From assembly GCA_964613745.1 (NCBI GenBank), contig CAZTJA010000014.1, positions 1-43,320 on the forward strand: DNA of 43,320 nt, read 5' to 3'. Each line of letters begins with the position of its first letter. The stretch's first letter is position 1. Source of the stretch: an uncultured Syntrophaceae bacterium. Its GTDB lineage: Bacteria; Desulfobacterota; Desulfomonilia; Desulfomonilales; Desulfomonilaceae. Under the pieces are notes generated by a model that saw nothing but the letters and a program-made list of their open reading frames with translations, was not told the origin of the DNA and did no database searches. The translations under genes and the position numbers were made by a program. Shown here one piece after another: positions 1 to 43,320 of the stretch.

Positions 1-2028
1 AAAGATCGCGAGGTCATAAAGCAGATAGTCAACACGATTGGAGCCAAAGAGGGGTTTAAAGAAATTAATATTTATGATCACGCCGGCAAACTCCATTACT
101 CAAGTCGAAACGTAGATGATGGGACCGTTAGTGCTCACACGAACCCGCTCCTCACAAATCTTGCGAATGAGACATCAGTGCGACACCGGTTTTCCGACAC
201 GGGCAAGTCTCTTTACGTCTTGAATCCTCTTCTCAATGAGACGGGCTGCTCGACGTTGCAATGCCACGATAAAGCTCAAATGGTCTTGGGCGCTCTGGAA
301 ATAAAAGTTCCCCTGGATAGGATTAAGAGTGAAATTTACGAGAATACAAAACAGACGATCATATTTGGATTTCTTCTCTTTATTCTAGTATCGAGTGTAA
401 GTGGTTTAGCGGTAATTTTTTTCATCATTCCAAGCATAAAGAAGCTGCAGGACAAAGCGGCAAAAATGGCCAAAGGGGAATATGCTCCCGAACTCAATAT
501 GCAAGGTTCTGATGAAATGTCTCAGCTATTACGTGCGTTTGATGAAATGTCGCAAGAAATCAACCAGCGAACAACCGAATTGGATGCAAGTCGCAAATTA
601 TATAAGTCGCTCTTTGAGGAAGTTCCCTGCTATTTAACGGTCATTGATCGAGATTATAAGATTGTGAACGCGAACAATGCCTTTAAAGAAGAGTTTGGAC
701 ACACGCTGGGGAAGCATTGTTTCGAAGGATATAAAGGGCTTTCCGCAAAGTGTTTGAGCTGCCCCGTTGAAAAGACGTTTCTTCACAGAGCATCACATCA
801 ATCCGAAGAAATCTGGACAAGGAATGGCAAACAGATACATGTAATTGTAAAAACGTCTCCCATTCTTGGAGAGGACGGTTCCGTAGCGGAAGTTTTAGAA
901 ATGTCCGTTGACGTCACACGGCTAAAGGAGCTTCAGTTTGAGCTCCAAAAGAAGCAAAGTGAATACAAATACCTGTTTGAACACGTGCCCTGTTATTTGA
1001 CGGTCGTTGATCCGGATTTCAACATAATTCAGACAAATGAGTCTTTTGATCAGGATTTTGGGTCGAGTGAGAACAAGAAATGTTATCAAATTTACAAGGG
1101 ACTGGATTCCCCATGCGATGATTGTCCCGTGGTCAAGACTTTTCAGGACGGCAAATCACACAGTTCCGAAGAAATCTGGAGAAGATCCGGTCAAGAGACA
1201 TGCGTCATCGTGAATACTGCTCCGGTGACGGACAGCTCCGGGAAGATTTCCGCCGTTATGGAAATGAGCACCAATGTTACCGAGTTAAAACGGTTGCAAA
1301 GCGAACTCGTCATACTGGGAGAGACAATTGCGGGAATGTCTCACACTATCAAGAACATCGTGGCAGGATTGCAGGGCGGAGTTTATGTTGTCGATTCAGG
1401 CTTGGAGCGAGGTAAAGACGATAGAATTAGGTCCGGTTGGACGATGGTCAAGAGCAACGTAGAAAAAATTTCCGAACTGGTGAAAGGCATTCTGTATGCT
1501 TCAAAGGAGCGTGAGCCGGAATATAAACATACGGACCCGGGAATATTGCTGAGCGAGGTATGTGACCTTTACCGCCAAAAGGCTGCGGATCAAAAGACGA
1601 GCCTTCTGCGCTCATTCAAGCCGGTCATGGGGTTGTGCAGGTTGGATCCTGCCGGAGTCCACAGTGCTGTGGCAAATCTTATCTCCAATGCTTTGGAAGC
1701 CTGCCACGAGGAGAACGGCCGTGAACACGTGGTCACCGTAGCAGCTCGTATAGAATCAGGGCGTCTGATCATCAATGTGTCCGATGACGGACGGGGAATG
1801 CCCAAGGAAGTAAAATCACAGCTCTTCAATAAGTTTTATTCTACCAAGGGTAATAGAGGTACCGGCCTGGGCTTGGTTGTGACCCGGAAGGTCATTGAAG
1901 AACATGGAGGAACTATACGTGTGGAGTCTGAGCCGGGAGAAGGAACAACCTTCATAATGGAAATTCCCGTTGGAGATGTGGTTACTCCCGAGGTTTCGAT
2001 TGAAACACCCAGGTCTGCGGCGGTTTAA
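1..2028 (+). CDS. Sensor histidine kinase, 5' end outside the window (sensor-TM-HAMP-like, two Cys-rich PAS, HisKA, HATPase_c)
   Basis: Frame 1 is open from nt 1 through the ORF listed at 178, so the N-terminus lies upstream of the window. One TM segment (IIFGFLLFILVSSVSGLAVIFFII). Two tandem PAS-like repeats (VPCYLTV...EEIW...). H-box ETIAGMSHTIKNI. ATP-lid motifs DDGRGMP and GTGLGL. Confidence 0.85.
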   Translation, partial: KDREVIKQIVNTIGAKEGFKEINIYDHAGKLHYSSRNVDDGTVSAHTNPLLTNLANETSVRHRFSDTGKSLYVLNPLLNETGCSTLQCHDKAQMVLGALEIKVPLDRIKSEIYENTKQTIIFGFLLFILVSSVSGLAVIFFIIPSIKKLQDKAAKMAKGEYAPELNMQGSDEMSQLLRAFDEMSQEINQRTTELDASRKLYKSLFEEVPCYLTVIDRDYKIVNANNAFKEEFGHTLGKHCFEGYKGLSAKCLSCPVEKTFLHRASHQSEEIWTRNGKQIHVIVKTSPILGEDGSVAEVLEMSVDVTRLKELQFELQKKQSEYKYLFEHVPCYLTVVDPDFNIIQTNESFDQDFGSSENKKCYQIYKGLDSPCDDCPVVKTFQDGKSHSSEEIWRRSGQETCVIVNTAPVTDSSGKISAVMEMSTNVTELKRLQSELVILGETIAGMSHTIKNIVAGLQGGVYVVDSGLERGKDDRIRSGWTMVKSNVEKISELVKGILYASKEREPEYKHTDPGILLSEVCDLYRQKAADQKTSLLRSFKPVMGLCRLDPAGVHSAVANLISNALEACHEENGREHVVTVAARIESGRLIINVSDDGRGMPKEVKSQLFNKFYSTKGNRGTGLGLVVTRKVIEEHGGTIRVESEPGEGTTFIMEIPVGDVVTPEVSIETPRSAAV

Positions 2029-2030
2029 GG

Positions 2031-3242
2031 TTATTCGCCACTGAACAAGACAGTGGGTAATCCGAATTGCTCCTTGATGATGTTCTGTTCCTGTGAGCCG
2101 GTAACGATCACCACAAGTTTGCTCCATATTCTTTGGACCAGCGCAAGATTTCCCATCAGCCGCCATTCTCGCTCGGCGGTCCAATCAATTTTATCAACAG
2201 GCTGAAAAAGATATTTTTCGTCTTCGTCCATAAATCTGAATGACCTTTCCGTACCATACATTACGGGTCTTCCACCCGATTCCAATATGGTCTTTTTTGG
2301 TATTGCGATGCCATATGGCTCGAAAGACCACCGAAGCAGACCGGGACGCCACTTATTGATCTTATGAATTGCATGGGGAGGGCATTCCGTAAAACAAACT
2401 ACAGGTCGGTTACCGCGGACCAGGCCGGAGTTGCCTTTAATTTGTCGCTCATGCAATATTTTTTCGAGTGTATCAAATGCGGTATGGCCGCAACCTATAT
2501 GTCCGGCCACTAATGATTTGCAGTATTCATGGATTGTCTGATCGGGCCAGGGGCCAGGTTTTGACCGTGTGTAGTGGAAAAGGAAGTTTTCATTTCGAAA
2601 TAGGTCGCTACTCTCGTTTTTTGGCATTTGAGGCGCTGGATTTTTGGAAGTTCGCTTTCTTGCGGGTCGACTGGGATCTTGATCAGGGCCGCAGTTCAGG
2701 ATCTTGGATGCATAATCAGCCACGATCTTTTCAAAATTACCAGCTTTTCTGATTACTCCCGGGAAGATGTAATGTGCAATGGCTGCAATGAGTTTGTCAC
2801 GAATTCGATAACGTTTCGATGGAGGAATCTTAACAAGCGGATCAAAAGGGGAGATGAAAAGCGTGTTCTCGTAATCAAAGGCATCATGGTACGTTTTCAG
2901 GAATTTCTTTCTTCGAGTCTCAGGCTCAAACGGCAGAGGTTCGTCGCATACAATTAATAATGATCGGCCGTACCACATCGAATTCACCAATGAGTACGGC
3001 AGAGTGTTGTAGCTTGATACGAGAGCAAGGTCCCGGGTAGCGATTTCCTCAACAATGATTTTCGTTTTTTTTATCCAAAAATCTTCTGATGTGACCCGAT
3101 GACCTACTCTGGAGTTTAAAACGGCAGCGCGCGTTTTGTGCAGGAGATCAAGATTCCCGAAACAGTACAATTTTTCGGGAATTTCTCCTACAGGATGAAC
3201 GGCAATGTCTTGTGTAGCTAAAGTTTGGTGGTTACTCTGCAA
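2031..3242 (-). CDS. Hypothetical 403-aa protein; C-terminal half resembles DUF2971-type proteins, N-terminal half possibly Rossmann/SLOG-like
   Basis: Long ORF, stop convergent with the kinase gene. C-terminal motifs FHYT ... VVCFTE ... W ... YGIAI ... AEREWRL match what I recall of the DUF2971 family signature (HYT, CFSE, E-x-EWR). No recognisable enzymatic signature. Confidence 0.5.
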   Translation of the reverse strand: MQSNHQTLATQDIAVHPVGEIPEKLYCFGNLDLLHKTRAAVLNSRVGHRVTSEDFWIKKTKIIVEEIATRDLALVSSYNTLPYSLVNSMWYGRSLLIVCDEPLPFEPETRRKKFLKTYHDAFDYENTLFISPFDPLVKIPPSKRYRIRDKLIAAIAHYIFPGVIRKAGNFEKIVADYASKILNCGPDQDPSRPARKRTSKNPAPQMPKNESSDLFRNENFLFHYTRSKPGPWPDQTIHEYCKSLVAGHIGCGHTAFDTLEKILHERQIKGNSGLVRGNRPVVCFTECPPHAIHKINKWRPGLLRWSFEPYGIAIPKKTILESGGRPVMYGTERSFRFMDEDEKYLFQPVDKIDWTAEREWRLMGNLALVQRIWSKLVVIVTGSQEQNIIKEQFGLPTVLFSGE

Positions 3243-3272
3243 AACGAGTCAAGTGATTTGGCTGGATTATTA

Positions 3273-3485
3273 TCAATCGTCACGACAAGCGCAGGGTTCG
3301 TCGCAGCAACTTTCTTCCGAATCCCGGCATTCAGGACATCTCGCAAGATCTTGAATATTTCGCTTCTTGAAAATGAAGAATCCATTACCGGGCATTCCGG
3401 GAAGAATTTCTACACACTTTCTGCGCCTGTTTATTGCGGATTTTCTTTCTCGGATTTTAAAACGAGACTTGTTCTGTTTCACCAT
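3273..3485 (-). CDS. Small basic, Cys-rich ORF (70 aa), possible zinc-binding peptide
   Basis: It lies in the 258-nt gap between two co-oriented genes. N-terminus is strongly basic (MVKQNKSRFKIRERKSAINRRRK); C-terminus is CPECRDSEESCCDEPCACRDD. No good RBS seen, so it may be non-coding. Confidence 0.2.
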   Translation of the reverse strand: MVKQNKSRFKIRERKSAINRRRKCVEILPGMPGNGFFIFKKRNIQDLARCPECRDSEESCCDEPCACRDD

Positions 3486-3500
3486 TTAAGTTCGCTATTT

Positions 3501-3866
3501 CTAATCCGTAAATGCCCACGTCTCGATGTCGTCTTCGAGAACATAGACTGAATCATCAGTGTCTTTGAACAGCATCAACGCTTCTGAGACGTTGTATTTT
3601 GTCCCATTCAGGACGACTACTTTTCCATCAATACGTTCGAGCAAATCTATTTCTTCAGGCGTGGCTTTCCATGGGATTTCGTCCTGATCCAAAACATAGT
3701 TGCCGTTCCAGTGGGTGTTATAGGAAGTGCCGGTTTTTTTGAAAAGATCTTTAATCGTGTGCCACCCTTCGGATTCGACAACCGGTGCCAAATCATCCTG
3801 AATGCGTATTGGTATAACAAGAAGCAATTTTCTTATTTTTTCGGGCATTAAGACTTCCTCGTCCAA
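3501..3866 (-). CDS. Hypothetical acidic 121-aa protein
   Basis: Clean ORF, co-oriented and upstream of 2031..3242. Acidic (D/E-rich). No recognisable motif. Confidence 0.45.
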   Translation of the reverse strand: MDEEVLMPEKIRKLLLVIPIRIQDDLAPVVESEGWHTIKDLFKKTGTSYNTHWNGNYVLDQDEIPWKATPEEIDLLERIDGKVVVLNGTKYNVSEALMLFKDTDDSVYVLEDDIETWAFTD

Positions 3867-3969
3867 TTGAATTGCTCAAAGCAGTGCTCGTTAGAAAAGT
3901 TATGATAGACCAACTTGGTCCATTTAGTCGAGATGACATTTACCAAGGCTCGGATTTTTATTTCGATGC

Positions 3970-4716
3970 TCAGGGTAGTGTAAGGGAAAGACTTTGATTG
4001 ATCTTGCCGAGAGGCGGCAGTTCACGGCCATCAAACTTTAACCTTATGCCGCCTGCATTTCCTGTCTGGACTGAAAAGCTATCGCGAGCAGTAAAAATTT
4101 GAATGTCTCCGGGCGCCATGAAGACTTCCTCTGCAGGTCCGCCGTCGGGTTCAATGCGCAACCACGTGTTTGCTAAAGCCCTTATTTCAAGAGATCGTTT
4201 ACCGGACTGAGCTTTTGCCGCCTGATCGAAAGATCCGGAAGGCTGTTTTTGTGCTTGGGCCACTGATTTTGATGACGTACTCGTTATGTCCGCTGGACTC
4301 TGTGCTTGTTGACTCCCATCAAAGAAGATTTTCGTAACTCCTGTTAATGCGAGAATAACAAAGGAGACGAGGCCCGCAAAAGTGAGTACTCCCGTAAAAA
4401 TGTTGCTTTTCCGATATTCTCTGTTCGTGGGGGGTTTTGGAAAGACCGGGTGCTCATCTTCAAGGAAATTGGGGACTTCTCCGGATTTGGAATAATCTTC
4501 GAATTTCTGCAGACCTTCTTTTGGATCCAGTCCTAATTCAAGAAGGTAAGATCTTATGAAGCCTTTGACGAAAACACGTGGAGGCAGCAGATCATAGCGG
4601 TCCTTTTCAAGAGATTCCAGATTTGCCAATGCAATCTTTGTCTTCTCCGAGATTTCTTCGAGCGATTTATTCTTCTCTTCTCGTAGGCTTCTTAGATATT
4701 CCCCGTATGACTGCAT
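3970..4716 (-). CDS. rodZ: RodZ-like cytoskeleton protein (N-terminal XRE-type HTH, one TM, C-terminal DUF4115-like)
   Basis: N-terminal HTH (GEYLRSLREEKNKSLEEISEKTKI), a single TM segment (IFTGVLTFAGLVSFVILAL), and a C-terminal region typical of RodZ. Confidence 0.65.
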   Translation of the reverse strand: MQSYGEYLRSLREEKNKSLEEISEKTKIALANLESLEKDRYDLLPPRVFVKGFIRSYLLELGLDPKEGLQKFEDYSKSGEVPNFLEDEHPVFPKPPTNREYRKSNIFTGVLTFAGLVSFVILALTGVTKIFFDGSQQAQSPADITSTSSKSVAQAQKQPSGSFDQAAKAQSGKRSLEIRALANTWLRIEPDGGPAEEVFMAPGDIQIFTARDSFSVQTGNAGGIRLKFDGRELPPLGKINQSLSLTLP

Positions 4717-4834
4717 TTTTTTCTGCGAACCATGCTTTCTCTTGAAAGGCGTTTACGATTAATGCGCTTGCCTGGACCATATCAACCGATCTATTCTGAT
4801 CGACACAAACATTGTTTTTTTCCCAAGCGAACAA

Positions 4835-7465
4835 TTGAAGGTTTCGGTGATCGGCCTGCGTGTTCGTTATCATTATCGGACACACATTATCAAGCAATTT
4901 TCAGAAGAAGACTACATTTTAATGCGACTAAAAGATAAGACTTCGTTCTCGATAACGCCCGCTATAACTTCGGTATGTGCCCTGGTCATAGGAATTGTAT
5001 TGGGTCGGGCATGTGATTTCAACAGCGTTACCGTACCGACTACTTTAGTTGGACTCTGCTTGGCTTGCGTCCTGTGGGCTTCGGCAACAGGGCATGATGC
5101 ATTCAAAACCATGTTCATTGTCATGTTGTGCGTATCCACCGGATTTCTGACCGCATCAGCGACATCACCCGCAAGGTTTGACTTTGATGACGAGGAATAC
5201 CCAATTCTCGTTTTCGCAACAGTGAATAAAATTTGGTCAACTCTGCCGAATGCAAGGATTCTCATTTTGAATGAGGGGGAGAAAGTAAAGACCGGCCATC
5301 GATTGCCGGGGAAAGGAAGGCTTTTCCTCCGAGACAATGATATGGAATTTGGCTATGGAGACGTCATTGGTTTCAAGGCTAAGCTTCGCAAACCGACAAA
5401 TCGCGGCAATCCCGGCGAATACGATTGGGAAGCGGACTGCAACAACAACGGCATCCGATGGCTTGTCTCGATTTCGGGGGAGAATTCGATTTTCTTGGTA
5501 CGCAGTGGCTGCAAATATTCTCCGGGGGCACTGTTATTCGACCTAAGAAAGTCAATCATTTACTTTTTGGACCAATATGGCTGTTCAAAATCAAAATACG
5601 TAGTATCTGAGCTGAATCACCCAGATCGTGCAGGCACGGTCCGAGGCATAATGAAAGGAATTGTCGTCGGGGACATGGGAGAGGTGAGCTATGAGGCGCA
5701 GAAATCCTTCAGTGATTCGGGGCTGGCCCATGCCCTGTCCGCATCCGGTTTGCACGTCGCCATAGTAGCACTTCTGGTTTTTTGGGCCTGTAAGTTGTTG
5801 TCATGTTCGTTTCCGAAGATTCTCCTGTACATTCCCGCAAAAGAGTTGGCGGCCATAATCACCATACCTGCGATACTATTCTACTGCTTTCTGGTCGGTG
5901 CACGCGATCCAGCGGTGCGCTCGACGATAATGGGCGTAATCATTTGTGCTGCGGTTCTCATGAGGAGACCGTGGAATTCCGCTAATTCCCTCGCCGTAGC
6001 TGCATTTTTCATCTTACTATTCTTTCCCTCTGCCCTGTTCACCCCGAGTTTTCAACTTTCTTTTGCAGCGGTAGCGGGAATATTCGCTGCGGCTCCGTAT
6101 TTTAATAGACTGCGTGCAATCAAGGCGGATCAGTTCGTCGAAGAACCGAGGTTGAGTTTTGTAAATCGTCTAACAAGATCCGTTCTGATGATTGCCGGTG
6201 TGAGCATTGGAGCTACCCTTGCCATCAGTCCTTTAATTTTGATCATATTTCACTCGTTTCCCACCTACAGCGTTCCTGCGAACATTATGTGCGATTTTCT
6301 TTTTACTCCTGCCCTCGGACTCGGCCTGTTGGCCGGTTTAACCGGCACAATTTTCCCTGAGATAGGTTCCTTTATTGCTGTTCCGGCAGAAATCCTTATT
6401 TTCGCCATTATCAGGATTGCAGAATATTTTTCGCAATTGCCTTTCAGTACTATTGTTGTTCCTCATCCGACGCAATTGCAGCTTGTAACGACAATTTTTA
6501 TGGTGGTTGGCATAATTCTAATTGTTTTTCAGGGGGAACGTAGAAAAGGCGTAGTTGCTTCTCTCGCTGTCGTCTTTTGTCTTTTCTTGTCAGCCGTACT
6601 TTTTGAATACCTCCTGAAGGACCACAAAAATGTCGAAGCTTATTTCCTTAATGTGGGAAAAGGGGACAGTACCTTCATCCGATTTCCGGGATCGAGAGGC
6701 ATTCTAATTGACGGAGGAGTACGAACTCAGTACTTCGATGCCGGAAAATCAATAATATTGCCGTTTCTGGGTTGGGCCGGATCATCGAGTCTTGATGCCG
6801 TCATTATGAGCCATCCGGAAGCCGATCACATAGGCGGGCTTCCGGCTGTTCTCAATCGACTAAAATGCGAACGCATTCTTTGGAATGCCGTCAATTCGGA
6901 CTCTCTATTATTACAAGAAGTTTTCAACGCAGCGAACAGGGGAGCCGGACTGATTTCAAGCGTCCATAAAGATGCTCCTGAAATACGATTCGGAGAGTCC
7001 CGACTAAAATTTCTAAATGGAAAAGCGTCGAGCGAGGTGGGACTCGCACATAAAGATCTTAATAATTCCAGTGTTGTTGCTCGCCTTGAGCACAAAAGAT
7101 TTTCGATTTTATTGACGGGTGATCTCGAGCTTGAAGGTGAAAAAGAGCTGCTGTTGGCGGATCCCGTTCTCAAATCAACGGTGCTGAAAGTTGCACACCA
7201 TGGTGGAAAGAATACGTGTTCTCAGGAGTTTCTGGCTGCAGTCGCTCCTAAGGTTGTTATCATTTCCGCGGATTATCCCGCTTCCCATAATCTGCCTCAT
7301 CCGGATACCGTAAAGAGGCTTGAATCAACAGGAGCAATGGTTTTGTGGACCGGCAGAGACGGGGCGGTGAGTTTAGAGACTGATGGAAACAAACTTTTCG
7401 TAAGCACAGGTAAATCATCTCAATATTCCAAGCAGCTTAAGAGAATGGAAATTTCGGGCTTTTAA
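4835..7465 (+). CDS. comEC: DNA internalization competence protein ComEC/Rec2 (polytopic membrane region plus C-terminal metallo-beta-lactamase domain)
   Basis: Multiple TM helices. C-terminal MBL motifs (HPEADHIGG, VAHHG). Length 876 aa is typical of ComEC. The true start may be an internal Met. Confidence 0.85.
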   Translation: MKVSVIGLRVRYHYRTHIIKQFSEEDYILMRLKDKTSFSITPAITSVCALVIGIVLGRACDFNSVTVPTTLVGLCLACVLWASATGHDAFKTMFIVMLCVSTGFLTASATSPARFDFDDEEYPILVFATVNKIWSTLPNARILILNEGEKVKTGHRLPGKGRLFLRDNDMEFGYGDVIGFKAKLRKPTNRGNPGEYDWEADCNNNGIRWLVSISGENSIFLVRSGCKYSPGALLFDLRKSIIYFLDQYGCSKSKYVVSELNHPDRAGTVRGIMKGIVVGDMGEVSYEAQKSFSDSGLAHALSASGLHVAIVALLVFWACKLLSCSFPKILLYIPAKELAAIITIPAILFYCFLVGARDPAVRSTIMGVIICAAVLMRRPWNSANSLAVAAFFILLFFPSALFTPSFQLSFAAVAGIFAAAPYFNRLRAIKADQFVEEPRLSFVNRLTRSVLMIAGVSIGATLAISPLILIIFHSFPTYSVPANIMCDFLFTPALGLGLLAGLTGTIFPEIGSFIAVPAEILIFAIIRIAEYFSQLPFSTIVVPHPTQLQLVTTIFMVVGIILIVFQGERRKGVVASLAVVFCLFLSAVLFEYLLKDHKNVEAYFLNVGKGDSTFIRFPGSRGILIDGGVRTQYFDAGKSIILPFLGWAGSSSLDAVIMSHPEADHIGGLPAVLNRLKCERILWNAVNSDSLLLQEVFNAANRGAGLISSVHKDAPEIRFGESRLKFLNGKASSEVGLAHKDLNNSSVVARLEHKRFSILLTGDLELEGEKELLLADPVLKSTVLKVAHHGGKNTCSQEFLAAVAPKVVIISADYPASHNLPHPDTVKRLESTGAMVLWTGRDGAVSLETDGNKLFVSTGKSSQYSKQLKRMEISGF

Positions 7466-7548
7466 TTCTGTATGGTCCGCTTTCATGATGATATACTGCT
7501 ACGATCATCTTCACGGCGGTTTTCATCACTCCTTGATCTGGTGTCAAT

Positions 7549-8154
7549 ATGGAAGCTTGGTGGGACGCTCTCAGTTCATTGAACAAGGGCTTTTTACTTT
7601 CGGCCCTTTTCTTCAGTTTGTTGTTTCTATGGCAAACGGTAGGATCGCTCATTGGTGCTGACCATGATTCCGCAGGGCCGGGGACTCATGGGGACTTGGG
7701 TGATCACGATTTTTCCGGACACTCTACAGGAGCCGATCACCCGGATTCCGGAATCACTTTCAGCCTCATATCTGTGCGGTCCCTGATTTCATTTGCAGTT
7801 ATGTTTTCATGGGCCGGAACCATCTATCTTTATAACGGTAATTCTCTGATCATCTCGGTGATTTACAGCCTGATTTGGGGTCTTGTAGGAATGTTCCTGG
7901 TTTCCTATGTGATTTACAAACTCTTGAGATTTCAGGAGACCGGAAACGCCACCGTTTGGACTGCGATTGGGGAAGACGCCACTGTTTACATGGATATCCC
8001 GGAAAACGGGACGGGCAAAGTCAGAGTTCTCGTAAGCGGCGCGATCAGCTTTATTGACGCCAAAGGATCTTACGGTAGGGCAATCCCTTCGGGAACACAT
8101 GTGCGTGTCGTCCATGTTCTTGATGAAAAGACATTGGAAGTAGAAGCCGTTTAA
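7549..8154 (+). CDS. NfeD-like membrane protein (C-terminal OB-fold) with a His/Asp-rich insert
   Basis: TM segments plus a C-terminal beta-rich region (GKVRVLVSGA...THVRVVHV), sitting immediately upstream of a flotillin gene, which is the classic NfeD-SPFH operon. Confidence 0.65.
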   Translation: MEAWWDALSSLNKGFLLSALFFSLLFLWQTVGSLIGADHDSAGPGTHGDLGDHDFSGHSTGADHPDSGITFSLISVRSLISFAVMFSWAGTIYLYNGNSLIISVIYSLIWGLVGMFLVSYVIYKLLRFQETGNATVWTAIGEDATVYMDIPENGTGKVRVLVSGAISFIDAKGSYGRAIPSGTHVRVVHVLDEKTLEVEAV

Positions 8155-8171
8155 TACGAAAGGAATCTGGA

Positions 8172-9680
8172 ATGGGTAGCGCTATTTTCCTTATGCTGAT
8201 TCTCTTCTTTATGCTCATGCTGATCTTTTGGCTTTTTGTCAGCAGGTATAAGAGATGCCCGTCCAACCGAATTCTGGTCATTTACGGCAGCACTGGAAAA
8301 GGTGCCGCCAAATGCGTTCACGGTGGCGCCGCTTTTGTGTGGCCGGTGTTGCAGTCGTTTTCTTGGCTTGAGTTAGAACCCTTCGTGGTGCCTATCGAAT
8401 TGACCAGCGCACTCTCCCGAGAAAACATTAGAGTCTCAGTTCCGACAACCGTTACTGCAGCAATCAGCACCGATGAGGGCATTATGCAGAATGCGGCGGT
8501 GAGGCTCCTGGGTCAAAGTATGGATGATGTCAAAAAGCAGGCCCAGGATATCATTCTGGGTCAAATGCGAGCGGTTATTGCAACGATGCAGATCGAAGAG
8601 ATAAACCGTGACCGTCAGGCCTTTATGGCTAAGGTGAATGAAGCGGTCTCTGTGGAACTTGAAAAGATTGGATTACAGGTCATAAATGTCAATATTAAGG
8701 ATATTGAGGACGACAGCGGATATATTCAAGCTTTAGGTCGGAAAGCGGCCGCTGAGGCCATCAATCAAGCCCTAATTGATGTTGCCGAACAGGAGAAGCT
8801 TGGGAAAATCGGCGTTGCTGAACGAGATCGAGATCAGCGTAAAGCAGTAGCAGGGGCCAATTCCGAGGCATCGATCGGGGAGGCGGAAGCCGAGAGGGAC
8901 AAGAGGTCCGCGATAGCGGCCGCAAACGCCACGGCTTCGATAGGTGAAGCTCAGGCGGAAAGGGACCGAAGGCAGCAAACCTCCGTTTTGGATGCTCAGG
9001 CCGTTGAGACGGAAACCAACGCAAATGCCAGTAAAGCAGGCTTTCAAGCAGGACAAAAGGTGGCCGAAGAAGAAGCTCGAGCCCGGGGTCAAGCTGCTGC
9101 CGAAAAAGCTGACGGTTCTATTCGAGCATCTCGCGAAGAAGCTCAAAAGGTTGCTGAAGAAGCAAAGGGTCGCAGAGAGCAGGCAAGATTATATGCGGAG
9201 ATAGTTGTGCCTGCGGATGCAGCAAAACAGAAGGCTATCGTCGAGGCCGAAGCGGAAAAACAGCGACAAATTTTGATAGCATCCGCTGAAGCTGAAGCGG
9301 TGTTATTGAAAATGGAGGCTGAAGCCAAAGGTACTCAATCTGTTTTGGATGGGAAAGCCGCCGGTTATAAATCACTCGTCGAAGCTTGCAACAACGATCC
9401 TTCCGTTACGGCAGCTCTATTACTCGTGGAGAAATTTACCGAAATTGCAAAGATTCAGACGGATGCGGTGAAGAACCTGCCGTTGGAGAAACTGATTGTG
9501 TGGGACAGCGGAGGCAATGGCGGAGTATCGGATTTAGGGAAGAAATTGATGGGTGTTGTGCCGCCTATGCATGAATTGGCAAGGATGGCCGGATTGGAAC
9601 TCCCTGAATATTTGGGAAAAACCACGCTGACTTCGAAGCCCATGGAAATCACCAAGACGGAAACGGCAAAAAAAAGTTAA
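8172..9680 (+). CDS. Flotillin / SPFH-domain (band 7) protein
   Basis: N-terminal TM and an SPFH domain, then a long Ala/Glu-rich coiled-coil with repeated A-E-A motifs. The C-terminal flotillin region is also present. Confidence 0.85.
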   Translation: MGSAIFLMLILFFMLMLIFWLFVSRYKRCPSNRILVIYGSTGKGAAKCVHGGAAFVWPVLQSFSWLELEPFVVPIELTSALSRENIRVSVPTTVTAAISTDEGIMQNAAVRLLGQSMDDVKKQAQDIILGQMRAVIATMQIEEINRDRQAFMAKVNEAVSVELEKIGLQVINVNIKDIEDDSGYIQALGRKAAAEAINQALIDVAEQEKLGKIGVAERDRDQRKAVAGANSEASIGEAEAERDKRSAIAAANATASIGEAQAERDRRQQTSVLDAQAVETETNANASKAGFQAGQKVAEEEARARGQAAAEKADGSIRASREEAQKVAEEAKGRREQARLYAEIVVPADAAKQKAIVEAEAEKQRQILIASAEAEAVLLKMEAEAKGTQSVLDGKAAGYKSLVEACNNDPSVTAALLLVEKFTEIAKIQTDAVKNLPLEKLIVWDSGGNGGVSDLGKKLMGVVPPMHELARMAGLELPEYLGKTTLTSKPMEITKTETAKKS

Positions 9681-9761
9681 TACAATGACCCAAACGTTTT
9701 CAGGTTCCATTTTTGTGATTAACATCTACTTACGATATGGAGAATTTCGTGAAAGGAGCGG

Positions 9762-10268
9762 ATGGTGAGCGACAAGCTTATAAAGATATTCGAGTATGCC
9801 CTTAACCAGGAGAAAACGGGCATGAGTTTTTTCAAAAGCTCTTTGGACCGAATGGGCATAGGAGCTGCCGTTTCGGCATTTGAAAAGCTCATTCAAGAGG
9901 AACAGAGGCATATAAGTTTTCTGAACTCCATTATAAGTAATTTACGGGAATCAGGAGAGATCAAGTTGGACGAAACCATCACTGAATCTGTTTCAGGAAC
10001 AAACTTTTTTGATGAAAGAGCCAAAAAAGAATTTCTTGAACAATGTTTAGAAGGGTCCATGGTGCCTGATGTAACCGTCTTCAATACCGCATGGCTGATT
10101 GAGAAGGATTTGAGTGAGTTCTACGCGGACATGGCATCGAAAACCGAAGGTCCTGCTAAGGACGCATTACAGATGCTTTCCAAATGGGAACACGAACACG
10201 AGAAATTTTTCAGGGAATATCGCGATCAGCTGAACAAAGTCTATTCTCAGATGCCTTGGGGCGGTTGA
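9762..10268 (+). CDS. Ferritin-like / rubrerythrin-like diiron four-helix-bundle protein
   Basis: Two E-x-x-H motifs spaced like ferritin-like diiron sites (EEQRH and EHEHEKFF). Start preceded by the RBS AAAGGAG. 168 aa. Confidence 0.5.
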   Translation: MVSDKLIKIFEYALNQEKTGMSFFKSSLDRMGIGAAVSAFEKLIQEEQRHISFLNSIISNLRESGEIKLDETITESVSGTNFFDERAKKEFLEQCLEGSMVPDVTVFNTAWLIEKDLSEFYADMASKTEGPAKDALQMLSKWEHEHEKFFREYRDQLNKVYSQMPWGG

Positions 10269-10276
10269 TCTTAAAA

Positions 10277-11767
10277 ATGACCTCAATCGAGTACCACAAT
10301 AAAACCTCTTACAATCGAAACCGCATGTCAGGGCATCACCTGGATTGGTACAATCAGCCTTCCGTGTTTAAGATGTACGAAGGTTTCGAGCGTCTGGAGT
10401 TACCGATTTGTTCGGAATGGCCCAAGACTGATCATGACGAACTTTTTTTTACGAACGTAACGGGTGCTCCGACCCGGAAAGTTGATCTTCAAGTTCTCGC
10501 CGAAATCTTTCAACTGACGCATTCCATCACCGCTCGCTCAAAGCAAGGAGGGCAGGAATTTTATTTCAGGAGTGTAGCGTCGGCGGGGGCATTGTATCCT
10601 TTTGAAATGTACATGTACTGTGCGGGATTACCCGATGTCGAGCAAGGCCTGTACTACCACGATGTTGCTCATCAACACTTGGTGCGTCTCAGACGAGGAA
10701 GGTTGCGCACCGAGCCTGTTCATCTCCTGACTCGCACCCCGGACACTCCTCCGTCCCTGATGATCATATTAACTTCCATTTTTTATCGAAGTTCCTGGAA
10801 ATACAGGGACAGAGCGTACAGGTACCACCTTCTGGATACCGGCCATTTTCTCGAGAACCTCGTTCAAGCTCTGAATCTGTTTCGTGTACAGCATACAATA
10901 CACTATGATTTCAATGATACCGAACTGAATGAATGCTTAGGAATAGACCCATTAAAAGAAAGAAGCCTCGTAGCAGTTTGTATTCCCGGCGATTCACTGG
11001 AACACGAAAATGACTCGACTAACCCCGTAGACGATTCAGATCTGAGGAAGTACTCCGGAACCGCAGCAAAGGAAGAGAATTATTCCACAATTTTGGAAGC
11101 CTATGAAGAGTCGGAAGGAAATATCACGGCTTCCGCCAAGGGTTCCGCATTGAGGCAAATTGACCTAAAAGCTCAAGGAAATCAGCTTTTTTCGCAAAAC
11201 CGCCTCGGTTCCGTGATGACCTATGCGGAATCCGTCTTTAAACGGAGATCATTACGGAATTATGTCCACGGCGAAATGGCTCCAAATGCAGTTGGCGGAC
11301 TCCTAAATCTGATTAGTGCGGACGCCGATTCGTTTGAGCATAGTCTTGACGAGACTCTCGTCTGTGGCTTCTTGGAAGGCAAAGGGTCAGGCATCGAGCC
11401 CGGTTTCTACTTGATAAATCGCAAAGAACGAACATTTGGTTATGTATGTCATGGAGACTTTGTTTCTCCTATGACTCGAATTTGCCTTGAACAGGACTGG
11501 CTTGCGAAATGCTCACTTCATTTCGTTTTTATTTCTGATCTTAAAGCGGTCCAGGAGAATTTTGGATCCCGTGGCTACAGATATGCGATGATTTCCGCAG
11601 GAAGACTGGGTCAACGACTTTATGTGGCTTGCACATCAATAAAACAGGGCGCTTGCGGAATAGGCGCGTTTTATGACTCTGAAGCTGCGAACTTGTTGGG
11701 GCTCGGTGAGTCAGGTAGAATGCTGTATCTCGTTGGGGCGGGCCCAATTAGAAAATGGACGTGGTGA
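10277..11767 (+). CDS. SagB-type dehydrogenase domain protein (nitroreductase superfamily, two-lobed)
   Basis: N-terminal MTSIEYHNKTSY...LDWYNQPSVFKMY is characteristic of SagB/ThcOx-type proteins. Start reassigned from the listed 10184 to the ATG at 10277, just after the stop of the preceding gene. Confidence 0.75.
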   Translation: MTSIEYHNKTSYNRNRMSGHHLDWYNQPSVFKMYEGFERLELPICSEWPKTDHDELFFTNVTGAPTRKVDLQVLAEIFQLTHSITARSKQGGQEFYFRSVASAGALYPFEMYMYCAGLPDVEQGLYYHDVAHQHLVRLRRGRLRTEPVHLLTRTPDTPPSLMIILTSIFYRSSWKYRDRAYRYHLLDTGHFLENLVQALNLFRVQHTIHYDFNDTELNECLGIDPLKERSLVAVCIPGDSLEHENDSTNPVDDSDLRKYSGTAAKEENYSTILEAYEESEGNITASAKGSALRQIDLKAQGNQLFSQNRLGSVMTYAESVFKRRSLRNYVHGEMAPNAVGGLLNLISADADSFEHSLDETLVCGFLEGKGSGIEPGFYLINRKERTFGYVCHGDFVSPMTRICLEQDWLAKCSLHFVFISDLKAVQENFGSRGYRYAMISAGRLGQRLYVACTSIKQGACGIGAFYDSEAANLLGLGESGRMLYLVGAGPIRKWTW

Positions 11768-11933
11768 CTGTACCGAAAGTTGATTACGATTCGAAAATCC
11801 GCCTTGTCGCTTGCTTTTAGCTTCATTGAACATCAATTCTCAGTTTTACAATGTTTACAAGTATACTCATCGCCTTGAATTTCCTATATATTCGGATAGA
11901 ATGTCTAGATCCGAATTATAAATAGGTAACCAC

Positions 11934-14267
11934 TTGTCACAGAGCGCGATTAACAAAACGTCCCGTAATAAGCGGATACGATTAGAAATACAGCTTTCAG
12001 GGATACTGCAAGGCATTGGGTTCCGTCCTACGGTATTTCGTTTGGCGTCGGAGCTGAATATAGGTGGCTGGGTACTGAATAGCTCTGACGGCGTCAAAAT
12101 GGAAATCGAGGGATTCACTGATTGTTGTGAGCTATTCATCAAGAGATTGAGAGAAGAGATTCCTAGCCCTGGGCGAATAGAAACTTACAAAGAAAGTAGA
12201 TTAGCGCCCTGCAATGATTATGAATTTCGCATTGTGGAAAGTATTGGTGGAAAAAGGGGCATAACCCCGATTCCCCCGGACGTTGCAGTGTGTAGACATT
12301 GCCTCACGGACCTTTTTAATCCTCATAACAGGCGATACCTTTATCCTTTTACCACATGCACCTTGTGTGGCCCGCGGTTTAGTGTAGTGAGATCGTTTCC
12401 ATACGATCGTAGCCGGACCAGCATGGCCGATTTCAAGATGTGTCCGGAATGTGAAAGAGAATACTCGAATCCGTTCGACCGCAGATTCCATTCACAGACG
12501 AATTCGTGTTCCAAGTGTGGCCCAAGGCTCACACTTACCGACTCAACGGGTACTCCTATTTGTTGCGATCCCATTAAAGGAACAATTGAATATCTTAGGT
12601 CCGGAAAGATCGTTGCAATAAAAGGAATTGGTGGATTTCATCTCGCTTGCAACGCCCTGGATTTTAATGCAGTCGATACGCTCAGGACCAGAAAAGGCCG
12701 TGGAGAAAAACCTTTTGCGGTTATGGCAAAAGATATCAGCAAAGCGCGTGAATTTTGCCGTATCGACAGCATTGAAGAGGAGCTTTTAATGTCCCCGCTT
12801 TCACCTATTGTTTTATTAGAGCGGGGCAATAGACGAGCAGCCTCCAATGTCGCTCCCGGTGTCGGGACCTTGGGCTTGATGCTGCCATATTCACCTCTGC
12901 ATCATCTGTTGTTCAACTATCCGGAAATTGATAAAACCGATGGCCTTGAGTTGCTTGTAATGACCTCGGCGAACAGATCCGAAGAGCCCATAGTCAAGGA
13001 CAACATTGAAGCTTTTGAGCGGCTTGGGGATCTCGTTGACGCAATACTGTACCATGACCGGGAAATAGTGCAGAGAGCCGATGATTCGATTTTTCGAGTC
13101 ATTGCAGGAAAGCCCGTGGTGATTAGAAGATCGAGGGGCTTGGTTCCAGAGACTTTAAAGGTTTCACCCGATTCGGAATTGTTTGAGCCGGTTATTCTCG
13201 GGACCGGCGGTGATCTTAAGAATGCTCCTGCAATTTTTATGGGCGGCAGAATCGTACCAGGCCCTCACGTTGGAGACCTTGCATCGCCTATAGCGCAGGA
13301 TTTTTTCGGCAAGTCAGTGTCCACTTTAACGGAATACCTGGAGGCAACACCCAGAATTGCCGCCATCGATCCGCATCCTGAGTATTTCAGCAGCAATTTC
13401 TCGGATCAGGCCGGGATGGAGACTGTACGCGTGTACCATCATCATGCTCATGCAGCAGGACTCTTAGCCGAGCATGGTCTAGATGGGCCGGCTATCGTCG
13501 CAACCTTCGATGGAACCGGATTTGGAGTGGATGGAACAATTTGGGGTGGTGAGTTCCTTCTATGCGACTTGAAGAATTTTACTCGTGTGGCCTTTTTTGC
13601 TCCATTTCATCTGACGGGCGGCGAATCGGGTATCCGAGAACCAATAAGGATTGCCGCGGGATTGCTCGCTCATAATTTTCTTTTACCGCAAGAATTCGAG
13701 AGTCTGTTTGAAGACCACGGGAAAAATGTTTCGTACTGGCTGAAAGCGGCGGCAAAGGGCATAAACTCTCCCATGACTTCGTCTGCAGGTCGTCTTTTCG
13801 ATGCAGCCGCTGCGGTGATCGGCTTTAAAAGGAAGATCAATTATGAAGGACAGGCCGCCATGTGGCTGGAGTCGCTTGCCGATACACGGGAGTTGAGTGA
13901 ATATGGATATAAGATACTGAAATCCGAAGTGTGGCAAATAGATTCACACTCATTGATTCGAGCCGTAGCTCGTGACATTATGAGCGGCGTTTCTCCCGGA
14001 ATTGTTTCAGCCAAGTTTCACAATACGATCGCACGAGTTACCGTGGACATCCTCAGGGAATTAGCCGACAAGTATTCTATTCAGTTGATCGGCATTTCCG
14101 GCGGTTGTTTTCAAAACAGGTTGCTGACCGAGAGAATCGTTGAATATTTGGCCGGATCCGATCTGACGCTGCTTACACACGGAGCGGTGCCTCCTAATGA
14201 CGGCGGCCTTGCAATAGGCCAAGTAGTGGTCGCGTTAAAAACAATGAACTGCAGAACCGAGGAATAA
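11934..14267 (+). CDS. hypF: [NiFe]-hydrogenase maturation carbamoyltransferase HypF
   Basis: Acylphosphatase domain, two Zn-finger pairs (CRHCLTDLFNP...CTLCGPRFS and CPECEREYSNP...CSKCGPRL), a YrdC domain and a Kae1-like domain. The start at 11934 is a TTG and is uncertain. Confidence 0.9.
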   Translation: MSQSAINKTSRNKRIRLEIQLSGILQGIGFRPTVFRLASELNIGGWVLNSSDGVKMEIEGFTDCCELFIKRLREEIPSPGRIETYKESRLAPCNDYEFRIVESIGGKRGITPIPPDVAVCRHCLTDLFNPHNRRYLYPFTTCTLCGPRFSVVRSFPYDRSRTSMADFKMCPECEREYSNPFDRRFHSQTNSCSKCGPRLTLTDSTGTPICCDPIKGTIEYLRSGKIVAIKGIGGFHLACNALDFNAVDTLRTRKGRGEKPFAVMAKDISKAREFCRIDSIEEELLMSPLSPIVLLERGNRRAASNVAPGVGTLGLMLPYSPLHHLLFNYPEIDKTDGLELLVMTSANRSEEPIVKDNIEAFERLGDLVDAILYHDREIVQRADDSIFRVIAGKPVVIRRSRGLVPETLKVSPDSELFEPVILGTGGDLKNAPAIFMGGRIVPGPHVGDLASPIAQDFFGKSVSTLTEYLEATPRIAAIDPHPEYFSSNFSDQAGMETVRVYHHHAHAAGLLAEHGLDGPAIVATFDGTGFGVDGTIWGGEFLLCDLKNFTRVAFFAPFHLTGGESGIREPIRIAAGLLAHNFLLPQEFESLFEDHGKNVSYWLKAAAKGINSPMTSSAGRLFDAAAAVIGFKRKINYEGQAAMWLESLADTRELSEYGYKILKSEVWQIDSHSLIRAVARDIMSGVSPGIVSAKFHNTIARVTVDILRELADKYSIQLIGISGGCFQNRLLTERIVEYLAGSDLTLLTHGAVPPNDGGLAIGQVVVALKTMNCRTEE

Positions 14268-14269
14268 TA

Positions 14270-14509
14270 ATGTGTTTAGCTGTTCCTATGAAGCTCACGG
14301 AAATTGTGGGTGAAGGTGTTGGCCGAGTTGATACCGGAGGAGTCAAGACGGAAGTGAGCCTCATGATGGTTCCTCATGCAAAAATAGGGGATTACCTGAT
14401 TATTCATGCGGGTTTCGGAATAGAGGTTCTCGACAATTCGGAAGCTGATGAGAGAATTAAGATATTTCATGAACTAGCGGAAGCAACTGCCGGTTTGGAG
14501 GATAATTGA
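14270..14509 (+). CDS. hypC: Hydrogenase maturation factor HypC
   Basis: 79 aa with the characteristic MCLAVPMK N-terminus. Confidence 0.9.
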   Translation: MCLAVPMKLTEIVGEGVGRVDTGGVKTEVSLMMVPHAKIGDYLIIHAGFGIEVLDNSEADERIKIFHELAEATAGLEDN

Positions 14510-15585
14510 AGGCGACAGTAGAGAACCGAGCAGCCCGGTCATTAATTAATGAAATCAATGCGCATGCTCTGAAAGCCGGCAGAATCCTGAAATTCATGGA
14601 AGTCTGCGGAACTCATACCATGGCCGTCCACGCGGCAGGTTTAAAATCCGTATTCCCGGAAAACGTCAAACTCGTTTCAGGTCCGGGGTGCCCAGTGTGC
14701 GTGACGGAAAAAAAGTTTATTGATCACTCAATTCTCGTTGCTCGACGCTACGACGCCTGCCTGGTGACGTTTGGTGATCTGCTTCGAGTCCCAGGGTCTT
14801 TGGGGAGTCTTTCCCAGTTCAGATCGGAAGGTGGTTCGGTAAAGATTATTTATTCGCCCATGGATTCTCTTGCAATCGCCAAAGAGCATGGCTCTAAACC
14901 GGTCGTTTTTTTGGGAGTGGGCTTTGAAACGACAATTCCGACAATTGCAGCAACGGTGAAGAGTGCGGCTGCACAGAACATACAAAATTTTTACGTGCTG
15001 CCTGCTTTTAAAACCATTCATGAGCCGTTGAAGACTTTAGCCGATAAACAAGATTTGGATGGATTTCTCTTACCCGGCCATGTTTCCGCAATACTTGGCT
15101 CCGACTCATTCGGCTACTTAGTCCGGGACTTCCGAAAACCCGGTGTTGTGGCAGGATTTGAACCTTTGGACATTTTGCTGGCGATGAAGGACTTGGTGCG
15201 GATCACCGTTTCGGGATGTCCGGAGATCGTAAACGATTACAGGCGGGTTGTGCGGGACAAGGGAAATGAGACTGCGCAGACAATTATTTACGACGTGTTC
15301 GAACCTGCGGACGCATCATGGCGCGGATTGGGAATAATACCCGACAGCGGCTTACGTTTCGGTCCAAGGTATGAAGCATTTGATGCCGGTGTGAAGTTCC
15401 CGGTGGAAGTTCCCGATTCCCAGGATGATCCAAGGTGCAAATGCGCCGCCATAATTACGGGAAGTAAAACGCCAAACCAATGTGGACTGTTTGGGCGAGA
15501 ATGCACTCCGGAAGAGCCGATCGGGCCGTGCATGGTTTCATCAGAAGGGACATGCGCCGCATATTACAAATACGGAGCGGCATGA
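14506..15585 (+). CDS. hypD: Hydrogenase maturation factor HypD
   Basis: HypD motifs (GPGCPVC, CGTHTMA, C-terminal CxxC pairs). Overlaps the hypC stop by 4 nt. Confidence 0.9.
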   Translation: MKATVENRAARSLINEINAHALKAGRILKFMEVCGTHTMAVHAAGLKSVFPENVKLVSGPGCPVCVTEKKFIDHSILVARRYDACLVTFGDLLRVPGSLGSLSQFRSEGGSVKIIYSPMDSLAIAKEHGSKPVVFLGVGFETTIPTIAATVKSAAAQNIQNFYVLPAFKTIHEPLKTLADKQDLDGFLLPGHVSAILGSDSFGYLVRDFRKPGVVAGFEPLDILLAMKDLVRITVSGCPEIVNDYRRVVRDKGNETAQTIIYDVFEPADASWRGLGIIPDSGLRFGPRYEAFDAGVKFPVEVPDSQDDPRCKCAAIITGSKTPNQCGLFGRECTPEEPIGPCMVSSEGTCAAYYKYGAA

Positions 15586-16607
15586 CAATGTCCGGATCAT
15601 CCGAAAAAACAGTTTTGATGGGACATGGCGGGGGGGGCAAGATGACCGGCCGCCTCATTCGTGATCTCATTTTGCCGAATCTCAATAGAGGAAGATTGGG
15701 GAAGCTCCCGGACTCGGTGGTTCTTGATAACTTCGGACAAAAATTGGCCTACACAACAGATTCTTTTGTTGTTTCACCTCTTTTCTTTCCAGGGGGAGAC
15801 ATCGGGTGTCTTGCAGTGCACGGCACATGTAACGATCTTGCCTGTTCCGGGGCCCGTCCGCATTTCTTGTCGTTGGGGATGATTCTTGAGGAAGGGTTTT
15901 CTATGGAAAAATTAGAGAGAATCATTCGATCCATTTCGGCTGCTGCAGATGAAGCAGGGGTAGAAATCGTGACCGGGGACACCAAAGTAGTGCCGAAGGG
16001 AAGTGCCGACGGCATTTTCCTGAATACTTCCGGAATCGGCAAAGTTGAATCTATGTTCCCTCTTGGAACGGATCAGATTGAAGCGGGTGATCTTGTACTT
16101 GTCAGCGGACCTGTAGGGAATCACGGACTCGCCGTCATGCTCAGCAGGGCGGAATTCTCTTTTGATTTCGAACTGAAATCGGATTCACAATCTATCTGGC
16201 CCATTGTGGAAAAGCTGATTGAACTCGGCCCCGGCTTAAAGTTTCTCAGAGATCCGACTCGCGGAGGGATTGCTGCAACCCTGAATGAGATAGCATCATC
16301 CAGCGGTAAAGAAATTGAGGTAGATGAGGCTTCGATTCCGGTCGACGAATCCGTAGCAATGGCTTCCGATATTCTCGGCATTGATCCCTTGCAAGCAGCT
16401 AACGAAGGGAAAGTAATCGCCGTGGTTTCGGCCGAGTGTAAGAATTCGGTTATAGAAAAGCTATCGGGGTTGAAACAGGCCGAAGGTTTTGCTTTTGTGG
16501 GGGGCATTTCCGAGAAAAATTCTTCTAAAGTAATTCTTAAAACTCGAATCGGCGGCCGGCGTGTCTTGGCCGAACCTTCCGGGGAACTCCTGCCAAGAAT
16601 TTGCTGA
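15582..16607 (+). CDS. hypE: Hydrogenase maturation factor HypE (carbamoyl dehydratase)
   Basis: AIR-synthase-like fold ending in the conserved C-terminal PRIC. Start moved from the listed 15480 to the ATG at 15582, which overlaps the hypD stop (ATGA). Confidence 0.88.
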   Translation: MTMSGSSEKTVLMGHGGGGKMTGRLIRDLILPNLNRGRLGKLPDSVVLDNFGQKLAYTTDSFVVSPLFFPGGDIGCLAVHGTCNDLACSGARPHFLSLGMILEEGFSMEKLERIIRSISAAADEAGVEIVTGDTKVVPKGSADGIFLNTSGIGKVESMFPLGTDQIEAGDLVLVSGPVGNHGLAVMLSRAEFSFDFELKSDSQSIWPIVEKLIELGPGLKFLRDPTRGGIAATLNEIASSSGKEIEVDEASIPVDESVAMASDILGIDPLQAANEGKVIAVVSAECKNSVIEKLSGLKQAEGFAFVGGISEKNSSKVILKTRIGGRRVLAEPSGELLPRIC

Positions 16608-16652
16608 TCACCTTTTCTTTTTGAAACTTTTGGTCGTTCATAAAAAACAAAA

Positions 16653-16671
16653 GCCCGTCTATTAGACGGGC
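16653..16671 (-). terminator. Intrinsic terminator oriented on the minus strand (GCCCGTCT-atta-GACGGGC hairpin, U-run on the minus strand)
   Basis: Perfect 7-8 bp GC-rich stem. On the minus strand it is followed by TTTTGTTTTTT; on the plus strand only by tatataag. Confidence 0.5.
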
Positions 16672-16767
16672 TATATAAGAAGCGGCACATTCCGCATTGA
16701 ATCTCAGTTTGTTTTTGGGAGATCGATAAGAGCCCCCAGCGGCATCGGTCTCACGTTTGAAAATAAA

Positions 16768-16814
16768 GCCCGACCGATAGGGTCGAGCTGGGAGACGCCG
16801 TCATGCGGTCGGGC
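16768..16814 (-). terminator. Stem-loop / probable minus-strand terminator (GCCCGACC ... GGTCGGGC) with an alternative inner hairpin
   Basis: 8-bp GC-rich arms around a 31-nt loop. An inner CGACC-gatag-GGTCG hairpin competes for the 5' arm. On the minus strand a U-rich tail (TTTATTTT) follows. Confidence 0.45.
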
Positions 16815-16970
16815 TCACAAAAAACAGGTCATTTTGAAATTGGGTGAAATGCCCCAGTGTATACGCCTGGTCAATTCGGAATTCGATTGTTTTACCAATT
16901 TTTCCGTCTTTCCGAATTTTGTTATCATGACTTTCCCCAATTTCGATGACCTACCCAAATTCTTAGCTAC

Positions 16971-18020
16971 TTAGAAGATTACTCCGAGTTCCATGAAGCC
17001 GCCTTCGAGGGCGTGTTTCAGGAGGTAATCCTGCTGTGTTTTCTTCAATTCTACGTAGCGATAGCCGCCCTTAACGAAGCCCCATCGACCGTAGTTCATG
17101 GGGATGGAGTACTTGCAGCCTGCCTGTGCATCCACACCCTCCACATCATCTAGGAAGATCACACCGGCTTTGTAATCGCAGGAGAATGTGCCGCCATTCC
17201 AGGCCGTGCTCATGCACCTTTCGATTTCAAGACCCACTATGGCTGCATCCGTGCCCTTGCTCAGGGTTGATGCGCCCCATCCGCAAAAGCCGCATCCTAC
17301 TGTAATTTTGTCATCCGCATGTACCCAGTCGGTGAATATGCTGACGGCGGAGTTGCAGGTCCGAATCGCATCGTAGAGTACTCCTACTCTCTGATAGAGA
17401 TGCTGCCATTCGGAGTTGATGTTATTGGTGCCGCCAAAGAATTGGTTTCCAAAGTAGAATTGGTTCCAATTGTTCCAGTTCCATCCTCCGCCTTTTAGGT
17501 CAAGACCGAGAATGCTGTAGCGGATAGCCCACTGAGGCCGGAACTGATATTTGGCGGTAAATTGAGCCAAGACCTGGTGCGCAGGCAGTTGGAGGTCATC
17601 ATTAAAGTCGACCTCACGGTTGGCCCATCCTCCGGCCCACCAATTGTTGCGCGGCCACTGGACCGTTCCTCTGGTTCTGGCAAAGAATGCCTGAACGCTC
17701 ATTTCCCACTGGCCCGGAGCTGTTCTCGGAAGAATGCAGCCGGCCGGGAGCATTGCGGGAGCGCATGCCGGCAAAGCTTTTACCTTGCTAATTCCTACCG
17801 GCATTGGTGCACAAGGTAGAAATGCAGGTGCATAAGCTTGGCCGAATTTTGAAGTTTTGATTTTTTGGGTTGCCTGCACAGGAGTGGCCCCCGCCTGACC
17901 TGGTTTCAGTAGGACCTCTAAGGACTCATCAGGTCCTGCGGCCCATACGGCGGTGGCGAGAACTGTTGACAGGAAAACAACTAGACATACCAACGGCGTA
18001 GAAGGTATTCTTCTCAACAT
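16971..18020 (-). CDS. Putative outer-membrane beta-barrel protein (signal peptide, Trp/Gly/Tyr-rich, C-terminal Phe)
   Basis: N-terminal signal peptide (MLRRIPSTPLVCLVVFLSTVLATAVWA). Alternating amphipathic stretches. Terminal residues VIF are typical of OMP C-termini. Unusual repeated LPxCAP motifs and a GCGFCGWG segment. Confidence 0.5.
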   Translation of the reverse strand: MLRRIPSTPLVCLVVFLSTVLATAVWAAGPDESLEVLLKPGQAGATPVQATQKIKTSKFGQAYAPAFLPCAPMPVGISKVKALPACAPAMLPAGCILPRTAPGQWEMSVQAFFARTRGTVQWPRNNWWAGGWANREVDFNDDLQLPAHQVLAQFTAKYQFRPQWAIRYSILGLDLKGGGWNWNNWNQFYFGNQFFGGTNNINSEWQHLYQRVGVLYDAIRTCNSAVSIFTDWVHADDKITVGCGFCGWGASTLSKGTDAAIVGLEIERCMSTAWNGGTFSCDYKAGVIFLDDVEGVDAQAGCKYSIPMNYGRWGFVKGGYRYVELKKTQQDYLLKHALEGGFMELGVIF

Positions 18021-18401
18021 ACCCTTCCTCCCAACTCGAAATGTTGGATATTGCTTTAATGATACGGCGTTTTTATGTCAAGAAAAAAATAAGGATAATT
18101 CTAGTTAGTTGTCAAAATTTGCGAGAAACTGGTGGATGCCGTGATGTAACATCTTGTTTTTATTCAGTCTGAGCTGGTACGCGTACCGCTGAGAAACACC
18201 AAGAAATTGATCCTCTTCGTGTATAAGTTTGCGGATTGAGTATAATAACTTAGGTTAACTATCTGTTATTTAGATGGTTTATGGCTAACCAGCCCGCCGC
18301 TTATGGCCCCTTGACTCTTAGTTATGATTGCGTTAACCCTGACCTCGAAAATAGAATTACTCAGTATTTCAGCGTAGAAGCTGGTACCGCTTGAGGAAAG
18401 A

Positions 18402-19883
18402 ATGTTGAAGGATAATTACAAACAACTTGCGCGAGCTAATCGAATCGTGAATAGCCGATTCTCAATCATATTTTCGGCGATGATGGTCTTGTGGTCGATT
18501 CAACCTAGTTTTTCTGCAGGAATAAATTCGGCGCAGCTCGATCAAATAATAAAGAGTGAGCTTCCTACCGGTTTTGAAGTCACCATGCAGATGATAGATC
18601 TCCAGACGGGGAAGGTGATAGCAGAGAGAAACCCTGATCTTCCCCTTGTTCCGGCCAGTACGATGAAAGTGGTTACGAGTGCTGCCGCACTAAGCACGCT
18701 GGGACCGGAATTTACGTTTCCCACCCACATCTATGCCGATGACCAGAGGGGAGGCTCGGTCGGTAACTTGTATATTAGGGGATTTGGGGATCCATATCTT
18801 GTAAATGAAGAACTGTTTGCATTGGCTAGAAATCTGAAGGACAGGGGACTTACCGAGATCCGAGGGAAAATAATTGTTGACGATTCCTACTTTCAACCTG
18901 AAAAACCGCTGGATGAAAACGAAAAACTTGGGCCTCGCTCTTACCATGCGCCTTATGGGGCACTCTCTTTAAATTTTAATTCCGTAAAGTTCATGATCAA
19001 ACCGGGTCAGTCCGCAGGAAAACACGCTGAAATTTTCGTGGATCCACCTTCAGAACACGTGAATGTAAAATCGTCCGTGAAGACGGTGAACGGAGCTAAA
19101 CCGGCTCATCTCGAAATCACAAAATCTCAGGTTGAAAATGGTAGGGAAACCATTTTTGCCGAAGGTACGATTGGTGTTGATGCTCCTGTAAAAGGTCGTT
19201 ACGTTAATGTTTCCGAACCCGCTTTGTATACGGGATACGTGCTAAAGGAATTTTTGCTTAGAGAGGGCATACAGTTGGGGGGACGAGTTTCTAAGGGTAA
19301 GATTCCGGAAAATGCAAAGCCGTTCATGGAATTCAATTCTCGTCCACTCGCCGTAATCATTTACGGGCTGAATAAATACAGCAATAATTTCATGGCGGAA
19401 CAAATCAGTCTTGCAATGGGAGCGCAGGTGTATGGGCCTCCGGGAACCCGAGATAAGGGCTTGTCCGTTATGAGGAGTTTTCTGCAGTCGCTGGGGGTCA
19501 AAGATTCACAATTTGAATTAAAGGAGGCCAGCGGCTTATCGCGCGGTAATAGAATCAGCTCTTCCGCTTTGGTCAAGGTGCTGCTTAATGCTTCGAGGGA
19601 TTTCGGTTATAATGCAGAGTTTATGGCCTCATTTGGAATTTCCGGAATAGACGGCACAATGAAGGAAAAGTTTACTGATCCCGAAACAAGGCGTAGGTTG
19701 AGGGCAAAAACGGGAACATTGAAAGGAGTTAATGCATTAGCGGGATACGGAGTTTTTCCGGATTCCAAGGCTTTCGCTTTTGCGGTAATAGTCAACTCTC
19801 AAAAAGAGGGAACCGGAATCATTAACTATGGGGATCGAATCATGAGAGCGGTGATGGAACTTCCCGTAATCAAGAACAAATAG
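18402..19883 (+). CDS. dacB: D-alanyl-D-alanine carboxypeptidase/endopeptidase, PBP4 family (peptidase S13)
   Basis: Signal peptide. SxxK motif (ASTMKVVTS), SNN motif (KYSNNFMAE) and KTG motif (KTGTL) in PBP4-like order and spacing. Confidence 0.8.
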   Translation: MLKDNYKQLARANRIVNSRFSIIFSAMMVLWSIQPSFSAGINSAQLDQIIKSELPTGFEVTMQMIDLQTGKVIAERNPDLPLVPASTMKVVTSAAALSTLGPEFTFPTHIYADDQRGGSVGNLYIRGFGDPYLVNEELFALARNLKDRGLTEIRGKIIVDDSYFQPEKPLDENEKLGPRSYHAPYGALSLNFNSVKFMIKPGQSAGKHAEIFVDPPSEHVNVKSSVKTVNGAKPAHLEITKSQVENGRETIFAEGTIGVDAPVKGRYVNVSEPALYTGYVLKEFLLREGIQLGGRVSKGKIPENAKPFMEFNSRPLAVIIYGLNKYSNNFMAEQISLAMGAQVYGPPGTRDKGLSVMRSFLQSLGVKDSQFELKEASGLSRGNRISSSALVKVLLNASRDFGYNAEFMASFGISGIDGTMKEKFTDPETRRRLRAKTGTLKGVNALAGYGVFPDSKAFAFAVIVNSQKEGTGIINYGDRIMRAVMELPVIKNK

Positions 19884-19943
19884 AGTTTGCGACGGTCCAA
19901 ATTGGGAATTATAACTAAAATTTTGGATTTACATAAGGTGACA

Positions 19944-20078
19944 ATGATGACAAATTTTGAACCCATTTTTTTTGCTGTTTTACTCGGATTCGCAATGGTA
20001 ATAGTCAGTATATTGCTTGGTCCTTCTTTCTTTAGTGCTTACCAGAACTGGAAAATTCAGCGAGGGGCGAGGAAGTAG
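19944..20078 (+). CDS. Small hydrophobic membrane peptide (about 44 aa)
   Basis: RBS AAGGTGA 3-6 nt upstream of tandem ATGs. One predicted TM helix (IFFAVLLGFAMVIVSILLG). Confidence 0.35.
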   Translation: MMTNFEPIFFAVLLGFAMVIVSILLGPSFFSAYQNWKIQRGARK

Positions 20079-20146
20079 TCTCATCTTGAAAAAATGAATG
20101 ACTAGCCTCTGATACATGTTATAATCAAAAGCTGTCCCCTGTTTAT

Positions 20147-20231
20147 GCGAGAGTGGCGGAATTGGCAGACGCACTGGACTTAGGATCCAGCGGGGCGACC
20201 CATGGGGGTTCGAGTCCCCCCTCTCGCACCA
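20147..20231 (+). tRNA. tRNA-Leu (anticodon UAG), type II with a long variable arm, genomically encoded CCA
   Basis: Acceptor stem GCGAGAG/CTCTCGC. Anticodon stem CTGGA/TCCAG with loop CTTAGGA (anticodon TAG). Long variable arm. T-arm GGTTCGAGTCC. 3' ACCA. Confidence 0.85.
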
Positions 20232-20420
20232 TCTTTCCTGATTCTTTTTCCCCGGTGTGAGTTAGTCGTTTTCCGAAATCTAAGTTCCCTAGAATAGGGA
20301 TCGGTACTCACTGATCCATTCAGCGGACAGCCGCAATTAAGATTCAATTTGCCATAATTAAAGTAATGCTTTAAATTAAGAACGTTAATTCAGAAGGTTC
20401 AAATCTGAAAGGATGTATAG

Positions 20421-20720
20421 ATGAGAAGGTTTCTTCAAATCGGGATTTTAACCGTGTGCGCATGTGCCGTTTTCGTTATATCGGCTTCGGCTCAGCAATA
20501 TGGGTATTATTATTATCCGCCGGTTGCCGTGCCGCCCAATTGGAACCCTTATGGTTATCAATATGGTCCGCAACCGGTTTTAAAGTATAGACTGGCACCG
20601 GATCCGCGTACAATTCGAAAATGGGACTCCGAAAACAGGATGTTGGATTACGAAGCTCTCATGCGCGGCCCGCTTAATCCCGAGGGATCAGTTGATTACA
20701 TGTTGAGAAATTTTCAATGA
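20421..20720 (+). CDS. Small secreted Tyr/Pro-rich hypothetical protein
   Basis: Signal peptide (MRRFLQIGILTVCACAVFVISASA) followed by QQYGYYYYPPVAVPPNWNPYGYQYGPQPV. RBS AAGGA upstream. Confidence 0.4.
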   Translation: MRRFLQIGILTVCACAVFVISASAQQYGYYYYPPVAVPPNWNPYGYQYGPQPVLKYRLAPDPRTIRKWDSENRMLDYEALMRGPLNPEGSVDYMLRNFQ

Positions 20721-20742
20721 ACGAATACATGATGAGTTCGGC

Positions 20743-21099
20743 TCATGACTTCACATGAGAAGGCTGATTTCCCAACGTGCTTGAGATTGCATCATCGGTG
20801 CTGTCGAAAATCTCAAATACTCGATGTAACCTGGTAAGTTCGAAGAGCGTTTTAGCCTGAGGAGACGGATTGGCAATCTTCATGTCTCCTCCTTCTTTGA
20901 TCAAAGATCTCAGTGACGCCACCAATGCACCGCAACCGGAGCTATCAATAAATCGTGTTTTCTTAAGGTCTATAACAAGCTTATTCTTACCCTTAGCTAT
21001 CATATCTTTGATTAGATCTCGGAAATCGGAGGCGATATTGGCATCAAGCCGTTCATTCGTCGCGATTACTACAACGCCGTCTTTTTCTTCTACTTGCAT
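20743..21099 (-). CDS. STAS-domain anti-sigma-factor antagonist (SpoIIAA-like)
   Basis: 118 aa. Typical STAS layout with a conserved Ser in the DSSGCGAL region. Confidence 0.75.
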   Translation of the reverse strand: MQVEEKDGVVVIATNERLDANIASDFRDLIKDMIAKGKNKLVIDLKKTRFIDSSGCGALVASLRSLIKEGGDMKIANPSPQAKTLFELTRLHRVFEIFDSTDDAISSTLGNQPSHVKS

Positions 21100-21229
21100 G
21101 TGATTCCTCGATATTGCAGAGCTTTGTTCAGGAAGAACAACTCCGATGTGAATCTGCCAAACAGAGGTTATACAAATCTTTAGATTTCTTCAACGACTTT
21201 AAATGTTCGAAATAAGTTGAGAGTTTTCT

Positions 21230-22675
21230 TTATCCGGTGAGTAAACGCCATAGAGCCTTTGAAAGGATGACAAAATCTTGACGTAAATTTCGTGTGGCAA
21301 CATATTGGTTTTCAGCCATAATCTTTTCGTGCTCCGACGCATTATTCAGACCTAATGCATCCACCGGGGTGAATAATCCTGCGGGTGCTCCGAATCGTTC
21401 TCTCGTCCATTCTTCGGTGAAATGACTGGTATTTGCGTGAGACAATCTTCGCACCCCAACCAGTCTCAACCTTCCCGAGACAACATCGAATAGACCCGCA
21501 AGTCGAGATACAAAAGGACCTGAACTATCGAAGACACGAAATTCGCCACTTTCAAGCCCTGCCGGGCAAGAGGAGCTGACTTCCAAGTCACAGACGAGCA
21601 ACTCCTGCTTATCAAGAGACTTCTTGCCCTTCAATTTTCTTATCAGCATCTTCGTTACCCAAACAGGGAAAGTCAGGAGCAACAAAAAGCCTGCAATTAT
21701 TCTATCTACAAAGGAGATAATTTTCGCACCAAAAAAACCATCTTTGAGTTCCGCCAAGATAACGGGATCAATGACGGTGACCCAAGTTCCGATCCCAATA
21801 TTGTACACGTGGTTGCCCGCGGCTATTGAATTCTCGAGGTTAGTATCAACCCCAATGTAGGTCTTGCTGAAGACGACAGCAGATTTAATGAGGGCTCCTT
21901 GATCGATCACGACTCCGTCATTAATAACCGATCCCGATAGGATTCTTGACCCGCTATTCAACTGGACGTAATTTCCGACGTACACGGGATTCTCAATGGC
22001 CACATTAGGGCCTATATACGTATGATGACCACAAAATGATCCTTCTTCCGTTAATTCTTTGATGTTCCCCCATTGCTGTAACTTTCCCGAGATCGCGAGC
22101 GTATTTAAGTAATAGAGTTTTTCCGGCGAATCGACCAGAAGCCAATCTGTGTCATAGTAGAGTTGATTGACAGATTTGTTGGAATTTTCATCAATTTTGA
22201 GACAAAGAATTCCGGCAGATTTTGGCTCTATCTGAGCATTACTTTGCTGGGGCAAATGCTTTGAATCAGGGAAAACCACTTCGAGATCGGTTTTCATCTG
22301 TTCTAGTTGCAGTTTCTTGATAATAGCCTTCCAATCAATATCGCTGCACAGCTCACATGGAAATATCACTACCTGAGAACCGATCGGAAATATGCTTTTG
22401 GCGAGGTCTATGGGAGAAGGAACGTCCTGAAACACGTATGTCGAAATTTCTATTCCCCATCTTGAGCCGTTGCCTAGAAAGATTTGTGCACTGACCGGAT
22501 GTTCAAGCAAAGCTATGTGAATCTTAGGAATTCCGGAAGATACAAGTCGCTCAATTTGTTTTTCAATAATGGGTTTTCCTAGAGCAGACAACATGCAGAC
22601 TGGTTTGTGACGCGTAAGCGGCAGAAATTGGTCCCCGAGTTGAAAGCACGTCATTAAAATTTGAATATCATCCAT
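21230..22675 (-). CDS. Tri-domain fusion: sugar-phosphate nucleotidyltransferase, left-handed beta-helix, and a C-terminal bacterial sugar transferase (undecaprenyl-phosphate sugar phosphotransferase-like) domain
   Basis: N-terminal NTP-transferase-like region. Hexapeptide repeats (IGPNVAIENPVYVGNYVQL...). A TM helix, then C-terminal SGRLRLVGVRRL, typical of the PF02397 sugar transferase core. Confidence 0.65.
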   Translation of the reverse strand: MDDIQILMTCFQLGDQFLPLTRHKPVCMLSALGKPIIEKQIERLVSSGIPKIHIALLEHPVSAQIFLGNGSRWGIEISTYVFQDVPSPIDLAKSIFPIGSQVVIFPCELCSDIDWKAIIKKLQLEQMKTDLEVVFPDSKHLPQQSNAQIEPKSAGILCLKIDENSNKSVNQLYYDTDWLLVDSPEKLYYLNTLAISGKLQQWGNIKELTEEGSFCGHHTYIGPNVAIENPVYVGNYVQLNSGSRILSGSVINDGVVIDQGALIKSAVVFSKTYIGVDTNLENSIAAGNHVYNIGIGTWVTVIDPVILAELKDGFFGAKIISFVDRIIAGFLLLLTFPVWVTKMLIRKLKGKKSLDKQELLVCDLEVSSSCPAGLESGEFRVFDSSGPFVSRLAGLFDVVSGRLRLVGVRRLSHANTSHFTEEWTRERFGAPAGLFTPVDALGLNNASEHEKIMAENQYVATRNLRQDFVILSKALWRLLTG

Positions 22676-23097
22676 TTACTTCAGTATTCCTCGTGCAACC
22701 ATTTCGAAGAACTTGGCTCTCATATTGTGGAAATAAACATAGCAAGACGATCACGGAAATTATACAACATCTGCCCGCAATGCGGCGATATTTTCCCGTT
22801 GGTTTCTTGTTAATGGTTTACCAAAATTAATTGAGAGACAAAGATGTGAATATTATCCGAATCATATATAATGTGAACAATTGATAGTGTTTCGATTCTT
22901 ATGAAGAATGCGATGTGTCAATTGACTGTCGGTTCATTTAGCGGTTTGCAATTTGTCGGTACATTGTGCTCCTGCAAACCCGAAGTAGCTTAAGAAAAGT
23001 TCGTATTGTTAAATCATAATTCATATTGTCGCTAAACTTGTCGATGAAATTGGGTGATCTCAATTGTTGGAAATAATTGCTACAAGTGGGGTAATTA

Positions 23098-24219
23098 ATG
23101 TCGATCGCATTGGTCACGGGATCTGCCGGCTTAATTGGTAGCGAAGCTGTTCAACTCTTCGCGTCCAAGGGAATGGACGTTGTCGGAATTGATAATGATA
23201 TGCGAAAAGTGTTCTTCGGAAATGAAGCAAGCACTTCATGGAGGCGTAAATGGCTCGAAAAGAGCATTTCAAGCTATCGGCATTTCAGTATGGATATTCG
23301 AGATGCCGGTTCGCTCGAGACAATCTTCAAGAAATTGAAAAAAGATATTGGGCTCATCATCCACACGGCGGCTCAACCGTCCCATGATTGGGCGGCCAAA
23401 GATCCAATGACGGATTTTACCGTTAATGCAAACGGCACACTCAATCTGTTGGAAATGACGCGACGTTACTGCCCGGATGCCGTTTTCATCTTCACCAGCA
23501 CAAACAAGGTTTACGGGGACGCTCCCAATCGATTACCTCTTAGGGAGTTGGATTCCAGATGGGAAATTGACGAAACTCATCGTTATGGTCCTTTTGGTAT
23601 TGACGAATCCATGAGTATAGATTGTTCCCTGCATAGCTTGTTTGGTGCATCGAAAGTCGCTGCCGATGTTCTCGTCCAGGAATACGGCCGGTATTTTGGA
23701 ATGAAAACCGTTTGCTTCAGGGGAGGATGCCTTACCGGTCCAAGCCATTCGGGGTCTCAGTTGCATGGATTCCTCGCGTATTTGGCCAAATGCGCCATAA
23801 CGGAAGAAATGTATACCGTTTTTGGGTACAAGGGAAAGCAGGTTCGCGATAATATTCATGCGTATGATCTCGTCAATTGCTTTTGGCATTTTTTTCAGGC
23901 CCCGCGGTCCGGAGAGGTTTACAATATCGGCGGTGGAAGATTCTCAAATTGTTCCATGCTGGAAGCCATTGAAATTTGCCAAGATATTTTGGGTCGAGAA
24001 ATGCGTTGGACCTACACGGATCAGAATCGAACCGGGGATCACAAATGGTGGATAGGCGATATCCGAAAATTTCAGTCTCACTATCCCGATTGGCACATAA
24101 CATACGACGTGTATGGAATTTTGTATGAGATTATTCATTCGTTGAAAGAACGGATCAAGGTTGAACCCGAATCCAGCAGGAGTTATAAGTGGAACGGAGA
24201 CCGCATCCACATCTCCTAA
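23098..24219 (+). CDS. NAD-dependent epimerase/dehydratase (SDR, CDP-paratose 2-epimerase-like)
   Basis: N-terminal GxxGxxG ([10 protein letters not shown]). Catalytic YxxxK (YGASK). Overall similarity to the RfbE/CDP-tyvelose epimerase family. Confidence 0.8.
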
Positions 24220-25254
24220 ATGACAAGAATAGGTTCAACATTGATGTCGTTTTTCAATTTACCCACCGGTGATAACGATGACCTGACGGATGTGCCCGGC
24301 ATTCGGGTTGGTCATGCTCAAGATGTCGAATCAGGGACCGGAGTAACGGTAATTCTTTTTCCTGAAAGAGGAGCTATAGCAGGGTGCAGAATAGGTGGCA
24401 GCGCTCCTTCCACAAGACAAATGGATTCTCTTGATCCGGTTCACATTGTGGATCGGATCCATGCGATATGCCTGAGCGGTGGTAGTGCTTTCGGTTTGGA
24501 TGCTGCGGGGGGCGTGTTAGCCTTTTTGGCCGAAAACGGAGTCGGGTTCAGGGTGGGAGACCAGATTGTTCCGATAGTTCCCAGCGCAGTTATATTTGAT
24601 CTCAACTTCAAAAATTCCGGAGTAAAACCTGATTCGGTAATGGGGCGTGCGGCGTGTCTTGCCGCAGACCTGGTTCCTATGCCCCAAGGCAGCGTTGGTG
24701 CGGGTACGGGTGCCACAGTGGGTAAATTGTACGGAATGGCTCAGGCCATGAAAGGCGGTTTGGGAAGCGCTTCGGTAATTTCGGATCGACTGGTGGTGGC
24801 CGCACTGGTTGTTGTCAATGCATACGGAGATATTCTTGATCGGGATGGTTCCATTCTGGCAGGCGCCCGCACAGCTCCGGATTCCTTCGAATTTGCAGAT
24901 TCGACTGCAATGCTGGTGACCGGAAAAGCGCGATCAAGATCTCTTCCAGTTGAAAACACCACTTTGGCAATTGTGGCTACAAATGCACGCTGTGATCAGA
25001 CCATGTGTACGAGAATAGCCGGGCAATCAACTTTGGGACTGGGGCATGTAATCAGACCTTTTCACAGCCATATTGATGGTGATCTGACTATCGTGCTGAG
25101 TTTAGGAGATGTTGAAGCAGACCCAAATCGTGTTTCCCTGATGGCGGCATCTGTTCTCGGTAGAGCTGTTAGAAAGGCAATCAGAAAAGCCGATGGTTTT
25201 GAGACGGTTCCTGCATGGCGTGACATTGCGGATCCCGTCCCTTTCAACTCTTAA
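24220..25254 (+). CDS. P1/S58 family peptidase (DmpA / L-aminopeptidase-like)
   Basis: DmpA-type motifs (GIRVGHAQD, GTGVTVILFPE, LSGGSAFGLDAA). Start overlaps the upstream stop. Confidence 0.75.
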   Translation: MTRIGSTLMSFFNLPTGDNDDLTDVPGIRVGHAQDVESGTGVTVILFPERGAIAGCRIGGSAPSTRQMDSLDPVHIVDRIHAICLSGGSAFGLDAAGGVLAFLAENGVGFRVGDQIVPIVPSAVIFDLNFKNSGVKPDSVMGRAACLAADLVPMPQGSVGAGTGATVGKLYGMAQAMKGGLGSASVISDRLVVAALVVVNAYGDILDRDGSILAGARTAPDSFEFADSTAMLVTGKARSRSLPVENTTLAIVATNARCDQTMCTRIAGQSTLGLGHVIRPFHSHIDGDLTIVLSLGDVEADPNRVSLMAASVLGRAVRKAIRKADGFETVPAWRDIADPVPFNS

Positions 25255-25414
25255 TCTATCAGTCGTTCTTTTCCAATGTAGCCGGCAAAGCGGATTCTGA
25301 AGAATTTTGTCCTTTATCATTCTGCTCGAAAATGATACACTTACCATGTTTTTCTGCTCTTCTAAGCCCCAATCGAAAACACAATAATAGAATGGTTTAG
25401 AGGGAGGGATTTTC

Positions 25415-27091
25415 ATGTCCAAGGCACGCATACTGGTTGTTGAGGATGAGGGAATTATTGCCGAAGATATCCAGATGAGTTTGCAAGACTTTGGGTATGA
25501 AGTTCTGTCTGTCGTGACAACTGGAGAAGAATCTATACGTAGGGCAGGTGAAGGTAGGCCTGACTTGGTTCTGATGGATGTCGTGCTCAGCGGCGATATG
25601 GATGGTATTGAGGCAGCTACTCGAATACATCATCAATTCAACATACCTATAGTGTATCTCACCGCTTATGCAGACGACAAAATGCTCGAGCGGGCAAAAA
25701 TTACGGAACCCTTCGGCTATTTGCTGAAACCCTTCAGAGATAGAGAATTGCATTCCACAATTGAAATGGCTCTCTTTAAGAGCAAATTGGAAAGTCAGCT
25801 GTTGGAAAGCAGGCAGTGGCTCGGTGTTACGCTGAACAATGTTTCAGACGGCATTATAGCAACTGACGAAAGAGGGCTGATCAAATTAATGAATCCGGTC
25901 GCGGAAAAAATTACGGGTCGATTTGGCCGCGAAGTGCTGGATAAACATCTGGTGGAAGAATTTTGTATTGTCGCAAGTGACGACGGCTGTTCTTTCAAAG
26001 ATCTCGTGGATCGCATGATCGCCGGTAACGGATTGAATGGGAATGCTAGTCAGGAGCTAATCCTCATCACTCCTTCAGGGCAGCGCATTCTTATAGAACT
26101 TGACGCCTCGAGAATTCACGACAAATCAGGTCGAATAGAGGGAATGGTTATTTGTTTCAGGGATATCACTGAGCGAAAGAATGCAGAGGAACATTTAAAG
26201 CTTCTCTCCGAGGCAATCACTCAGATTTCAGAAGGCATTGTGGTCACCGGTTTGGACGGTAAAACCATTTTCAGTAATAATGCATATGCGGAGATGCACG
26301 GATATGCCGCCGAAGAGCTTATTGGTGAGCACTTTACCCTTTTTCACAAATTGGAAGATCATTCGTTTGTTGTTTCTCTTTGGAGCCGACTGTTATCGGA
26401 AGGCCAATTATCGGGGGAAATAGACCACGTACGAAAGGACGGCAGCACATTTCCAGGATTGACTCACAACACGGTATTTCGGATACAGGATGGTACGCCT
26501 ATCGGAGTCATAGGGACATTGCGTGATATTACCGACTTAAAAGACAGTCAGGAAGAACTTAGGAAAAGTCACGAAGCATTGGCTTTGTATTCTTCTTCAC
26601 TGGAACAGAAAGTTGAAGAGAGAACACGAGATTTGGAAGCGTCGAGAGCTAAGCTGAAGAAATACTCTGAAAGCCTGGAAAAGACCAATGAAGCTTTAAA
26701 AATAATAATCGAGGGAATAGAGGAACAAAAAAAAGATGTGGAGATGAAGATCTCACATAATCTGAATCTCACGGTGAGGCCGATCCTGGACCAGCTGTTG
26801 TCGCAAGACGTGAGCGAAACGGTTCAATTTCTAATTAATTCTCTAGACTATAATCTTACAAATATGTTCTCATCTTTTGGTTTCAAAATGGTGAAAAACA
26901 GCCACTTGTTGACTCCTCGTGAAATCCGGATTTGTGAAATGGTTCGATCCGGATTGTCGTCAAAGCAAATGGCTAAGGTCATGGGGATTTCTCCCCAGAC
27001 CGTTTTAGTTCACAGAAAAAATATTAGAAAGAAACTCAGCTTGGGTCGATCAGGGCAAAATCTGGCTTCGTATCTGAAGACGAATTTATGA
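25415..27091 (+). CDS. Response regulator with REC, two PAS domains, a coiled coil, and a LuxR-type HTH
   Basis: REC with the phospho-acceptor in LVLMDVVL. PAS-like regions. C-terminal LuxR HTH (LTPREIRICEMVRSGLSSKQMAKVMGISPQTVLVHRKNIRKKL). Confidence 0.8.
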   Translation: MSKARILVVEDEGIIAEDIQMSLQDFGYEVLSVVTTGEESIRRAGEGRPDLVLMDVVLSGDMDGIEAATRIHHQFNIPIVYLTAYADDKMLERAKITEPFGYLLKPFRDRELHSTIEMALFKSKLESQLLESRQWLGVTLNNVSDGIIATDERGLIKLMNPVAEKITGRFGREVLDKHLVEEFCIVASDDGCSFKDLVDRMIAGNGLNGNASQELILITPSGQRILIELDASRIHDKSGRIEGMVICFRDITERKNAEEHLKLLSEAITQISEGIVVTGLDGKTIFSNNAYAEMHGYAAEELIGEHFTLFHKLEDHSFVVSLWSRLLSEGQLSGEIDHVRKDGSTFPGLTHNTVFRIQDGTPIGVIGTLRDITDLKDSQEELRKSHEALALYSSSLEQKVEERTRDLEASRAKLKKYSESLEKTNEALKIIIEGIEEQKKDVEMKISHNLNLTVRPILDQLLSQDVSETVQFLINSLDYNLTNMFSSFGFKMVKNSHLLTPREIRICEMVRSGLSSKQMAKVMGISPQTVLVHRKNIRKKLSLGRSGQNLASYLKTNL

Positions 27092-27092
27092 T

Positions 27093-29168
27093 TTACGCAG
27101 TGGACCCAATGAATGAAAAATCTGCAATTCCTGAAAAAAGGACGGCCACCTCGTTCAACAAAGCGAGTCTGTTCTGCCGAAGCTTTTCGTCTTCCACCAT
27201 TACCATCACTTTGTCGAAAAATGTATCTATTGATGGACGGAGCTCAGCAATGATTTCTAGAGTGTCAAGATAGTTGCCTTCGGCTCTCGATGATTTTGTT
27301 CGCTGGACGACATCCAGAAGAGTTGAATAGAGCTGATGTTCGGGATCTTCAGTAAACCGGTTTGGGTGAACCTCTCCGGGAGAGTGTCCCTTAAGAATAT
27401 TCACCACTCTCTTAAATCCGACCATAATGGAATCGAAATCCTGCCTTTGCTTCCACTCCTGTAATGCTTCGAGTCTTTTGCGAGAATCGACCAGATCGTC
27501 AAATCCGGATCTCACAACGGCTTCCGTTACATCCAGATCAAATCCACGGGTCACATGAAAATTTATGAACCGAGTTCGTATGAATTCCATAACGTCATTA
27601 ATTACCTGATCCGAATCCCTCGTCCTTTTGGATGCCAGCAGTTTGCCTGACTCTTGAACCAAATCCCGTAAATTGATAGCGTTTCCTAGATTCATAAGAA
27701 TCTGAATCACGCCTAATGCATGACGTCGAAGAGCATACGGATCCGCCGCTCCGGTGGGAATGAGTCCGACGCTAAAACAACCCACGATTGTATCGACTCT
27801 ATCTGCAACTGAAATGATTGAACCTATGATGCCCTCAGGCAGATTATCTCCCGCAAAATTAGGCATATAATGTTCACGAATAGCCACTGAAATTTCATCG
27901 GGTTCGCCGTCCATCCGAGCATAGAAACTTCCAATAACTCCCTGCAGTTCCGGAAATTCGTAAACAATGCCGGTTTCGAGATCGCATTTGCTGAGAAGAG
28001 CGGCCCGACGGACAGCTTCGGTTTTCTCGGGAGCAATTTGCTGAGCTAAGCTAACCGCCAAGGCGGTAAAACGTTCTACCTTTTCATAAGCTGTTCCGAG
28101 TTTTGAATGAAAGACTACTCCCTTTAAAGAATCGAGTCGGTCCAATAAAGGGTGTTTCCGGTCTTCCCTGAAATAAAATCTCGCGTCTTCCAGCCTCGCT
28201 TTAATTACTCGCTCATGCCCTTTTATGGAAAAATCCGGGTCCTTTACAGGGGTATTATTTACTGCGATAAATCTGTTGGTGATTCTGCCGTCCCGTCCCT
28301 GGACGGAAAAATACCGTTGATGCTTTTTCATACATGTAATCAAGATGGATGCAGGTAATTCCAAAAAATCTTGTGCAAACTGTCCCATTATTGGATAAGG
28401 ACTCTCGACAATGTAGGTAACCTCTTCCAATAGTCCACTGTCTTCGAAAGGTTTAAAGCCGTTCTCCTCGGCAATTTGCGCCAATTTGGTTTGCACTGCC
28501 TCTCTTCTCACGGCCGGATCAATAATTACGCCGGCTTGCTCCAGTGATGTCGTCAATTCTTGAAATGACGAAACTCTAATTGGGCCGGGATGGGTAAATC
28601 TGTGTCCTCTCGTTTCATTCCCGGATTTTATTCCACCATATTCAAACGGTACTACGGCATCTGAGAATATGGCAACAATCCAGTGGAGGGGCCTTGCGAA
28701 ACGGGAATCAAGATCCATCCAACGCATCGTCTTTGGGAATGTTATCTTCTCCATAATAGAAGGAACAATCTCGGAAAAGACGTCCGTAGTAGGCTTTCCT
28801 TTTTCGAGCTTGCGGACAGCCACCTGCTCACCTTTCGCCGTGCTTACCAAAAACAAATCACTTACATCCACGCCCTGACTCTTGGCGAAACCGATGGCTG
28901 CTTTCGATGGATTTCCCTCAGCGTCATAAGCAGCGGCTTTTGCAGGACCAGTCTTTTCTATCTCGACGGATTCTTGACTTTCCGGCACGTTGGGAATTCT
29001 TACGATCAGGCGACGCGGCGTGGCATAAGTTTCGATTGTGCCGTGCCCGAGGCGGGCTCCGGCTAATGATTTTGTAAAAAGATCTTTGAGAGATTCCAAT
29101 GCCGGAGGTATGAAACCGGCCGGGATCTCTTCGCATCCTATTTCAAGAAGGAATTCGCCTTTCATCAA
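27093..29168 (-). CDS. glyS: Glycine--tRNA ligase beta subunit
   Basis: 691 aa with strong similarity to GlyS throughout. Overlaps glyQ by 4 nt. Confidence 0.9.
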
Positions 29169-30064
29169 AATGCCCCGCCATCGCTGAATTTGTTAAGAAG
29201 GGGAAAACCCATTGTCTCTCGCTGGGCCAGATATGCTGAAGCCGCTTTTCTCGCCAAATTGCGAACTCGATGTATGTACGCCGTTCTTTCCGCAACACTG
29301 ATCGCCCCCCGGGCATCCAGAACATTGAATGTATGAGAGCATTTCAGACAAAAGTCGTAGCCAGGGAGTACGAGGGGTTCATCATTGTCCAAAAGCAGAT
29401 TTGATTCGGCTTCATACATATCAAACAATTTAAAGAGCATGTCGGTATCAGCTTTATCAAAATTGTACGTAGATCCCTCAACTTCAGATCGATGATGAAT
29501 GTCTCCATATGTGATGTCGCGGGTCCACTTGAGATCATACACACTCTCAACACCCTGGAGATACATGCAGATTCGCTCGATCCCATAGGTAAGCTCCACC
29601 GAAACCGGTTTGAGATCAATGCCGCCTGCCTGCTGAAAGTACGTGAACTGTGTGATCTCCATGCCGTCCAGCCAGACTTCCCAACCAACTCCCCAGGCCC
29701 CGAGTGTTGGAGATTCCCAATCATCCTCAACAAAACGTATGTCGTGCGCCAAAGGATCTATACCGAAAGCCGCCAAGGATTCGATGTAGATATCTTGAAC
29801 TTCAAGGGGAGAAGGTTTTAGTATTACTTGATACTGATAGTAATGCTGGAGGCGATTCGGATTTTCTCCGTATCTGCCGTCGGTTGGTCGCCGAGAAGGT
29901 TCGACGTACGCGACATTCCAAGGTTCGGGGCCTAGGACTCTGAGGAAAGTTGCCGGATTCATAGTGCCGGCGCCTTTCTCAATGTCGTACGGTTGTTGAA
30001 TTATACAGCCCCGGTCGGACCAGAATTTTTCGAGTGCCAGTATCAGCTCTTGAAACGTTAGCAT
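29165..30064 (-). CDS. glyQ: Glycine--tRNA ligase alpha subunit
   Basis: Highly conserved GlyQ sequence ([15 protein letters not shown]...[10 protein letters not shown]). Confidence 0.92.
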
Positions 30065-30231
30065 GTGGTAAGCCCCATCAAGGCGATTTGTGTTTTAAAT
30101 ATTTCATGAATAATCGAATTTTGTAACATTTGAATGTGTAGGGGTCAAGTTTCGATGCGAGAGATTACCAGCAGCCCAATTTGCATTTCCGACGGTCATC
30201 TCTATAATAGTCGCTTCAAAGATGAGACTCT

Positions 30232-30972
30232 ATGGAGTACGAAATGCCCATAATGCTGAAAGCTTTATTATTCCTCAGTTTACTGGTTTGGATGCCTTTA
30301 ACTCCAATCAGTGCTGCAGAAGACAAGGTGTCTGAAGACGCCGGAATAGCTGCATTGGAGTCCGGTAGAATGGAAGAAGCCATCAGCATTTTTACGAAAC
30401 TATTGGCACAGGAACCTGAAGGAAGGTTTTACTATTACCGTGGATTAGGTCTGAGTGCGCGTAATCGTGATTCTGCGGCAATAAAAGATTTCGACAGAGC
30501 GATTGCACTGATTCCGGGAGAAATGAGTTTCTTTCTTCAAAGGGGAATCTCTTCCTCGAAGACGGGAATGTTCAGGGAAGCCGTTGAAGACTTCACAAAG
30601 GTAATTACGGCGGAACCTCAAAACAAATCAGTTTTTGGACAAAGGGCGAAGGCCCTCTTCAATTTGGGAGAAAACCAGAAAGCACTTGACGACCTGCACA
30701 AAGCTCTGGCTTCAAATTCCAGTTCTCCAACTCTATTCCGGCTGAGGGGAGATGTTTATTCGGCCATAGGTGATTACGTGAATGCGGTTCAGGATTATGA
30801 CAGTGCACTGAAATTGAAACCTCTGGACCCTGCTGCCCTGAATAACAGGGGTATCGCCCTGGCCAATTTGGGCAAAACCAAAGAAGCCGTAGAGGATCTC
30901 AATAAAGCAATGGAGATTGCCGGGTCGTATCCCTCTTCGTCGAACAATTCACCTTCAGATTCGCTTTGGTGA
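30232..30972 (+). CDS. Secreted TPR-repeat protein
   Basis: Signal peptide followed by about 6 TPR-like 34-residue repeats (the A..Y..G...A..D......P pattern). Confidence 0.7.
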   Translation: MEYEMPIMLKALLFLSLLVWMPLTPISAAEDKVSEDAGIAALESGRMEEAISIFTKLLAQEPEGRFYYYRGLGLSARNRDSAAIKDFDRAIALIPGEMSFFLQRGISSSKTGMFREAVEDFTKVITAEPQNKSVFGQRAKALFNLGENQKALDDLHKALASNSSSPTLFRLRGDVYSAIGDYVNAVQDYDSALKLKPLDPAALNNRGIALANLGKTKEAVEDLNKAMEIAGSYPSSSNNSPSDSLW

Positions 30973-31070
30973 TGAGGTGAAGCCAGAAAAATTCAGTGAT
31001 GAAGATTTGATCAGCAATGGTTCAAGAGACAGTATCTTGAATGATTGAATTTGTTACATGAAATTTCGGT

Positions 31071-32510
31071 GTGTTTTGGGATATCAAAATTATGAATGGA
31101 AAGTATGAGGTGGCCATGGGAGAAAACAACACGGCCTACGAAAACGTGACCGGCTTTGAAAAATTAGCATTTTTTTGGAAATTTTTTCGGAGAGCTTTGG
31201 GCCTAATGGTCGATCCGGCTAATCGATCTTACCGAAGATCGAAAAATCTGACTCCCATTGATTCTCTTTTCAATTTTGTAAAGATGTCCTTTCTTCAGGA
31301 GACGGTCTTACGATATAGGCATATGGTCAAGTTTCGTGGTTCAGTGATCATGGACAGCACCTTTCCTCCGTTTCCTTCGGAAGCTTTCGATAGAAGGTTA
31401 TCAAATTACATTAACAATTTAGATTTGACGGAGCTGCCTTCCGGGATAGTTTCAATTTCGACCACAAATAGGTGCCCTTACTCATGTGCGTTTTGTTCCA
31501 CCAATGCAAAGAGGAATACATTGGATGATCTCGATGAGGATCTTCTAAAATCCATCATCACCCAGGTGGAAGCACAGGGCACTCCGTCAATCATTCTACA
31601 TGGCGGGGAGCCGTTCTTCCGCTACGACCGGTTCCTTAGGCTCGTAAAACATGTGCATCCTAAGACCTGCCTGTGGATGTTTACCACAGGGTTCGGAGCA
31701 ACGCCGGAAAGGGCTGCCGAACTCAAAGAAAATGGATTATTCGGCGTGTGGATCAGCCTCGATCATTACCTTCCTGAAGTGCACAACAAACTCAGAGGAC
31801 ATCCCGAAGCTTTCCAAAATGTGGTGTCCGCCGTGGATGCGTTCAAAAAAGCCGGAGTGTACACCTGTTTGTCTCTCGTTCCACCCGATGATCTACTCAT
31901 ACCTGAAAACTTTAAAAAGTATTATGAGTTTGCCAAACAATTGGGAGTAGCGGAAATTCGCGTAATGGAAGTAAAGCCCTCCGGACGAGAAGCATGCCGT
32001 GGGGTTATAGCTCATAGCCCGGTCCTGGAACAGCTCCAAAAAGATCTTTATGCTGATCCTAAGTATCGGGATTACCCGCCGCTTAGCGGGTTATCGACTT
32101 GGCTTGAAAAGGATCCGGCTCTCGGGTGCCAATGCAGATTTGAGTACCTTTTCATCACATCGGTGGGTGAGGTGCAGCCATGCGAAGCAAGTGAGATTTC
32201 GTTCGGCAACATCACTCAAGAAGCTTTTCAAGACATTTATACGCGAGCCTGTGCTGCATTTCCGAAGCCGTCCACCGGGTGCATTCCAATGGTCATGTAC
32301 CCTGAAGTACGAGAGTTTCAGAAGAGAAAAAATGATCTGAGCTCCCGAGAAAAATCCGATATCGCTACAAAGATCATGAACGACTTCCAAAATAGAGGGA
32401 CAATACCGGGAGCTTACGCGCTCATCTGGTCGATATACGAGAAGAGGCTCACTGCGTACAAAAAAAGGAGGCTGAACACCAGAACGGAATTAGCAGATTG
32501 CGAAAGATAA
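31071..32510 (+). CDS. Radical SAM protein with a roughly 120-aa N-terminal extension and a Cys-rich C-terminal (SPASM/twitch-like) region
   Basis: CxxxCxxC (CPYSCAFC), a GGEPF motif, and additional C-terminal cysteines (CQC, C, C, C). Confidence 0.75.
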   Translation: MFWDIKIMNGKYEVAMGENNTAYENVTGFEKLAFFWKFFRRALGLMVDPANRSYRRSKNLTPIDSLFNFVKMSFLQETVLRYRHMVKFRGSVIMDSTFPPFPSEAFDRRLSNYINNLDLTELPSGIVSISTTNRCPYSCAFCSTNAKRNTLDDLDEDLLKSIITQVEAQGTPSIILHGGEPFFRYDRFLRLVKHVHPKTCLWMFTTGFGATPERAAELKENGLFGVWISLDHYLPEVHNKLRGHPEAFQNVVSAVDAFKKAGVYTCLSLVPPDDLLIPENFKKYYEFAKQLGVAEIRVMEVKPSGREACRGVIAHSPVLEQLQKDLYADPKYRDYPPLSGLSTWLEKDPALGCQCRFEYLFITSVGEVQPCEASEISFGNITQEAFQDIYTRACAAFPKPSTGCIPMVMYPEVREFQKRKNDLSSREKSDIATKIMNDFQNRGTIPGAYALIWSIYEKRLTAYKKRRLNTRTELADCER

Positions 32511-32526
32511 GCGGATCGCGTTTGCT

Positions 32527-33042
32527 ATGACTATCCGGGAACTACTAATTGGCATTGGGAATTATCCAAAACTGCTCATTTGCCTATTTACGCTATTACC
32601 GATTTCGGCAGTCGCATTGGGAAGAATTCATGCTCGCCACGAAGGCGGGACGGCTCCCTGGAAGTTCATTTACTCCATCATTGTTTTTGCGGTATGCATT
32701 CCCGGCATCGCCGCTGTCGTGCTCACCGGATATGAACTATTCTTTAGCCGGGAAAATCTTCTGGATCTAAACCTAATTGTATATTATCTACCGATCCTTT
32801 CTATGGTTATCACCCTGATCATCATTTCTAAGAATGTTTCTTTCGATTCCATACCAGGCTTTGGTCGCTTAACCGGACTATTCATCATTTTGGCCATAAC
32901 GTTCATCTCCGTTTTGGCAATCCAGAAAACCTCCATTTGGCTGGTGTTCGGTGGATCAATATACTCGTTGCTTATAATCGGCCTGGGTGTCTATTTTGTA
33001 TTGAGGTGGGCTGTGTATTTGATGTTTCGGAAAAGATCTTAG
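32527..33042 (+). CDS. Hypothetical 4-TM membrane protein
   Basis: Four hydrophobic helices. Starts 17 nt after the radical SAM gene stop. Confidence 0.5.
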   Translation: MTIRELLIGIGNYPKLLICLFTLLPISAVALGRIHARHEGGTAPWKFIYSIIVFAVCIPGIAAVVLTGYELFFSRENLLDLNLIVYYLPILSMVITLIIISKNVSFDSIPGFGRLTGLFIILAITFISVLAIQKTSIWLVFGGSIYSLLIIGLGVYFVLRWAVYLMFRKRS

Positions 33043-33068
33043 TATGTGCGGAATTCACCAATAAAAAA

Positions 33069-33089
33069 AGGGCGATTTATCCTCGCCCT
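33069..33089. terminator. Hairpin terminator (AGGGCGA-tttatcc-TCGCCCT) lying between convergent genes
   Basis: 7-bp perfect stem. An A7 run upstream on the plus strand gives a U-tail for the minus-strand gene 33113..33829. Confidence 0.55.
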
Positions 33090-33112
33090 TTAAAGTCCTA
33101 AATGCCTAAGAG

Positions 33113-33829
33113 TTAAGCAGCCTTGTACGTATCGGAAATTTTCTTAAGGCTTTCAGTCATTTCATTCACATTTTGAGCGATGTCTCGCACTGATTCTAAA
33201 ATGTCGAGAAATATCGAAGAAGCCCTGGGCACACAATCCCCTTTAAGAAGACGATCTTCATGTGCATCAGCATAATCGATGGTCATCTGAATAATCTTCT
33301 TTTGTTGATTGATGAGAATGTCCAGGAGAGAGGGATTTAAAGTAGAAAGCAGATCCCGGAATCCTTTAAGATTATCCGCAAGCGTATCAAAAAGCAGCGT
33401 AAGTTCGGAGGTAGCCCTTTCACTGAAGGCGATACCGTCACGATCTTTGATGTAAGCACAATTTAGTATACTCTCAAGATGGTCGCCGGATCTTTCGAGT
33501 TTGCCCGGGAAGAGAATTACGGTTTTAAGTACTTTTTCGGTTTTGTCGGGATTGCAGACAATGGCATTCGTCAGTTCTTTTTCTTCTTGATGGACTTCCT
33601 CACCTAAGGTCTTACAACGGCTGATTTTTTCAGGATCGCAGAGTATAAGGTTCTTAGATACGAGCTGAGTCATTTCCATCAGCTTTGTAACCATTACCAA
33701 AAGACCCTCTTCGAGGCACGTCATTTCGGGCGGAGGCGTCTCATACAGTTCTGTGAGTCGGCTTGCTTCCGCATTCAACTTCGGACTGATAAGTCGAAAC
33801 GGATTGAAGAAAACGTCTTTTTCTTTCAT
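33113..33829 (-). CDS. PhoU-like / DUF47 family protein (putative phosphate transport regulator-related)
   Basis: Helical protein of PhoU/DUF47 type. RBS AAAGGAGGG upstream. Confidence 0.55.
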   Translation of the reverse strand: MKEKDVFFNPFRLISPKLNAEASRLTELYETPPPEMTCLEEGLLVMVTKLMEMTQLVSKNLILCDPEKISRCKTLGEEVHQEEKELTNAIVCNPDKTEKVLKTVILFPGKLERSGDHLESILNCAYIKDRDGIAFSERATSELTLLFDTLADNLKGFRDLLSTLNPSLLDILINQQKKIIQMTIDYADAHEDRLLKGDCVPRASSIFLDILESVRDIAQNVNEMTESLKKISDTYKAA

Positions 33830-34134
33830 GCGAATTCCCTCCTTTGGAACGGAATTTCCTCTTCGGGTCGTATCTCTGTTCCGCCGACCACTTTCCTGAT
33901 AAGGAAATTTTCGTTGGGATTGTTATCGGTCCGGATTGGAACCTACAAAGTCCATAGATTATTACCGAAGAAGCCAAATATCAAGTTTATTCGGATTGCG
34001 ACGGTTTTCAGGATTTCATCAAACCAAAGAAGAAACGAAAGTCCTTGCCCGGTCTAGTATTAACAACCATTCGTCTTGAAATTCTGATGCTATAAAAGTT
34101 ATGAAACAGGATCTTGCAAAAGAGAGGTGAATGA

Positions 34135-34941
34135 ATGAAGCAACTTGAAAAAAGATCTGCACAGTGCCTGGAAAATGTCAGAAATACGCGCCCGCTTGTC
34201 CACAGCATCACCAATTACGTGGTTATGAACTCAACGGCCAATGTGCTACTGGCAATGGGAGCTTCGCCCATTATGGCTCATGCAATTGAAGAAATCGAAG
34301 AAATAATTGCTCTCGTCAATTCGGTGGTCTTAAACATTGGGACTTTATCGAATAACTGGATAGATTCAATGCTTCATGCTGCGAGCACTGCCAAACAAAA
34401 GTCCAAGCCTCTGGTCCTGGACCCTGTCGGCGCGGGTGCGACCAAAATGCGTACAGAGGCTGCATGGAACATTATGCGAACAGCCGTTCCGTCCGTGATC
34501 AGGGGGAATGCTTCTGAAATATTGGCTCTTGCACATTCGGGTGCTCGAACCAGAGGGGTGGATTCGGCGCATTTGTCTACGGACGCACTAGATTCGGCCA
34601 AGAGCCTCGCCGCGTCATTGGGAACGATAGTGGCAGTAACCGGAAAAATAGATTTTGTGACTGATGGGAACAGAACTTTGCAGGTTTCAAACGGCCATGA
34701 AATGCTTAGCATGGTAACAGGGACAGGTTGTGCCGCTACGGTAACTATTGCAGCCTTCATATCTTCCAGCGAAGATCCCCTCATAGCAACTGCGGCAGCT
34801 CTCGCATTTTTTGGGCTGGCAGGAGAAATTGCCGCAGAAAAATCACAAGGTCCGGGTTCATTTTGGGTCAATATGCTCGACATGTTGTATGGGATCGATC
34901 CGAAAAAATTCGAAACCGGAGCCAGGATATCGGCATTATGA
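34135..34941 (+). CDS. thiM: Hydroxyethylthiazole kinase
   Basis: ThiM family motifs. RBS AGAGAGGTGA upstream. Confidence 0.85.
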   Translation: MKQLEKRSAQCLENVRNTRPLVHSITNYVVMNSTANVLLAMGASPIMAHAIEEIEEIIALVNSVVLNIGTLSNNWIDSMLHAASTAKQKSKPLVLDPVGAGATKMRTEAAWNIMRTAVPSVIRGNASEILALAHSGARTRGVDSAHLSTDALDSAKSLAASLGTIVAVTGKIDFVTDGNRTLQVSNGHEMLSMVTGTGCAATVTIAAFISSSEDPLIATAAALAFFGLAGEIAAEKSQGPGSFWVNMLDMLYGIDPKKFETGARISAL

Positions 34942-35588
34942 GCATCATAAAAGATTGGAAAGTTTATCTCGTTACCGACAGATTACATGCAAGAGGCCGC
35001 TCTACGCTCGAAATAGTAAAAGCAGCAGTTGAAGGCGGTGTGTCGGTCGTGCAACTAAGAGAGAAAAATTTGGGAACCAGAGATTTTTTGAACGAAGGCC
35101 TTTTGATACGAGATTTTTTGAAAAGTAAGAGCGTTCCACTGATCATAAATGACCGAGTCGATATTGCTTTAGCTCTGGATGCGGACGGAGTGCATGTAGG
35201 ACAGGAAGACATGCCGGTAGATATGGTCCGCAAATTATTGGGACCCGAAAAGATCATCGGTCTATCCATACAGGATCTGTCACAAATCGATGAAATTGCG
35301 ACCGAGAATGCTGATTACATTGCTGTAAGCCCAATCTTTCCTACTCCGACAAAGACCACCGATTCACACTGGGGAATCGACGGATTAATACAGGTACGAC
35401 GTGCTACCGTATTACCCATAGTGGCTATAGGGTCCGTAAACATTGAAAACGCCGGTCACGTTGTACAGGCCGGTGCAGACTCTATCGCTGTGGTGACTGC
35501 AATCGTATCTGCAGATGATCCCGAAACGGCCACAAGGTCACTGGTGAACGAAGTATCTCTGGGCAAAAACATTATTCGGAATGGTTGA
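34938..35588 (+). CDS. thiE: Thiamine-phosphate synthase
   Basis: ThiE motifs (VQLREK, GVHVGQED). Start reassigned from the listed 34728 to the ATG at 34938, which overlaps the thiM stop (ATGA). Confidence 0.85.
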   Translation: MSIIKDWKVYLVTDRLHARGRSTLEIVKAAVEGGVSVVQLREKNLGTRDFLNEGLLIRDFLKSKSVPLIINDRVDIALALDADGVHVGQEDMPVDMVRKLLGPEKIIGLSIQDLSQIDEIATENADYIAVSPIFPTPTKTTDSHWGIDGLIQVRRATVLPIVAIGSVNIENAGHVVQAGADSIAVVTAIVSADDPETATRSLVNEVSLGKNIIRNG

Positions 35589-35604
35589 ACCGGCGAAAAT
35601 TCCA

Positions 35605-35967
35605 ATGACGGCAAATAAGAAAGAGCGTGGTGCTCTGGCTGAAAAACTGGTTACGGACTACCTGCGTCGCAACAAATATTCAATTCTGGAGAACAATTTC
35701 GCCGGAAAAATGGGCGAAGTTGACATAATTTGTGAAAAAGACGGGATTCTTGTTATTGTGGAAGTCCGATCAATGTACCCGGGATCGCCTTACAACCCTA
35801 TATACTCAATAAATTCCCGCAAAAGGTCAAAGATTATTAAGACGGCGTTGCATTACATTAGAACGCATTTTGGCCGTGAAGTCGGGACTAGATTTGATGT
35901 CGCAATTGTTACGCTTGGACAACCTCCCGACATACAGCACTTTGAGAATGCCTTTGAGATGACTTGA
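35605..35967 (+). CDS. yraN: YraN/UPF0102 family endonuclease-like protein
   Basis: Matches the YraN family pattern (GEVDIICEKDGILVIVEVRS). Start could instead be 35581. Confidence 0.65.
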   Translation: MTANKKERGALAEKLVTDYLRRNKYSILENNFAGKMGEVDIICEKDGILVIVEVRSMYPGSPYNPIYSINSRKRSKIIKTALHYIRTHFGREVGTRFDVAIVTLGQPPDIQHFENAFEMT

Positions 35968-36090
35968 ACTTCTTAGAGTGAATTGAGATGAAGAGTGGTT
36001 CAGTCGCTTCAAACCTTAACGTGCACCATGAGTTTTCAGCAATTATTTGCGTTAACGCAACGATAACTGTTCTTATTCGGAGACCGTCAC

Positions 36091-37014
36091 TTGATCATCA
36101 CGGAAATTTTGCCGGATCTTTTTTTTATCCGACGCGGCTTTCTTAACGGCAATCACCTTGTGTATCGATCCGCCTCCCCAATATTGATCGACACTGCCTA
36201 TAAAACAGGTTCAAAGACCACGTTGCGAGCTTTAAACCGGTTAGGATTAGATCCTTCTGTGATCAGCATGATCATAAGCACCCATTGTCATTGCGATCAC
36301 ATTGGTGGAAATCACTTGCTCCAAGAAATCTCAGGGTGCCAAGTAGCAATGCACGAAACGGGAGGCAGGTTCATCAATCGTAAGGAGGGCAGAGCGACTT
36401 GGTGGGATTACTACGTGCAGGAAGCGGAATTTTTTGACTGTAATATCTTTTTGAACGACGGTGATGAGTTGGTTATCGGTCCTTATGAGTTCACGGTAAT
36501 TCATACACCGGGCCATTCGGCGGATGGCGTCGTACTTTATAGTTCCGAACACAAACTTCTCATATCCTCAGATACGGTGTGGGAAAATGATATGGCAGTG
36601 GTGACGGAGCTTGTGGAAGGAAAACAGACACTGAGTTGGTGGATGGAATCTCTTGAGCGTATCCGAACACTAGATGTTCGGCTCGTATGTCCCGGACATG
36701 GCGATCTGTTTTCAGAATTCAAGCCGGCGGTCCAAAGGACCCAAAAAAGGATTCGCTCTTTCATCGAAAACCCCGAACTAATCGGTAGAGACGTCCTGAA
36801 AAAGATCATAGTCTATACTCTCATGATGAAGAGAGGATTCTTAGAAGCCGATTTCCTTTCTTTCCTGCTCACAACTCCGTGGTACAGGGAGACCGTAGAT
36901 CATTACTTTTCAGAACAATATGAATCGATGTTTGAATCGGTGATGCAGGAATTGATTTCCAAGGGTGTAATCGTTGTAAAAAAAGGCCGCATACTGACAT
37001 CGGTTCGACCTTGA
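36091..37014 (+). CDS. MBL-fold metallo-hydrolase
   Basis: HxHxDH motif (THCHCDHIGG) and a downstream His/Asp. TTG start preceded by the RBS GGAGA. Confidence 0.8.
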   Translation: MIITEILPDLFFIRRGFLNGNHLVYRSASPILIDTAYKTGSKTTLRALNRLGLDPSVISMIISTHCHCDHIGGNHLLQEISGCQVAMHETGGRFINRKEGRATWWDYYVQEAEFFDCNIFLNDGDELVIGPYEFTVIHTPGHSADGVVLYSSEHKLLISSDTVWENDMAVVTELVEGKQTLSWWMESLERIRTLDVRLVCPGHGDLFSEFKPAVQRTQKRIRSFIENPELIGRDVLKKIIVYTLMMKRGFLEADFLSFLLTTPWYRETVDHYFSEQYESMFESVMQELISKGVIVVKKGRILTSVRP

Positions 37015-37157
37015 ATAGGGGAATATTGGACTGTATTGGAATTCTTGCTCTGGCTTGCCTAGAATTTATCCGGCTCGGATCGAAAAATGCATCCCAGTGT
37101 CTTTGCTAATATTCTTTATTAATAAACCGCCTGTATTGATCCTAAAGGGCTAAAGAA

Positions 37158-37964
37158 TTGAAAAAGCAGAAAATAGTACATCTTTCGGATCTGCATTTCG
37201 GTACCGTGGTTCCTGAGCTTTGTACACCGCTTTACGAAGTGATTGAGAGTGTAGGTCCAGATCTGGTTGCCATATCGGGTGATCTGACCCAGAGAGCTCG
37301 CAAATCCCAATTTGAGGCCGCAGCCTCTTTCTTGGACAAAATTCGGTTCCGAAAATTGATTGTCCCAGGAAATCACGACATACCTCTATGGAATATTTTC
37401 AGAAGATTCTTCAATTCCTTGGATGATTACAAAGCCACAATAACTACGGATCTAGAACCGGTTATTCGGACTGACGGCATGCAGGTTTTAGGAATCAATT
37501 CCACCAGTGCTTTGGAATGGAAAGAGGGTCGTATTTCCGATGATCAGATCGGCAGAATAAGAAAAGCATTTGGGGAACAACAATCAGATGTTTTCAAAGT
37601 TCTCGTGATGCACCACCCCCTAATAGACTGTGTCATCGATAGAGATTTTGACGTTGTAGACGGATCGCAAAGGACATTGGAAATGCTGCTCGATGTCGGT
37701 GTGGATTTAGTTTTAACCGGCCACCTGCACCATCAATACGCTTGTCAGTCAGTGCATGAGAGATCGATTTTGGTAATTCAAGCCGGAACGGCGCTTTCGC
37801 ACCGAACACGAGGATTGCCGAACAGCTTCAATGTACTGGAATTAAATCCCAATGAGGTTACGCTCACTATTTATGAATGGAACGAAAAAGGCAGATTTGA
37901 AGCCGAGAAGATGATGCGCTTCGAGGGTCGAGGGTCATGGAAGCTGGCTGCTCTGGAAAAATAA
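37158..37964 (+). CDS. Metallophosphoesterase (calcineurin-like)
   Basis: Motifs IVHLSDLHFG, AISGDLTQ, GNHD and GHLH. Confidence 0.75.
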   Translation: MKKQKIVHLSDLHFGTVVPELCTPLYEVIESVGPDLVAISGDLTQRARKSQFEAAASFLDKIRFRKLIVPGNHDIPLWNIFRRFFNSLDDYKATITTDLEPVIRTDGMQVLGINSTSALEWKEGRISDDQIGRIRKAFGEQQSDVFKVLVMHHPLIDCVIDRDFDVVDGSQRTLEMLLDVGVDLVLTGHLHHQYACQSVHERSILVIQAGTALSHRTRGLPNSFNVLELNPNEVTLTIYEWNEKGRFEAEKMMRFEGRGSWKLAALEK

Positions 37965-38887
37965 AGAGCGATAACAAAAAGAGAATCGACATTTTGCTAA
38001 ACCCGAAGGCGGGTACGAGCGGCAACACTGCCGACCACCTAAGGCAATTGTTCGACGCCTGCGACGATCATTTGGTTCTAGTTCATTTATGCAATAACTC
38101 CTTGGATATGGAGTCTTTTTTGGATCAGGCATTGTTCGGGGGAGCAGACATAATCGTAGCGGCCGGCGGAGACGGTACGGTAAGTTCAGTGGCAAGGAAA
38201 CTGGTGGGGAAAACAGCCGCTCTCGGAATATTGCCAATGGGCACTCTGAATCATTTTGCTAAGGATTTGGGTGTTCCTTTAGACATAGAAGAGGCGGTTC
38301 ATGCAATCTGCCGGGGTGAATCCAGAAAAGTCGATGTGGGAGAAGTTAACGGTACATTTTTTATTAACAACGTAAGCCTTGGCTTCTATCCCAAAGTTCT
38401 GAGATTTAGAGATAAACTGAAGCCTTATATCGGAAAGTGGCCGGCAATGATTGCGGCTGTTTTCCAAACCGCCTTTAGACTACCCTTTTTCAAGGTGAAA
38501 CTATTTTGGGACGGCAATCAGGTCCGTAGATTTGCTCCTCTCATTTTTGTGGGAAATAATCCATACGAAATGCACTGGCCTGATGTAGGGAAAAGGTTGT
38601 CTCTGGAAAAAGGTGTACTTTGGGTAATGTTGCTCAGAAGCAATGGGATATTGAGTAATTTAAGATCAGCATGTCTTGCCCTTGTAGGTCGTATGTCTGA
38701 AAATAAAGATGTGGAAGTGCTGGAAATGAAAGAACTCGTTATTCGTTCAAGACGTCGACGTTTTTCATTAGGCGTTGACGGTGAGCTTATCCGACATCGT
38801 GGCACTCTTCGCTTTCAAATTCATCCACAGAAACTCAACGTCATCGTGAAGAATCATTCAGGCTCGGATTTGACAACCGATGCATAA
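37937..38887 (+). CDS. Diacylglycerol/lipid kinase catalytic domain protein (YegS-like)
   Basis: DAGK_cat motifs (ILLNPKAG, IIVAAGGDGTV, LGILPMGTLNHFA). Confidence 0.75.
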   Translation: MEAGCSGKIKSDNKKRIDILLNPKAGTSGNTADHLRQLFDACDDHLVLVHLCNNSLDMESFLDQALFGGADIIVAAGGDGTVSSVARKLVGKTAALGILPMGTLNHFAKDLGVPLDIEEAVHAICRGESRKVDVGEVNGTFFINNVSLGFYPKVLRFRDKLKPYIGKWPAMIAAVFQTAFRLPFFKVKLFWDGNQVRRFAPLIFVGNNPYEMHWPDVGKRLSLEKGVLWVMLLRSNGILSNLRSACLALVGRMSENKDVEVLEMKELVIRSRRRRFSLGVDGELIRHRGTLRFQIHPQKLNVIVKNHSGSDLTTDA

Positions 38888-38927
38888 TGAGTTAAGCTCG
38901 GAATTCAAGACTTTGCCACGGGTGAAC

Positions 38928-39020
38928 ATGTCAGCCATTATTACAAATCAGTCGAAAATCAACCAAGCCGATTTTGAGGCATTCTTTTTTTGCTTTTTTA
39001 TTCCGGATCCGCTCGGATAA
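38928..39020 (+). CDS. Candidate Phe-rich leader peptide (30 codons: MSAIITNQSKINQADFEAFFFCFFIPDPLG)
   Basis: ATG preceded by GGTGA. Seven Phe codons within 11 codons (six in an eight-codon stretch). Lies directly upstream of alternative hairpins, an intrinsic terminator and a Phe-pathway gene. Confidence 0.5.
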   Translation: MSAIITNQSKINQADFEAFFFCFFIPDPLG

Positions 39021-39079
39021 GCTGAAAAAGTTTGCCCCGGGTGGATCTAAACGGTCCCCCGGGGTTGCGAATATACAAA

Positions 39080-39114
39080 CCCCGAGGATAACTCCTTCGG
39101 GGTTTTTTATTTTT
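39080..39114 (+). terminator. Intrinsic terminator / attenuator hairpin (CCCCGAGG-ataact-CCTTCGGGG followed by TTTTTTATTTTT), 18 nt before the aroF-pheA fusion start
   Basis: GC-rich 8-bp stem with a U-run. The upstream hairpin GCCCCGGG...CCCCCGGGG (39034-39064) can alternatively pair with the terminator 5' arm (CGGGG/CCCCG), giving antiterminator logic. Confidence 0.6.
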
Positions 39115-39132
39115 GGAATGTTGGAGTTAACC

Positions 39133-41025
39133 ATGATCCTAGTTCTTAAAAGAGGAATCTCCGACCAGGAGATCGAAGAATTAAAACAGAGATTGCGCAG
39201 TGAGGAATGTCTCATAAAAGAAATAAGGGGAGTGGAGGAGACGATACTGGGTGTCGTTGGAACAGTGCGGAACGATGTACGTTATTTTGAGACTTTGCCG
39301 GGAGTAGTAAAAGTCGTACCGATCTCGAAACCTTACAAATTGGTAAGCCGTGAACTCCATCCTGAACCGAGCCTTGTGAAAGTAGGACCGGTAACCATAG
39401 GGGGAGACAGGCTGGTAGTCATTGCCGGTCCTTGTGCTGTGGAAGAGCGTGATCGGACAATGGAAATTGCTCGGCAGGTCAAGCAGTATGGTGCCGTTCT
39501 TTTCCGAGGAGGAGCGTTCAAGCCGAGAACCTCACCTTATTCGTTTCAGGGACTCGGAGAAGAAGGGCTCAAAATACTTGCTGAAGTTAGAAATGAAACA
39601 GGCATGGGCGTAGTGACCGAAATGACTTCCCCCAGTCAAGCCGATCTCATGTGCAAATACGTAGATGTCGTTCAGATCGGCGCGAGAAATATGCAGAATT
39701 TTGAGTTGCTCAAGAGCGTGGGGCGAATGGGTTTACCGGTCCTTTTGAAACGAGGACTATCCGCGACAATTGAAGAATGGCTTATGTCTGCCGAATACGT
39801 ACTTTCCGAGGGGAACAATCAGGTCATTCTGTGCGAGCGAGGCATCCGAACGTTTGAGAGATTTACCCGAAATACCCTGGATTTAAGTGCCGTTCCGGTC
39901 ATCAAATCCTTGACACATCTGCCCATAATAATTGATCCGAGCCATGCCACCGGCATACGGGACAAAGTAGCGCCCATGGCAAGGGCGGCTGTTGCCGTCG
40001 GGGCGGATGGAATCACCGTTGAGGTCCACACCGACCCCGATAAAGCTTTGTCGGATGGTCCTCAAAGTCTCTACCCGGATCAGTTCAAGCAGCTCATGCG
40101 AGATCTACACGTAATCGCCCCGGTAGTTGGAAAACAGCTCGATTTTCATTACTTGGAAAAAGCTGTGAAATTGTTTGAAACAGGGACTCCTTTGAAGAAG
40201 GAGCACAAGGTCGTCTACTCTGGAGTTCCCGGTTCATTCAGCCACAAGGCATGTGTTCAGTACTTCGGAAACGAGATTTCTGCGGAAGGTCGCGTTTCTT
40301 TCAAGGATATTTTTGAAGCCCTGAGTACGGGCGAAGCTGCGCTCGGCCTCATTCCACTAGAGAATTCTCTGACAGGAAGTCACCATGAAAATTACGATCT
40401 CCTTTTGGAATACGAACTTCAGATCGTAGGTGAGATCACATTGAGGATAGAACACCACATGATTGGGAATTCATCTGATGTAGATCTTGATTCCGTCAAA
40501 CGTGTCTATTCTCACCCGCAAGTATTTGAACAATGCAAGGATTTCCTGAAACTCCATCCCCAGTGGGACCTGATTGCATGCACCGATACTGCAACGGCTG
40601 TTCTGCGGGTAAAAGAGAATGATGATGCTCAGGAAGCTGCTATTGCCGGTAAAGAAGCTTTGGAGCTTTATGGAATGGCTCTCATCAGAGAAAATATAGA
40701 ATCAAGCCCCAGGAATTTCACGCGGTTCGTCCTAATTTCAGCAGGCGAATTTCTCGGTCGCGATAAGAATAAAACATCTCTCATCTTCTCCGTGAGTGAT
40801 CGCCCTGGAAGTCTCCATGAAGTACTCAAGATCTTTGCCGATCACGATATAAACATGGTTAAGCTGGAATCAAGACCTATTCACGGCAAGCCATGGGAAT
40901 ACATGTTTTACACGGATCTTGAAATCAATATTCATCGACCGGAGTATTCGACGGTCCTTGAACAACTAAAAAACTCGACGGAATTCCTAAAAATTTTGGG
41001 AACGTATTCCAAGGGGAGTTGCTGA
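39133..41025 (+). CDS. Fusion protein: class I-beta DAHP synthase (with N-terminal ACT-like regulatory domain) fused to prephenate dehydratase (PDT plus ACT)
   Basis: DAHPS/KDO8PS-like core ([20 protein letters not shown]) followed by PDT motifs ([27 protein letters not shown]...W.YMFYTD). Start taken at ATG 39133 with RBS GGAG; the 38974 extension listed in the ORF track is rejected. Confidence 0.85.
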
Positions 41026-41062
41026 ACATAGTCAACGAAAACCGGTATTACGGGACTCTTGC

Positions 41063-42964
41063 TTATTTCGGCTTACCGGTTGAACGCGGCATCTGAGGTT
41101 GAATATTCAGTTCTTCAACTTCTTCAAGAATCATTTCAAGTTTGTAGGAGATCACCTGCAAACGGCTGCGATCAGACGGCCGCACATTCTGGGCACGAGC
41201 GCTAATGAGGTCTTGCACGCAACGAATCATGTCCGGAAGGATATCTGATGTGACGGCGTGACTTACGCCTTCTTCACTTAAATAAGAAGCAACGGCGAAT
41301 AATGTTCTCGGATGAAATCGATCGAGTCCGATCTTCTGGGATATTCCTGTTCTGGCAAGAAGCACCCGTGCGGGCCTCTGTACACGGCTCAACCTGAGGT
41401 GCACACCCAATTCACTCAATTTTTCATGGAGATCGGCCAGCATTTCAGCTCCAGGTAAATCGAGATCGCTTGTCATCTCCAGATCTAGAATGACGGTTTG
41501 GACAGATGCCGGGCCATTTTCTATAAGGTCCATTATGTTGTCCCGGATGGCTTCGGCATTCGCATAAAACAGACCTTCTTCCAATCGGATGATTAATAAC
41601 CCTGGAATGACGGTATTTTCGGGATTCTGTTCAATGTTGGTAAATTGAGGTTGATCAGGCACCTTTCCCAATATGCTCAGCTTTGATTGAGAAGCCCGAC
41701 CTATTACAAGCAACAATGAAAGCATGGCCCCGATTATTACCCCATCCAGAATTCCCAGAATTAAAACTCCCGAAAGAGATCCAACGGCAGTCCAAAATTC
41801 GATTCGACGGAATCTAAAAAGGCGCAACAATGCTTCGGTTTTAAACAAGCCGCGCACCGCGGTGAGTACCACGGCGGCGAGAATTGGTTCCGGTAAATTC
41901 GTGAAAAAGTCCGCAAAATAGATAACGAACACTGCGATGGTTATCGCACAGAATCCATTAGCCAACTGGGTCTTAGCCCTTAACACGTCATTTAAGGCCG
42001 TTCGTGAAAAGCTACCCGCAACAGGGTATCCTTGCGAAAAACCGGCTCCTAAACTGCTAACGCCCAATGCAAGAAGCTCTTGGTTCGGATCAATTCTCGT
42101 CTTATGCTTAGAAGCAAAGGTCCGAGCCATGCTCATTCCTTCAAGATATGAAAGCACGAACGCTCCAACTGCAGTCCGCAATAAATCCGGGATATCGTGT
42201 AACTCGATTTTTGGCACAGCGAATGAAGGGAAACCGTCCGGAATAGTCCCGATTATGTGGACTCCCCGATTTACCAGGTCGGTTAAACTCATAAATACTA
42301 TGGAGCCGAGCACCACAATGAGAGCCCACGGCATTTTTCGATAGAGGTGTTCCCCGGCAATCAGAATGATAATTCCGATCAACCCGATGCCTAAAGAGTA
42401 ATAGTTCACATCTCCCAAATGTATGCCGATATAGTAGAGTCGTTCGAAAAAACCGCCAGTTCCTCCGCCTATTCCAAATAGTTTCCCCAACTGGGTTGCG
42501 GCTATGAATAGACCGGCACCAATCGAAAATCCGACCAACACGGATTCGGAAATAAAGTTGACAATGAATCCTAGTCTCAATGCATAAGAGACGAAAGCGA
42601 ACACGGCAACCATGAGTGCGGTTGCCGCTGCTAATGCGATGTAGTGATCGGATGACCCAATGTTCAGATAGGCGAATCCAGAAGCAAGCAATATCGATAC
42701 TGCCGAGGTTGGACCTACAACAAGTTGTTTCGAAGTTCCAAAGAGTGTGTAAAGAAGCGCAGGTATGATGGACGCATAAAGGCCGGTTTTAGCGGGCAAG
42801 CCGGCTAATTCGGCGTAGGCTATAGCCTCGGGAATGGTAAAGGCTGCCAGTGTGATGCCCGCCATAATGTCGGTTCGCAGCCAACCAGGGTTGTAGGCCG
42901 GCAGCCAGTGTACTATCGGGAGGATCCGAGCAAAAGAATCGGATAATGTGCTATGCTTCATCAA
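41063..42964 (-). CDS. SulP family sulfate/anion permease with C-terminal STAS domain
   Basis: Multi-TM SulP core and a C-terminal STAS domain. 633 aa. Confidence 0.85.
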   Translation of the reverse strand: MMKHSTLSDSFARILPIVHWLPAYNPGWLRTDIMAGITLAAFTIPEAIAYAELAGLPAKTGLYASIIPALLYTLFGTSKQLVVGPTSAVSILLASGFAYLNIGSSDHYIALAAATALMVAVFAFVSYALRLGFIVNFISESVLVGFSIGAGLFIAATQLGKLFGIGGGTGGFFERLYYIGIHLGDVNYYSLGIGLIGIIILIAGEHLYRKMPWALIVVLGSIVFMSLTDLVNRGVHIIGTIPDGFPSFAVPKIELHDIPDLLRTAVGAFVLSYLEGMSMARTFASKHKTRIDPNQELLALGVSSLGAGFSQGYPVAGSFSRTALNDVLRAKTQLANGFCAITIAVFVIYFADFFTNLPEPILAAVVLTAVRGLFKTEALLRLFRFRRIEFWTAVGSLSGVLILGILDGVIIGAMLSLLLVIGRASQSKLSILGKVPDQPQFTNIEQNPENTVIPGLLIIRLEEGLFYANAEAIRDNIMDLIENGPASVQTVILDLEMTSDLDLPGAEMLADLHEKLSELGVHLRLSRVQRPARVLLARTGISQKIGLDRFHPRTLFAVASYLSEEGVSHAVTSDILPDMIRCVQDLISARAQNVRPSDRSRLQVISYKLEMILEEVEELNIQPQMPRSTGKPK

Positions 42965-43176
42965 TTCTCCCGGACCGTATTAAACTATCGATTTACTAAG
43001 GAAAATCATTACCAATCCTTGTCTCAGGAGAATTTACAGGGTCATAAATTGTGCCATATCCCGGGCACGAAACATCACTCTATATATGGATATTAGCATA
43101 TATGAAAGTAGTCGCGCTTTCAAGCCTTTAATGTGGAAGACGATCGTCTCAAGAATCTATTGAAATATGTGGAATG

Positions 43177-43320
43177 TTATTCTGCAAAGTAGCGGCATTC
43201 TCGGCAGGGACCCAGCTTAATTTTGCCCATAAACTTGGAATTCTTCATCTCGGCCTGTTTGCGGCGACCTTCACATGCGGCCGGACTGATCTTGCTGAGC
43301 ATACCCGGCACACGGCATTC
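43177..43320 (-). CDS. C-terminal fragment of an ORF that continues beyond the window end (ends ...KFMGKIKLGPCRECRYFAE)
   Basis: Open frame on the minus strand from the window edge to the TAA at 43177-43179. Contains two Cys pairs. Low information. Confidence 0.25.
   Translation of the reverse strand, partial: ECRVPGMLSKISPAACEGRRKQAEMKNSKFMGKIKLGPCRECRYFAE

Follow-up and report, generated by a model that had tools for sequence, protein, structure and literature searches.

The window, that is the whole stretch of 43,320 nucleotides analysed here, from an uncultured Syntrophaceae bacterium, carries a Phe-rich leader ORF, an intrinsic terminator and mutually exclusive, covarying RNA helices, all located upstream of a gene in which DAHP synthase is fused to prephenate dehydratase. 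The geometry of these elements is conserved, and the window belongs to a family of orthologous Desulfobacterota loci. We consider it very likely that they form a ribosome-mediated (leader-peptide) transcription attenuator, which couples expression of the fusion gene to the availability of charged tRNA-Phe. That the regulated enzyme makes Phe fits with sensing by Phe codons. The features are the following.

38870-38898, forward strand: candidate sigma-70-type promoter (TTGACA 38870-38875, 17-nt spacer, TAAGCT 38893-38898), read by eye and weak
38920-38925, forward strand: SD-like GGGUGA of the leader ORF, anti-SD duplex of -5.7 kcal/mol
38928-39020, forward strand: leader ORF, 30 codons plus TAA (39018-39020), peptide MSAIITNQSKINQADFEAFFFCFFIPDPLG
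38973-38999, forward strand: regulatory Phe codons, F16 at 38973, F19-21 at 38982-38990, F23-24 at 38994-38999
38978-38995, forward strand: 5' strand of helix P0, containing Phe codons, pairs with 39019-39036, seen in MFE folds
39005-39016, forward strand: segment 1, the last leader codons, GGAUCCGCUCGG, pairs with 39037-39048 (12 bp including 3 G-U)
39019-39036, forward strand: 3' strand of helix P0, an A-rich spacer, AAGCUGAAAAAGUUUGCC
39035-39048, forward strand: segment 2, partner of segment 1 (via 39037-39048) or of segment 3 (via 39035-39047)
39053-39066, forward strand: segment 3, partner of segment 2 (hairpin 2:3, -23.8 kcal/mol) or of segment 4 (antiterminator, -14.8 kcal/mol)
39077-39087, forward strand: segment 4, 5' arm of the terminator, with segment 3 as alternative partner
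39094-39105, forward strand: segment 5, 3' arm of the terminator, pairs with segment 4
39103-39114, forward strand: U tract of the intrinsic terminator, UUUUUUAUUUUU, U6-A-U5
39133-41025, forward strand: regulated gene, encoding a 630 aa fusion of DAHP synthase, prephenate dehydratase and an ACT domain

The regulated protein consists of a ferredoxin-like N-domain, followed by a type I catalytic DAHP synthase domain, prephenate dehydratase and ACT (Pfam matches DAHP_snth_FXD, DAHP_synth_1, PDT and ACT), in agreement with the DAHPS-PDT fusion named in a preliminary description of this DNA, and more than 120 full-length homologues share 68-77% identity with it. Translation starts at ATG 39133, one nucleotide before the position initially given, behind an SD-like UGGAG at 39122-39126; the 18-nt gap reported between the end of the U tract and the start codon was right. 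A TTG at 38974 had been mentioned as a possible true start of the gene. The ORF is indeed present, but all 15 aligned homologues begin with M-I-L at 39133, and the extension would cross the terminator, so that this start was rejected. The candidate promoter lies within the 3' end of a DAGK-like gene upstream of the leader, and is absent from the results of a consensus promoter scan, whose best site (TTGCCA-17-CATTAT, 38913-38941) would begin transcripts inside the leader ORF.

The 30-codon leader ORF and its SD are present as first described. The SD spacing is short, GGGUGA being 2 nt upstream of the ATG, and an alternative in-frame ATG at 38880 would give a peptide of 46 aa. Phe had been counted in 7 of 11 consecutive codons; the count is in fact 6 of 9 (F16, F19-21 and F23-24; 5 UUU and 1 UUC). 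Across both strands and all frames of the 43-kb window, no other 9-codon stretch holds at least 6 Phe.

The leader/terminator region folds better than its shuffled versions (z = -2.95). The hairpin 2:3 spans 39034-39065, with 39035-47 paired to 39053-64, within 1-2 nt of the first hairpin originally placed at 39034-39064. The strong intrinsic terminator announced at 39080-39114 exists as well, with a stem at 39077-39105 of 11 pairs, 6 of them G-C, and a U tract of U6-A-U5 instead of the U8 proposed. Between the two, the antiterminator 3:4 pairs 39057-66 with 39078-87 (duplex energy -17.3 kcal/mol, with 1 of 500 shuffles as strong). The last leader codons add a helix to this set, formed by segment 1 and the 5' arm of the first hairpin: the energy of helix 1:2 is -19.1 kcal/mol in the window, and none of 500 shuffled partners gives a duplex as strong as that of 1:2 (-22.5 kcal/mol).

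A Phe-rich leader ORF accompanied by the same stems was found at 34 orthologous loci, of Desulfomonilaceae, Syntrophobacteraceae and Desulfobacterales type. These comprise 31 aligned loci and 3 further ones from named taxa, and cover at least three Desulfobacterota lineages of sulfate-reducer-type bacteria. The fusion proteins of L166 and L167 are identical to those of two cultured carriers, Desulforhabdus amnigena and Desulfoferrobacter suflitae. The comparison of orthologous upstream regions had been set beforehand as a test of the attenuator, which withstands it. A profile search of genome contigs, based on a 15-protein alignment, picked DAHPS-core motifs, and 5 of its 80 loci were useful, the others being distant DAHP synthases; the remaining relatives came from a metagenome search and from exact-protein look-ups. 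At the 31 aligned loci, the small ORF lies 110-350 nt upstream of the fusion gene. No similar element was found in front of more distant genes (fusion or DAHPS, at most 53% identical), which came from Spirochaetes, Firmicutes, Acidobacteria and others. In existing annotations, the leader is either a hypothetical 37-aa protein or is missed altogether.

These leaders bear on whether the Phe codons are read as codons. The region might be a switch worked by a small molecule, a protein or a tRNA, with a U-rich stretch that is structural and a Phe coding capacity that is accidental. Poly-U gives Phe codons whatever the frame, leader translation is deduced from sequence, and in the window the Phe-codon stretch does pair with the A-rich spacer, the P0 duplex reaching -18.0 kcal/mol (z = -6.2 against shuffled spacers). 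This U:A helix is however missing in over half of the family: a comparable, significant helix exists in just 14 of 31 relatives, and P0 was rejected as a family-wide feature. Each of the 34 relatives has between 4 and 9 Phe codons in its leader, and the leader frame is strictly the richest in Phe in 30 leaders out of 30; it totals 190 Phe codons, while the two remaining frames have 96 and 111. The third position of these codons varies between UUU and UUC (54 UUC among the 190). An in-frame ATG giving 20-42 aa is present in 29 of 31 leaders, in 18 of the 31 a start codon comes with an SD whose duplex is at least as strong as -4 kcal/mol, and all correctly framed leaders but one (L086) have their stop codon within 5 nt of segment 1. 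Moreover, conserved positions are nearly all in stems, leaving no conserved unpaired core that would resemble a ligand pocket, and no riboswitch or T-box family was matched in Rfam at E = 10. A switch that does without the ribosome thus appears highly improbable, and we retain the leader-peptide attenuator.

Compensatory changes in the stems had also been suggested as something to look for, and the stems do covary. Over the whole family, the fold made of 2:3 and 4:5 is 91.1% paired with 57 double-change cells, and the fold made of 1:2 and 3:4 is 87.5% paired; neither level was reached by any of 500 shuffles, a statistic that overstates independence since the sequences share phylogeny. Sliding the partner columns of the second fold by one position lowers its pairing to 54-61%. 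Among the individual helices, 4:5 reaches 98.4% pairing and shows covariation at 6 of its 9 pairs, and 1:2 is 91.6% paired, both over 34 sequences, the latter in an alignment that was not fitted to helix 1:2. The antiterminator that the preliminary description had proposed, between the first hairpin's 3' arm and the terminator's 5' arm, is upheld at 86.8% pairing family-wide, a column count that loses sharpness because the Syntrophobacteraceae subgroup is shifted in register by one nucleotide; the subgroup alignment (A3) is cleaner, and among Desulfobacterales 3:4 is 96.9% and 1:2 98.5% paired. Each of the two folds is 97.7% paired in the 13 Desulfobacterales sequences. Three-way covariation was observed as well, with a segment 2 column (G/A) changing together with segment 1 (C/U) and segment 3 (C/U). 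Finally, a covariance model (R1), built from 30 relatives with the window left out, matches the window at 38979-39113 on the forward strand with 79.3 bits (E = 2.9e-16).

Spacing along the leader is also fixed. In the 32 leaders of the 34 that were used for these counts (L103 and L087, wrongly framed, were left out), the distance from the start of the last Phe codon to the core of segment 1 is 10-14 nt, and 10-11 nt in all but one. The stop codon begins 1-5 nt after segment 1 in 31 of the 32, the exception being L086, where it lies 5' of segment 1.

When Phe-tRNA is scarce, a ribosome would stall on the Phe run at 38982-38999, with its 3' edge just short of segment 1. Segment 1 would then take the emerging segment 2, leaving segment 3 free for segment 4, and RNA polymerase would read through the blocked terminator (read-through fold, 39005-16 with segment 2 and segment 3 with segment 4). 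When Phe-tRNA is plentiful, the ribosome would reach the stop codon, 1 nt beyond segment 1, and mask the latter. Hairpin 2:3 (39035-47 with 39053-64) would form, then, just ahead of the U tract, 4:5 (39077-87 with 39094-105), and transcripts would end at about 39110. We infer from the sequences that the leader is actually translated, that ribosomes stall in it, that the choice of fold is kinetic and that expression responds to Phe.

Folding of nascent RNA with a masked ribosome, which is a thermodynamic model only, switches between the two folds according to ribosome position. With the ribosome on F21, the MFE fold contains the full helix 1:2 (12 of 12 pairs) as soon as segment 2 has emerged, and 1:2 together with 3:4 after the emergence of segment 4; a ribosome at the stop codon allows only 2:3 and then 4:5. 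A stall on the last two Phe codons covers 2-5 nt of segment 1 and leads to termination in this model, where only stalls at F19-F21 work cleanly. At equilibrium the terminating fold is the more stable one (-40.3 against -33.9 kcal/mol), and read-through therefore relies on a proposed kinetic trap; for the change from 1:2 to 2:3, findpath gives a barrier of about 12.8 kcal/mol.

The Phe codons lie about 35 nt upstream of the first hairpin, a geometry that had been flagged as a difficulty, and which is explained by the pairing of segment 1 with segment 2. This spacing weighs against a plain trp/pheL-type layout, in which 39034-39065 would be helix 1:2, 39057-66 with 39078-87 helix 2:3 and the terminator helix 3:4, and in which a stalled ribosome would open 1:2. 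These three helices exist and are conserved, as the 1:2/2:3/3:4 scheme of the preliminary description required, yet this scheme lacks segment 1 (39005-39016), which covaries with the 5' arm of the hairpin. With the last Phe codon ending 34 nt before the hairpin, a stalled ribosome reaches about 39000-39009 and cannot open it. The plain layout also leaves unexplained the complementarity of segments 1 and 2, with its C-G to U-A changes, as well as the constant spacing of segment 1 relative to both the Phe run and the stop codon. We regard it as very unlikely. In the five-segment attenuator favoured here, the first hairpin is an anti-antiterminator (and a first terminator in half of the relatives), because segment 1 pairs with its 5' arm.

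What happens in RNA devoid of ribosomes may differ among relatives. In the window, the Phe-codon stretch would pair with the A-rich spacer to form P0, and Desulfobacterales relatives would use a helix between segments 0 and 1 instead. Helix 0:1 is real in the latter, for which RNAalifold independently returned 0:1, 2:3 and 4:5; in the window, shuffles do as well as the corresponding pairing of 38963-38974 with 39005-39016 (z = -0.55). P0, or 0:1 in Desulfobacterales, probably biases ribosome-free RNA toward the terminating fold. In the equilibrium fold of ribosome-free nascent RNA, 1:2 is present. The element enforcing termination without translation is not conserved, given the distribution of P0 and the chance level of 0:1 in the window.

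The genomic neighbourhood bears on a simpler explanation, namely that a constitutive terminator of the DAGK-like gene happens to stand beside an unrelated hairpin and a small ORF arisen by chance. The DAGK-like gene has the same orientation, only 40 nt separate its end from the leader ATG, and a terminator scan found no separate terminator for it. Nevertheless, it is the fusion gene that the element accompanies, not the upstream gene: among relatives the upstream neighbour is an ACT-domain gene, a sigma-54 activator in the opposite orientation or HigB, and the leader and all stems are kept. The Phe run is, in addition, the only one of its kind in 43 kb. We judge this coincidence extremely improbable, and take it to be effectively refuted by the comparative data.

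Scanned over its whole length at Rfam gathering scores, the window contains one tRNA (tRNA-Leu) and no other match. A permissive scan of 38400-39600, with E up to 10, returned 7 weak matches, none of them to a Phe leader model. Membership was rejected for the trpB motif (21.3 bits for a threshold of 59), for anti-hemB (19.9 for 49) and for His_leader (RF00514; 15.9 for 49, E = 9.9). The His_leader model aligns end to end over 38935-39111, far under its threshold, and the leader is devoid of a His run. Related predictions may reportedly be covered by Lopatovskaya et al. 2010 (Mol Biol) and Vitreschak et al. 2004 (FEMS Microbiol Lett).

The closest known logic is that of pheL-pheA in E. coli and other gamma-proteobacteria, where a leader ORF with Phe codons precedes alternative hairpins and a terminator, and scarce Phe-tRNA causes read-through (PMC3082878). 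The window shares with it a short leader with a Phe run, alternative hairpins, a terminator, a prephenate dehydratase gene downstream and the same regulatory logic. It differs in several respects: no sequence or structure homology is detectable, at 30 aa the leader has twice the length of pheL (15 aa), the Phe codons are upstream of the 5' strand of the antiterminator rather than within a segment pairing with it, there is an extra hairpin layer, and the regulated protein is DAHP synthase-PDT-ACT instead of chorismate mutase-PDT. The pheL/pheA analogy drawn in the preliminary description therefore survives as far as a Phe attenuator is concerned, and the topology fits that of the his leader rather than that of pheL. 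In the enterobacterial hisL leader, helices AB, CD and EF (the terminator) form upon attenuation, and a ribosome covering A lets BC and DE form (PMC10989985). The window has the same topology, with 0:1 (or P0), 2:3 and 4:5 opposed to 1:2 and 3:4. The differences are the Phe codons in place of His codons, another pathway, the absence of sequence homology, an equivalent of segment A which, in the window, is the Phe run paired with the spacer and not with segment 1, and a middle hairpin that has its own U tract in half of the relatives.

Within Desulfobacterota, a putative pheL of Desulfobacterium autotrophicum is the subject of one sentence in the main text of Gurvich et al. 2011, Nucleic Acids Res. 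(PMC3082878), which gives neither structure nor distribution for it. It comes from the same broad lineage (Desulfobacterales) and embodies the same idea, a pheL-like leader for a pheA-type gene. It probably belongs to the present family, because Desulfobacterales relatives carry leaders such as MKNSTIYTNRFFFGRFFFSFSSAHPVV. The term attenuator is absent from Rodionov et al. 2004, hence no delta-proteobacterial attenuators are described there, and Naville and Gautheret 2010 contains nothing on pheA or on Desulfo- taxa.

Helix 4:5 is a terminator in all members of the family, and hairpin 2:3 is followed by a U tract in 17 of the 34, so that half of the relatives appear to have two tandem terminators. 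One could imagine, tentatively, that an attenuator family evolved independently in Desulfobacterota, with one ribosome sensor, a relay of segments and two intrinsic terminators in series, and that the window represents a derived state, in which the U tract of the first terminator was lost and the hairpin is now only an anti-antiterminator. If this were true, two terminators in series would make the response double-gated, and steeper toward Phe. The end of the leader peptide offers another possibility: the stop codon is preceded by DPLG in the window and by conserved DPPG or HPVV in relatives, and such a C-terminal peptide might delay termination or the release of the peptide, keeping the ribosome over segment 1.

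A Phe attenuator in Desulfobacterota changes no principle of gene regulation. It does document classic leader-peptide attenuation in this phylum by covariation, by a covariance model and by conserved geometry, where the literature searchable here held a one-line suggestion only, and it delineates an RNA family, with at least 34 members, which escapes every Rfam model. The same relay with one or two terminators forms a natural series, useful for the study of how attenuators are built and tuned. For these anaerobes, our results indicate that the charging of Phe-tRNA throttles both entry into the shikimate pathway and the Phe-specific reaction, which are joined in one fused protein; this would be relevant to metabolic models of these organisms.

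The putative attenuator occupies the sequence just upstream of the fusion gene. Its parts are listed below.

38920-38925, + strand: GGGUGA, 5' of the leader ORF (sequence read)
38928 (ATG) to 39018-39020 (TAA), + strand: leader ORF of 30 codons, peptide MSAIITNQSKINQADFEAFFFCFFIPDPLG (sequence read)
39034-39065, + strand: first hairpin (sequence and folding)
39077-39105, + strand: terminator-like stem of 11 pairs (6 G-C), then UUUUUUAUUUUU (sequence and folding)
39133 (ATG), + strand: start of the fusion gene (630 aa; Pfam DAHP_snth_FXD, DAHP_synth_1, PDT and ACT), 18 nt past the U tract

All features on which the preliminary description based its Phe attenuator (30-codon ORF, hairpin, terminator, 18-nt gap and fusion gene) were found in the sequence. 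Some details had to be corrected: Phe fills 6 of 9 codons instead of 7 of 11, the U tract reads U6-A-U5 instead of U8, and the gene starts at 39133, not 39134. Only one 9-codon stretch with at least 6 Phe codons, that of the leader, exists in the 43-kb window, both strands and all frames considered, and the attenuator region folds better than its shuffles (z = -2.95). The TTG at 38974 was rejected as the true gene start: each of 15 aligned homologues opens with M-I-L at the position of 39133, and the extension would traverse the terminator.

Other observations concern the window itself. An ATG at 38880 (38880-38887) overlaps the stop of the upstream DAGK-like gene (ATGCATAA) and opens a 46-aa version of the leader frame; leader translation might be coupled to this gene, or its transcript shared with it. 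A 42-aa ORF at 33479-33607, antisense to a 238-aa ORF, carries a smaller Phe cluster (…IRQFFFFLMDF…, 5 in 9), probably by chance since no terminator or biosynthetic gene adjoins it. An Rfam scan of the whole window yields a single hit at gathering score, a tRNA-Leu (anticodon TAG) at 20147-20231.

Full-length relatives of the fusion protein number in the hundreds, the closest (75-79% identity) in Desulfomonilaceae and Desulfomonile MAGs, and others in Syntrophobacteraceae, Desulforhabdus and Desulfoferrobacter. We compared 168 loci fetched around such relatives (L-numbers below). As the attenuator reading predicted, a Phe-rich small ORF is conserved, 110-350 nt upstream of most orthologues with at least 55% identity and enough upstream sequence. 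Clear exceptions at this identity are non-Desulfobacterota genomes and loci L101 and L143, the latter two explained by a fusion gene that directly adjoins the preceding gene. Upstream runs with at least 5 Phe in 9 codons are absent from all relatives of at most 53% identity (Spirochaetes, Firmicutes, Acidobacteria and others). Upstream neighbours vary between loci, so that the leader element travels with the fusion gene. The leaders are of three types, named by the groups they resemble, which end before the stop as follows.

Desulfomonilaceae-like: ...GFFSFFSLDPPG
Syntrophobacteraceae-like: ...GFFFFFFRSVHLGY
Desulfobacterales-like: ...GRFFFSFRSVHPVV

Several sequence properties mark these small ORFs as putatively coding. 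In 30 leaders, 190 Phe codons lie in the leader frame versus 96 and 111 in the other two, and the leader frame is strictly the richest in each of the 30; UUC accounts for 54 of the 190. Of 31 leaders, 29 have an ATG in frame that yields a peptide of 20-42 aa, and 18 have a start codon with a Shine-Dalgarno duplex of -4 kcal/mol or stronger. In L085 (1248-1361), the leader ORF is entered by a public gene caller as a hypothetical protein (37 aa, no Pfam hit), which illustrates how such leaders presently appear in databases.

Individual loci show variations. L146 (1147-1471) has a pair of consecutive Phe-rich small ORFs (…GFRFFVFFTDT, then MRLGATYFAQFADGRLFFFSFFMGVRPVS) with rearranged G+C-rich stems, and matches the family model described below with just 51.6 bits. 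In two Desulfomonile-type relatives (L081:546-983 and L168:297-734), the same strand bears, about 500 nt upstream, an ACT-domain gene (145 aa; ACT, ACT_8) preceded by a POR-family gene; a link to amino-acid sensing is possible. Between terminator and gene start, 130-370 nt of extra sequence are found in L096:1133-1500, L002:2746-3000, L090:1259-1500, L086:1241-1372 and L105:728-857, partly with further inverted repeats resembling inserted elements.

Alignment of the leaders revealed complementarity, in every one, between its last codons and the 5' strand of the first hairpin. Segment 1 of the window, GGAUCCGCUCGG (39005-39016), pairs with segment 2, CCGGGUGGAUCU (39037-39048), in a helix of 12 pairs, including 3 G-U, with an energy of -19.1 kcal/mol, a value not attained by any of 500 shuffled partners. 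Five consecutive segments can form two alternative folds, here with the percentage of cells paired in a 34-sequence alignment fitted to 2:3 and 4:5 only (helix a:b is segment a paired with b).

Helix 1:2, 39005-16 with 39037-48: read-through fold; 91.6%, unfitted
Helix 2:3, 39035-47 with 39053-64: terminating fold; 85.7%
Helix 3:4, 39057-66 with 39078-87: antiterminator, read-through fold; 86.8%, unfitted
Helix 4:5, 39077-87 with 39094-105, then the U tract: terminator; 98.4%

The hairpin, antiterminator and terminator helices proposed earlier are therefore conserved, and one layer, segment 1 pairing with the 5' arm of the hairpin, had been missed. Fold 2:3+4:5 shows 57 double-change cells, and its observed values were matched by 0 of 500 shuffles. 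The same holds for fold 1:2+3:4 (0 of 500), where shifting the partner columns by one position lowers pairing to 54-61%. One position of segment 2, either G or A, covaries with its segment-1 partner (C-G 24, U-A 5, U-G 5) and also with its segment-3 partner (G-C 29, A-U 5), as only alternative pairing predicts. In 13 Desulfobacterales sequences, both mutually exclusive folds are 97.7% paired. This subgroup has a further helix 0:1, GGACGCUUCU...AGAAGCGUCC, with the Phe codons in its loop (98.5% paired, C-G to U-A changes), and RNAalifold alone predicts 0:1+2:3+4:5 for it. The window candidate for 0:1 was no better in energy than chance in a shuffle test. For the conserved peptide tails (GR...RSVHP, DPPG), the simplest explanation is that these RNA constraints produce them as a by-product.

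The positions of the codons fit such a relay. In 32 of 34 leaders, those correctly framed, the segment-1 core comes 10-14 nt after the start of the last Phe codon (10-11 nt in all but one), and in 31 of them the leader stop begins 1-5 nt past segment 1. In the exception, L086 (1107-1241), the stop lies immediately 5' of segment 1 and not just 3' of it; a terminating ribosome there would still cover segment 1 by its downstream footprint. The usual footprint was assumed throughout, in which the 3' edge of the ribosome lies some 12 nt downstream of the A-site codon's first base. A ribosome awaiting Phe-tRNA at F19-F21 of the window leader would have its edge at about 38994-39000 and leave segment 1 free, and one at the stop codon would bury it. 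We folded nascent-RNA prefixes of the window with the ribosome-covered part masked, with the following outcomes.

Ribosome stalled at F21: 1:2 with all its pairs (12/12) when segment 2 has emerged, 1:2+3:4 when segment 4 has emerged
Ribosome on the stop codon: 2:3 first, 4:5 afterwards
Ribosome stalled at F24: partial 1:2 only, then termination

At equilibrium the full leader adopts the terminating fold (-40.3 vs -33.9 kcal/mol), so that read-through must be a kinetically trapped state; findpath gives a barrier of about 12.8 kcal/mol for the change from 1:2 to 2:3, which is compatible with such a trap without proving it. For nascent RNA without a ribosome, the equilibrium fold contains 1:2. 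The ribosome-free window RNA can also form P0, a strong helix between the Phe-codon stretch and the A-rich spacer (38978-95 with 39019-36, -18 kcal/mol, z = -6.2), which loop lengths suggest to be sterically exclusive with 1:2; this helix reaches significance in no more than 14 of 31 relatives.

A covariance model built from 30 relatives, the window deliberately left out, gave one significant match in the window (38979-39113, + strand, 79.3 bits, E = 2.9e-16). A weak minus-strand match overlaps the terminator and is put down to its palindromic stem. Among all fetched loci, matches are confined to sequences upstream of Desulfobacterota-type fusion genes, including three loci outside the training set: L166 and L167, whose proteins are identical to those of Desulforhabdus amnigena and Desulfoferrobacter suflitae, and L168, from a Desulfomonile tiedjei MAG.

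The regulatory logic is that of pheL-pheA, but the window region gave no match to any Rfam Phe-leader model even at E = 10. The alternating segments are wired as in the enterobacterial his leader, which forms AB, CD and EF (terminator) when attenuated and BC and DE with a ribosome covering A (PMC10989985); such a relay is therefore not new in principle. The Rfam His_leader model aligns end to end with 38935-39111, but at just 15.9 bits vs a threshold of 49. A weak sub-threshold likeness at 39000-39114 (21.3 bits vs a gathering score of 59) was also seen to the trpB ncRNA motif (RF04312), likewise a hairpin then a terminator, which may itself be an attenuator-type element. Particular to the present family are the DAHPS-PDT fusion as target and the U-rich tail on 2:3 in half of its members: in 17 of 34, hairpin 2:3 is directly trailed by its own U-rich tract (A5 alignment columns 111-119; e.g. 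L098:1266-1408, L003:2824-2962, L088:1307-1455), which suggests two intrinsic terminators in series under one sensor. The window hairpin has no such tract (UUGCGAAUA).

A full-text search of the literature open without subscription returned one relevant statement, by Gurvich et al., on a putative Desulfobacterium autotrophicum pheL, for which their main text gives neither structure nor distribution (PMC3082878). Attenuators are absent from the text of Rodionov et al. 2004 on delta-proteobacteria, and neither pheA nor Desulfo- taxa occur in that of Naville and Gautheret 2010.

Conserved leaders, covariation and the 79.3-bit family match indicate that the Phe-attenuator interpretation was essentially right, and they allow its mechanism to be described more finely than in the preliminary description. 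We consider it very probable that the window element is a ribosome-mediated Phe attenuator, and likely that it works by the specific relay of alternating segments. The finding will not surprise a specialist, being a well-supported new family of a textbook mechanism, one barely noted before in this lineage; it is clean, testable and useful for annotation.
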